Assembly: GCA_000092065.1 (NCBI GenBank)
Contig: CP000590.1
Origin: Ostreococcus lucimarinus
Lineage: Eukaryota
DNA length: 64,000 nt
Strand: one strand, 5' to 3'
The position numbers were made by a program, and so were the translations under genes. Within the stretch, counting starts at the first letter, position 1. Every line of letters starts with the position of its first letter. The notes under the pieces are model-generated. The model made no database searches. It was not told the origin of the DNA and was given only the letters and a program-made list of their open reading frames with translations. This document shows positions 1 to 64,000 of the stretch, one piece after another.

Positions 1-135
1 CGTCGTCGTCGTCGTCGCCGTCGCGGTTCGTCCGTCGTCGTCGCTCGCGCTCGCGTCGCTCTCCGCGCCGGCGTCGCTCGCGTCCGAGTCCTCGAACGCG
101 TCGCCCCATCCGAGGTCGTCCGCGACGTCGCGCAT
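1..135 (-). CDS. 5' end of an unidentified gene (acidic N-terminus MRDVADDLGWGDAFEDSDASDAGAESDASASDDDGR...); continues beyond window start
   Basis: Manual reverse-complement translation from an ATG (plus-strand 'cat' near 133-135) stays open to position 1. Absent from the ORF track because it is truncated by the window edge. Confidence 0.3.
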   Translation of the reverse strand, partial: MRDVADDLGWGDAFEDSDASDAGAESDASASDDDGRTATATTTTT

Positions 136-185
136 CGCGTCGCGCAGTCGCGCGGCTGTCGCGACGGATTCGAATCGCGCGCGCG

Positions 186-400
186 CCGACCGACCGCGAT
201 TCTGACTGTTCGCGCATACGACACGCGACCGACCGACCGCGATTCTGACTGTTTGCGCATACGACACGCGACCGACCGACCGCGAGTCTGACTGTGTGCG
301 CATACGACACGCGACCGACCGACCGCGATTCTGACTGCGTGCGCATACGACACGCGACCGACCGACCGCGATTCTAACTGTTTGCGCATACGCACGACGC
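186..400. repeat. Tandem repeat, 5 copies of a ~43-nt unit (ccgaccgaccgcgattctgactgtttgcgcatacgacacgcga) in the divergent intergenic region between the minus-strand gene starting at 135 and the trpG-like gene at 501
   Basis: Five near-identical head-to-tail units are read directly in the sequence, with single-base variants between copies. Confidence 0.85.
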
Positions 401-500
401 GGACCATTATCCAAACCTCGCGCCGTCGCGCCGTCGCGACGCGCGCGCGCGCCACGCGGCGACGCCGCCGAAGGACGCGACGCGAGGACGCGCGCGGACG

Positions 501-1265
501 ATGGCGACGGTTCGCGCGGCGACGCCGACGACGCGCGGAGCGACGACGGCGACGCGGACGACGACGACGACGACGACGACGCGATGGACGGGACGACGAC
601 GACGCGCGGGCGCGGCGGCGCGCGCGACGCGCGAGGACGCGGCGCGACCGGTGGTGATCATAGACAACTACGATAGCTTTACGTATAATCTGTCGCAGTA
701 CCTCGGGGATTGCGGGTGCGCGCACGCGGTGTATAAGAACGACGAGGTGACGGTGGAGGAGGTGCGCGCGATGCGGCCGCGCGGCGTGATGGTGTCGCCG
801 GGACCGGGACGACCGGAGGACTCGGGGATCTCGCTGGACGTCGTGCGAGAGCTTGGACCGGAATTCGGCGTGTTCGGGGTGTGCATGGGACATCAGTGCA
901 TCGGACAGGTGTTCGGGGGGGACATCGTGCGCGCGCCGACGGGGTTGATGCACGGCAAGTCGTCGCCGGTGACGCATCGAACGGATTTGGACACGGTGCT
1001 GAGCGGACTGCCGAGCCCGTTTCAGGCGGCGCGGTATCACTCGTTGGTGATATCGCGGGATAATTTTCCCGAGGATGCGCTCGAGGTGACGGCGTGGACG
1101 GAGGACGGGACCGTCATGGCGGTGAAGCACAAGGCGTATCCTTGGATTCAGGGCGTGCAGTTTCATCCCGAGTCCATCATCACCGAGAACGGGCTGTTGA
1201 TCGTGAAGAATTGGGTGAAAATGATCAACGACAGGGCGGCGGAATCGGAGTTAGCGCGCGCGTAG
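501..1265 (+). CDS. Anthranilate synthase component II / TrpG-type glutamine amidotransferase (class I GATase), with an N-terminal Thr/Arg-rich presequence
   Basis: ATG at 501. Motifs VVIIDNYDSFTYNL, GVCMGHQ (catalytic Cys) and QFHPES (His/Glu) are typical of TrpG/PabA. Confidence 0.8.
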   Translation: MATVRAATPTTRGATTATRTTTTTTTTRWTGRRRRAGAAARATREDAARPVVIIDNYDSFTYNLSQYLGDCGCAHAVYKNDEVTVEEVRAMRPRGVMVSPGPGRPEDSGISLDVVRELGPEFGVFGVCMGHQCIGQVFGGDIVRAPTGLMHGKSSPVTHRTDLDTVLSGLPSPFQAARYHSLVISRDNFPEDALEVTAWTEDGTVMAVKHKAYPWIQGVQFHPESIITENGLLIVKNWVKMINDRAAESELARA

Positions 1266-1545
1266 GCGCGGGAAAGAGCGCGGGAAAGAGCGCGGGAAGC
1301 GCGGGCGGAAATCTCGCTTCGCGAGCGCCGCGCCGCCATCGATTCGTCGCGCGTTTCCTTCGCGTTCACGAGCGTAATGGTACTTAATTCAAAAACCACC
1401 GCTTTACCCGCTCGCGTCGTCGCGACGCATCGCGCGCGCGCCCCGGCGTCGTCGAATCGCGCGCGCGTCTCGTCTCGCGTCCACCCTCGGTCGGCACCGC
1501 GGGTCGGCACCGCGGGTCCCGCACTTTTCCGCGCGTCCGCCCGCC

Positions 1546-2004
1546 ATGATCACCGCTCGATCGCTCGCCGCGCTCACGCGCGCGTGCGCGCGCACCGCGC
1601 GCGCGCCGTCGGCGTCCGCGTGCGCCCGTCACGCCGTCGTCGCGCGCGCGACGCCCCGCGCGCGCGCCTTCGCCGCCGGCGCGCCGTGGGCGAACATCGA
1701 CGTCAGCGCGCTCAAGGACATGCTCGACAGCGCGAGCGACGACGACACGATGTTCGTGGACGTGCGCGAGCGCGACGAGTGGGACGCCGCGCGATTGCCG
1801 CGATTCGAGCTCAAGCCGCTGAGCGCGGCGGGGGAGTGGTTGGAGACGCTGCCGAGGGATAAAAAGTTGGTCGTCATGTGCAAGGGAGGCGTGCGAAGCG
1901 AAAAGGCGTGCGCGGCGCTGGCGCAGTGCGGATACGACGATTTGGTGAACGTCGAGGGGGGGATCATGACGTACGCGCAGGCGTACGGGCTGCCGGCGCC
2001 GTGA
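1546..2004 (+). CDS. Single-domain rhodanese-like protein (CxxGxR active-site loop CKGGVRS) with a presequence
   Basis: ATG at 1546. Rhodanese fold motifs FVDVRERDEW and MCKGGVRS are present. Confidence 0.7.
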   Translation: MITARSLAALTRACARTARAPSASACARHAVVARATPRARAFAAGAPWANIDVSALKDMLDSASDDDTMFVDVRERDEWDAARLPRFELKPLSAAGEWLETLPRDKKLVVMCKGGVRSEKACAALAQCGYDDLVNVEGGIMTYAQAYGLPAP

Positions 2005-2086
2005 GCTCGAGGCGAATTTTCTCGACCGGTTTTACGAGGCCGTTTAATATACAAACAAAACCGCTAATCGCTCTGCACTACGATCG

Positions 2087-2227
2087 CTACTGCTGAGGGC
2101 TAGGTCGTTCGCGGTGATCGCTCTGCGGCCACGGGGTTCCTATGGGCGTTCGTTCGGGGGCTTTCGGAAGGAGACACTCGTGCCAAATCTCAAACGAATA
2201 CGCGTAGCGCCCATCGCGATGTTTGCC

Positions 2228-2272
<45 letters not shown>

Positions 2273-2836
2273 CTGCGTGACTTTGACGTCCAACACGTAC
2301 TCGTCGAAGAGAAGGACGTTCTGGAAATAGTCCATTGTGTAGACGTCTTCGGTGTTGAAGTAATACTCCTCATTTTCGCTCGGGTCAGAAAATATCGCGC
2401 ACCGCTCGTCAATCGTCTTCGGCGTCGCGAACCGACCGCCGAATCGGCGCGTGTCTTCGCCGATCTCCGCCGTCGGCTCCGGCGCGTCTTCTTCTGCGTG
2501 AGCCGCTAACACGCTCAGCGTCGAACCTAGCGGTGCGTAGTAGTACGGCACATCGCACAGCATGTCCACCGAAAGCCCGGGCGTGAGAAGCTTGAAGAAT
2601 TGCTCGCCCGCGAACACCAAAGTGCGCGGCGGGATGTTCTCAAACGCGCGATCGAATTCTCCGCCCGTGAGCATGTCGCTCACCTTGACTTTTTCCTTAA
2701 ACTTTCCCTGGACCAACACTTGAAACGTGCACTTTTTCACCCGATAAAACTCGCTCGACGTCTTCGTGTGCGCGTCCTCCACGCCTTTAAATCGACACAC
2801 AATCTTCCCGCGGAACAACTCCGTCTCGAATTCCAT
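2087..2836 (-). CDS. Hypothetical conserved protein (249 aa), possibly DUF1336-like
   Basis: This is the C-terminal 249 codons of track ORF 2087..4333, starting at ATG 2834-2836. The upstream part of that ORF is antisense to the nucleotidase gene and is low-complexity junk. Confidence 0.4.
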
Positions 2837-3506
2837 CGCGCTCTCCGTGTTCACCGGCGCGTTGGCGTCGATCGCGCTCGGCGCCTTCACCCCTCGACCG
2901 CGTTCGCTCTTCAGCACCGGTCCGCGTTCGGACGCCCATCCGTCGAGCGCCGTCGTCTTCGTCCGCGGGCTCGCGCGCACGAAAATCGGTCGGTGCGGCC
3001 ACGTCGTCGCCGGCGGCAGCGCGCATCGTCCCCGCGTCGCCGCCGTCGTCCTCCCGAACGATTCGCGCCCGACGGCGTCGCTCGCCGTCTCGTCTCGCCG
3101 CGCGCGCGCGTCGCCGCGCGCGCTCCAAAACGCCGCCGCGTTCCCGCCGCCGCTTCGCGTCGCCGCCGCCGCTGCGACGTCGCGCCACCGCCAACCGCGC
3201 GCGCGCATCCGCCCCAGCGCGTCGCTCGGGACGAGCAGCGACCAGAACACGCCCGCGCACGGCGCGAGGCACACCGCGACGTCGACGCGAAGCGCCGACG
3301 CGAGCGCGAGCGCGAGCACGAAGAGAATCAGCGTCCCGCACGCGACGTGCGACGTCCACGCGAGCGCGACGAGCGCGTCGCCGAGCGTGCGCGTCGCGGC
3401 GCGCGCCATCGCGTCGCGAGCGTCGCGCGGCGTCGCGCGCGCGCGCGTGTGCGGGCGAGACGGTTCGGTTCGCGCGCCCATCGGTCGGTCGGGACATCGC
3501 GACGCG

Positions 3507-4597
3507 ATGCGCGCGCGCGCCGCTCGAGCGCGCGTCGGCGTCGCGCGCGCGACGCCGCGCGATCGTCGCGCGCGACCGCGACCGCGCGCGGACGCCGAGG
3601 CGCGCTCGAACGGCGCGCGCGCGGCGAATGAACTTCCAACCGTCTTGCGAGAGGTTGACGACGCGGCGCGCGCGCTCGACGCGGCGCGCGCGGCGATCGC
3701 CGTCGCGATGCGCGCGCGCGGACGGAACGCCGTCGCGGAACGCAAGCGCGATTCGACGATCGCGACGGTGGCGGACGTCGCCGCGCAGGTGGCGTGCGCG
3801 AGGGCGCTGCGCGGCGGCGAGGGCGAAGATTTCGTGGGCGAGGAGACGACGCGAGCGCTGGACGGTGACGCCGACGTCGTGACGGCGATTTTGACGGCGT
3901 GTGGGGCGGGAGTGGACGAAACGGAGGCGAGGGAACGGCTGAGGGAGACGTCGGGGGGGATCGGGCGGTACTGGGTGTGCGATCCTCTGGACGGCACGAA
4001 GGCGTTCGCGGCGAGCGACGACGCGGATAAACAATACGTGCTCGGATTGGCGCTCATGAGCGACGTCGGGACGCCGGAGATCGCGGTGATGATAGCGCCG
4101 AAGTGGCCGGGCGGAGGATTGGAGGTGGTCGCCGCGCGCGGTCGCGGGTGTTTCGCTCGCTCGCGCGACGACGAGACGAGCGCGTTTCGGCGCGTTTCGT
4201 GCGCGCAGCCGAAAGCGTTGTCGGACGCGAACGTCGTCATTTCGGCGCACGAATCGTTCGAGTCTTTGCCGCTCGGCCGGGCGGGCGTGTCGCCGGCGCG
4301 GGTGCGCCGATTGTGTTGCGGGAGTCTGTGCAAATACGTCGACGTCGTCGCTGGCTCGTCGTCGATTTTTATTCAACACGCAAAGGAGGGCGGCGACGAC
4401 GCGTGCGTCAATTCTTGGGATCACGCCGCGGGTGTTTTATGCGCCGAAGAGGCTGGTTGTGTCGTGACGGATTTACACGGACGCTCGCTCGGGTTTCTCG
4501 GTCGCGACGGCGACAGACGGCGTTTCTCGCCGGGCGGCGGCGGCGTGATTTGTGCGGCGAAAAGCGTTCACGAGAACGTCGTGCGAGCATTTCGAGA

Positions 4598-4619
<22 letters not shown>
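3507..4619 (+). CDS. 3'(2'),5'-bisphosphate nucleotidase / inositol monophosphatase family (SAL1/HAL2-like)
   Basis: ATG at 3507, in frame with track ORF 2766..4619. Motifs TVADVAAQ, WVCDPLDGTKAF and the WDxAAG region match the Li-sensitive phosphatase family. Confidence 0.7.
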
Positions 4620-4642
<23 letters not shown>

Positions 4643-4677
4643 GTGGCTGTGTACGTAGTATCAATAGCTTAGAATGG

Positions 4678-6154
4678 CTAACACACGCTAAGATACGCCT
4701 GCGCACGTCTGAGCGACTGCGTGAGGTGCGGATGCTGGTTGATTTCATAGCGAATCGCCGCGCTCAGATTGTCGCGCTTTGACTCCAACCGCGAGATTAA
4801 GTGTGCGTACCGTTCACGCTCGTCATTCGATCGCTCGACGTTTTCATCCGTGCCTTCTCCGCCTTTACCAAGTTTTTCAAATCGTTGCGCCATCTTTTGC
4901 AAACTGCTCGTGCCGAGGAGCGCGCGTTCGTACTTTTCGTTTAAACGCGTGGTGGCGTCGACGCGAAGATAATCACGTCGATCGCTCAAGTCGGACATTA
5001 TCGCCGCGATTTTACCGTGCGCGTCTTGCGTTTCCAGATACTCTTTCTCCAGTGCGTCGAGCTTTGGTTTTAGGTCCGCCGTCGCTTTCTGCGCCTCCGC
5101 TAACCGTCTTCGCACGTCGCTCCGAGCGCGCTTCGCAGTCGCCACCATTTCAGCCTCTCGAGCTTCTTCGCCGTCGGCGTCGATTTTGGATTGAATCACA
5201 TCGCCTTTTGCGACGATTATCTCTCGACGCTTGACGCAAGACTCTACCTTCGCCGCGATGTTGCTTCGAGTCGATTCGAGTTTGTGCAAAACGACGGCGA
5301 GCTTGGCGTTTTCCTGCTTGGCGCTCGCCACCTCGCTGTTTCCTTTCGTCGGATCGAGCATGATTTGGGCGTGACGTTCAAACTCAATTCGTCTTTCGAG
5401 ATCTGCGATGGCTCGGTTGATGCGATCGGCGTCCAGATGCGCAGTTCGCACGGCTTCCTCGCGATTGGAAATTTCCACGCGCAACTTCAAATTCTCTCCG
5501 CTGAGCGCGTCGATCTCACCTGCGCGCGCGTTCTCGACTTCGAGCGATCGAATCGCATTTTCGCGCGCACTGGATTCTGTTTGCGCGATTTTCTCATCGA
5601 TTGCGCAAAGCTTGCGTCGTTGACGCTCGATTGTTTTGTTCATGGATTCGCATTCTTCGGCGTAACGACGCGAATTTCTCTCATGTCGATCCCGCTTCTT
5701 CGTCAGTACGTTGTTGTCTTGCACATGCCGGTCGAACTGTTCGATCGCATCTCGACATCGTTCCTCATGGGATACAATGACTTTTTGTGCTCTGAGCCAA
5801 ATCTCACGAAGCCGCCGACAGTTTTGTTCGTTCGACTTAATCTCGTTTCGTAAATGCGCAATTTGTGCCTCGAGCGGGCCAACGTGCTCGGGCGAGACAT
5901 CCCGCAACTTTTCGAGTGTCTTGTTAAGTGCGTCCATCTTTGAAGTGTTATTTTCGATTGCCTCGACGTTACGTGCGATTTCTCTTTCGCACGCGTCGAT
6001 GGCGACACGCCTCTCCGCAACGTTCTTCTCCACGTCAGCCAATCTTTCCCGAATTGTTGACTCTTCTCCCGAGCTGCGCAACATCTCAATCTTGGTTTTT
6101 GCAACTTTGTGCTTCACCACTGTTGATTCATTTCTCGCGACACGTGCGCGCTCT

Positions 6155-6199
<45 letters not shown>

Positions 6200-7488
6200 G
6201 TCGTCATCTTTTCTGCGACGTGCAATAACGCGCGCTCTTGGAGCTCGAAAAGCGCGTGCGTGTGCACCACGTAAGATTGATCGACACGTTCGATCTCGAC
6301 GTCGATTTCGTTCGCGCGGCGCTCCTCGCCGCGCGCGATCTCGTCGTGGTTTCTTGCGCCCAGTTGTACGGCATCACTTTGAGACTTCTTGTCGTCGATA
6401 GCCGCCCTTAAGGAAACGATGAGCGCATCCGCGACTTCAATATCTTTGTCTAGTCTGCTCAGCACTTCAACGTGCGTGCTTTGCGTCGCGTACGCGTCAA
6501 CGAGGCCTTCTTTCACGCCGTCGCGTTCAGCGTCGAGAAGGCGACACGATTCCTCCAGTTCGCGTACTTCTGTTCTACTCCGCTCTAGCATCTCGTCCTC
6601 TTTACCGACTTGCTGAAGCACAAACTTCCACCTCTTGCACGACGCGTCCATACTCGTGTTGATGCTCGAAATTGCATAGTCGCACGTTTCGATTTGCGCC
6701 TGAATCGCCGCCGCGTCTCGCTCAGCGTCTTCGGCGGCTTTGACGTTTTCGAGCGCCGCCGCTCTGGCGCGCTCCACGCACTCCTTCACGTATTTGATAC
6801 GAATCTCACGATTTAACCGCTCACGCTCGGCCGTGTCAACCATATCCGAAGTGACGCTCGCAATGCGTTGAATCACGGCCGTGACGCCTTCGCGATCTCT
6901 CGCCACGGCGCCGTCCTCACGCGTGGCGAGCGCCAAATCTTCCAACTCCACTCGACGTTTCATCGCGCGTCCACGCGCTTCCTCGAGCGCGCGCGCCGCA
7001 CCCTCAGCGTCGCGCTCAAACGCTTCAGTATCACGCTCGGCCGTTTCCCGCGCTTCCCGACAGCGTCGTCGCGTCTCGTCCGTCGACACCCACTCCGCGC
7101 GCGACCTCGCGAGCTCGCCTTGCAGCGCGTACAACTCCACGCCGACGTCCTCGCGCTCGCGCTTTGCCGCGCGCAGCGCGCGGTCGGCGTCGACTGACTT
7201 TTCATTCAACTCATGTAGCCTCGCTTCGAGCTGCGCGCGAAGCGAGGTTTGCGCCGCGCGCACGCGCGCCATCGCATCCGTCTCGACATCACGCATCTCG
7301 GTCCGCGTCACGTCGGCCTCGCGCCTCCCCCGCGCGCGTCGATTCGCGTCGACGCGCGTAGATTCACGTCGACGCGACGATTCGATCGACACGCGCGGCT
7401 CGCGCGGCGCGCGTCGCGGCGCGTCGCGTTCTCTCGTGCGCGCGCTCGCGTGACGGTTGGTGTAAATACGGAACGCCTTTTTTGGCAT
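4678..7488 (-). CDS. Large coiled-coil protein (936 aa), possibly cilia/flagella-associated; lower GC than its neighbours
   Basis: ATG at 7486-7488. The whole length is heptad-like E/K/R/L-rich with no enzymatic motifs. Confidence 0.55.
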
Positions 7489-7597
7489 TTTCGGTCAAAG
7501 ACTGAGTCAACGACGACGCGGCGAACGCGGCGACGCGCTATTTATAGTCGCGCGCGACGCTCGCCGCGCGCGCGAGGCGATCGCGCGCGAAGAGCCG

Positions 7598-8788
7598 ATG
7601 TCCGCCGTCGCCGTCTCGGCGGTGGACGCGCTGGACGACGCGCGACACGCGTCGTCGCGCGCGAATGAGCATAAAGTGCACCAGCGTTGGCGCGAAGTCA
7701 TGCGCGCGCGGCGTCGACGCGCGACGCGCGAGGAGATCGAGAGCGCGGCGAAGGCGCACGATGATGCGTTGGATGATCGCGAGCGTGCGCTCGCGAACTT
7801 GGACGCGGCGATGGACGAGAGCGAACGCACGCACAGGGTCGAGGCGGAGGCGCAGGCGAGACGGTTGGAGGAGGCGTCGACGCGCGCGGACGCGGAGACG
7901 GCGACGATCGATGCGCGCGCGACTGGACGGTTGCGCGCGCTCCGCGAGACATTTGAAAGTGAGGACGCGCGCGCGGACGAACGGTGGCGAGAAGACGTTC
8001 AAGAGGCGTTGGAGCGCGCGGAGGCGGGACGCACAGCGTTTGAGCGAGAACAAGACGCGAGGCGCGCGAGTTTTGAAGACAAACGAGAGGAGATTCGGAA
8101 TCAGCACGGCGAGGACGTGTCGACGATGAAAATTATGTATGAAAACAAAATCAAAGAGCTCGAGAGCGAGCTCGCGCGAGTGACCGCGCCGAGCGTCACG
8201 AAGGGAGAATTAGGATGCGCCGACAATCACTGGGACGCCGAAGAAGAGCTCGACCACGAACGAGCGTACGAGCTCATTCGCGCGCGTGACGACGCGGACG
8301 CGAAACGCCTGGCGAACACAAAGCGCCAGATCCAGAAACTCCAATCCAAAGTCGATCATTGGCGCGAGAAGACGCACTCGCGAACTTCTGAATGGAACGC
8401 CTCGCACGCTCGCCGCGTCGCCGAGCGAGACCAACTCCTTCGTCGATACGACGACGTGAAATCCGGCGTCACCGCCATGCGCGACGCCCGCGCATCGGCG
8501 CTGCGCAAAATGTGCGTCTCAAGCGAGCACGCCATAAAAGAGCTCACGAGAACCTTGGAGCACGCTCGCCGCGTGCTCCGCGTGGAATCGCTCAACGCCG
8601 ACCTTCGTCGCCGGCACGGCGTCGACGTCGAAGCGTCCACACATTCGCCTCGCCGTTCCTCGCGCGACGCCGCGAGCGACGCCATCGCCGACTATCATTT
8701 CTCCGACGCACCTATGGATTACGCGCAGAGCGTCCTCGAGCGGTTTTACGCCCGCAGAACGGCTCAATCTTCCCCTCGCGCGCCGTAG
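7598..8788 (+). CDS. Coiled-coil protein (396 aa), divergently transcribed from the gene at 4678..7488
   Basis: ATG at 7598. Composition is coiled-coil throughout. Confidence 0.5.
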   Translation: MSAVAVSAVDALDDARHASSRANEHKVHQRWREVMRARRRRATREEIESAAKAHDDALDDRERALANLDAAMDESERTHRVEAEAQARRLEEASTRADAETATIDARATGRLRALRETFESEDARADERWREDVQEALERAEAGRTAFEREQDARRASFEDKREEIRNQHGEDVSTMKIMYENKIKELESELARVTAPSVTKGELGCADNHWDAEEELDHERAYELIRARDDADAKRLANTKRQIQKLQSKVDHWREKTHSRTSEWNASHARRVAERDQLLRRYDDVKSGVTAMRDARASALRKMCVSSEHAIKELTRTLEHARRVLRVESLNADLRRRHGVDVEASTHSPRRSSRDAASDAIADYHFSDAPMDYAQSVLERFYARRTAQSSPRAP

Positions 8789-8936
8789 CCAAATCCAAGC
8801 CATTTGTAGCGCGCACGACCGCCCAGCACATCAGCACACGCTCGCGCGCGCGACAACGCGAACGCACCCGCGCCGCCGCGACGCGACGCGAGGAAGCGAA
8901 ACGAAAGAACGCTTTTCGAGCGTCGGCGCGCGCGCC

Positions 8937-11285
8937 ATGTCGCGCGACGACGACGATGCGACGAAGAAATCGACCAAGACGAAGAAACCAAAGTTTGGTG
9001 GCGGCGGCGGCGCGCTGAATCAAAATGACGTCGTCACGGACGCCCGTTTCAGCGCCATGCACCGCGACCCGCGGTTCATGGCGATGCCGAAGAAGACAGG
9101 CGCGGTGCAGATCGACTCGAGGTTCGCGGGAGTGTTCGATGATCCGAATTTCGCGAGCGGAGGAGGCACGAGCGGGACGGACAAGCGCGGGAGACGCGCG
9201 GAGGATGAAAGAGGAGCGAAACTGGACGCACGCGCAAAGCAAAGGAAGGAGATGCGAGCGTATTACAAAATGGACGATGAAGATGATGATTCCGACGGCG
9301 ATGAGGGGTTGGAAGAGCGCATGGAGAAGTCGATGGATCGAATGCGCGGGGTCGGTTTGGAATCGTCAAGCGAGGAGGAGAGCGACGAAAGCGAGGACGA
9401 GGAAGGCGTCGATGAAGAGGATGAGGGGGTGCTGCCGACGATGCTCGTCGGAGAGGCGGATAAAGATATACCCACCATCGACGCAACGCGTCGGCTGGCG
9501 ATCGTGAATTGTGAATGGCAACATATTCGGGCGTGCGATTTGTACGCGGTGTTGCGATCCTTTGCGCCAAAGGGCGGGTCATTGGAGCGCGTGACGGTGT
9601 ACCCGAGCGATTTCGGGTTAGAGCGCATGGCGGTGGAGAATAAATACGGTCCTTTAAGCGCGTTTCAAAAAGATGAGTCGAAAAAGAAGTCAACGTTGAA
9701 CGCGGCGACGACGAAGAGAAAGGCGTCGGGGAACGAAAGCGACGACGCTGACGCGGCGGATAACGAACAAATGCGACAGTACGAGCGTGATAGATTGCGC
9801 TATTACTACGCTATCGCAGAATTCGATACAGTGAAGACCGCAATGGGGGTATATCACGAGTGCGATGGGATCGAGTACGAGCGATCGAGTTTTAAACTCG
9901 ATTTGCGTTACGTCCCGGACGACCAATCGTTTGAGGAACGCGAGGTTCGCGATACCGCCACGGATATTCCTCCCGATTACGAAGCTCCCGAGTTTCAAGT
10001 CAAGGCGCTGCAGCACTCGAACGTCAAGTTATCGTGGGACGATGATGACCCGACTCGGCGTAAAACGTTTCGACGTAAAATCACCGAGGACAATCTCAAG
10101 GATGAAGATTTCGCCGCCTATCTCGCGTCTGACTCCGACGACGAGGACGAATCCGAGCAATCCGAGGATGAAGAAAATGAAGCAGACGCCAAGGCAGCGA
10201 AAAAAGCGTACTTGGCTAAACTTCTCGGCGGGAGTGGTGACGCCGACGTTGATGCCGATGCCGGTGCGGAGAAGGATGACTTTTTTGTATCTGACGACGA
10301 CGACGACGACGGCGAGGACACCGCCAAGGCGTCCACGAAGGCGTTTAAAACGAAACGCGATAAACAGCGCTACGGCTCGAAAAGCAACGCAGGTGACATG
10401 GAAGTGACATTTCACGCCGGTCTCGAAGAGTTCGGTGCGCGCATTAAGAAGAAACAGAAAGACGGAAAGCTCGGCGCGCAGGAGACGGTTTACGAACGGC
10501 AAGAGCGCCTGCGCAAGGAAAAGCGCGAAGCGAAACGATTAGCGAATAAGGATAAAGGAGAAGTCAATGAAAAAGAGTCCGACGACGTTGCGGGTGGCGC
10601 CGACGGCGAGCCAGCGACGTTTGACGACCCGTTCTTCATGGACGATGGTGGTGACGTCGACTTTGACGCCGAGTACGATTCTGAAGACGGCGCCCCGAAG
10701 GCCAAGAAGAAGGCGAAAAGTAAGTTTACGGACGACGACGACGCGCCGAGCAAGACGAACTTGAAAAAGGCGAAGAAAGCTGCTAAGCGCGGTGAAGTAG
10801 ATGAACAAGCTCAAGCCGATTTGGAGCTGTTGATGATGGACGAGAAGGAAATTCTCGGCAAATCCGACGGCGTCTCCGCTCGTCGCGCTGCTATTAAGCC
10901 TGCCGACGGCGGAGAGCCGACCAAGAAGAAGTCGCGAAAAGAGCGTCTCGCCGAGAAACGCCGTCTCCGCGGCAAAGCCGCACGGCGTGCTGAGAGTGAT
11001 GACGACGACGACGGCGAAGTGAACAAGTTGGACACGGCGGACGATCGCTTTGCCGGATTGTACGAGTCGCATCACTTCAGTCTCGACCCCACGGATCCAC
11101 GTTACAAAGACGTGCAGAATAAGACGCTCATTATTAGTGAAAGAGACAAGCGGCGCCAGAAGAAAGCGGAAAAGAAATCTAGCAAGACTGTCAGCGCGCT
11201 TGAGTCGCAGGCGAAGGAAATCGGGTCGTCTGAACTGCAGAACATGATGGCGTCGCTCAAGAGGAAATCCAAAGTCAAGAAGTGA
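8937..11285 (+). CDS. ESF1 homolog (pre-rRNA processing, 18S rRNA synthesis factor)
   Basis: ATG at 8937. Conserved block RRLAIVNCEWQHIRACDLYAVLRSFAPKGGSLERVTVYPSDFG with acidic/KR-rich flanks is typical of ESF1/ABTAP. Confidence 0.7.
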   Translation: MSRDDDDATKKSTKTKKPKFGGGGGALNQNDVVTDARFSAMHRDPRFMAMPKKTGAVQIDSRFAGVFDDPNFASGGGTSGTDKRGRRAEDERGAKLDARAKQRKEMRAYYKMDDEDDDSDGDEGLEERMEKSMDRMRGVGLESSSEEESDESEDEEGVDEEDEGVLPTMLVGEADKDIPTIDATRRLAIVNCEWQHIRACDLYAVLRSFAPKGGSLERVTVYPSDFGLERMAVENKYGPLSAFQKDESKKKSTLNAATTKRKASGNESDDADAADNEQMRQYERDRLRYYYAIAEFDTVKTAMGVYHECDGIEYERSSFKLDLRYVPDDQSFEEREVRDTATDIPPDYEAPEFQVKALQHSNVKLSWDDDDPTRRKTFRRKITEDNLKDEDFAAYLASDSDDEDESEQSEDEENEADAKAAKKAYLAKLLGGSGDADVDADAGAEKDDFFVSDDDDDDGEDTAKASTKAFKTKRDKQRYGSKSNAGDMEVTFHAGLEEFGARIKKKQKDGKLGAQETVYERQERLRKEKREAKRLANKDKGEVNEKESDDVAGGADGEPATFDDPFFMDDGGDVDFDAEYDSEDGAPKAKKKAKSKFTDDDDAPSKTNLKKAKKAAKRGEVDEQAQADLELLMMDEKEILGKSDGVSARRAAIKPADGGEPTKKKSRKERLAEKRRLRGKAARRAESDDDDDGEVNKLDTADDRFAGLYESHHFSLDPTDPRYKDVQNKTLIISERDKRRQKKAEKKSSKTVSALESQAKEIGSSELQNMMASLKRKSKVKK

Positions 11286-11316
11286 TTGTAGTGTAAAACT
11301 AACCTAAAATCTACTG

Positions 11317-12708
11317 CTACGTCGCCACACTAGCGCCTACGACGTCCATGAGCGCGATATCAAATCCGCGCTTTAAACCCGCGAGCAAATCTTCCTTCGT
11401 TTCTAACCCCACGGACAGACGCAACAGACCACCCGGCACGTGCGGCTCCTTTTCGCCCGGCGCGCACTCGACCGAATACCTGTGTTCGATGAGCGACTCG
11501 AAACCGCCGAGCGACGTGGCGCACGTCCAATAGTCGCAACTAACGGCCATAGTTTTACAAAACTTGACGACTCGCGACAAGTTTGATCCAGTGTGTTCGG
11601 GATAAAGATGCGGAAGGAAGTCAAAGAATACGAGCGAAAGCATGCCGCCGTACACGCCGTTTGGACACATGCGATTTACGATGTCGTAATGCGCGTTCTT
11701 CGACTCCACCGTTGTATCGGTTTGAAGCCCCGGGTATAGAACGATAGCGCCGTGAGGAATTCGACTGCGCAAGTACTGTTCGAACTCGTGCGCGATCCAC
11801 ATTGCGCTTTCGCTTTGTCTGCGCACGCGCAGCTCTAGCGTACGCATGCCTCGCGAGAGCAAGTACGCGTCCATCGACCCCATCGTCGCCCCGCCGAGCT
11901 TACGCTCATGCAAGATCCGCTGCCATCGATCATCGCATTCGCGCGTCACCAAAGCTCCCGCGACGACGTCCCCGTGTCCGTTCAAATATTTGGTCGCAGA
12001 GTGCATCACGACGTCGACGCCGAACGACAACGGCTTGGTACAAATCGGCGTCAATACCGTCGAATCCACACACACGCACCCCGCATCGCACGCCCTCGCC
12101 ACGGCCACGACCTGTTCTAAATCCATCACGTCCCACGTGGGATTCGCCGGGGATTCCACCCACACCAACGCCGCTTTTCGCCCTCTCGCCGCCTCTTCCT
12201 CCAACGCGCGCTTCAACGACCGTCCCGCGTGATGCGCCGTCCCCTTCGCGTCCTCGTCTCGCCTCGCCAGCGTGTGTCCATCGACGTCACATATCACATA
12301 CGGCACATCGGGGTCGTATTCCACGACCTCCACGCCTCGCGCGGCGCACCACTCTCGAATTCGCGCGCGCACCGCGAAGTACCCGCGGCTCGGCGAGCAC
12401 GCGAACGAACTCGCGTCCGACGTCCCGCGCACCGCGCCCTCGAGCACGGCGTTCACGGCCGCCATGCCGGACGAGAACAAAGCGCAATCGCTCCCGCGCT
12501 CGAGATCGCGCAGCGTGCGCTCGCACGCGCGCACGGATGGATTATCCGGCCGAGCGTAGCACAGCGTTCGGTCGCGAAAACGCGGAAGTTCGTGCGCGTC
12601 GTCGCGCGCGTACGTCGTCGATGGGTATATGGGCTGGATGACCGAACGCGTGGGGTCGTCGGCGGCGTCGGCGGCGCCGCGGACGAGCAAGGTGCCGTGG
12701 TCGAGCAT
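11317..12708 (-). CDS. PLP-dependent Cys/Met-metabolism enzyme (cystathionine gamma-synthase / beta-lyase family)
   Basis: ATG at 12706-12708. The PLP-lysine motif HSATKYLNGH and the CGS/CBL fold are present. Confidence 0.75.
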   Translation of the reverse strand: MLDHGTLLVRGAADAADDPTRSVIQPIYPSTTYARDDAHELPRFRDRTLCYARPDNPSVRACERTLRDLERGSDCALFSSGMAAVNAVLEGAVRGTSDASSFACSPSRGYFAVRARIREWCAARGVEVVEYDPDVPYVICDVDGHTLARRDEDAKGTAHHAGRSLKRALEEEAARGRKAALVWVESPANPTWDVMDLEQVVAVARACDAGCVCVDSTVLTPICTKPLSFGVDVVMHSATKYLNGHGDVVAGALVTRECDDRWQRILHERKLGGATMGSMDAYLLSRGMRTLELRVRRQSESAMWIAHEFEQYLRSRIPHGAIVLYPGLQTDTTVESKNAHYDIVNRMCPNGVYGGMLSLVFFDFLPHLYPEHTGSNLSRVVKFCKTMAVSCDYWTCATSLGGFESLIEHRYSVECAPGEKEPHVPGGLLRLSVGLETKEDLLAGLKRGFDIALMDVVGASVAT

Positions 12709-12771
12709 CGCGAACGCGTCTGCGAGTGCGGCGACGGCGCGACGAAACTAAATGAATGAGCTACAACGTCG

Positions 12772-13917
12772 TCAGCGGGCGAGCGATAAGGATGCTAAAT
12801 GAACGTCTACGTCGACGCTCGCGACGTCGCGATCGATGGCGGGCGCGGCGGGTGAACTCGATTTGAATCCACGGTTCGCCGCGCGTAATGCGGCGGCGAC
12901 GTCGGGACGCGACAGATTCGGAGGCGTGAACGGCGATGTTCGGAACTGCACCGTCGGTTCCGCGGACTCGTCCACGTTTACCGTCAATCCACACGCTTTT
13001 ACGTAAGTCTCGGCGTCGCTGGCGTAGTCGAGGCGCAGGACGCGCGCCAACTCGTCGAGCTTCATCGGCGTCGAGTTCAGCGCGCAGTTGAGCGATCGCA
13101 GCGCATCGATGCGCGCGACGGCGAAGTGCCGCTCGAGGCAGCACGCGTGTTCGTACGACGCCTCGTCGACGATGGCGAAAAAACGACGCCAGTTTCCCGT
13201 CGCGAAGGCTGCTCGACACGTCATCGCGAATCTCGCGTCCTTCGTCGCCAACGTCCGTACTCCGACGCGTCTCAAGTCCCCCGCCAACTCGCTCGTCCCG
13301 TCGCGCAGGCGCACGCACAGCAGCATCGACACAAACCTTCCAACGCGTTCGACGTGCAGGTCGTCGTCGAATCCCAACTCCGCGTACGCGCTCAGCAACA
13401 TTCCAAACGTCTTTCCGAGCTGTCGCTCGCGCAGCGCCGCCGCGCCGAAATCGTCGTCGCTCGCGTCCGCCTCGCGCTCCGCCTCGCTCGTCACCGCGCG
13501 CACGATCATGCGCTCGAGCAACGCGCAGCACCTTCCGCACGCCACCGGATCGTCCGCGAACAACCCTTGCATCGCTAAATCTTGTCGCACCGCGCGCAGT
13601 CGGTCCTCGCAGAACGCGTGCGCGCTCGCGAGCGCGTTCGCCGACGCCGACGCCGACGCGCGCGTCGACGCGCGACGCGCGTCGTCGAGCGCGCGGAATA
13701 AATGGTCCACCGTGCGTTCGCACGCGTCCAGCGTTCGCACGCGCGCCGCGTCCTCCGTTCCCGCGACGACGGTGCGCGCGAACCGTTTCACCATCCTCGA
13801 CGCGTCGGCGTCGCCCGCGCCGTTCGCGCCGCCGCGCTCGAGCGCGTGCGCGTCGCCGCGCGTCGCGCGCGCGCGCGCCTCGGCGTCGGGGCACATCGCC
13901 TCGCACGCGCCGCGCAT
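12772..13917 (-). CDS. SAC3/GANP-domain protein (mRNA export / TREX-2-like family)
   Basis: In-frame ATG at 13915-13917 (MRGACEAMCPDAE...), carrying the family signature GxCxxMCPxxE. The rest of track ORF 12772..14781 is antisense to proA. Confidence 0.6.
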   Translation of the reverse strand: MRGACEAMCPDAEARARATRGDAHALERGGANGAGDADASRMVKRFARTVVAGTEDAARVRTLDACERTVDHLFRALDDARRASTRASASASANALASAHAFCEDRLRAVRQDLAMQGLFADDPVACGRCCALLERMIVRAVTSEAEREADASDDDFGAAALRERQLGKTFGMLLSAYAELGFDDDLHVERVGRFVSMLLCVRLRDGTSELAGDLRRVGVRTLATKDARFAMTCRAAFATGNWRRFFAIVDEASYEHACCLERHFAVARIDALRSLNCALNSTPMKLDELARVLRLDYASDAETYVKACGLTVNVDESAEPTVQFRTSPFTPPNLSRPDVAAALRAANRGFKSSSPAAPAIDRDVASVDVDVHLASLSLAR

Positions 13918-13989
13918 GGCGACGCGCGACGCGCGCCGCCGGACACTGGCGCGCGCGTCGTCGCAACCCCAACGACACTTCCCGTCGTC

Positions 13990-15378
13990 ATGCCCGACGA
14001 TCCCGCCACGCTGGCCCGCAAAGCGCGCGATGCGAGTCGTAAACTGCAACAGCTCCCCTCGCGCGAGCGCGCCGCGCTGCTGCGCGCCGTCGCGAACGCG
14101 CTCGAACGTCGCGAGAGCGAAATCCAAGCCGCGAACGACGAAGATTTGCGACGCGCTGAATCGTCCGATGACGTCGAAGAAGCGCTGCTGCAGCGGTTGA
14201 AACTGAAACCTGGAAAGGTGAAGCAGCTGGCGGACGGCGCGCGGGCGATCGCGAACATGGAAGAGCCGATCGGGAAGCCGCTGAGCGCGATGGAGTTGGC
14301 GAAGGGTTTGACGCTGACGAAGGTGACGGCGCCGTTGGGGGTGCTTTTGATCATATTTGAAAGCCGGCCGGACGCGCTGCCGCAGATCGCGTCGTTGGCG
14401 CTGCGGACGGGGAATGGACTGCTGCTCAAGGGTGGGAAGGAAGCGGCGAGCTCGAACGCGAAACTGCGGGAGGTCATCGTGGACGAATTTGAGGCGTTCG
14501 GCGTACCGAAGGAATGCGTGTGCCTGATCGAGGGTCGAGAAGCGGTGGCAGATCTGCTGAAGCTGGATGACGTGATCGATTTGGTGATTCCGCGCGGTTC
14601 GAACTCGTTGGTGACGTACATTCAGAATAATACGAAGATTCCCGTGCTCGGGCACGCGGACGGCGTGGTGCACGTGTACGTCGACAAGGACGCGAATGTT
14701 GACATGGCGGCGAAGTGTGCGATAGATTCGAAGATTGATTATCCCGCGGCGTGTAACGCGTTGGAGACTTTGCTCATTCACGACGATCTTGTCGCGAATG
14801 GAGGCGCGGCGGAACTCATGACGGCGTTGCGCGCGGCGGGCGTCGAACTCTTTGGCGGACCGCGCGGGACAAAGGAACTCAACCTACCAGCGGCACCGGC
14901 GCTCCGACACGAATACGGTGGCATGCAATGCTCGGTGGAACTCGTGAGCTCTATGGATAACGCCATCGATTACATCCACGCCAACGGTTCGGCGCATACT
15001 GATTGCATCATCACGTCGAACCAAAAGACGGCGGATGAATTCATCGCTCGCGTCGACAGTGCGTGCGTGTTTCATAACGCCTCCACGCGCTTCAGCGATG
15101 GATTTAGATTTGGTCTCGGCGCTGAGGTTGGTATATCTACTTCGCGAATCCATGCCCGCGGGCCCGTGGGCGTCGAAGGATTGTTGACGACGCGCTGCTT
15201 GTTGCGAGGCAAGGGGCAAATTTGCAACAAGGACAAGGGCGTGGAGTTCACGCACAAGCGACTACCGCTTCCCAAGCGCGAAGGGTTGTTTAAACCCGGT
15301 GTATTGCAACAAGTTGCGTCGAGCGTGGCGCTCTTGGCGAATAGCATCGTCGTGTTCCGAGCGATGATGAAGAAATGA
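13990..15378 (+). CDS. Gamma-glutamyl phosphate reductase (ProA; the GPR domain of P5C synthetase)
   Basis: ATG at 13990 (MPDDPATLARKARD...). Aldehyde-dehydrogenase-like ProA motifs are present. The gene is head-to-head with the SAC3 gene, with about 72 bp between starts. Confidence 0.8.
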   Translation: MPDDPATLARKARDASRKLQQLPSRERAALLRAVANALERRESEIQAANDEDLRRAESSDDVEEALLQRLKLKPGKVKQLADGARAIANMEEPIGKPLSAMELAKGLTLTKVTAPLGVLLIIFESRPDALPQIASLALRTGNGLLLKGGKEAASSNAKLREVIVDEFEAFGVPKECVCLIEGREAVADLLKLDDVIDLVIPRGSNSLVTYIQNNTKIPVLGHADGVVHVYVDKDANVDMAAKCAIDSKIDYPAACNALETLLIHDDLVANGGAAELMTALRAAGVELFGGPRGTKELNLPAAPALRHEYGGMQCSVELVSSMDNAIDYIHANGSAHTDCIITSNQKTADEFIARVDSACVFHNASTRFSDGFRFGLGAEVGISTSRIHARGPVGVEGLLTTRCLLRGKGQICNKDKGVEFTHKRLPLPKREGLFKPGVLQQVASSVALLANSIVVFRAMMKK

Positions 15379-15489
15379 ATCACGCATTAGACGAGTTGAC
15401 GCCGCAATTTTTCTGAACACGACGGTGTAAAAGCTTTCAAAAATCATTTTGATAACAAAGTACAAACAACGTAAAGTAGCGCACCTAAG

Positions 15490-16818
15490 TTAAATCGTCT
15501 CCAATGCGGCGATACCCTCAAGATGTTTGTAGTTCTTCTTCAGGATGTCGCGCGAATCGGAGATTCTAAAATCGTATCCGTGTTTCTGGGCCCATTCCTG
15601 CATGATGGGACGAAGCTTGTGAAGCTTGTAACGCGGCATGGTGGGGAATAAGTGGTGAATGAGCTGCGTGTCCATACCACCCCACAACCAACGCTCGAGT
15701 GGATTCTTCACGTCCGCTTCGCGAGTGCTTCTAAACTGAATATCGACGAAGGAACCGTCTTCATACATGATTTCCTCGCTCTGGTGCGTAGCGGTGACGA
15801 GAGAGCCTACCAAAAACCCACCGATGAGCATGGAGCCGATGGCGACACCCAAAGGAAGCGTGCCGAACAACCACGCGTAGTGGCCGACGAGCAAAGCGAG
15901 CTCAGTCTTATCCTTGCGCGCCCACGCACTCGCGACGCTGTGTCGGCGCCAGAGCACGTACGTCATCGCGTAGAGCGGATAGCCGTAGATGTGCTGGTAC
16001 TTGCGCAACCAGCTATCCGGGCGCCCACTGGTCTCCGGCGGCGACAAGTAATACAGAGGCTCGAGTTTGATGTCGCCGTCCTTACCGTCGACGTTCGTGA
16101 ACGAGTGGTGCATGTTGTGCTTGTGCGACCACCATTCGGCGGAAAACCCATTCGTCAACGCGCCAAAGCAGCGCATCATCGAGCACCACTTCCCGCGGCC
16201 GTGAACGTAGTCGTGCGCGAGCCATCCGGCTTGTTGCATCCCTATCCCGATCGAGATCGCGGCTAAGATCGGGTGCGTCGCCGCGATGGCTTGTCCGACG
16301 ACGTAGCATCCCAAAACTTGCGCCAACACCGAGAGTTCGGAGAGCGCGTTGCGTTTAAACCAGCCCTCCGCCTCCAACTTCCCTCGCAACTCCCCGAACT
16401 CGGCGTTCGCCGTCGTCAGCCTTTGCGTTTCGTACTCTTCCGTATCATACGGTGCATCGCACTTCGGCAACGCGCGCAAGCGTTTCAACGCCTCGTCGCT
16501 CCCGTTCGGCCCGTACGAGTGCAGCGCGTAAAACACATCCGTCGCGTCTTGTCCGTTCAACAACCGCACGAACCCCGCCCCACCGGGATGCGCCAGCGCC
16601 CACCCCGTCGCATCGTACCACTGTCCATCGACCTTCAGCTTCACTTCCTCCGTCCGTCGCCGGCGCCCGCTCTGCTTCTCGTTCGCTTCCGCCGCCTGTT
16701 CCAGCACCGCCGCGCTCGCGCCGAACGGGCTCAGGAACCCCCACGGCTTCTTCGCCTTCCCATCGTCGCCCGCCGCCGTCGCCGTCGCCGTCGCGTCGTC
16801 CGCGCTCTCGTGTCCCAT
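15490..16818 (-). CDS. Cytochrome b5-fused front-end fatty acid/sphingolipid desaturase
   Basis: HPGG cyt-b5 motif and histidine boxes HDYVHGR, HNMHH and QLIHHLFP are present. The start is taken at ATG 16816-16818 (MGHESADD...); alternative upstream ATGs exist up to 16974. Confidence 0.8.
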   Translation of the reverse strand: MGHESADDATATATAAGDDGKAKKPWGFLSPFGASAAVLEQAAEANEKQSGRRRRTEEVKLKVDGQWYDATGWALAHPGGAGFVRLLNGQDATDVFYALHSYGPNGSDEALKRLRALPKCDAPYDTEEYETQRLTTANAEFGELRGKLEAEGWFKRNALSELSVLAQVLGCYVVGQAIAATHPILAAISIGIGMQQAGWLAHDYVHGRGKWCSMMRCFGALTNGFSAEWWSHKHNMHHSFTNVDGKDGDIKLEPLYYLSPPETSGRPDSWLRKYQHIYGYPLYAMTYVLWRRHSVASAWARKDKTELALLVGHYAWLFGTLPLGVAIGSMLIGGFLVGSLVTATHQSEEIMYEDGSFVDIQFRSTREADVKNPLERWLWGGMDTQLIHHLFPTMPRYKLHKLRPIMQEWAQKHGYDFRISDSRDILKKNYKHLEGIAALETI

Positions 16819-17310
16819 CGCGTCCGAGATCGCGTCGATCCGCGTCGTCGTCGTCGTCGTCCTCGCGCGCGGTCGCCGTCGAATCGTCGCCGACGTCACG
16901 GCGACATCTTGTCGCGCGCGCGCGCGTCTGCGCGTCGTGAGCGCGCGCGCGTCGCACGTCGCGACGGCGGGCATGCTTTCCGCGTCGCGTCGCGCGTCGC
17001 GTCGTCCGTCGCTCGGCCGCGCGCGCGCGTGTGCGGCGCGCGCGCGCGCGCCGTATCCTCCGACGCGCGAAGATAAGACGTCGATTCGTATGCGTTTAAA
17101 CATCATTAAATGCGAAAGATCGCGCCGACGTCGATTGAATTCGCAGACGATAAATACTCGATTCCAAACCCTGGATGTAACACGGAACAGACACACGACT
17201 CGACGGCGCGACGGCGCGACGGCGCAGTGCGCGCCGCGGCGCGGCGAACGACGCGCGCGCGCGGCCGAGCGCGCGTCGCGCCGCGATCGTCGACGCCGCG
17301 ATCGCCGACG

Positions 17311-17778
17311 ATGATTCGATTCGCGCTGTTATTCAGCAAACAAGCGAAGATTCGCCTGAGCAAGTACTACGTCCTGACGAACCAAAAGGAGCGGAAGAGG
17401 ATCGAGCGCGACGTCACGTCGCGAATCATACCGCGCGCGAACAAGCTGTGCAACGTCGTCGAGTACCGGGACGTGAAGCTGGTGTACAGGAAGTACGCGA
17501 GCCTGTACTTTTGTCTGGCGGTGGACCGAGGCGCGAACGAGCTCGCGACGCTGGAGATGATTCAACACTACGTCGAGATCTTGGACAAGTACTTCGGGAA
17601 CGTGTGCGAATTGGATTTAGTGTTCAACTTTCACAAGGCGCACTACGTGTTGGACGAGGTGTTCATCGCGGGGCATCTGCAGGAGACGTCGAAGAAGTTG
17701 ATCGCGCGGTTGGTGGGCGAGCACGACGCGCTCGTGGAACGCGTCAAATTGGGCGGCCCCGCGGCCGAGGACGCGTGA
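17311..17778 (+). CDS. Adaptor-protein complex sigma subunit (clathrin adaptor small chain)
   Basis: ATG at 17311 (MIRFALLFSKQAKIRLSKYY...). The 155-aa length and motifs are typical of AP sigma chains. Confidence 0.8.
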   Translation: MIRFALLFSKQAKIRLSKYYVLTNQKERKRIERDVTSRIIPRANKLCNVVEYRDVKLVYRKYASLYFCLAVDRGANELATLEMIQHYVEILDKYFGNVCELDLVFNFHKAHYVLDEVFIAGHLQETSKKLIARLVGEHDALVERVKLGGPAAEDA

Positions 17779-17965
17779 TTGGCGAGCGCGCAATTCGCGC
17801 GCGCGCGCGCGCGTTTTTTTTCGCGACGCTCGCGCGCGGTGTATTTTCCTAGGTTAGCGATGCGAGCAGGCCAGGGCGCGTTCGTTCGCGCGCGCTCGGC
17901 GGCTCTGGCGGTTGTAGCGTAGCAAAAGCTTCTGATCGTCATTCGCACGCGCGCGACGCGATCCG

Positions 17966-18774
<809 letters not shown>

Positions 18775-18778
18775 GACA

Positions 18779-20113
18779 CTACACAGAGAGCGTACCTTTG
18801 CTCGACGCCACGGAGCCCGCGCGTCGCGGATCAATCGCCGCGCACTGTCGCAAGCACTTACCGAAAGCCTTCGCCGCGGCTGTGGCAACTTCGGCTTCGT
18901 CCGCGCCGCGCGCGTGCTCGACCAAGTGCACCGTCATTTGCCCGTTGAACGTCAAACTCATGAACATGTGCTCGACCATCTCCACGCTGAGGTCGCCCAC
19001 TTTGTCGCTCTCGAGCTCGAGTCCGTACCCCAAGTACGGGCGATTGCTAAGATCCATGACGCACTCCACCGTGGCCTCACCCTCGGTGGACATCGCGCTC
19101 CCCATGCGATTACACCCTTTCTTAGTCCCCAGCGCCTTGTTCAGCGCTTGGCCGACGGCGATGGACACGTCTTCCGCCGTGTGGTGGTCGTCTATCCACA
19201 AGTCTCCCGTGGCGGCGATGTTCAGCGCCACCCCGGCTTCGCGTTGAATCGCGGTGAACAATCCATCGAGGGCGACGATACCGGTGCTGATCTTCGATCC
19301 CTCGACGTCATCGCGACTGGCGTCTAAATCCAGCTTCACGTCGATGGACGTCTCCTTCGTCGAGCGTTGAATCGCGCTTCGCCGCGTCTCCTCGCTCGCG
19401 GCGGCGCCCGCGTACACGTCGATCCCTTCCGCCGCGTCCATCGCCGCGCGAACCCCCCGCGCGAACGCCTTGAACGTCGATTCGACGATATGATGCGCGT
19501 TATCCCCGCGCTCTTTCACCAACCGCACGCTCACCCCCGCTTCCTCCGCTAACGCTCGCCAAAACGTCTCCGTGAGCGCCGTCGGATACGTCCCGATGCT
19601 CGCGCGTCCCGCCGTCCCCGGCTTCCCATACGGCGCCAGCGCGAACGTCTCCAGCCCTCGCTCGCCGTACAGCTCGATCCCACACGTCGCGTACGCCTCG
19701 TCCAACGGCGCCGCGAACCGCGCCTTCGCCCGCTCCCCGGCGCCTCTCCCGTCTCCCAGCGTCTCTCGCAGCGCCGCGCCCAGCGCCGCGCCCGCGCACC
19801 GAAACGCCTCCTCGTCGCTCACCCCTCCCGCGTCGCGCGCCTCCTCGCACGTCACCCCGCGTCGCGTCAGCACGCAGTGCACGCCCAACTGCGCGTGCGC
19901 GGTGAGCTGATCGATCATGTGATCCAGGAACGGCGCGCCCGTCGCGATCGTCCCGCGCGCGCCGTTCGCATCGATCACCGCGACGCCCTGGACGTCCCCG
20001 CACGCGCGCTCCGCGCGTCCGACCGCCCACGGCGACGTCGCGCGCGTTCGCGCGCGTCGTCTCCCGGCGTCGCGGCGTCGCGGCGCGCACGGCGCGAGGC
20101 GCAGCGTCGCCAT
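18779..20113 (-). CDS. Imidazoleglycerol-phosphate dehydratase (IGPD) with an internal tandem duplication (two IGPD folds) and a presequence
   Basis: ATG at 20111-20113. The N-terminal copy has FLDHM and NAHHIVESTFKAF. The C-terminal copy has TKET, IDDHHTAED, VEMVEH and SSKG. Confidence 0.75.
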   Translation of the reverse strand: MATLRLAPCAPRRRDAGRRRARTRATSPWAVGRAERACGDVQGVAVIDANGARGTIATGAPFLDHMIDQLTAHAQLGVHCVLTRRGVTCEEARDAGGVSDEEAFRCAGAALGAALRETLGDGRGAGERAKARFAAPLDEAYATCGIELYGERGLETFALAPYGKPGTAGRASIGTYPTALTETFWRALAEEAGVSVRLVKERGDNAHHIVESTFKAFARGVRAAMDAAEGIDVYAGAAASEETRRSAIQRSTKETSIDVKLDLDASRDDVEGSKISTGIVALDGLFTAIQREAGVALNIAATGDLWIDDHHTAEDVSIAVGQALNKALGTKKGCNRMGSAMSTEGEATVECVMDLSNRPYLGYGLELESDKVGDLSVEMVEHMFMSLTFNGQMTVHLVEHARGADEAEVATAAAKAFGKCLRQCAAIDPRRAGSVASSKGTLSV

Positions 20114-20137
20114 TCGTCGACGCGTCGCTCTTTGCCG

Positions 20138-20806
20138 ATGCACGCGGGGACGCCCTCGGCCGAGGGCGCGCACGCGCTGCTGTGCGTCGCGCTCGCGTGC
20201 GTGATGAGCGCGCGAACGTTTCGCGACGCGCTCGCGCGCGACGCGCGCGACGCGACGCCGCGGGCGCGAGAGGCGCGCGCGTGGGTCGCGGGAGGGGTGC
20301 TGTGTGTGTTCACAGTGAGCTATTGGATTTTGGCGCGCGGAGAAGGCGCCGCGGCGAAAGCGCGGGCGCCGGGAACGGCGGCGCACGTCGCGTGGACGCT
20401 CGCGCCGTCGAACGCGATGTATGTGATCGCGATGGCGCGACGAGGGGGGATGACGCGGCGAGGGACGGCGTACATGGTGAGCGGCGCGTGCGCGAGCGCC
20501 GTCGGCGCGATTACGGGACGGCGAAGCGCGGGACGAATGGCGGCGCTGTGCGCGGGATTCGCGACGACGAGGACGGGAGAGGGAGATTGGCGCGCGTTCG
20601 GGATTGCGATGACGTGGTACGTCGCGCTGAGGTTGTGCGTGGAGGATGGGGAGGAGGTGTATTTTGTGAACTGGGCGGGGACGATTTTGTGCGAGACGGC
20701 GGCGCTCGCCATGGTCAAGTTCGGCAAGTTCGGCAAGTTCGGCGGCGCGGGGAAGCGCGCGGGCGGTCTCGCTTCGGGTGGAGTCGAGACGAAGAAGGCG
20801 CGGTAG
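20138..20806 (+). CDS. Hypothetical multi-pass membrane protein
   Basis: ATG at 20138 (MHAGTPSAEG...). Hydrophobic segments are present and there is a C-terminal KFGKFGKFGG tail. The very short spacer to hisB suggests the true start may lie further downstream. Confidence 0.35.
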   Translation: MHAGTPSAEGAHALLCVALACVMSARTFRDALARDARDATPRAREARAWVAGGVLCVFTVSYWILARGEGAAAKARAPGTAAHVAWTLAPSNAMYVIAMARRGGMTRRGTAYMVSGACASAVGAITGRRSAGRMAALCAGFATTRTGEGDWRAFGIAMTWYVALRLCVEDGEEVYFVNWAGTILCETAALAMVKFGKFGKFGGAGKRAGGLASGGVETKKAR

Positions 20807-20858
20807 TTAGCGATCGTGTTTTATTCAATGTCATTAAATGTAGCGCGTCGTGACGGCA

Positions 20859-22676
20859 TCATTGCGGTCGACTGTCGATTTCTTTGTAGAGCGCGTTGAG
20901 CAGAGCCACTCCATAGCCAGAACCTAAACCGTCTTTAAAGTTACCAGGACCAGCCATGTCGAGGTGAATCCAAGCCGTGTCATCGCGAGCGACCCAGTCT
21001 GGGTGTAAGTGATTGGCGATGAATTGACCGGCGCAGCTCGATTGCGCGTTGGCGCGGTCGGCGACGGAGTTTTTCATGTCGGCGACTTTGGAACTGAACT
21101 CACTCTTGAACATTTCCGGAGCGTAGGGCAGGGCGTGCGCCAGATCTCCGGTGATTCTGCCCAATCGCACGATGGTGTGCTCCATGTCTTCGCTATCGGT
21201 CACAAGTCCGGCGTGTTTACGCCCGGTGGCGATCATTTGCGCTCCGGTGAGCGTGGCCATGTCGACGATGATGCGCGGCTTGCACGCGGCGTTCGCGGGA
21301 TCGGAGCAATACGCGACGCCGTCCGCGAGCACGAGGCGCCCTTCGGCGTCGGTGTTGTTGATTTCCACTGTCTTTCCGCTCTTGCCGACGAGAATGTCAT
21401 CCGGGCGAATCGCGCCCGAGCCAATTGCGTTTTCGGCGATGCACAGCACGAGGTCGAGTGGCGTCTTGAAATTCGATTCGGCGTCCTCGCGAGCGATGGA
21501 CTCAAACGCGCACAGCATACCCGCGGCACCGCCCATGTCCGTCTTCATACCGCACATGCCGTCTTTAGATTTCAGCGAAAGCCCACCGGTGTCGAACGTG
21601 ATACCCTTGCCCACGAACGCGATGGACGGCGCGTCCGGGTCGACGCAACCTTTCGGCGTAAATCGCAAGTGCACGAGCGCGGGATCACGACCGTCGCGAC
21701 TCGAAGCGCTTCCGACGCCCGCCAGACATCCGTAGCCCTCCTCGACGAGTTGCGCGTAACGTTTAATCTCGACAACCTTAACGCTCGCGCCGAGCTCGCC
21801 CGCGACGACCTTCGCCTCGTCCACAAACGCGTCCGGCGACAGCTCGTTTGGCGCCATGTCGACGAGCGCCTGGCATCTGCGCACCGCCTTTGGCAACGAC
21901 CGCGTCTCCGCCCCGTTCCAAATCTCCCCTCCGCACACGACGCCCACGTACACTTCCCCGTCCACAACCGCGTCCGCCGCTCGAAACTTATTCGTATACG
22001 GCGCACTAATCCTCGCCAACGCCGCCAACGCCCCGACGCGGTGCGCCTCCTCGTCCACCGCCGCGAGCACCACCGCTCTTCTCTTCTTCCGATCCCCTAT
22101 CGCCGCTTTCGCCGCCGCCGTCATCGCGTGCGCGGCGATCGGCGAATTATGTCTCGACATCTTCGATTTCTCCGGCATCACGCACACGACGAGCTCCAAC
22201 AGTCCCTCGTCGTCCTCGCTCGCCGTCTCGAGCACCGTGCTCCGCGTCGCGTTCGCGTCGAGGCTCTCGACCAATCGCTCGAACGTCCGCGCTGCGCGCT
22301 CGTTCGTCCCGAACGCGCGCCGCGCGAACGCGCCGTTCTCGAGCAGCGCATCTTTCGCGCCGACGACGACCCATTTCGCGTCGTTCGTGCGCCGCGCGGC
22401 GTCGCAATCGTCGTTCGTTTCGATCGTTTTCAGCGTCGACGCGCCGCGCCATCGGTCGTCGTGATGCGTCGTGGACATGCGCACGCGCGCGGAGGAGGCT
22501 CGACGCGAACGAACGCGGTGTGCGCGCGCGGTGTGCGCGCGGTGAGCGATTCGGGAGGGCGCGAAGGGCGCGCGGGCGCGCATGCGCCGTGGTGTGAGGC
22601 GGCGAGGGCGGCGCGCGCGGCGGCGTCGGCAACCGCCGCGAGCGCCGAGGAGAGCGAGTCGCGTGAGTTGAGTCAT
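20859..22676 (-). CDS. Leucyl aminopeptidase (M17 family)
   Basis: The NTDAEGRL signature and the M17 catalytic domain are present. The N-terminal ~80 aa are low-complexity and may be a presequence or lie upstream of the true start. Confidence 0.8.
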   Translation of the reverse strand: MTQLTRLALLGARGGCRRRRARRPRRLTPRRMRARAPFAPSRIAHRAHTARAHRVRSRRASSARVRMSTTHHDDRWRGASTLKTIETNDDCDAARRTNDAKWVVVGAKDALLENGAFARRAFGTNERAARTFERLVESLDANATRSTVLETASEDDEGLLELVVCVMPEKSKMSRHNSPIAAHAMTAAAKAAIGDRKKRRAVVLAAVDEEAHRVGALAALARISAPYTNKFRAADAVVDGEVYVGVVCGGEIWNGAETRSLPKAVRRCQALVDMAPNELSPDAFVDEAKVVAGELGASVKVVEIKRYAQLVEEGYGCLAGVGSASSRDGRDPALVHLRFTPKGCVDPDAPSIAFVGKGITFDTGGLSLKSKDGMCGMKTDMGGAAGMLCAFESIAREDAESNFKTPLDLVLCIAENAIGSGAIRPDDILVGKSGKTVEINNTDAEGRLVLADGVAYCSDPANAACKPRIIVDMATLTGAQMIATGRKHAGLVTDSEDMEHTIVRLGRITGDLAHALPYAPEMFKSEFSSKVADMKNSVADRANAQSSCAGQFIANHLHPDWVARDDTAWIHLDMAGPGNFKDGLGSGYGVALLNALYKEIDSRPQ

Positions 22677-22716
22677 CGGGGATGAAATGAAAGCTACGCG
22701 CCGTGCGTCGCGAGCG

Positions 22717-23559
22717 CTAAGGAGAGTAATCGTCGATCGTGGTGGTGGTGTCGTCGGTGGAATCGGCGCGCTGGGGGTCGTCGGCGACGGCGTCTCGCGC
22801 TTCTTCGGCCGGCGCTTCGGCGGCGTCGAGGAGCACGGCGCCGCACTCGCCGACGCGCGAGGGGTCCACGGGGATGCCGTTTCCGACGACGTCGTCGCGC
22901 CAGCATCCGCTAAAATACGTCTCAGATGCGCGCGCGGCGTCGAGCTCGGGCTTCAGCGCGGCGTAGAGCGCGGCGTGATCGCCGAGCACGCGGCCCTTCT
23001 TATCGACGCGGACATCGTACTTTCGGCCGTGGGAACCCAGGCGCAGCGAGACGGTTTCGAGGTTGACGCGCTCGACCGTCGCCGTAGCTGGGTATATCAC
23101 CAAGTGCTTGGACGTATCTGAATCGTACGAAACGCAGTAACCATCCGACCAGCTGGCTTCGCTCGATGGGTTGTCGTCTTCCCAAAGTACGCTGACGAAG
23201 TACCCCACCCAACGACGCCCTTTTGGCTTGACGACGACGGGTTTCGTGTTCAGCCCGCCGACGTGTTCGCCGTACAGCGTGGAAACCCGCACCCCGTGTG
23301 GTGGGTGCGCGGTGGCACGCATGGATTCAGGCAACAGTACCCAACGTCGCAAGTCGTCGAGAACCGTTTCGAGTTCATCGCTCGAAATGGTTTCGACTTT
23401 GCGCTCTCGTCGCGAATTCTCAAGCGCCTTTTTCACCTCCAGACGACTCGACTTCTTCCTCGCCGTGCTTTCCCACGCAATCCGTTCTTGTTCCGCACGC
23501 GCTCTGGCATCGCTTCTGGCTTGGACGCGCTCCAGCTCTGCCAGCTGCTGCTTCATGCG

Positions 23560-23604
<45 letters not shown>

Positions 23605-24021
23605 TGCCAACTCTTTCTTGTTCGTCGTGTTCTGCAACGTGTTCTTCAACGCGATGACTTCCAACAGAGTCACGAACGGCGTCGACCAAAGTGGATCCGC
23701 GCGCGCTCTCGGGCCTGCGTCCGCCGCCACCTTTTCAGCTCGGCAAATCCGAGCGTCCAACGCCGAGACGTAGTACGCGCGACCCTTAGCGTCGTATCCG
23801 ATCGGCTCGCCGTGCACGCCGCGCTTACACATCTGAAGCTGTTCGACTTTATTTCGCCGTCGCGCCTTGTCAAACTCATCCGAGCACTGTTCCGCGACGT
23901 TAGAAAACGAGCGAGACTCGACCAAATCCTCGCACAACCGGTACAACACTTCTAATCGCGCCAGCGCGTCGATGTCGAAAAATCCCGCCTCATCGTCCAC
24001 GCCGTCGCCCAATATCTCACG

Positions 24022-24066
<45 letters not shown>

Positions 24067-24492
24067 CGTCTCGCCGTGTCCCAACGCGCTCGGCGCCGGC
24101 GCCCACACGCGCAAGAAAAAATCTAAAATCCACGCGTGCTCGCGCGGTTCGCACAGCGCGCGTTCCCACGCCTCCCCATCCTTCCTCGGCATCCACATCG
24201 CCTCGAACGTCTCACAAAAGCTCTGCAAGGCGTAAAACTTGTGTTCGCTTCGCAGCGCCACGACGCGTTCGCGCATCTCTTTCCCCATGTTTCGCGTCGA
24301 CGCCGTCGACGACCCTCGCGCGTCGCGTCCCTTCGCCTCCTTCGCCGTCCCACGCGCGCCGTTCCTCGCGCCGCGCGCGCCGCGTCCACCGCGCGCACCG
24401 CGCCCGCGTCCCGCACCGCGTCCATCGCGCGCGCCGCGCGCGTCCGGCGTCGCGTCCGTTTTCATCTTTTTCGTCGCCGGCGCGCGCGGCAT
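22717..24492 (-). CDS. Hypothetical nuclear protein (591 aa) with an Arg/Gly-rich N-terminus
   Basis: The ORF is long and clean, but I recognise no confident domain. Confidence 0.4.
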
Positions 24493-24614
24493 CGCGCTCG
24501 AAGCGATCGACGCCGCGCGCGCGTCCGATCGCGTCGTCGGCGCGGCGCGACGCCGACGACGCGTCGACGCGCGCGCGACCGCTCGCGCGGCCGACCGCGC
24601 GCCGTCGTCGCGCT

Positions 24615-25247
24615 GTGCGGCGCCGCGACGGCGCGCGACGTCGACGACGCGGAACGCCGCACACGCGCGCGCACGCGATGCCGACGCTCGCGCGCGCGAC
24701 GCCGATGGCGCGCGCGATGACGCTCGCGCGCGCGCCGTCGTCCGCGACGCGCGCGCGCGCGACGGCGACGCGCCGCGGCGCGACGACGCGCGAGACGACG
24801 ACGATGCGGCGCGACGAGAGATCGAACGCGACGGCGACGACGCGGGAGAGCGACGACGCGCGACGCGATCGAACGCTGGCGCTCACGGCGCTCGCGGCGT
24901 GCGTCATCGCGAGCGGATGCGCGGACGGCGCGGACGCGATCGCGGCGATGGCGGGGACGATGGCGGACGGCGCGGATAACTCGGCGGCGGCGACGACGAC
25001 GCCGAACGAATTGTTCGCGCTCGCGGGCGGGGAGGTGCCGTTTTGGGCGAACATGGTCAAGTACGCGCGATTTTCGATCAGCATCATGGTCGGATTCGCG
25101 TACATGTTCGGAAGGCCGGTGGCGGCGCTGCTGAAGAAGCCGCAGACGGCGGCGGCGGTGGTCGCGGTGGGCGCGGGAGGGTACGTGTTCTTTAAGTTTA
25201 CGATCGAAACCATGCTCGGGATGAACGATCCGTCGACCATGGGCTAG
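24615..25247 (+). CDS. Hypothetical small membrane protein with a presequence
   Basis: A C-terminal hydrophobic region (MVKYARFSISIMVGFAYMFGRPVAALL...) follows an R/T/A-rich leader. The true start is probably at an internal ATG. Confidence 0.35.
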   Translation: MRRRDGARRRRRGTPHTRAHAMPTLARATPMARAMTLARAPSSATRARATATRRGATTRETTTMRRDERSNATATTRESDDARRDRTLALTALAACVIASGCADGADAIAAMAGTMADGADNSAAATTTPNELFALAGGEVPFWANMVKYARFSISIMVGFAYMFGRPVAALLKKPQTAAAVVAVGAGGYVFFKFTIETMLGMNDPSTMG

Positions 25248-25260
25248 GGTTGGGTTGTAA

Positions 25261-25310
<50 letters not shown>

Positions 25311-25330
25311 AGGCTGCGAGAGCGAGAAGG

Positions 25331-26995
25331 TTAAAAACGTTGCCACTCGATTTCGCCGACGGCGACGGGGGGCGCGGTGTTTTCGACGTCGTCGCTGAAA
25401 TGCGCCGCGCCGATGCGAGCGCGCCACGGCGCGAATGCGCGTTTCACGCGCCACGTATCTGCGAGTTCCATTGCGGCGTATCGTCGTCGCTGCGCGAAGA
25501 CGAAGGAGCGCCACATCGCAAAGCAATTCGCGTCCAGATACTTGTCGCTGAACGTGATCGCTTGTGAATCGCGGTAAAACGTCGCGCGCGCGTTCAGTTG
25601 TGACGCGTGTTCCTTCATTGATCTCCAATGCGCGAATACGCGTGTTTTTAGTGACCTGTTCTCTCGTTTCGCTTGACTCGTCGCCGCTCGCCAGGCGTAA
25701 AACGCGCTCGCCGCGAGCGACAGGCGATGAAATTTTGCCGCACGCGCCAGCTCGGCTCGGTGCTCTTTCGCGGCCCAGACGACCGCACACCACCGCGCAA
25801 AGGCGCCGACCGTGACACGCGCGTCGTCGTAGCTTGAAGCGAATCGCATGCGCTCGCGCTCTCGTCTCTCGTCTCGCACTCGTCGACGCCAACGCGAAAA
25901 TTTTACCGCGACGACGGCACGTTCGGCGCGACGTTCGGCGTGAATGACTCTTACACGCCACACACGCGTGACCGACCGTTTGACGTAGCGCTGGCGAGCG
26001 AGACGTGCGGCATCGATCGCGCGTCGCTCAGATTTCCACGCCCGCGCGACCGCAGACCAAGTATCCAGCGCCGTCGACTCGAGTTTGATTCGTCGCCACA
26101 CGTCCGCGCTCTCGCGCGCAACGCGCGCTCTCGCGCGCGAACGCCACGCGTTAAACGCCGCGAGCATCGCTCGACGGTTTCGTCGCGTTTGAGTCTGCCT
26201 GAAGGCTTCGAGTCGTCTCGCCGCGTCGTCTCGCGCGATTCGCGCCCACGCGCGAGCGACCGCTCGGCCCGTGGTCGCGAGCTCGCGTCGAGCGCGCTTC
26301 GCCGCGAACGCGCGCAATCGCACACGTTTGCGCGCATTCGTGCGCCACGCGCCAATCGCCGCCAGAGCCATCTTGCGCGCGCGGCGGCCGGTGGAGAAAG
26401 CGCACAACGACTCGATTTCGCGTTCTCTCGCTCGCCGATACTTTTCCTTCACCGCCTCGCGTCTCCACGCCGCGAACGCGCGCTTAATGGCGTTCATTTC
26501 GCACAACGCTCGAGCGATGAGCTCGCTCTCGTCGTCGTCGAGCGTGGCGCCTTCCGAATCCGCTCCCGTCGGCGTCGCGACTCGCGCGCCGTCGCCCACC
26601 GTCGTCTCCAAATACGCCTCGTCGTCCACCGCCACCAGCGCCTCGATCGAGCTCATCTCGCGCGTCGTCGCCGATTCGCCCGCCCCCCTCGCCTCCCCCC
26701 GCGCCGCGCCGCGCTCCAACGCCGCCGCCTTTTCCTCCCACGTCGTCTCGACGTCCAGCCCGAGCGCGAACGCCATCGCCCTCGCGCGCCCTCGCGCCGC
26801 CGCGTCCGCCCCTCGCGCCCGCCTGACCTCCTCGTCCACCGCCGCGCACACGTCCCGCAGTCTCGGCTCGCGCGCGCGTCCGCTCGCGTCGCGCGCGCGT
26901 CGCACGCCGCGCGCGACGACGCGCTCGAGCCAAACGGCCTCGCCGTTCGCGTCCGCGTCCGCGTTCGCGTCGCTCGCGCGCGCGCGCGCCGCCAT
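25331..26995 (-). CDS. Sfi1-like repeat protein (multiple [A/F]xxWR repeats spaced about 25-35 aa; candidate centrin-binding protein)
   Basis: Repeats AFNAWRSRA, AFAAWRREA, AFARWCAVV, AFYAWRAAT, VFAHWRSMK, CFAMWRSFV and AFAPWRARI are read directly in the translation. Confidence 0.45.
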   Translation of the reverse strand: MAARARASDANADADANGEAVWLERVVARGVRRARDASGRAREPRLRDVCAAVDEEVRRARGADAAARGRARAMAFALGLDVETTWEEKAAALERGAARGEARGAGESATTREMSSIEALVAVDDEAYLETTVGDGARVATPTGADSEGATLDDDESELIARALCEMNAIKRAFAAWRREAVKEKYRRAREREIESLCAFSTGRRARKMALAAIGAWRTNARKRVRLRAFAAKRARRELATTGRAVARAWARIARDDAARRLEAFRQTQTRRNRRAMLAAFNAWRSRARARVARESADVWRRIKLESTALDTWSAVARAWKSERRAIDAARLARQRYVKRSVTRVWRVRVIHAERRAERAVVAVKFSRWRRRVRDERRERERMRFASSYDDARVTVGAFARWCAVVWAAKEHRAELARAAKFHRLSLAASAFYAWRAATSQAKRENRSLKTRVFAHWRSMKEHASQLNARATFYRDSQAITFSDKYLDANCFAMWRSFVFAQRRRYAAMELADTWRVKRAFAPWRARIGAAHFSDDVENTAPPVAVGEIEWQRF

Positions 26996-27138
26996 CTCGC
27001 GCTATCGCGTCGTCGCGTCGCGATCGCGCGTCGTCGCGCCCATCGCCGCGCGTCGCCGTCGCGCGCGCGCGTCGCGGTGCGCCGTCGCGTCGCGTCGCGC
27101 GTCCGCACTCGTCGTCTTCCGCGCTCGACGACGACGCC

Positions 27139-27885
27139 ATGGCGCCGATCGCGCGCGTCGCCGTGCTGTTCGCCATGGACGCCGAGGCGCGACCGCTGAT
27201 CGACGCCCTCGGGCTGACGCTCGACGCCGACGCGTTCGCGCGCGTCGGCGGCGACGTCCCCATGCGCGTGTACTCGGGAACGCTGAAGTCGGGCGCGCGC
27301 GTCGACGTCGTCTGCGCGGGGTCGTGCGCGAGGCACAACGTGTGCAACGTCGGCACGGTCGGCGCGGCGCTGTCGACGTACGAGACGTGCGCGACGCTGC
27401 GACCGGACGTGATCGTGAACGCGGGCACGGCGGGAGGGTTCGCGAAGCGCGGCGGCGAGGTCGGCGACGTCTACGTGGCGACGAAGTTTAAGAATCACGA
27501 TCGACGAATACCGATCCCTGGATACGATAAATACGGCGTCGGTGAGTACGATGCGTGGCCGACGCCGCGGTTGATCGAGGCGCTGGGATGCAAGACCGGG
27601 GTGGTGTGCACGGGGAACTCTCTGGACGCCACGGAGACGTGCCGAGCGCTGCTGGACGAGTTCGAGTGCAGCGTGAAGGAGATGGAGGCGGCGGCGATCG
27701 CGCACGTCGCGCACCTATTTAACGTGCCCGTGATCGCGGTGAAGACGATCACGGACATCGTGGACGGGCCGCAGGCGACGGAGGAGGAGTTTTTGCGAAA
27801 TTTATCGTCGGCGGCGGACGCGCTGCGCGACGTCGTGCCGCGCGTCGTCGAATTCCTCGACGGCAAGTCCGTGGACGAGCTGTGA
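27139..27885 (+). CDS. 5'-methylthioadenosine / S-adenosylhomocysteine nucleosidase (MTAN)
   Basis: Track ORF starts at ATG 27139 (MAPIARVAVLFAMDAEARPLIDALGL...). The PNP/UDP phosphorylase fold typical of plant MTN is present. Confidence 0.8.
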   Translation: MAPIARVAVLFAMDAEARPLIDALGLTLDADAFARVGGDVPMRVYSGTLKSGARVDVVCAGSCARHNVCNVGTVGAALSTYETCATLRPDVIVNAGTAGGFAKRGGEVGDVYVATKFKNHDRRIPIPGYDKYGVGEYDAWPTPRLIEALGCKTGVVCTGNSLDATETCRALLDEFECSVKEMEAAAIAHVAHLFNVPVIAVKTITDIVDGPQATEEEFLRNLSSAADALRDVVPRVVEFLDGKSVDEL

Positions 27886-28029
27886 GGGTCGGCGTTTCCG
27901 TCGTCACGGAGTCGATTCGAGCGCGCGTCGCGAGCCGGTGTTGTTGTAGTGAGACGATAGAACCAGTCGTCCGTCCTTCGTCCGCGCGTCCCGCGCGTCC
28001 CGAGACGGTTAGGCGGCCGGCGTCAAACC

Positions 28030-28785
28030 ATGCCTCGCGACGCCTCGCCGCGCGCGTACGACGCCCTCGATGTCGCCGTGACGCTGCTGAAGAAGCGCGA
28101 GGGCATCGATAAGACGCTGAAACTCGCGCGCTACGCCGCGCTGTTCGCGCTCGGCGAAGCGAAAGCGCGCGCGAGGCCGAGCGCCGAGTCGAGCGAGTTC
28201 GTGCGCGCGACGACGGCGCTGGAGCGCTCGATCGGCGACGCGAGGCGCGCGTACAGGCTGGGAAAATTTTTGGGTAACGTTCGGGACTTTCGCGATGAGG
28301 TGCGGGAGAACGAGGGCGCGGGCAAGCGCGGCCGCGCGCGATGGCTCACGGCGGCGGCGGCGTGCGCGGCGCTCGAGGGCGCGTACTACTTCATCGAACA
28401 GGGCGTGTGGTTGAGCAAGGCGGGGGTGGCGATGCGACGACGATCGACGCTTGAACGGTTGGTGCGCTGGAGCGCGCGGGCGGAGGTTGCGTCGTACGCG
28501 TTTTCAATCGCGTGTTCGCGCGAGGACTGGCTCGAGGCGGACGCCGCGGCGAGAGCGGCGAGAGCGCGATTGAGGGACGTCGAGACGGCTAAAGCGAGCG
28601 CGCTCGAGCGTGGAGATGACGAAGACGTCGTTATTAGTTTGACGGCAGACGTGAACGAGGCGGAGAAGGCGAAGCGCAAGGCTGTGCTGGCGATTTGTCA
28701 AGACGTCGCCGACGGCGTCTTGTCGTTTGAGGACGCCGTCGACGTCGCCGGGTTCGAAATCCCGAACGAACGCCTCGTCAATTTC

Positions 28786-28830
<45 letters not shown>

Positions 28831-28866
28831 GACGCGATAGAATCGCTCGACGAGTCTTCGCGATAG
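28030..28866 (+). CDS. PEX11-like peroxisomal membrane protein
   Basis: The DARRAYRLGKFLG motif resembles the conserved PEX11 xARKxxRLGK block, and an N-terminal amphipathic region is present. Confidence 0.5.
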
Positions 28867-28951
28867 CGCGCACGCAGTACGCAACATTTCTGCTCTCTTC
28901 ATTAAAACAAACAAACGCGCTCGACGGCGGTCGTGTACAAACTTATTCCAT

Positions 28952-29500
<549 letters not shown>

Positions 29501-29587
29501 GGTTCGTGAACCGAGCGCGAGGGACTCCGATCGCCGTTCCCGCCAAAACGGATTGTCAGCGCGCGATGGGCGCGCGACGACGACAGA

Positions 29588-31079
29588 ATGCGACCCTCGA
29601 CGACGGTCGCGGCGACGCTCGCGGCGCCGCGAGCGGCCGGGAGCGCGCGCGCGTCGGCGCGCGCCGACGCGCGGTCGCGCGCGAGACGCGCGCGCGCGGG
29701 AGGCTCGACGAGGAATTTCGACGCGGGGCGCGGCGATCGAGGGATGCTCGCGCGCGAACTGCGGCGACGATGGCGCGGATCGGTGTCGATCGGTGGCGCG
29801 GACGCGCGAGCGGTGATGCGAGCGGGCGCGCGCGGGACGCGAGCGAGCGCGAGGGAGGACGGGGGGGAGGCGGGCGAGGGACGCGCGTCGACGTCGTACG
29901 CGTCGTCGGCGTCGTACGACGCCGACGACGAGTTCAACGAGCGCTTGGCGAAGGGATACGCGGACGATGACGTCGAGCGATTCGCGCGGGGGTTGTCCAG
30001 ACTATCGGTCGCCGGTGGGGGGGCGCCGAGTCGAAACGGCGCGCGGACGTTCGCGTCGCAGGCGTCGCCGGCGTACGAGGAGGAGGCGCTCGCGTCGAGC
30101 GCGCCGAGGATTCGAGGTGAGATCAAGCGCGTGACGTTTCATTCGAGAGAAAATGGGTACACCGTGGCGCGCATGGAGGTTGACAGCTCGTGTGAGCTTC
30201 CTCCAGGCGCGCTCGCGACGCCGAAGCGGCGAAGGAAGGGCGCGGCGCCGACGCCGACGGTGACCGTCGTCGGCACGCTTCCGGGAGCGAGCGAAGGACA
30301 AATGCTCGAGCTTATCGGACAGTGGAAGGAAAACACAAAGTATGGTGTCGAGTTCCTCATCACCGGTGCGCCCACGGAACTGAAACCATCGAGCGAGGAC
30401 GGGATGTTGCGATACTTGAGCGGCGGCGCGTTGCCGGGCTGCGGCAAAGTCACCGCTCAGCGCCTCGTCGATCACTTTGGCGTGGACCTGATGGACGTCT
30501 TGAACTCGCCCGACGCGGCGAAAAAGTTGTGCGCGTGCGATGGGATCGGGCCGAAGACGGCGATCAAGTTGAAGACGAATTGGGACGAGTCGCGCGGCAA
30601 GCGAGACGCCGCAGTGTTTTTAGAAAAACACGGCGTGCCGTTGGCGCTCGCGCAACGCGCAGCGGCACAATACGGTCCCATGACGGAGGATTTGATTCGC
30701 GACAACCCATTCGAGGCGTTAGGGGCGGTGCGAGGGGCGACGTTCCATCGCGTCGACGCCTTGGCGTCTCGACTAGGCAAGGCGCCGAACGATCCGGCGC
30801 GTCTCGGCGCCGCCATCATCGAAGTTTTGAGCGCGGCAGCGGTGAGCAGCGGGCATGCGTACTTGCCGTGGAGCAAAATCGTCGACGGTGTACGTGCTCT
30901 GCTCGGACAATCGACGATTACGGACGAGTTGAGCATGCAAGCCGCCGCGGACGCGATGCGAACCAAGGGTGAAATTCGTGTGCAGCGCCTGCCGACAGCA
31001 AGCACGGCGGCGGGATCGATTGAGGTTTTCGAAGGCGATTGGAGCACTGCGGCGCTTTACACGAGCGCCATGCACAGTG

Positions 31080-31124
<45 letters not shown>

Positions 31125-31353
31125 CGAAGATCAAGGTTGACTCGGCACGCGTGGAGCGTTGGCTCGAAGCCGCCGCGCAAAAGGAAGGGTGGCGCACGCT
31201 GAGCGAAACGCAAAAAGACTTTGTTCGATTAGCGCTTGAATCGCCAGTTTCTATTCTCACGGGTGGCCCGGGGACTGGGAAGACGTTTGCCACGCACGTG
31301 ATCGTCCGTCTGTGGCGCGCCATGGGCAAGAGTGTGGTAATGTGCGCGCCCAC

Positions 31354-31398
<45 letters not shown>

Positions 31399-32614
31399 AG
31401 ACATCGCCAATCCGGTGACGAGCTCGACGATTCATCGATTGTTGGAGTTCAAGGCTGCGGATGCGCTCGAAGGCATGGAAGATGACGGGCCGATGCAAGC
31501 GCTTTCATACAAGGGTAGATTCTCGCGAGACGCGAAGAATCCCATCCAAGCGGACGTTGTCGTCGTGGACGAAAGCTCCATGCTCGACTTGCCGCTGGCT
31601 GCCGCGCTCCTCGCCGCCGTGCCTCCCTCAGCGCAAGTCGTATTTGTGGGTGACGCCGATCAGCTTCCGTCTGTCGGACCTGGTAGTCTATTGCGAGATT
31701 TGCTCGCCGCGCGCAACGTTCCGAGCATCGCGTTGACGGACATCTTCCGCCAAGCGGCGGCGAGCGGCATCGTTCGCGCCGCGCACGCGATCAACTCTGG
31801 AGCGTTCCTACCGTTGGACATCAGAGAGCAGCGCCACGATGTGGACATGAATGAGCTTCGCATCGTCGCTGACGCGCAAGACGTCGATTTGCCGCCGATC
31901 GATCCCGATCTCAAGCCCGACTGTCTTTGGGTGAGCTTGCCCAGCGAAACGAACGCGAGCGTAGAGGCGGTGCTTGACCACATTCTCAGCGACATCTTAC
32001 CCGCTCGTGGATTCTCCCCAAAAGATCTTCAAGTCTTATCTCCAATGCGCCGCGGCGTCGCGAGCACTGGATCGCTCAACAACTGGCTCCAAACGTCGCT
32101 CAATCCGAGCTGTGAGAGCAAGAAGGAGGTCGCCGTCGGTGGATTTTCCGGCGACGTTACGTTTCGCGAGGGCGACCGCGTGCTGCAACAGCGCAACGAT
32201 TACGACAAAGAAGTATTTAACGGCGACTTGGGCGTGATTCAAAGAATCGACACCAAAGCTGGCACCGCCATCGTGAGCTTCGGCGCTGATTTCAAGGAAG
32301 TTTCGTACACCAAAGGCGAGCTCAGAGACTTGATACCGGCGTACGCCATGACGATTCACAAAGCCCAAGGCAGCGAGTATCGCGCCGTCGTTCTCGTGAT
32401 GACGAACGCGCATAAGCCATTACTCCGCCGTGAGCTCCTATACACGGGCGTGACGCGCGCCAAGGAGCTTCTCGTCATCGTCGCTCCCCGCACGGCGCTC
32501 GCCGCCGCCATCGACACCGCCGGCAAGGACCGTCGGTGCACGGGCCTCGTCGACCGACTCGCCGCCGCGCCCCAACCCAAGATCGCGGCGACGCGCGCAA
32601 ATAGCCCGCGATAA
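29588..32614 (+). CDS. RecD2-like (RecD/TraA family, SF1B) DNA helicase with an Arg/Ala/Ser-rich presequence
   Basis: ATG at 29588. Walker A LTGGPGTGKTF and Walker B VVVDESSMLD are present. The C-terminal SH3-like region with AYAMTIHKAQGSEY matches RecD2, as does the N-terminal RecD2-like segment GEIKRVTFHSRENGYTVARMEV. Confidence 0.8.
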
Positions 32615-32917
32615 TTATTCAAGCGTTTGTAAATCGAACTCTTCCACGCTCGTTCGAGCGATTTCAAAGCCGTCCCGTCTGAGCGAGTCCCGAAGCCCGA
32701 ACGAAGCCCAAGGCAACAAACAGACCGCGCGCCTCGGGCACCCCCTCAGACGAGCGCGCACGGCGACGCCGACGTCCGCCGAAGCGCACGGACGATCCAA
32801 CACGCTCGCGAGGACGCGTTGGATCCGGCGCGGACCGTTCGCACGCCCTCGCGCGCGCGCGCGCCTCGTAAACGCGACGTAATTGGCTCGTTAACCTGTC
32901 GAACGCGTTTTTGAGCG

Positions 32918-33274
32918 ATGTCGACGCCGCTGACGCGCATCGCGACGCGTCTGGCGCGATCGAGCGATCGCAACGCGTGGACCATGACAGCTAGGACGTT
33001 GTACGCCGATGCGAGCGCGGCGAGCGAGCGGGTGGCGACGTCGAGGGGGGACTCAAACGGCGCGGCGGCGAACGCGAGGCGACTGGACGAGTCGGCGAAC
33101 GCGAACTCGAGCGCGACGAGGGATGAGGGCGCGCGAGCGCCCGTTGATGCGACGAGCGCGGCGAAGACGGGAACAAAAAGCGCGTCGTCGGGACGTAAGC
33201 TCGGGGAGAAATTTTCAAAGGATGTCGTGGACGACATCTATCGCGGGAGCTTTCGAAGCCAAACCGGGGTGAGC

Positions 33275-33319
<45 letters not shown>

Positions 33320-34300
33320 TTGATGGTGAGCGCGCAATTTTTGCACAACGAACTTCCGGTGCGATTAGCGCATCGCGTGGCGGAGTTGGAGAACTTGCCG
33401 TTCGGGTTGAGCGATATGGCGCAGGTGCTCGACGTGCGGGACTGGTACGTGGAGTCGTTTCGAGAGCTTCGTAGCTTTCCTCCGATTGAGAACATGGAGG
33501 ACGAGGAAAAGTTTACGAACATCTTGAAGAGAATCATGTACAGGCACGAAAATGTCGTGCCCATGATCGCGCGAGCGGTTTTGGAGCTGAAGGAACAACT
33601 CGAGGCGCAACGGCCGAAGGAGTCCCAGCGACCGGCGACGGCGAGACGAGGAGGAACGTACGCCACGACGGATTTGAACGAGTTTCCCGAAGTGCACCAA
33701 TTCCTGGATGGGTTTTACATGAGTCGCATCGGAATGCGGATGCTTATCGGTCAGCACGTAGCTTTGCACGACCCCCCTAAAGACGGGTACATTGGGCTGA
33801 TTTGCACGTCCCTGAGCCCACTCGAGGTGGCTCGAGACGCCATTGCAGACGCGAGGGCGATCTGCATGCGCGAATACGGCGACGCACCGGAAGTCGAACT
33901 ATTCGGCGAGGAGGGTTTCACGTTCGCGTACGTTCCAGGTCACTTGCATCAAATGTTATTCGAGCTTGTGAAGAACTCGCTTCGGGCGGTGAGCGACAAG
34001 TACGCGGATAGCGACGTGACGCCGCCGCCCATACGCATCGTCATCGCCGAAGGCGCGGAAGACGTCACGATCAAGGTATCAGACGAAGGTGGTGGGATTC
34101 GTCGAAGCGGTTTGGCGAAAATCTGGACCTACCTGTACAGCACGGCGCGCAGTCCTTTGAAGGACATGGACGCTGACTCAGCGGGTCCCGTCGTCTTGGC
34201 AGGGTACGGATACGGCTTACCGCTTTCAAGGCTCTATGCGAGATACTTCGGAGGCGATCTTCAAGTGCTTTCGATGGAGAACTACGGCACGGATGCGTAT

Positions 34301-34345
<45 letters not shown>
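32918..34345 (+). CDS. Mitochondrial pyruvate dehydrogenase kinase / branched-chain ketoacid dehydrogenase kinase (PDK/BCKDK family)
   Basis: The BCDHK/PDK N-terminal domain and the GHKL ATPase motif [34 protein letters not shown] are present. Confidence 0.8.
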
Positions 34346-34562
34346 TTAGGGCGGCGGCAGCGCGTTTCGCGCGAATATTGAATTGTAACATCACCACTCA
34401 GTTGTTTTTACGCATCGAATTTCTCTTACAATTCGCTTTCTATCTGATGTGGGTCTCTAACAGACACCATGCAGCCGGGGCTCGTTTGCACGAACACACA
34501 CGCTATAAAAAACCGCGTTATGCGTTCCGAGTTCCACTGAGCTGTGCGAGAGTTCGCCGCCC

Positions 34563-48000
<13,438 letters not shown>

Positions 48001-48055
48001 GTGAGTCATTCACGCCGTTAGTGTCACCGAAGGCTCAAGGTAGAGCGCATGAATG

Positions 48056-48100
<45 letters not shown>

Positions 48101-48224
48101 GGGTTTAGTGAAAACTGACGGGGACAACCCCACCGCGTCGCTCGCCCGCGTCACACCGCCTCAACCGCGCCGTCACACCATGCCACTCGCGACGTGGCAT
48201 GTGTGTGATCTCTTTGGGTAGTGC

Positions 48225-48717
48225 GTGATCCCGCGTGTACGTCAAATGGCTGCTATCGTTACGTGGCTCGCATCGAGCGCACTCGCGTCGACTATGACGA
48301 GTGCGGCGAAAGCACTCACGCGGCGATCGTGGAAGCGCGCGGTCCGCTCGATGCTGGATGTGTACTGCGAATCGTATGCCTGGGACGAAGAGAGCGAGCA
48401 AAATGACCTGTCTGTCGTCGTCAAGGACGTCATATTGAAGAAATCAGAGCTGGAGGCGCTGCTCCTCACCTTCGGCTTGCACTTGGGGGAGGGCGGCTGC
48501 ACGTTTGGGAAAATTCGCTTCTGCATCTCTCTCGGTCTGAACATGGACATGGAGCTCTTCACAAAGCCGTGGCGTATTGAAGTGGACCATTTTCGACTGA
48601 ACATAGGCTGTGGTGCACGTGCTGAGTGCGATGTTCGCACAGAGGTGAACTCTCAATTTGATTGCTCGTCGGAAGGGTCTTCAAGACCAACGAAAATGGA
48701 AGAATGGCTTCCCCTTC

Positions 48718-48762
<45 letters not shown>

Positions 48763-49802
48763 TCACTCTTCACTCCATCAACCTTGCCGGGAGTTTGATA
48801 TTCAAGCTTGATACTGTCAAATATACCACAACCAATGAACATTGGTCGCCGATGGCTACCATAACGACTAGCGCTGACTATGCTGGAGGTATCTTACATA
48901 AGTTACTAACGTTTGAGGGCTTCGAAGCATATACAGATCGAGCCGTGTCGCCTTCGGATAGTGCTTCCGTAGACTGCTCTGGGCCTTGGGACCTTCCTTT
49001 TGAGGATGGCACACTTCTTCCTGTGCCTCAACTGACCCGCGTGAAGGTCTTGTTCAACGGATTACAAGGCAACATGAAGATTATTAAGAAGCTCAAAAGT
49101 AGCCTGACGGGACGCGTGGTGACCGATTTCTTTGGGGATGTATACACCTTTCAACTGTGTCTGGTTTCGGGTGGTGTACCAAAAGTGCGTATTCCACACA
49201 TTGCATTGCGCTTGGAATGGTCTGAACACATTGGGACGTACGTTCTCAACATGGAAGAAGCAGTTCAATTCTCGATTAGCCATCAGATCGACGCAGAAAT
49301 CCTAGCAGAAACCAATGCATGGCTAGTCCAAATTTTAGAAGCACATGCGGAGGTTGCGGCGTCCACTGAAACACAGCTTTCTTACGAGCGTGCTCGTCGC
49401 TTTCAGGAGCAAGCTTACGTTGGACGATTACATAAGCGACTCGATGAAGTGAAAGAAACCTTCCGAGAGAAATTCCTCGTTTGGCGCTCTGGGACGAAGA
49501 GTGCGATAGACGAGTTAAATATGGCTTTGTCGGAAGAGCAGCAACGACGTGAAGCGTTGGAAAAGGCCATGAAAGCGCAACAAGAAGTACTATCACAAAT
49601 GTACCAACAGCTGCAAGCACAGCTTGTTGATGCATCCCCGGTTGAACAAGTCAACGCTGTCTCACAAGCTATGCGCGCTATGAGTATGTCACTTGATCCG
49701 AAGTCAAACTCAACGCTGCCTCAGCGGGTGCCCTTTGAGGGAGGCTACCAGTTCGGAGATGTTTCGCGGAAAGCTCTTCGATGGTTCTCAAACATTGTCT
49801 AA
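48225..49802 (+). CDS. Hypothetical protein (about 520 aa) in the low-GC island, with a coiled-coil C-terminal half
   Basis: The first ATG is probably at 48246 (MAAIVTWLASS...). A telo-box TAGGGTTT lies at about 48099-48106 upstream. Confidence 0.4.
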
Positions 49803-49896
49803 ACCGCATCTCATGGGCAAGAGAAAGAGACGCTCTACAAATTCTTAGATTGAGTAACATTATCAAGAACGAATTCAAGAATAGTGAGTGGAGCAG

Positions 49897-49941
<45 letters not shown>

Positions 49942-50172
49942 CTCATACCGGTGCTCGTCAAGTCAAACCAGGAGCTGCACGAACGAATCGTTCATCTAGA
50001 GAGGGCACTCGAAATTCAACAGCAACACGACGCTCAAATCGCCGATTTAGAGGCCGCCGTTGCCTCGAGAGATCAGCAGATCGACGAACTCGTGGAGAGC
50101 TCAGTGACATCGTCTCGAGACTGGAGGCGGTGGAAACTTAAATTGTTACACTTTTCATTCGTCATGTCGCTT

Positions 50173-51154
50173 CTATGTGTCAGCCAAATCACCCATTTCT
50201 ATTTCTTTGTCAAGTGTTTCATCGGCAAACACTTGGTACTTGAACGGCTTTCGTGACCAAAACTTGACGTACAAACAGAGCGATACACCGCCAATGACAC
50301 ACGCCGTGAACAGCAAAATGAACACTGTGGCGACAAACTTCCATGGATTATGAGGAGTATCAGGCGCAAACTTTTCACGGAGCTTTTCGCATTGCACGGT
50401 CGCCATACCCACACGGGAATTCTCGAGGTCATACTCGACAAACGTGTTTCTCAGCGTTTGCTGACCCAGTATGATCTGTTCACCATTTGCTAGTGCAGCA
50501 TCGCTCGCCGACATTATCCCTGCACAAAACGCATGCAAGTTGACAGTGTCTGCAAACAAGTAATTCTCGGGACGTAGGACCAGAGTGACGTCCGGATCGT
50601 ACGTGATTGTAAGACTTGGGAACCATCGCGTGAGTGTGTACTGAGTCAGTGACGATTGCCTTTGGTTCTCGTAAAAGCAATGTGTTCCTCTCACAACCAC
50701 ACTTAGGCCGGCACTGCGCGCCGTTTCATTGAGATGTGTCATGAAATCGTGGTGCATTGCGCTCGGTAACACTGTCAGCGTCGTTCCACTGTCGAGAACT
50801 GTGTACACGTTCGATGAGCTAGCGATCGTTTTGTCACCAAGTTTCCAAGACATCGTGCGAACGGCTAAGTCGTCTTCCCCGAGCATGCGAGTCCACGCAA
50901 GCTCCGGGACGCGCCTTCCAAAGTTGTAACGACCCAGTGTAAGCATCGCGGTCGATGTTTCCATACCTTCGCTACAGAATCCGAATACGTGCGCGTCGAT
51001 GACACCCGCCTTTGCCAACTGTGTGTGAAATGCAGTGTTGCCCCGACTGAACCCAGCCATACCATCTTGGCGGAGATTGCTCCCATCGGGGTAATACATG
51101 CCACCGCAGCCGAAAGTGATCTTCGCAGGAGCCAACTCATCACCCAGTGTAAAC

Positions 51155-51199
<45 letters not shown>

Positions 51200-51669
51200 C
51201 CGATTCCAAACAAACATGTGTTTGTGTACGATATGTTTGTATCACACAGAAGGACATTCGGTTGCGCATTGCAGTACGCCGCATCCTCAGTGCTTGTTGT
51301 ACAGTTGAGTTTTCGAAATGTCTTAGACATGTCGTAATCGTAGTATGGATGTTCGTGAATCCCACACACTTCAAGTGGACATCCCTTACACGGGAAGTAA
51401 GTCAGCGGACTCCCGGTGTCCACTTCAAGGTCAAACTTTTGCTTGCCCGCAAGCTCCACCGTCAAGAAGAACTCGTGGCCCGATGAGTACAAACCTATGA
51501 GGTCCGCACCGTACGAGTGGAGCGGGATCGCGTCCGCTTTGGACAACAGACGCCGCCCCGCCCCCGCGGTAGCCCTTGGTTTTCTCTTAACGGCGATCGC
51601 GAACGAACCTTTTCCGGACGCGTGCGCGCCCAAAGCGACGAGTGCTACGTACACGACGAGAACAATCAT
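50173..51669 (-). CDS. Pepsin-like (A1 family) aspartic protease with a signal peptide and a C-terminal transmembrane anchor
   Basis: Catalytic motifs DTGS (LEVDTGSPLTYF) and DSGTT (VLDSGTTLTVLPS) are present. Signal peptide MIVLVVYVALVALGAHASG is at the ATG near 51667-51669, and a C-terminal hydrophobic helix is followed by a basic stop-transfer. Confidence 0.75.
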
Positions 51670-51878
51670 CGTCTCCCTCCACGCGCGCTGTGTTTGCCGC
51701 TCATTGTTGGGTGCACGGTCGTGCACACGCGCCGAACGGCGGGGACGCATGCGTCGCGGACTGCCGCCGTCTCCGCCGGAAAAACGGAGATTGCCAAACC
51801 CTGCAGAAATCTATAACGGGTCCAAGCCTGCTTGAGAATAATAACCATGATGGCATAGCCGAATACATTTTTACATCT

Positions 51879-54193
<2,315 letters not shown>

Positions 54194-54197
<4 letters not shown>

Positions 54198-55393
54198 GCG
54201 TCGCGATCGAGCTGAGATACGGCGTCGAGCGGTGCGGGGGGACGTTTCCGAGCGACGGCGACGTGGGCGCGCTGGTGGAGCGCGCGCGAGGCGCGTTCGA
54301 GGGCCTGCGAGGGGTCGCCGCGGGGCGGTTGACGCTGCTCGCGAGAGGCGGCGCGAGGATTCGAGGCGACGATCGAGGGTTTGATTTGCGCGGTCGAGTG
54401 CTCGCGAAACACGAAAGGACGGGGAAGGTTTTGAAAATTATGGTGGTGGCGAGCGGCGCGGAGGGCGCGGGGGCGGGAGGGACGTCTCGAGGCGCGGAGG
54501 CGTTGCGGGCGACGCGGTTGAAGAAGGAAGCCGACGCGAAGGCGAAGGCGGACGCGGACGCGGACGCGGACGCGGCGCGCTCGCGCGACGGTGCGTCCGA
54601 CGAGACGAACGAACGTTTCGCCGCGTGGGCGGCGACGGGGATCGTCGGCATGCGCGGATGCGCGCGGAGGGAGGTGGCGTCTCGCGCGTTCGATTTAGGA
54701 GGCAAAGTGCGCGTGCTCGATTACGGCGCGAATCGCCTCGAAACGGTTTCGCCTCGGATCAGCGAGTTGAGCAACGTCGCGCGCATCGTTTTGCGAGATA
54801 ACGCGTTGAGATCGATGCCGTGGTCCGCCATCGCCTCTTTGACGCGCTTGACGCATTTGGATTTGAGCGGAAACGCGGCGTTGGGGAACGACGTCGCGAC
54901 CGCGACGCCGACGTGCGCGTCGCTCGAGACGCTCTCGCTCGCTCGGTGCGACATCGCGGGAGAAGTTTGCGATGATTTCTTCCGGGGACTTCCCAGGCTC
55001 AAGCACGTGTCGCTCGTCGCCAACAGACTCGAGCGTTTACCCGCGTTCGAGACGAACGGACTGCTCGAAGTCGTCGACGCAAGTCGCAACGCCGTCGTGT
55101 CGATTCCAGCCTCGTACGGCGCGCTCGCGTGTTTGCGCTCGCTGAATCTCGTGGGCAACCGCATTGAACTCGAAGGCATTCCCGTGGAGCTGTTGAAGCA
55201 CGCGAAAGCGCTCGTCGAGTTGAACTTACGCGAGAACCCGATTCTCGTAGAGGCGTTGCGCGAACGCGACGGGTGGAGCGAATTCGAGGGGAGAAGGAAA
55301 CGCCGAGCGGATAAGGCGCTCGATTCTCGCGTCATGCTCGGTGACAACGTCTTCGACGAGGGTGCGGATAACGATAGATTCGTGCGACACTGA
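54194..55393 (+). CDS. Ubiquitin-like domain + leucine-rich-repeat protein
   Basis: ATG at 54194 (MSVAIELRYG...). An N-terminal UBL-like fold is followed by at least 8 LRRs (LxxLxLxxN patterns). Confidence 0.55.
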
Positions 55394-55495
55394 TTAGCTG
55401 TAGTAGACGCCGCGCGATGAAACGGTAATAATGTGTGTTACAAAAGAAGATGTGCTGCGTGGGAGTAAACGACGAGTCGCGCGACACTACACTGA

Positions 55496-56699
55496 TTAGC
55501 GAGCTTCGGCGATGACGTCTTCGTCGTCGTCGAAGAACTCTTCGTCGTCATCCTCAGCCTCGGTCGCCTTGGGCGCGATGGTACCGTTCAAGAGGCCCAT
55601 TTTTTCGGCGAGACGCGCGCGCACGTCCGTCTCAATCGTCGCTTTCATCTCGGGGTTCTCGTCCAAGAACGACAGCGTCTTTTCGCGACCTTGACCGAGT
55701 TTTTCGCCGTTGAAGTAGTAGTAGGCGCCCTTGCGTTCGATCGTGCCGACTTGTTCGCCCGCGTCGAGCATGCAGCCATCGCGAGAGACACCGCGACCGA
55801 ACAGCATGTCGAATTCGGCAATCTTGTACGGCGGAGCCACCTTGTTCTTCGCCACCTTGACCTTGCATCGAACGCCGGTGTCGTCTTCGCCAGCCTTACC
55901 CTTGATCACTTCCTTGCGGCGAATGTCGAGGCGGACGCTCGAGTAGTACTTGAGCGCGTTACCGCCCGTGGTGACCTCGGGCGAGCCGTAAATGACGCCG
56001 ACTTTGGAGCGCAACTGGTTCAAAAAGATGATCGTCGTCCCCGCCTTGGCGGCGTTGACGTTAATCTTACGCAGCGCCTGGGACATCAAACGCGCGTGCG
56101 CGCCGACTTGCACCATACCGATCTCACCTTCGATCTCGCTTCGCGGCACCAGCGCGGCGACCGAGTCGACGCAAATCAAATCAACCGCCGACGATCGCAC
56201 GAGCGTATCCACGACCTCGAGCGCCATCTCACCCGTTTCCGGCTGGCACACGATCACATCGTCGACGTTCAACCCGAGTCTTTGGCTGTATTCCGGATCA
56301 AACGCGTGTTCCGCGTCGATCATCGCGACCGTACCGCCGAGTTTTTGCATCTCCGCCATCGCGTGCAGCGCCAGCGTCGTCTTCCCCGACGATTCCGGGC
56401 CGTATATCTCAACGATTCTCCCGCGCGGCAATCCACCGCCGAGCGCGATGTCCAGCGTCATCGCTCCGCTCGGAAACGTCGCCACTTTCGCCTTTCCCGC
56501 CTCGCCCAGGCGCATGATCGCCCCGGCGCCAAAGTTACTGTCGATCTCATCGAGCACGCGCGCGAGCGCCTTCTTTTTCGCCTCCGCGCTCCCGTCGCCC
56601 TTCATCGCTTTCGCGTCTTCGCTTCGCGTGCTTCCGCTTCGCGCCGCTCGCGCTCGCACCGCGTGGCGCTGCGTGGAGATCGCGCGTCGTCGTTCGTCG

Positions 56700-56730
<31 letters not shown>

Positions 56731-56767
56731 CGAGCGTCGCCGGCGTCGTTCGCATCGCGCCGCGCAT
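55496..56767 (-). CDS. recA: RecA recombinase (bacterial type, organelle-targeted) with a Thr-rich presequence
   Basis: Walker [10 protein letters not shown] and the RecA core ([20 protein letters not shown]...IDAEHAFD) are present. The start is taken at ATG 56765-56767 (MRGAMRTTP...). Confidence 0.8.
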
Positions 56768-56991
56768 CGTGAGTGCTTCGTGTGTCGGTGCGCGCGCGAG
56801 ACGGACGAGCGTTCGCCGGAGCATGCACTCAAGGCGTCGCGTGATGGCGCGATCGAGCGATGATTGATTCAAATCAAACAAGGAAAAAGGCGCGAAAACG
56901 ATCTATTCCGCGGGCGGCTGGGTCGGTCGCGGCGCGAACGGACGTCGTTACATCGAAGAGCGAGCGAACGGAAGGAGCGCGCGAACGCGAT

Positions 56992-58236
56992 CTATTCCGC
57001 GGGCTTGTAGTACGTCGTGTTGACGAAAGGCATCTTGGTCGTCACGGCGGGCGTGCGCTTGCCGCGCGTCTCGACCAAGAGCTCGGTGCCGGCTTTGGCG
57101 AAGGCTTTGGCGACGTAGCCCATGGCGATGTTCTTTTGCAACACCGGAGAGAAGCCGCCGGAGGTGACTTCGCCGATTTGGTTGCCGTCCGTGTCGAGGA
57201 TCAGAGAGTGCTGTCTCGCGGGGGCACCCTTGCCGGTGAAGGTCAAACCGACGCGACGCTGGGGAATCGCCTTCGGGTCTTCGAGCTGCTTTTTGATGAT
57301 TTCGCCGCCGGTGAAGTCGCAGAGCTCGCGGCGAGCCTTGCCGATGGTCCACGCCAAACCAGCCTCGGGCGGAGTGATGTCTTCGTTCAAATCGTTACCG
57401 TACAGGCACAATCCGGCTTCGAGGCGCAAAGAATCGCGCGGGCCGAGGGCAGCCATGCGCACTTCCTTCTCAGACTCCAAGCGCTCGGCGAGCTTCATCG
57501 CGTCGGCGTTCGGGACGGAGATCTCGAACCCGTCCTCGCCCGTGTAACCGGTGCGCGTGACCCAGCAATCGGCGCCGTTGATCTTCATCGACGTAAACAT
57601 CCCGAAATACAGCTTGCTCAGGTCGAAATCGGTCAGGCGTTGAAGCACGGACATGGTCTTCGGTCCTTGGAACGCCAACAGCGAGCGATCCGAGTGCACG
57701 ACGAATTCGACGTCCATCCCCTTCGCCTTGGCCTTCGCCAGCGCCGCGTTGATGTGCGCTTGATCCTTCTCCGCGCAACCAGCGTTCAAGACGACGTAAA
57801 AATCATTAGAATTAACCTTCGTGATGACGGTATCGTCGATGATACCACCCTTTTCGTTCGTCATCACGCTCAGCGTCCCCGTGCCGTCCTTGAGCCCCTT
57901 CAAATCCGCCACGACGAGCGACTCCAAAAACGCCGTCGCGTCCTTCCCCCTGACGCTGCTCCCGAGCATGTGACTCACGTCGAACAACGACGCTTCGCTC
58001 CGGCAGTGCTGCGTCGCCTCCATGATGGAATCTTCGTACTGTATCGGCAGCGCGTACCCCGCGAAGTCGACGAGCTTCCCGCCGCGCCTCGCGTGCAAGT
58101 CGTACAGCGGCGTCCGCTTCAGGCTCGCGATGTCCGCGTACGCGCGCGCCGGCGCCGCCGTCGCGCGCGGCGCCGCGTGCGGTCGCGTCGCCGCGCGCGT
58201 CGCGCGCTTCGCGCATCGTCGCAGCGCCGCGCGCAT
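56992..58236 (-). CDS. Aminomethyltransferase (glycine cleavage system T protein), mitochondrial
   Basis: GcvT family motifs are present (KRTPLYDLH...FAGYALPIQY) together with an N-terminal presequence. Confidence 0.85.
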   Translation of the reverse strand: MRAALRRCAKRATRAATRPHAAPRATAAPARAYADIASLKRTPLYDLHARRGGKLVDFAGYALPIQYEDSIMEATQHCRSEASLFDVSHMLGSSVRGKDATAFLESLVVADLKGLKDGTGTLSVMTNEKGGIIDDTVITKVNSNDFYVVLNAGCAEKDQAHINAALAKAKAKGMDVEFVVHSDRSLLAFQGPKTMSVLQRLTDFDLSKLYFGMFTSMKINGADCWVTRTGYTGEDGFEISVPNADAMKLAERLESEKEVRMAALGPRDSLRLEAGLCLYGNDLNEDITPPEAGLAWTIGKARRELCDFTGGEIIKKQLEDPKAIPQRRVGLTFTGKGAPARQHSLILDTDGNQIGEVTSGGFSPVLQKNIAMGYVAKAFAKAGTELLVETRGKRTPAVTTKMPFVNTTYYKPAE

Positions 58237-58571
58237 CGCGACGACGCGGTGACGCTTCCAAAAGTGTCCCGAAAAGTGTCCCGGTCGACGACGATTCGCG
58301 ACGACGACGACGACGCGAAGGCGCGACGCGCGACGAAAGGGCGCGTGTGCGCGCGACGAACGACGACGGACGCGTCGACGTGCGCGCGAGGGCGTGTGCG
58401 GCGCGACGCGGCCGAACGATCGAACGATGACGCGCGATGGCGATGATCGACGTCGACGACGAGGCCCCCTGTTGGGCTGCGGATGACGCGGCGCCGGGGC
58501 GCGGGGATCGCGAGGCGCGCGCGGCGAAGCGAATGATGACGCGCGCGCGATCGCGATGACGATGGATCACA

Positions 58572-60018
58572 TCACGCGAATTCGTCGAGCGCGGCGCGGA
58601 CGCGGGCGTGGAGACGGCCGGCGGTGGGACGCGCGGAAGGCGTCGGGGACATGGCGTCGAGGACGAACGCGTGGACGCGCGCGGGGACGTCGACGCGCGG
58701 GACGACGCCGCGGCGAAGCGACTGGTACTCGGCGCCGTGCGAGGGGAGGGAGGCGCCCAAGGCGAGCTCGTAGATGGATGCGCCCAATGAAAATATGTCG
58801 GCGCGGTCGAGGGCGGAAAAGTCGTCGTTCAAAACCTCGGAGGAGAGGTATCGAGCGTCGCCCTCGTCGACGGCGGCGTCGCGGCGGTCGCCGTTGAGGA
58901 GCGCGACGCGGCCCCAGTCGCCGAGCTTGTATCCTTGGTTGTGAATGAAGATGTTATCGGGCTTGATGTCCATGTGCGCCAAACCTCGGGCGTGCGCGTA
59001 GGATAAGGCGGCGGAGACGTCGAGGAGGCATCGCATCAACGCAGCCTCGCTCGCGCGTTCGCCGCTCTGCGAATCCACCATCTTGGACGCGCTCCCGTCG
59101 CACAGTTCCATTTGAATGTACAGATGGTCGTTCTCCCACCACGCGCTTTGGTAGCGCACGATCTCCGCGCACTGCGTCAAACTCGCCAAAACTTGCACCT
59201 CGCGCAGCGCCTCCGCTCTCTCGCGCTCGGTCTGGAGCTTTTTATCCGTGCGCTTGAGCGCGTACCGACACCCGTCCAAGCGCCCGATGACTTTGTGCAC
59301 TTTGGAAAATCCGCCGCGCGCGATGCACCCTAGGTCGACGAAATCCGCGCGAAACCTCGACATGGTGGCCAACTGCGCCGCGCTCGTACAATTCGCCCTC
59401 CGCGCGTGCGCGCTCGTCTCCGGAGGCTGCTCATCATCCGGCAAGAAGGCGTTTCTCGCGCACGGCGGCGACGTCGCCGCGCGCGGCAACCCCGACCTCG
59501 ACCCCACCCCTCGCGTCGGTTCCCGATTCCTCGGCACGCGGAACCCGCCCCCGAACTCCCCTTGCGACTGCGACGGCTGCGTCGCGTCCAGCGGCTGACT
59601 CGCAAACTCCTGCGTCCCCTGCGACGCGCCTAAATCCAACCCGAACCGCGGCCGTTTATTCCTCGCCGGCGACAGCGCGCACGGCGACCGCGCGCCTCGA
59701 AAGTTTTCCTTATCCTCGTACCCCCCGTACGCGTCGAACTGCGCGTCCGCGGGCGTTATAAAATCCGGTCCTCCGAATTCCTGACTCTCTCCGTTCCCCT
59801 GCGACCGCGCCGTCCCTCGCGTCGCGCCTCGTCGTTCGTCCCGCTGCGATTGACTGCACCCCGCGAAATCAAACGATTTATTCGTCCCATCCTCGTCCGC
59901 GCTCGCGCTCGCGCGCGTCCCGCCCGACCGCGCGTCTCGCGCGTCGTCGTCGTCCCGCGCGCGTCTCTCCCCGTCCATCGCGTCGTCGTCGTCGTCCATC
60001 GCGTCGTCGTCGCGTCGT

Positions 60019-60049
<31 letters not shown>

Positions 60050-60254
60050 TCGCGCGCGCGTTCGGCGTCGCGACGTTCAGCGTGCGCAGCGCTCTGGACA
60101 GCCCGCTGGACGGCGTGCACAGAACGCTTCGCGATTTCAGTCGGAGCATGACGACCGCGTCGGACGTCGCGCGCGCGTCGCGGTGTCGCGCGCCGCGGCG
60201 AACGGGGCGGTCGTTTGAATTCGATGCCGAATGTCGTGGTATCGTACGTCTCAC
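58572..60254 (-). CDS. Wee1-like protein kinase
   Basis: Kinase subdomains include HMDIKPDNIFI, LGDWG and Wee1-like GDARYLSSEVL. A long acidic/Ser-rich N-terminus is present; the true ATG may be downstream of 60254. Confidence 0.7.
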
Positions 60255-60300
60255 TGTTTACGCATACACGCGGTCGGTCGGACGCGGTCGGTCGGACGCG
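60249..60300. promoter_or_regulatory. Motif tctcactgtttacgcatacacg followed by 2x cggtcggtcggacg, related to the 43-nt tandem-repeat unit at 186-400; it sits in the Wee1/MAPR divergent promoter region
   Basis: The TCTGACTGTTTGCGCATACGACACG-like core is in the same orientation, with the ccgaccgacc module inverted. Confidence 0.4.
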
Positions 60301-60353
60301 CGGCGCCAGACGCGCGACGCCAGACGGCGCCGGCGGCCGCGACGGCGCGCGCG

Positions 60354-61175
60354 ATGGCGCGAGACGACGCGCGCGCGCGACTCGCGCGCGTCGCGCTCGC
60401 CGTCGTCGTCGCGGTCGTCGCGGTCGTCGCGCGTCGGCGCGACGCGAACGCGAACGCGAACGCGAACGCGCGCGTCGCGATGGTCGCGCCCGACGCGCTC
60501 GCGCGCAGGGTCGATCGCGCGCGGCGAAGCGACGCGTCGACGTGGACGCGCGCGCGCGCGGCGCTGCGACGACGGCCGCGCGTGTGGCTGGCGGTGCTGG
60601 GCGAGTGCTTCGACGTGTCGGCGGGGCGACGGTTTTACGCGGGCGACGGCGACTACGCGACGTGCTTCGCGGGACGCGACGCGAGCCGCGCGTTCGCGAC
60701 GGGAGACTTCAGCGAGAGTGGGTGCGTGAGCGACGTCTCGGGGCTGACGGACGGGGAGTTGGCGGCGATCCGAGGGTGGAGGGATTTCATGCGCGACAAG
60801 TATCGCGCCGCGGGCGTCTTGGCGAACGGCGAGTTTTACGACGCCGAGACGGGGGCGGCGACGGCGTTGACGCTCGAGATTCGAGCGCGGTTGGAGCGGT
60901 ACGACGCGGGTGCGGCGGCGCGCGAACAGCGCGCGCGCATGTTCCCGGATTGCGATTCCACGTCGGACGGCGACTTCGTCGACGTGCGCTGCCGCGAGGA
61001 CGACTCGGGACCGCGATACCCGCGCAACGAAACCACGACGGACGCCGAAGGGCGCGCGAGCAGTCGATGCGCGTGCTACGGCGATTTGGGTGTCTCCGAC
61101 GCGCGCCGCGCGTATCCCGGTTGCGACTTGACGTCGACGCGATGTCGCGCGCCGCTCGGCGCCGGCGTCGGTTGA
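60354..61175 (+). CDS. Cytochrome b5-like heme/steroid-binding domain protein (MAPR / neuferricin-like) with a signal anchor
   Basis: ATG at 60354. Motif LAVLGECFDVSAGRRFYAGDGDYATCFAGRDASRAFATGDF matches the MAPR family. Confidence 0.55.
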   Translation: MARDDARARLARVALAVVVAVVAVVARRRDANANANANARVAMVAPDALARRVDRARRSDASTWTRARAALRRRPRVWLAVLGECFDVSAGRRFYAGDGDYATCFAGRDASRAFATGDFSESGCVSDVSGLTDGELAAIRGWRDFMRDKYRAAGVLANGEFYDAETGAATALTLEIRARLERYDAGAAAREQRARMFPDCDSTSDGDFVDVRCREDDSGPRYPRNETTTDAEGRASSRCACYGDLGVSDARRAYPGCDLTSTRCRAPLGAGVG

Positions 61176-61428
61176 CGCCGAACGCGCGTCGGCGCGAGTC
61201 GCGGCGTCACACCGTCGCGCGCACCGGCGCTCGCGCGCCGATCGCGCGTCGTTTCGGTGTATGCTCATCCCCGCGCGCGTTTCAGCGCGCGCGTCGTCCT
61301 CTGCGTCCGCGCGCGGTCGCGCGTCGTCGGTCGCGGTCGCGGTCGCGTCCCGGTCGCGCGCCGCGCTCTCGCGCGCGCGCCCGCCCGCGCGCGTTCTCGC
61401 GCTCGCGCGCGCGCGCGGCGTCGCGCGG

Positions 61429-62514
61429 ATGGGCAACAAACCCAGGCTCGTGTGCGCCAAGTGCGCGTCGACGTTCAAGCGTCAGACCGCGCAGTCGACG
61501 CGGTTTTGTAAGCCGTGCCGAGCCGCCGCCTCGGCGAAGGGCGAAACGCTCGACGACGACGACGACGCGTACGGCGGCGTCGTGCTCGGATTCAAGCGCG
61601 CGAACGGCGATGATTCGTCTGGCCTCGAACGCGGCGCGCTCGAGGGCGGCGGTAAGCGCGCGGAAGCCGGTGGGTCCGGCGGCGCGGCGAAGAAGAAGAA
61701 GAAGCGACGGAAAAAGCCGGCGGCGCCGACGAACGCGAAGTCGGATCCGATGTGCCTCGAGATCGTGAACACGCTGGATCAACGGTGCGAAATCATCGAC
61801 GCGACGAATTATGAAATCAAAATGCCGGCATGCGTGGAGACGATCAAGGCGTCGAGCGTCGTCGCGGTTGATTGCGAGGGAGTGCGAATGTCGCGCACGG
61901 GTCCGGTGACGGTGGTGCAGTGCGCGACGCGCGACGCGATTTACTTGATCGACGTGCAGTCGCTCGGGGGACGAGCGTTCGGAGACAGAAACGCGGGAGG
62001 GTTGCGGGATGTCCTGGAGTCGAGTGAGGCGCCGATGAAGCTCATGTTTGATTGTCGCATGGATTCGGACGCGTTGTTTCATCAATTCGACGTGCGATTG
62101 GAAAACGTGATGGACGTGCAGGTGCTCGACGTCGCCGCGCGTCGGGCTCTCGGGAAGATGATCGATCGCGTCGCGGGGATCGTGAAGTGCGCGGGAACGC
62201 ATCTGACGAGCGCGGAGACCGCGGTGGCTGATGACTTGAAGGTTCGCGTGAAGAAGTTGTACGCCGTCGAGGAATCGACGCTTTGGGCGGATCGTCCGTT
62301 AACAGATGACGTTCGACGGTATGCCGCGCTAGACGTGTATTTGCTCTTAAAGCTTCATGAAAAAATTATGTTCGATCTGAGGGAAGACAAGGACGACTGG
62401 GTCGCGCGCACGTTGAAGGAGTCTTCCAGACGCGTGTTGGCGTTTCGAGAATTGGACGTCGCAGTAGAGCAGGGCGTGTTCACGGAAGAGTCCACTATCG
62501 CGCCGACGTTTTAG
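61429..62514 (+). CDS. 3'-5' exonuclease domain protein (DEDDy / RNase D-like) with an N-terminal zinc-ribbon-like CxxC...CxxC
   Basis: ATG at 61429 (MGNKPRLVCAKCAS...). Exo motifs VAVDCEG and MFDCRMDSDAL are present. Confidence 0.65.
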   Translation: MGNKPRLVCAKCASTFKRQTAQSTRFCKPCRAAASAKGETLDDDDDAYGGVVLGFKRANGDDSSGLERGALEGGGKRAEAGGSGGAAKKKKKRRKKPAAPTNAKSDPMCLEIVNTLDQRCEIIDATNYEIKMPACVETIKASSVVAVDCEGVRMSRTGPVTVVQCATRDAIYLIDVQSLGGRAFGDRNAGGLRDVLESSEAPMKLMFDCRMDSDALFHQFDVRLENVMDVQVLDVAARRALGKMIDRVAGIVKCAGTHLTSAETAVADDLKVRVKKLYAVEESTLWADRPLTDDVRRYAALDVYLLLKLHEKIMFDLREDKDDWVARTLKESSRRVLAFRELDVAVEQGVFTEESTIAPTF

Positions 62515-62664
62515 TGCTAGGTGCGTACACGCGATGATCGAACCTGTTCTCGCCCTCGTGGTTTCCGATGATGTTTCAAATAGCTTAATCTTTGCTGACC
62601 ATCCTCATGAAGATGATTCATGACAACTCGACTGAGGAATCCGTGGCGCGCTGTTGGCTTTCCG

Positions 62665-62709
<45 letters not shown>

Positions 62710-62757
62710 CGTTGTGTGTTTGCAATGAATGTAAAATATACTTCTACTACAGTACAG

Positions 62758-63093
62758 CTATCGTCGCCAACTCGTTTTGCTCACGTCAACCTTACTCACA
62801 CCGCTGGCGAGCGAAACCCGAGTACTGATCCGACCGAGCTTGACGGTGATTTCGTTCGCATCTGGGTGGACTTCGATGACTTCTGCCTCTGCGCTCCCTA
62901 GCTGACGGACGACGACGAGCGTGCCAATTTTGGGAATCCATCGCGAGGACGCGCTGTCAAGGCTGTCGCCCGGGACGGCTTCGCCGCTCGCGTCGACGAC
63001 CCATCCGGCGGGAAGCGACGCGCCGACGACATCGTCGATGTCCTCTCGCGTGTCGCACGCCGCCAATAACTCGCGAGCTTCTTCAATCTTTCG

Positions 63094-63138
<45 letters not shown>

Positions 63139-64000
63139 ATCCAAGTGCGCAGATTTACTCCTGACTTCGTCGAACAGCGCGCGCGTCTCTTCGAGCGTCG
63201 CCGCCGCCGCGGCTCGGCGGGCGAGCTGCACGTCGCATTCTTCATCAAGTGCGCTGGCCAACTTCGCGCGATTTTCCCGCGCGATCGCGCCACTGGCGTC
63301 TACCTCTGCGTTGGCATCCGCCTTGGCTAGCGCGATGCGCGCCTCGGCGAGTATCCACGGTTCTAATCCGAGCCCCGCTGCGATGTGCAACGCGTTGCTC
63401 TTGCCGGTTTCGCCCCACAGCAACCGATACGTCGGCTGCAGCGACTGAAGATCGAACTCCACCGCCGCGACTTGAGCTGTGTCGGATGCGAGTGTGGCTT
63501 CCTTGACTTCTTCGTAGTGCGACGTCGCGATCGTCAAACGAGACGTGCGTGAGAGTTTGTTCAGGACGGCGACGGCGAGAGACGCGCCCTCCGCCGGGTC
63601 GGTGCCGCTCCCGGGCTCGTCCAGCAAGACCAATGTATCGTCGGTCGCGGCGTCCAAAATGCGTTGCAGACCTTTGAGGTGCGCGCCAAAGGTGGACAAG
63701 CCGCCGTCGAGCTCGAGGGTTTGCGAATCTCCTAAATCGGCGATGACGTGACGAAAGAATGGAATCTCGCAACCGGATTCGCATGGCAGATATAAACCAG
63801 CGCGCGCCATCAAACACGCGACGCCGATCGCTTTCAACGACGCGGTTTTACCGCCCGTATTCGGACCGGTGATAGTGACGCATTTGATAGACGAATCGAC
63901 GTTGAAATCAATCGGGACGACCACATCGCGCACATCTCGACGATTGACGTGTCGCTGCGAATGCGCCGAATCGTCTTCGGAGGCGTCGTTCTCGCCGAAC
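62758..64000 (-). CDS. MutS2-like protein (MutS ATPase domain V plus C-terminal KOW-like region); the 5' part of the gene lies beyond the window end
   Basis: Walker A TGPNTGGKTASLK and Walker B LVLLDEPGSGTDP are present. The ORF stays open upstream of 63933 to the window edge. Confidence 0.65.

Follow-up and report, generated by a model that had tools for sequence, protein, structure and literature searches.

The intergenic region upstream of trpG in Ostreococcus lucimarinus carries a variable number of 43-bp tandem units, each of which combines a core of about 20 nt with a CCGACC module. Since this core recurs in dozens of two-way promoters of related algae and also in repeated introns of a Micromonas-like relative, it has the look of a DNA signal that is in wide use but has not been described before. 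The explanation that we favour, and to which we would give roughly an even chance, is that the core is a protein-binding promoter element that, together with the CCGACC module, has multiplied at this site to form a variable-number repeat. The genomes of the model picoeukaryotes Ostreococcus and Micromonas are extremely compact, and to our knowledge almost nothing is known about how the ~200-bp bidirectional promoters of these algae are organised.

The tandem array in the trpG promoter

In the window, that is, the whole 64,000-nucleotide stretch of DNA that was analysed, Tandem Repeats Finder detected a repeat with a period of 43, 5.0 copies, 94% matches and a score of 374 at positions 182-396 (plus strand). 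Sequence reading agrees with this result and with the first-pass annotation of the same DNA, which had described five 43-bp tandem units between divergent gene starts. The units start at 186, 229, 272, 315 and 358 on the plus strand and the array extends over 182-400. The invariant part of every unit is a CCGACCGACC module on the plus strand (186-195, 229-238, 272-281, 315-324 and 358-367). The cores, all on the plus strand, are TCTGACTGTTCGCGCATAC at 201-219 (1 mismatch to the search pattern), TCTGACTGTTTGCGCATAC at 244-262 (the exact family consensus) and three further pattern matches, TCTGACTGTGTGCGCATAC at 287-305, TCTGACTGCGTGCGCATAC at 330-348 and TCTAACTGTTTGCGCATAC at 373-391; the fifth unit differs beyond its core (...CATACGCACGACGCGG). 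The array lies inside the 365 bp that separate two divergent start codons, one at 135 (minus) and one at 501 (plus). According to gene calls, made for the former gene on the identical contigs L001-L010, the minus-strand neighbour is a zf-4CXXC_R1-domain gene with a 1594-aa product, whose 5' end occupies 1-135 (ATG 133-135), and the plus-strand neighbour at 501-1265 is trpG, encoding anthranilate synthase beta chain (XP_001419995.1). Directly to the left of the array there is a GGCTGTCGCG...GATTCGAATC block (154-176, plus strand). By-eye comparison of intergenic sequences shows that O. tauri and lineage L165 have kept this block in the orthologous promoter; it marks the ancestral portion of the trpG promoter.

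The copy number of the array still segregates in natural populations. We compared 19 gap-free contigs, the window's reference array included, in which the encoded TrpG is identical or at least 99% identical. In these genotypes, which come from short-read metagenome assemblies, 2, 3, 4 and 5 units are present in 8, 2, 7 and 2 contigs, respectively, the 2-unit allele being the commonest; in two additional scaffolds, N-gaps coincide with the array. Thus, the comparison of copy number that the first-pass annotation had proposed reveals an array that varies between two and five units. The 19 contigs represent 10 array haplotypes with differing unit compositions and invariant flanks. Among the 14 distinct natural 43-bp units, positions 1-11 (the CCGACC module) are constant and so is the spacer, the core being the most variable part, and the unit variants drift to a perfect alternating Py-Pu 12-mer palindrome. 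With tandem units of at least 10 bp, variation in copy number and a promoter location as judged by start codons, the trpG array is a copy-number-variable promoter minisatellite, or VNTR, in the divergent promoter of the zf-4CXXC_R1 gene and trpG.

The array is also lineage-specific. Upstream of trpG, both core and array are absent in four other Ostreococcus lineages (O. tauri, L165, L166 and L167/168). Orthologous promoters of O. tauri contain a related box, TCT..CTGT..GCATACA, which is likewise tandem and copy-variable, and other simple repeats are found in orthologous promoters as well, O. tauri having a repeat of 17 bp and L166 having (GATC)n. TGACTCA boxes are present in trpG promoters of other lineages. 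In the promoter between a Wee1-like and a MAPR gene, the second locus of the core in the window, the related box replaces the core in O. tauri, and L159 has a partial core copy on the opposite strand. In other words, the core leaves no phylogenetic footprint, being without positional conservation between Ostreococcus lineages. These observations might be taken to mean that we are dealing with a neutral minisatellite or a functionless dispersed repeat that plays no part in transcription, the copy at the second locus being an incidental further member. In nature, the units do vary freely in number and sequence, the shortest allele is the most frequent one, four sister lineages do without the array, and other simple repeats occupy orthologous promoters. 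The distribution of the core, to which we turn now, argues against such a reading.

Distribution of the core and of the CCGACC module

At up to 3 mismatches, TCTSACTGTTTRCGCATAC matches the window solely at 201, 244, 287, 330, 373 and 60249, always on the plus strand; 100 dinucleotide shuffles of the window produced zero matches (0 expected versus six observed). The sixth match is a single core copy, TCTCACTGTTTACGCATAC with the following purine A (60249-60268, plus strand). It is located in the 204-bp divergent gap between a Wee1-like protein kinase gene (Pkinase; 58572-60149, minus strand) and a MAPR/cytochrome-b5-like gene (60354-61175, plus strand), both identified by gene and domain calls. 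Two CCGACCGACC modules follow on the minus strand (60272-60281 and 60286-60295), inverted relative to the trpG locus. The recurrence of the core in the same orientation, followed by two inverted modules, had been pointed out in the first-pass annotation and is borne out here; the gene context also stands as claimed, apart from the start of the MAPR gene, which is at 60354 and not at 60355. Judging by the start positions of the flanking genes, the intergenic regions that hold the two loci are short (365 bp and 204 bp), and both are divergent. The core at 60249 is near-invariant in 10 environmental contigs, L014 having one core substitution. The CCGACCGACC module is found in the window 8 times against 0.37 expected, five times on the plus strand in the array and three times on the minus strand. 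One of the latter is a lone copy at 3483-3492, absent from the earlier list of modules. It fills a 25-bp divergent gap between Duc1 and inositol-phosphatase genes, which shows that the module by itself is also promoter-associated, and other divergent gaps of the window are likewise enriched for the CCGACC module.

To characterise the family beyond the window, metagenomes were scanned with an exact-match core pattern, which yielded at least 120 matches grouped into at least 47 flank clusters. Among the 47 clusters listed, at least 36 independent sites reside in Mamiellophyceae-type contigs, which are GC- and CpG-rich; verified Ostreococcus loci served to calibrate this labelling by composition. 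When 424 kb of prasinophyte DNA was simulated with a Markov model, the resulting sequence contained zero core matches at up to 2 mismatches. The idea that a specific cis element is common to both promoters of the window is therefore upheld, whereas its confinement to two unrelated promoters is contradicted by the at least 36 independent sites. The core consensus of ~20 nt is TCT[G/C/a]ACTGTTT[G/A]CGCA[T/C]AC[G/A], although, since sites outside the window were found by an exact-match pattern, the search itself accounts for part of the conservation at the fixed positions. Its centre, GTnTGCGCAnAC, is partly dyad-symmetric. In the 36 Mamiellophyceae-type sites listed, the pattern-free position 4 is G in 19, C in 14, A in 3 and T in none, and the base after the core is a purine in 31/36 and a pyrimidine in 5/36; among 11 unrelated chance matches, T is the commonest base at both places. 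The remaining flanking positions are unconserved among the listed sites. About 20 bases are identical across genera, the flanks being unrelated. Seen at no fewer than 36 independent sites, the core ranks with the best conserved short stretches of Mamiellophyceae-type DNA. Reading the TGAC of the core as a GCN4/AP-1 site (TGACTCA) was rejected, as position 4 may be G, C or A across sites. A scan of viral contigs for a prasinovirus or other viral link returned 4 matches in one AT-rich phage coding family, which fits chance.

The positional preference of the core is clear. Among the Ostreococcus-type sites listed, 15 of the 17 that could be classified are non-coding, against a coding background of 79% (p = 6e-9), and 11 of these 15 are in divergent gaps versus 30% expected (p = 6e-4), with 0 in convergent ones. 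The cores tend to be near the middle of short intergenic regions, 10-190 bp from start codons and on either strand. An abundant generic satellite without positional bias, which the first-pass annotation had named as the case that would undermine its proposal, does not behave in this way, the bias being strongly to non-coding, mainly divergent DNA. The same bias to divergent promoters speaks against a functionless repeat, as do the 20 bases identical across genera despite unrelated flanks, the non-random composition of pattern-free positions and the absence of a second array made of the 43-bp unit, both from the window and from ~700 kb of related DNA. Taken together, we find that reading very unlikely. 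Genes beside the cores include those for YidC/Alb3 insertase, bL32, bL28, a RecQ-type helicase, an ABCG transporter and a mitochondrial carrier, as well as UMP-kinase type, RCC1 and NUDIX genes. Since these neighbours are functionally heterogeneous, a pathway-specific regulon was rejected.

Several features of the array are encountered elsewhere. CCGACC/GGTCGG is 7-fold enriched within 80 nt of the core (21 independent sites), and at several independent loci the core and ACCGACCGCG form, at a near-fixed offset, a composite of ~32 nt. Tandem core copies also occur at other loci, with a spacing of 42-44 bp in three unrelated contexts. Cluster C34 is an independent locus with an architecture like that of the 60249 locus; we discarded it as an ortholog of the latter, as tblastn with MAPR, Wee1, GcvT and exonuclease found nothing. 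What Ostreococcus-type sites have in common is just the ~20-nt core and simple CCGACC modules. In the searchable literature, we found no earlier description of the core motif in both orientations and both variants (unrelated primers alone were retrieved) and nothing relevant on Ostreococcus promoter motifs or tandem repeats.

In unselected sequence there is about one core per 30-50 kb, and small eukaryotic genomes have a similar spacing of replication origins. This similarity, along with the drift of unit variants to an alternating Py-Pu 12-mer palindrome, could be invoked in favour of a replication-origin-type site or of a non-B-DNA structure (Z-DNA, cruciform or weak G4/i-motif) based on the palindromic core GTGTGCGCACAC of some units and on (CCGA)n. 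However, CG-rich alternating tracts without the core motif abound in the genome, a structural model leaves the conserved non-alternating TCTNACTGTTT unexplained, and single-strand folding is unremarkable. A hairpin or cruciform in particular was rejected, because DNA folding of the array, of single units and of the 60249 locus does not differ from that of shuffles. The chances of this structural or origin-type interpretation are, in our opinion, slim indeed.

The core within introns of Micromonas-like DNA

The core is not restricted to promoters. In certain contigs it is present every 0.5-2 kb within stereotyped, introner-like short introns, with the exact 19-mer among the variants. We refer to these contigs as Micromonas-like, a label that stays an inference, as their conserved ATP/ADP-transporter ORF shows just 52-55% identity to named Ostreococcus and Bathycoccus proteins. 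The introns have a uniform layout: a 5' splice site, TTTCCCAATCACCAC.., the core, a GACTGACA branch site, a T-run and CAG. The orientation of the core is fixed relative to transcription in the Micromonas-like introns, and one Micromonas-like locus has two inverted copies, TTACGCAT..ATGCGTAA. A branch point and YAG are found downstream of the core in 29/63 distinct Micromonas-like copies versus 2/42 Ostreococcus-type copies, and donor and branch/acceptor signal sets occur together in 13/63 versus 0/42. Neither locus of the window (the trpG array and 60249) has splice signals.

The core might conceivably act at the RNA level, as a branch-point mimic, a target of a splicing factor or small RNA, or a piece of a structured non-coding RNA. 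At its 5' end, TCT[G/A]AC, it resembles the branch-point consensus NCTGAC/GACTGACG reported for Micromonas and Ostreococcus introns (PMC3879977), and its fixed orientation in Micromonas-like introns would be in keeping with such a role. Yet position 4 is C in 14/36 of the sites listed, which breaks the CTRAC branch consensus, and the introner-like introns have a separate, genuine GACTGACA branch site after the core. Ostreococcus-type sites, in turn, are found in both orientations to neighbouring genes and without splice sites. A known RNA was rejected, as Rfam at gathering thresholds returned 0 matches for the window and none for any of five related loci, and folding energies are like those of shuffled controls (z = -1.3, 0.0, 0.0 and +1.6). 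An RNA-level function thus seems extremely improbable.

It is conceivable that the core and CCGACC are a relic or a terminal module of a short non-autonomous mobile element related to Micromonas introners. Such an element would have inserted into nucleosome-free DNA, that is, into promoters in intron-poor Ostreococcus and into gene bodies, giving rise to introns, in Micromonas. The trpG array would then be an internal or subterminal repeat expanded after insertion, and the promoter location would reflect insertion preference and tolerance rather than function. Apart from the same core in stereotyped introns, this is supported by the agreement of the intron layout with the published description of polar Micromonas E2-IEt1, a 50-nt motif that starts 2-7 nt after the GY donor and ends at a poly-U stretch (PMC4540971). 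Partial introner copies have also been reported near coding sequences and in intergenic DNA of Micromonas (PMC3879977; PMC4815162). The lineage-specific presence of the core, its variable or flipped orientation at orthologous promoters and the ~32-nt composite of core and ACCGACCGCG at several independent loci point in the same direction. On the other hand, inspection of the presumed boundaries of both loci reveals no visible terminal inverted repeats or target-site duplications. Instead of the similarity over a whole element that is typical of introners, Ostreococcus-type sites are alike only in ~20 nt and CCGACC modules, whereas decaying transposons should fade uniformly. In addition, splice signals are absent from both window loci, introners are stated to be absent from Ostreococcus (PMC3879977), and the intron-bearing contigs are Micromonas by inference. 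We thus consider a mobile-element origin possible but rather unlikely.

It is tempting to speculate that both sets of observations have a single source. The core might be the recognition site of a conserved Mamiellophyceae DNA-binding protein, either an organiser of promoters or nucleosome-free regions or a domesticated or active transposase. Bidirectional promoters of Ostreococcus would be marked by this protein, and an introner family of Micromonas would carry its site or have been seeded by it. Introners have been located in nucleosome-free linker DNA by published work. If true, this would tie introner spread to a host promoter factor and account for promoter copies that are prone to tandem duplication, turn over fast and are independent of orientation. 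We put this proposal forward tentatively, as one with a minor share of the overall likelihood.

A proposed composite promoter module and known systems

Our favoured explanation, a locally amplified protein-binding promoter element, may be outlined as follows. The repeat unit would be a composite promoter module, made of the ~20-nt core and of an adjacent (CCGA)n module whose orientation can be either one. The core is a widespread DNA-level element of Mamiellophyceae and, most likely, a site for a sequence-specific DNA-binding protein, dimeric or multi-domain. This protein might act as a general promoter-organising or nucleosome-excluding factor rather than as a pathway regulator. In the O. lucimarinus lineage, one module at trpG would have been duplicated in tandem by replication slippage or unequal exchange, and the resulting 43-bp minisatellite would set two to five sites about four helical turns apart, possibly with an effect of copy number on the expression of trpG or of the zf-4CXXC_R1 gene. 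The dosage-type action proposed in the first-pass annotation is hypothetical, given that the 2-unit allele is the commonest, that four other Ostreococcus lineages lack the array and that the core is its most variable part. Because trpG alleles with 2 to 5 sites exist, the effect of site number on the divergent gene pair is directly testable. Several observations count against the promoter-element explanation. The core does not keep its position from one Ostreococcus lineage to the next; within the array the core is less constant than the spacer and the module, the reverse of a constrained site in a neutral spacer; 20 conserved bases are long for an ordinary transcription-factor site; and the presence of the core inside repeated introns would not have been predicted by a pure promoter-element model.

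A 20-nt element common to dozens of promoters across genera would be a handle for factor purification by DNA affinity and could serve synthetic promoters in transformable O. tauri. The origin and spread of introners are an open question in intron evolution, and if the link between the core and introners is real, it offers a testable tie between this question and promoter architecture.

The element shares properties with several known systems. With Micromonas introners (Worden 2009; PMC3879977; PMC4540971; PMC4815162) it has in common an identical or near-identical core of 16-19 nt found in Micromonas-like repeated introns; published introners were compared by description, and sequences with the introner-like introns found in this analysis. 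Unlike introners, the Ostreococcus copies are not introns, are located in promoters in both orientations and share only the core. The plant DRE/CRT core RCCGAC is bound by AP2/ERF factors. The CCGACC module taken alone resembles it, as each unit holds two or three overlapping RCCGAC cores and the module is promoter-enriched in either orientation. However, the module behaves as a tetranucleotide microsatellite, (CCGA)n, and AP2/ERF binding and stress regulation would be conjecture. Dimeric bZIP proteins of the C/EBP-PAR type recognise the palindrome RTT[G/A]CG[C/T]AAY. The centre of the core, TT[G/A]CGCA[T/C], is near-palindromic with the same G/A and C/T degeneracy, a resemblance that we regard as a lead only; a simple bZIP site would leave unexplained why conservation of the core runs ~10 nt further 5' (TCTNACTG).

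The array itself is best compared with promoter VNTRs that contain transcription-factor sites, such as human MNS16A at hTERT (PMC5438627), and with tandem repeats in promoters that modify expression (PMC4857002, PMC3516485). As in these, head-to-tail units of tens of bp lie in a promoter, each with a candidate binding site, and their copy number varies among individuals. In contrast to promoter VNTRs, the site in the trpG repeat belongs to a genome-wide, cross-genus motif family, and its surroundings are a bidirectional promoter of ~365 bp in an algal genome that is very compact; an effect on expression is putative here. As to the core, in yeast the sites of the general regulatory factors Reb1, Abf1 and Rap1 are found in nucleosome-free regions, and ZNF143/SBS is a long motif at vertebrate bidirectional promoters. 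Unlike in those systems, the algal core has no sequence similarity that would assign any of these factors to it, and binding and nucleosome depletion are putative. Nonetheless, it is likewise a long, specific motif at the centre of short or bidirectional promoters of functionally unrelated genes, and, like the sites of Reb1, Abf1, Rap1 and ZNF143, it appears to be used in either orientation and sometimes in multiple copies.

Two divergent promoters of the window

Within the window, 182-396 is the sole clean tandem array (Tandem Repeats Finder: period 43, 5.0 copies, 94% matches), with units that on reading the sequence start at 186, 229, 272, 315 and 358; the remaining repeats found by the program are CG-rich low-complexity noise. 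The array occupies the 136-500 gap between the gene for a 1594-aa zf-4CXXC_R1 protein (minus strand) and trpG (plus strand), and the five 43-bp repeats that the first-pass annotation had placed between divergent starts are borne out. Exact protein matches (XP_001419995.1 and XP_001420189.1) assign the window to strain CCE9901 of O. lucimarinus. With up to three mismatches allowed, the 19-nt core TCTSACTGTTTRCGCATAC matches five times in the array, once at 60249 and nowhere else in the window, always on the plus strand, and no shuffled sequence yielded a match. The second site lies in the 60150-60353 gap between the genes for a Wee1-like kinase (minus) and a MAPR/cytochrome-b5 protein (plus); each of the two loci is a short intergenic region between divergent genes. 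The module CCGACCGACC is present in eight copies in the window (0.37 expected): five in the array, two inverted at 60272 and 60286, and an extra one at 3483. The recurrence of the core at 60249 in the same orientation, followed by two inverted modules, was thus read correctly. The Duc1 and inositol-phosphatase genes diverge from a gap of only 25 bp (3482-3506), an extreme shared promoter, almost half of which is filled by the window's only other decamer, CGGTCGGTCGG; divergent gaps of the window are also enriched in the module alone.

Variation at trpG and at the Wee1-MAPR locus

The copy number of the 43-bp unit, for which a comparison across strains had been suggested, does vary among natural contigs. 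Marine-metagenome contigs with TrpG identical or at least 99% identical provided a sample of 19 gap-free arrays, the window's reference array included, which carry two (8 contigs), three (2), four (7) or five (2) units and represent 10 distinct haplotypes. The ~110 bp from the array to the trpG ATG are essentially invariant in same-species contigs, as is the left flank. In two more scaffolds, N-gaps coincide exactly with the array, which is what poor short-read assembly of a repeat would give. The internal order of units differs among haplotypes (one unit type, for example, has CTCTACCGG replacing GATTCTG), which argues that the natural copy-number variation read from these short-read contigs is real rather than a product of assembly collapse. 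Across 14 distinct 43-nt units the variable positions (12, 15, 19-21, 24-27 and 29-32) all fall within or just before the core, and the CCGACCGACCG module and the ACGACACGCGA spacer are invariant.

The gene order zf-4CXXC_R1, trpG, rhodanese, Duc1 is kept in O. tauri and in the Ostreococcus lineages represented by contigs L165, L166 and L167/168. All four lack the 43-bp unit as well as the core upstream of trpG, and it was therefore in the O. lucimarinus lineage that the array arose. Upstream of O. tauri trpG, CATGGGNCATGACTCGTG occurs twice. GCN4/AP-1-type boxes are found upstream of trpG in L165 (TGAGTCA, ~3860-3920), in L166 (TGACTCA, ~3660-3680) and, as ATGACTCG, twice in O. tauri (contigs L021-L023, ~2820-2870); the O. 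lucimarinus promoter has TGACTG only, within the repeat core. Such boxes may be a hint that trpG is under amino-acid control of the bZIP type in these algae. Telomere-type (telo-box-like) GGGTTTAGGGTTTAG occurs twice upstream of O. tauri trpG (L021-L023, ~2885-2900) and is absent from the O. lucimarinus promoter. In L166, the region upstream of trpG (3456-3640) is full of (GATC)n microsatellite runs, a further lineage-specific colonisation of this promoter by simple or tandem repeats, and holds a duplicated GAAAGGCACGTCTTTCGATCGATC unit. Natural populations are also structurally polymorphic: some O. lucimarinus-type contigs have an extra ABC_tran-domain gene (584 aa in L002 and L024, called at 705 aa in L025 and 697 aa in L030), which in L002 (13007-17005) sits between truncated (187 aa) and full (371 aa) copies of the inositol-phosphatase gene, single-copy in the window (compare ~3507-4619) and on other contigs.

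At the second locus, the exact core is missing from the O. tauri Wee1-MAPR gap. This gap carries two or three tandem ~50-bp units, depending on the strain, each with TCTGTGC[G/T]GTG[T/C]ATACATGGG; across the ~17 kb of O. tauri DNA examined, ACATGGG is confined to this gap and the trpG promoter. The skeleton TCT..CTGT..GCATACA is similar to the O. lucimarinus core, and in another Ostreococcus lineage (L159) the orthologous position still has ACTGTTTGCCCGGAC, on the opposite strand. Judging from the tandem box of O. tauri and the flipped L159 copy, orthologous promoters keep a related, fast-evolving, tandem-prone element without keeping the same sequence at the same place. The orthologous gap of O. 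tauri-type contigs also holds a second promoter repeat of variable copy number, a distinct 17-bp tandem unit, TTCAAAAATCGTTGG, with three copies in L158 (~2322-2727, reverse complement), six in L161 and five in L162.

Spread, consensus and position of the core

A metagenome scan with the pattern TCTNACTGTTTRCGCAYAC returned at least 120 matches, all sites outside the window being exact-pattern matches. Those listed form at least 47 flank clusters, 36 in GC-rich, CpG-rich contigs and 11 unrelated, the latter mostly AT-rich and chance-like; the two loci themselves account for only a handful. Contigs were labelled by composition, synteny and intron type, with CpG/bp calibrated at 0.138-0.193 for verified Ostreococcus loci and 0.093-0.129 for a second contig class. 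Among the matches listed, the pattern-free position 4 is G in 19, C in 14, A in three and T in none of the 36 clusters, and a purine follows the core in 31 of the 36; the 11 chance clusters have T as the commonest base at both positions. Since these pattern-free positions are non-random, the element spans ~20 nt, with the consensus TCT[G/C/a]ACTGTTT[G/A]CGCA[T/C]AC[G/A], whose fixed positions are partly set by the exact search pattern; further flanking positions are not conserved in the 36 clusters listed. Literature searches with the two variants of the motif, each in either orientation, brought up unrelated primers only, and we found no description of it in work on Ostreococcus cis-regulation and tandem repeats.

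Genes were called with a purpose-written frame-specific-GC caller that reproduces the database gene calls of the window. Among the matches listed, 17 Ostreococcus-type sites could be classified, and 15 of them fall in non-coding DNA although 79% of the background is coding (p = 6e-9). Of these 15, 11 are flanked by divergent starts, where 30% would be expected (p = 6e-4), and no site is in a convergent gap. Sites are 10-190 bp from the flanking ATGs, in either orientation, and the flanking genes are functionally unrelated. A generic satellite, abundant and with no positional bias, was the alternative named in the first-pass annotation; given the bias found, it has little support.

DNA up to 80 nt from the core is ~7-fold richer in CCGACC/GGTCGG hexamers (4.76 vs 0.67 per kb, 21 independent sites), which lie on either side and either strand. 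The arrangement at trpG (core, 1-3 nt, ACCGACCGCG) is repeated exactly at several loci and that at Wee1-MAPR (core, few nt, GGTCGGTCG) at others; flank cluster C34 resembles the latter and was rejected as an ortholog of the Wee1-MAPR site. Tandem core copies elsewhere have periods of 27-28, 42-44 and 82 bp, and the 42-44 bp spacing, about four helical turns, recurs in three unrelated sequence contexts, a small sample.

Several Micromonas-like lineages share a conserved non-coding block, GGTGATT[A/G]GCACC[G/A]-TCTAACTGTTTACGCATAC-GTAAATGCGTAAT (contigs L049, L050, L056, L110, L120, L132, L097 and L146 of cluster C10, L047 and L062 of C08, and L101). In it the core's TTACGCAT is followed by the inverted copy ATGCGTAA, with a G-to-A change there in one lineage (ATGTGTAA); Rfam gave no match for three representatives (L056, L047, L101). 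Low-GC 'outlier chromosome' regions have been described in Mamiellophyceae, and the double-core site of cluster C04, found on contigs of unlike G+C (L061/L063 at 0.44-0.46 vs L042/L135 at 0.59-0.61), may lie at the edge of one. In the window, G+C at 46001-52000 is 0.51-0.53, markedly below the rest (0.55-0.71).

A proposed promoter element and a possible introner connection

In the best-supported reading, the core and the CCGACC module would constitute a DNA-level, protein-bound promoter element marking short, presumably nucleosome-free bidirectional promoters, which at trpG would have been amplified locally into a polymorphic minisatellite; binding, chromatin state and effects on expression are inferred. 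The core centre (GTnTGCGCAnAC; TT[G/A]CGCA[T/C]) is partly dyad-symmetric, which suggests a dimeric factor, and it may resemble C/EBP-type sites. Explanations through RNA structure or non-B DNA have little support.

The main rival takes the core sites for what remains of an introner-related mobile element that inserts into open DNA. On lower-CpG contigs, core variants, including GACTGATTGCCCATAC, GACTGTTTGCCCATAC and exact GACTGTTTACGCATAC, occur every 0.5-2 kb within short stereotyped introns of the form AG|GTAAGTATTTCCCAATCACCAC..CC-core-..GACTGACActttTTTT..CAG|. A branch point and YAG follow just downstream in 29 of 63 distinct copies there vs 2 of 42 in Ostreococcus-type DNA, where none of the 42 has both splice signals. 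A conserved ORF of one intron-bearing contig has only 52-55% identity to named Ostreococcus and Bathycoccus proteins. The relic origin is favoured by these intron copies, by lineage-specific presence and by orientation flips, but no terminal repeats are visible at the trpG and Wee1-MAPR loci, which counts against it, and the island of 20-nt identity amid unrelated flanks weighs most heavily in the same direction. If introners carry a site for a host factor or a transposase, the promoter-element and mobile-element readings would be compatible. Introner elements are stated to be absent from Ostreococcus (PMC3879977). In the polar E2 introner type, a 50-nt motif extends from 2-7 nt past the donor to a poly-U stretch (PMC4540971), and as far as this published description goes, the intron layout observed here matches Micromonas introner elements, notably polar E2.

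Follow-up and report, generated by a model that had tools for sequence, protein, structure and literature searches.

The minus strand of the window, a 64,000-nucleotide stretch of Ostreococcus lucimarinus contig CP000590.1 (assembly GCA_000092065.1), carries an open reading frame spanning 20386 to 18779. Its first ATG, at 20113, begins a coding sequence of 444 codons plus stop for two imidazoleglycerol-phosphate dehydratase (IGPD) domains in tandem. Canonical IGPD (EC 4.2.1.19), a histidine-pathway enzyme that dehydrates imidazoleglycerol phosphate to imidazoleacetol phosphate, consists of 24 identical subunits with 24 active sites, each site formed from three subunits in the roles A, A' and C; residues are assigned to these roles below. 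The gene is laid out as follows.

18779-20113, minus strand: tandem IGPD, complete CDS of 444 codons plus stop (stop codon 18779-18781), from the ORF list and translation
20021-20113, minus strand: N-terminal presequence, residues 1-31, rich in Arg, Ala, Ser and Thr, delimited by low pLDDT and low identity
19427-20020, minus strand: N-type IGPD domain, residues 32-229, role-A half-site, without the C-terminal loop (C-loop); PF00475 and alignment to Arabidopsis IGPD2 (AtIGPD2)
19382-19426, minus strand: inter-domain linker, residues 230-244, coil in the AF2 model with pLDDT of about 82
18782-19381, minus strand: C-type IGPD domain, residues 245-444, role-A' and role-C parts including the C-loop; PF00475, AtIGPD2 and Foldseek

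The frame stays open without a break from 20113 through 18782, with neither a stop codon nor a frame change between the two IGPD halves. Four metagenome contigs carry a gene call for the identical 444-aa protein, with the same neighbours. The RefSeq model of the gene, XP_001420174.1 (UniProt A4S3Y5, listed as P0124), has 220 aa, equal to residues 225-444, and covers the C domain only. It starts at Met225 (19439-19441), directly upstream of the linker. The O. lucimarinus reference gene model is thus truncated to the C domain and needs to be extended.

The presequence has pLDDT values of 44-51 at residues 1-20, with residues 1-7 below 50, and is 21-30% identical to the nearest orthologues, as compared to 64-90% in the IGPD domains. 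Its dN/dS is about 0.7-1.0, and it is probably a plastid transit peptide. The linker is 53-60% identical to the nearest orthologues.

Family and fold of the two domains

Each half of the chain was scored separately against PF00475, for which the gathering cut-off is 27 bits. The N half alone (residues 1-246) scored 88.2 bits (E 7e-25, profile positions 1-142 of 144) and the C half alone (residues 247-444) scored 152.4 bits (E 1e-44). A sequence-only reading of this DNA had proposed a single chain with two IGPD folds, and the uninterrupted 444-codon frame with a significant match in each half bears this out. The N domain aligns to about residues 28-187 of AtIGPD2 and the C domain to residues 11-201 (E 1e-44), the latter with 43% identity over core columns. 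The two domains are only about 20-22% identical to each other.

The AF2 model of the chain has a pLDDT of 90.5 and a pTM of 0.90, the latter predicting a definite packing of the two domains. Foldseek comparison of the model with 4MU4, 5EKW and 2F1D gave TM scores of 0.93-0.95 (normalised to target length), in which one domain is aligned to single IGPD chains. By DSSP, the order of strands and helices in the N domain of the model repeats that of the C domain. The chain therefore has the IGPD fold, a four-helix bundle between two four-stranded sheets, in the AF2 model, with Foldseek agreement for one domain.

Neither half reaches any of the 13 cut-offs of the NCBIfam HisB equivalogs, the nearest scores being 164.7 (cut-off 231) and 146 (cut-off 189). 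Two of these models are passed by the full chain, solely through the summed scores of both halves. The two (D/N)xHHxxE motifs expected of each IGPD domain are likewise divided, with NAHHIVE only in the N domain and DDHHTAE only in the C domain. All eight Mn ligands are present per polypeptide and not per domain.

Partition of the active-site residues

The canonical site has been described in detail. Mn1 is bound by H74 of chain A' and by H47, H169 and E173 of chain A, and Mn2 by H73, E77 and H145 of A' and by H170 of A (PMC6029752); the chain assignments in PMC10978614 agree. The third subunit, in role C, supplies the phosphate-binding R99 and R121 (PMC6029752, PMC10978614), and the phosphate pocket as a whole contains K177 and H55 of A together with R99, R121, S199 and K201 of C (PMC6029752, PMC10978614, PMC4509728). 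D108 of chain A holds the Mn2-bound water (PMC6029752, PMC4509728). The E21Q mutant is inactive, and the C-loop closes over the substrate; deletion of this loop in Pyrococcus furiosus IGPD abolishes activity (PMC4509728).

Residues of the tandem protein were mapped by alignment to A. thaliana IGPD2 (4QNK/4MU0, with 4MU1/4MU0 for the first N-domain motif), and the Arabidopsis (At) numbering is used throughout. The following motifs, all assigned from these alignments, are listed in the order of translation.

19916-19930, minus strand: FLDHM, residues 62-66; H65 is At H47 (Mn1 ligand, role A)
19802-19819, minus strand: SDEEAF, degenerate first HHxxE motif of the N domain (H73E, H74E, E77R; 4MU1/4MU0)
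19694-19708, minus strand: PLDEA; D138/E139 are At D108/E109
19562-19576, minus strand: LTETF, in which LVEH has become LTET and the H145 ligand of the N domain is Thr (H145T)
19481-19501, minus strand: NAHHIVE, residues 205-211, intact second HHxxE motif; H207/H208/E211 are At H169/H170/E173
19349-19360, minus strand: TKET, residues 252-255; E254 is At E21, the proposed acid-base catalyst
19259-19273, minus strand: ALDGL, degenerate FLDHM of the C domain (H47G; Q51 and H55 also lost)
19169-19195, minus strand: IDDHHTAED, residues 307-315, intact first HHxxE motif; H310/H311/E314 are At H73/H74/E77
19037-19114, minus strand: CNRMG (19100-19114) to SNRP (19037-19048); R336 and R358 are At R99 and R121
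18968-18985, minus strand: VEMVEH, residues 377-382; H382 is At H145 (Mn2 ligand, role A')
18887-18907, minus strand: GADEAEV, degenerate second HHxxE motif of the C domain, with no His remaining
18794-18805, minus strand: SSKG in the C-terminal loop, residues 437-440; S437/K439 are At S199/K201

The N domain retains exactly the role-A set: H47, Q51, H55, D108, H169, H170, E173 and K177. FLDHM is followed by Q69 and H73, equivalent to the binders of substrate phosphate Q51 and H55, and K215 (K177) lies downstream of NAHHIVE. The N half has VSDEEAFRC in place of IDDHHTNED and lacks both TKET and the C-terminal RRGG..SSKG loop. The C domain retains the role-A' residues (H73, H74, E77 and H145) and the role-C residues (R99, R121, S199 and K201), plus E21. 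The chain as a whole therefore holds E21 and every phosphate-binding residue, with Q51, H55 and K177 in the N domain and E21, R99, R121, S199 and K201 in the C domain. The Mn ligands divide evenly, H47, H169, H170 and E173 being in the N domain and H73, H74, E77 and H145 in the C domain. Because the C half alone lacks the former four, it could not fully bind either Mn.

This is the pattern that had been read from the letters. The N copy was said to keep FLDHM and the second HHxxE motif and to have lost TKET, IDDHH, the VEH histidine and the C-terminal loop; the C copy was said to keep TKET, IDDHHTAED, VEMVEH and SSKG and to have lost FLDHM (as ALDGL) and the second HHxxE motif. Alignment to AtIGPD2 confirmed both inventories, and with them the claim that each of the eight ligands survives in exactly one copy. 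The published A-side ligands are exactly those of the N domain, and the published A'-side ligands exactly those of the C domain.

The position of E21 bears on the published assignment of this residue. A figure legend in PMC4509728 labels the catalytic residue 'Glu21A', which is in tension with the retention of E21, among the tandem relatives, only in the domain with roles A' and C. Either the label is loose or the tandem forms dispense with an A-side E21.

Conservation among tandem relatives

Comparison was made with 119, and then with 199, two-domain proteins. The same split and order, N-type followed by C-type in one ORF, was found in 199/199, with no other arrangement. A survey of other algae, as the sequence-only reading had proposed, found the fused form in Bathycoccus, diatoms and dinoflagellates. 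Both domains lie in one ORF in all of these relatives, some of which are represented by complete transcript-derived ORFs (MMETSP, EukProt), and a 409-aa Bathycoccus protein is annotated as IGPD in RefSeq.

The split extends to about 15 further active-site positions outside those that defined it. Role-A positions are 99-100% conserved in N domains and 0-38% in C domains; positions of roles A' and C, together with E21, are 96-100% conserved in C domains and 0-22% in N domains, with the exception of E77 (63% in N). H47, Q51 and H55 are conserved in 100% of the 199 N domains, as are the residues of the NAHHIVE site. The PLDEA site, lost from C domains, is kept in 99% of N domains. The positions of the degenerate SDEEAF motif (73, 74 and 77) are variable across the tandem relatives, and H145 is kept in 1% of N domains. 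On the other side of the partition, the IDDHHTAED ligands are 100% conserved in the 199 C domains. E21 is conserved in 98% of C domains, which are all of those that align there, and has no conserved counterpart in N domains. R99 and R121 are 100% conserved in C domains as compared to 4-18% in N domains, and the SSKG loop, which N domains lack, is kept in 99% of C domains. Relic His and Glu residues at the dead-site positions are scattered irregularly among lineages, as neutral decay would leave them.

In a neighbour-joining tree the N domains form one clan and the C domains another, each in 200/200 bootstraps, with plant-type IGPD as the nearest group to both. The tree shows that each domain type arose once. 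The N half of the O. lucimarinus protein is 64-74% identical to its orthologues. dN/dS relative to orthologues is 0.25-0.30 for the N half and 0.07 for the C half, and between two closer orthologues it is 0.06 for both. These ratios show purifying selection on both halves.

Some matches depart from the two-domain form. N-type-only proteins of 200-350 aa (listed as P0218, P0220 and P0225) appeared in a representative search and may be either subunits that stand alone or gene calls cut short. Longer proteins, of 625-1206 aa, that include the tandem unit were considered as fusions to histidine-pathway domains. This was rejected, as Pfam finds only IGPD in them, plus nucleoporin FG repeats in one; the merging of gene models is their most likely origin. 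Among relatives, positions 73/74 of the N domain often carry charges opposite to those at positions 169/170 of the C domain. This suggested salt bridges in place of the metal bridges at the dead interface, a reading that was dropped because the window protein has E, E against E, A at these positions.

Discussion

These results suggest, at a probability of roughly 0.8 on the basis of sequence and conservation, that the gene encodes a plastid-targeted, active IGPD whose functional unit would be an obligate pseudo-heteromer of two fused, diverged IGPD domains. Tandem duplication and fusion would have created two classes of site, one with the N domain as A and the C domain as A' and C, the other with the C domain as A and the N domain as A' and C. 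The second class would have been wholly abandoned, leaving the N domain purely as the donor of role A and the C domain as the donor of roles A' and C, which also bears the catalytic E21. A plausible origin is one inactivating hit followed by neutral decay of the residues that served solely the dead class. Wholesale loss of one of two site classes describes the pattern better than do eight independent complementary losses. The proposal of a subfunctionalised tandem fusion with complementary domains, made from the sequence alone, is supported by conservation across relatives and by the published chain assignment of every ligand. Its further suggestion of one complete site per chain holds as stoichiometry; however, the site itself most likely still spans more than one polypeptide, since R99, R121, S199 and K201 are found only in the C domain and the canonical site is made by three subunits. 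For each active site the tandem enzyme would spend twice as much polypeptide as canonical IGPD, with no evident selective benefit.

A continuous gene with two working halves is not the only way to account for the locus. The 220-aa RefSeq/UniProt model would fit a gene consisting of the C-terminal 220 aa only, with a separate gene, a pseudogene or 5' UTR upstream. This is hardly credible given the continuous frame from 20113 to 18782, the identity of the N half to its orthologues with dN/dS of 0.06-0.30, and the presence of both domains in one ORF in all relatives, including complete transcript-derived ORFs and the Bathycoccus RefSeq protein; a C half alone would also lack four ligands and leave neither Mn fully bound. 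A protein that no longer dehydrates imidazoleglycerol phosphate (IGP) is also improbable, though somewhat less so. In that case a canonical IGPD elsewhere would supply the activity and the tandem protein would bind IGP or Mn, or scaffold the histidine-pathway enzymes, as might be expected from domains that are each crippled by the absence of 4/8 ligands and reach no NCBIfam HisB equivalog cut-off. However, the complementary set of eight metal ligands, E21, D108, all phosphate-binding residues and C-loop is complete and does not vary over some 200 sequences of green algae, diatoms and dinoflagellates, a constancy for which a pseudoenzyme would have no need, and dN/dS is low in both halves. A review of amino-acid pathways in diatoms gives one IGPD gene in Thalassiosira pseudonana (PMC3901274), and every diatom IGPD retrieved here is of the tandem type. 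We infer that the tandem protein is active and is the IGPD of the cell.

More serious, although still unlikely, is an active enzyme of another assembly, in which the N:C pair of a single chain, or a small oligomer of, for instance, two or six chains, makes the site and the 24-domain cage no longer forms. Activity of canonical IGPD depends on the Mn-induced assembly of trimers into 24-mers (PMC7284861, PMC10978614), and fusion might free the enzyme from this step while securing 1:1 stoichiometry and proximity of the domains; the pTM of 0.90 likewise predicts fixed N:C packing within the chain. Against this, R99, R121 and the C-loop are invariant in the C domain and come from a third subunit in the known structures, so that at least two C domains per site are expected, and many surface and interface motifs common to canonical IGPD persist in both halves.

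For the pseudo-heteromer, symmetry arguments alone would give an assembly in which 12 chains form a pseudo-octahedral, 24-domain particle of tetrahedral (23) symmetry. Since T is the only subgroup of order 12 in the octahedral group, homotypic N3 and C3 trimers would alternate on the vertices of a cube. Such a particle would have a live and a dead site next to each of the former two-fold axes, 12 of each kind in all, and would require roles A' and C to be supplied by one and the same trimer of the canonical enzyme. C-domain position 170, within the degenerate second HHxxE motif, is Asp or Glu in 83-92% of tandem relatives, and the fossil sites may be more than debris. It is conceivable, and we put it forward only tentatively, that the tandem IGPD of Mamiellophyceae, diatoms and dinoflagellates is a 12-chain tetrahedral cage in which the fossil sites could bind the cage together metal-free, making assembly independent of Mn, or hold a regulatory ligand, and in which E21 acts in trans from the A'/C side. 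If so, the tandem forms would amount to a natural mutagenesis experiment demonstrating this action of E21.

IGPD, known from textbooks as a homo-24-mer, is a validated target for herbicides and antimicrobials. The tandem form, found lineage-wide, would be the first IGPD to resemble a heteromer, with domains that are differentiated and interdependent and with the number of sites halved. Searches of the literature on tandem or duplicated IGPD, on IGPD of Ostreococcus, Micromonas and Phaeodactylum, on histidine biosynthesis in prasinophytes and diatoms and on HISN5 turned up no tandem IGPD, and the architecture seems undescribed so far. The tandem IGPDs provide an independent evolutionary read-out of the cooperation of residues across subunits, including the disputed chain origin of E21. 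They would also be a clear illustration of how duplication can irreversibly raise the complexity of a symmetric enzyme whose sites are shared, as one site class is lost and its dependents decay. 'Symmetric' inhibitors that bridge two neighbouring IGPD sites have been proposed (PMC10978614) and would face one live and one dead site in the tandem enzyme. Ostreococcus, Bathycoccus, diatoms and dinoflagellates rank among the major primary producers of the sea. Being shared by green picoalgae and red-plastid lineages, this derived architecture is a useful marker for gene transfer between the two.

Comparison with known systems

The closest relative is canonical homo-24-meric IGPD (HisB/HIS3/HISN5; PDB 2F1D, 4MU4, 6FWH and 7OJ5), with which the tandem protein shares Pfam family and fold and, counted over the entire chain, every Mn ligand and every catalytic and phosphate-binding residue. 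Whereas the identical canonical subunits each act as A, as A' and as C, every time in a different site, the tandem form splits these roles over two fused, non-identical domains. Half of its potential sites would be dead, and the N domain lacks the C-loop.

The process itself, tandem duplication and fusion, is the same as in the 'gene elongation' of IGPD half-domains (Sinha 2004; Del Duca 2020, PMC7284861), and tandem IGPD stands one level above it. The older duplication made the two halves of one IGPD domain before LUCA, with HHxxE as the hallmark of each repeat, and Del Duca et al. found HHXXE in both halves of 535/535 sequences examined (PMC7284861). Unlike the product of that elongation, each domain of tandem IGPD is without one of its two HHxxE motifs.

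Bifunctional bacterial HisB (HisNB) is also an IGPD-containing fusion annotated as 'HisB', but it joins two different enzymes, histidinol-phosphatase and IGPD. The tandem protein falls outside this group, scoring 249 bits against a cut-off of 443 for NF003937 with only the IGPD part matched. A Pfam search of the chain gives PF00475 only, with no N-terminal HAD-type histidinol-phosphatase domain.

Heteromers of paralogues with complementary, degenerate shared sites or interfaces are known from the deoxyhypusine synthase and AdoMetDC-prozyme pairs of trypanosomes and from the Vma3/Vma11/Vma16 ring of the fungal V-ATPase. There too, the subunit of a homo-oligomer was duplicated and reciprocal loss led to mutual dependence of the copies. 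Those partners are separate polypeptides, whereas the copies of tandem IGPD are covalently fused, derive from a parent cage of 432 symmetry and have apparently given up a class of 12 sites.

Two IGPD domains in one reading frame

The tandem imidazoleglycerol-phosphate dehydratase (IGPD) had been placed, correctly, at 18779-20113 by the sequence-only reading, which gave no strand; it is encoded on the minus strand.

20386 to 18779, minus strand: tandem IGPD ORF, with the first ATG at 20113, giving 444 residues and a stop

In translation, the frame is unbroken between the halves, without a stop codon. The full chain matched PF00475 twice, and the halves were also scored separately against the gathering score of 27. 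Residues 1-246 alone scored 88.2 bits (E 7e-25, profile positions 1-142 of 144) and residues 247-444 alone scored 152.4 bits (E 1e-44). Each half passes by itself, which bears out the claim that one chain contains two IGPD domains. An AlphaFold2 model (70-sequence alignment; mean pLDDT 90.5, pTM 0.90) displays the strand-strand-helix-strand-helix pattern twice per half, and Foldseek aligned it to solved IGPD chains with TM-scores of 0.93-0.95 (target-length normalised). Domain, fold and per-chain residue content all place the protein in the IGPD superfamily. The first ~31 residues are Arg/Ala-rich, poorly conserved and of low model confidence, and probably constitute a plastid transit peptide.

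Gene model and locus

The O. lucimarinus CCE9901 'predicted protein' XP_001420174.1 / A4S3Y5 (220 aa), which falls in the 90% cluster of the tandem IGPD, is 100% identical to residues 225-444. This public model starts at the internal Met225 (19439-19441), spans 18782-19441 and covers the C domain only; 224 upstream codons, including an entire conserved IGPD domain, are absent from it. Four metagenome contigs carry a gene call for the full 444 aa in the same surroundings: an M17 aminopeptidase lies to one side, with an AP-complex sigma subunit and a cytochrome-b5 desaturase to the other. The flanking genes in the window are:

20859-22676, minus strand: M17 leucyl aminopeptidase
17110-17778, plus strand: AP-complex sigma subunit (Clat_adaptor_s)

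In related Ostreococcus contigs, the tandem IGPD orthologue lies next to these same genes, which indicates a syntenic locus. Identity to the nearest orthologues is 64-74% in the N half, 86-90% in the C half and 21-30% in the presequence. When compared to two orthologous loci, the N half had a dN/dS (Nei-Gojobori) of 0.25-0.30 and the C half one of 0.07; the two loci, which are closer to each other, gave 0.06 in both halves. Judged by identity and dN/dS, the N half is genuine coding sequence.

Elsewhere, window 46000-52000 has a G+C content of 0.51-0.53, as compared to 0.60-0.71 in most of the window, and contains several long ORFs. The ORFs at 46424-47596 (minus) and 48225-49802 (plus) in this stretch gave no Pfam match, and it also holds:

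50173-51750, minus strand: eukaryotic aspartyl-protease / TAXi-like protein

The composition profile displays strong AT skew, of -0.25 at 4-6 kb (window 4001-6000) and of +0.22 to +0.26 at 8001-12000 and 38001-40000.

Division of the active site between the halves

Each half was aligned to Arabidopsis thaliana IGPD2 (4QNK/4MU0) with HMMER. The N half retains FLDHM (H47) and NAHHIVE..K (H169, H170, E173, K177), has VSDEEAFRC in place of IDDHHTNED and LTET in place of LVEH, has no TKET and stops short of the C-terminal loop. The C half retains TKET (E21), IDDHHTAED (H73, H74, E77), CNR (R99), SNRP (R121), VEMVEH (H145) and RRAG..SSKG (the C-loop); ALDGL replaces FLDHM, and a histidine-free GADEAEV replaces the second HHxxE. 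The alignment thus reproduced the motif losses proposed for the N copy (TKET, IDDHH, VEH and the C-terminal segment, with FLDHM kept) and for the C copy (FLDHM and the second HHxxE, with TKET, IDDHHTAED, VEMVEH and SSKG kept).

Residues were assigned to subunits from crystal and cryo-EM papers, in which three subunits (roles A, A' and C) build each site. In the Acanthamoeba IGPD paper, with Arabidopsis numbering, the ligands of Mn1 are H74 from A' and H47, H169 and E173 from A; those of Mn2 are H73, E77 and H145 from A' and H170 from A, with the Mn2-bound water held by D108 of A; and the phosphate pocket consists of K177 and H55 of A and R99, R121, S199 and K201 of C (PMC6029752). Medicago and Arabidopsis papers concur on the metals and on R99/R121 coming from a third subunit (PMC10978614, PMC4509728). 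Because these assignments match the split, the N domain holds exactly the role-A residues and the C domain exactly those of roles A' and C.

In the case of the catalytic acid-base Glu21, PMC4509728 assigns the residue to chain A in its Fig. 2B legend. In the tandem family, E21 is kept only in the A'/C-role domain (98% of C domains), and the family alignments contain no conserved acidic counterpart in N domains. Conservation within the family places E21 with the A'/C-side residues, contrary to the chain-A label. Since D108(A) and E77(A') are partners at Mn2 under the pseudo-two-fold, the expected partner of E21 would be E173(A) at Mn1, which E21 would approach from the A' side. The label may have been applied loosely, or the tandem enzymes may differ; as regards the subunit origin of E21, the family amounts to a natural experiment.

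Conservation of the split across the family

A search of 5.8 billion proteins returned 425 matches at E<=1e-10, and the best 120 of these all contain two IGPD domains. With the N domain alone as query, HMMER searched all 1.84 billion representatives and gave 1203 matches at E<=0.001, 251 of them at E<=1e-10, with N-type domains (role-A residues, no C-loop) ranked on top and canonical single-domain IGPDs lower. Among 119 relatives (Arabidopsis numbering), N domains keep H47, Q51, H55, D108, E109, H169, H170, E173 and K177 always or nearly always, and C domains have lost them; the reverse holds for R17, T19, K20, E21, T22, D71, H73, H74, E77, R99, R121, H145, R193 and S199-G202. In an HMM-based alignment, all 199 proteins with two complete domains have an N-type followed by a C-type domain (role-A'/C residues plus E21), and none of the 199 has a canonical+canonical, reversed or mixed arrangement. 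The split is not circular, because ~15 of the partitioned positions played no part in classifying domains. Relic His/Glu residues are scattered at dead-site positions in some lineages, as expected from neutral decay.

The survey for the same architecture found it in Bathycoccus prasinos (XP_007510345.1, 409 aa, annotated IGPD) and, beyond green algae, in diatoms, Symbiodinium natans ('hisB') and others. Members include Thalassiosira oceanica, T. antarctica, Ditylum, Extubocellulus, Mediolabrus, Effrenium voratum and Yihiella. Several are complete transcript ORFs, which indicates that the fusion is transcribed as a single unit. The role split and its family-wide conservation support, with refinements, the reading of a complementary, subfunctionalised fusion.

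The C-domain counterpart of H170, a former Mn2 ligand, is Asp/Glu in 83-92% of members, while nearby dead-site positions vary freely; it may still have some function, for instance as an assembly contact or ligand site. At residues 403-409 of the O. lucimarinus protein (nt 18887-18907) this rule is not clearly followed, and the local alignment is ambiguous. An N-type plus C-type unit also ends several longer database proteins (P0234, 1206 aa; P0248, 1023; P0233, 810; P0230, 672; also P0281 and P0249). Pfam found no other domains in them besides nucleoporin FG repeats in one, and merged gene models seem likelier here than true multi-enzyme fusions. Six proteins of 200-350 aa (P0218, P0220, P0224, P0225, P0247, P0275) have an N-type domain only and could be truncated gene calls, or stand-alone subunits where the halves are unfused.

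Origin and proposed assembly

A neighbour-joining analysis on 163 shared columns, covering 38 tandem proteins after dereplication and 34 canonical IGPDs, placed N domains in one clan and C domains in another, each in 200/200 bootstraps. The two are only ~20% identical to each other and ~33-34% to canonical IGPDs, and the plant type is the nearest canonical group for both. This pattern fits a single duplication and fusion of an IGPD of plant/cyanobacterial type, after which the two copies decayed in complementary fashion and the gene spread among algal lineages.

Once the copies in a chain were free to differ, the parent cage's 24 sites, until then equivalent, would divide between an N-as-A class (with C-as-A'/C) and a C-as-A class (with N-as-A'/C). 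A single inactivating hit in the C-as-A class would render neutral the residues serving only that class, namely the A face of C together with the A' face, arginines and C-loop of N; the N-as-A class would still have a complete site. The residues predicted to be neutral coincide exactly with those that have decayed. In a retained cage, the chains would be related by an order-12 subgroup of the octahedral group, for which the tetrahedral group is the sole candidate. Trimers would then be homotypic, with N3 and C3 on alternate cube vertices, and one live and one dead site would lie alongside each former two-fold axis. The tetrahedral assembly is conditional on roles A' and C sharing one trimer in canonical IGPD.

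Comparison with known IGPDs

Pfam and NCBIfam ruled out a bacterial bifunctional HisNB identity, and each domain by itself scores below all the NCBIfam HisB equivalog cut-offs. According to a review, T. pseudonana has just one IGPD gene (PMC3901274), and all diatom IGPDs retrieved are tandem; together these give the sole indirect hint on whether O. lucimarinus has a canonical IGPD besides. A literature search turned up no account of an IGPD in tandem or heteromer-like form, though its coverage of subscription journals was slight and a prior mention is possible; neither a 2024 sequence-similarity-network study of 12,710 IGPDs nor a phylogenetic survey with IGPD as reference tree mentions one. 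The tandem IGPD is apparently undescribed; its split is robust and widespread in ecologically important algae, and the prediction is open to direct testing. HHXXE was present in both half-domains of 535/535 IGPDs aligned by Del Duca et al. (PMC7284861), whereas each tandem domain fails this feature, which reviews treat as universal.
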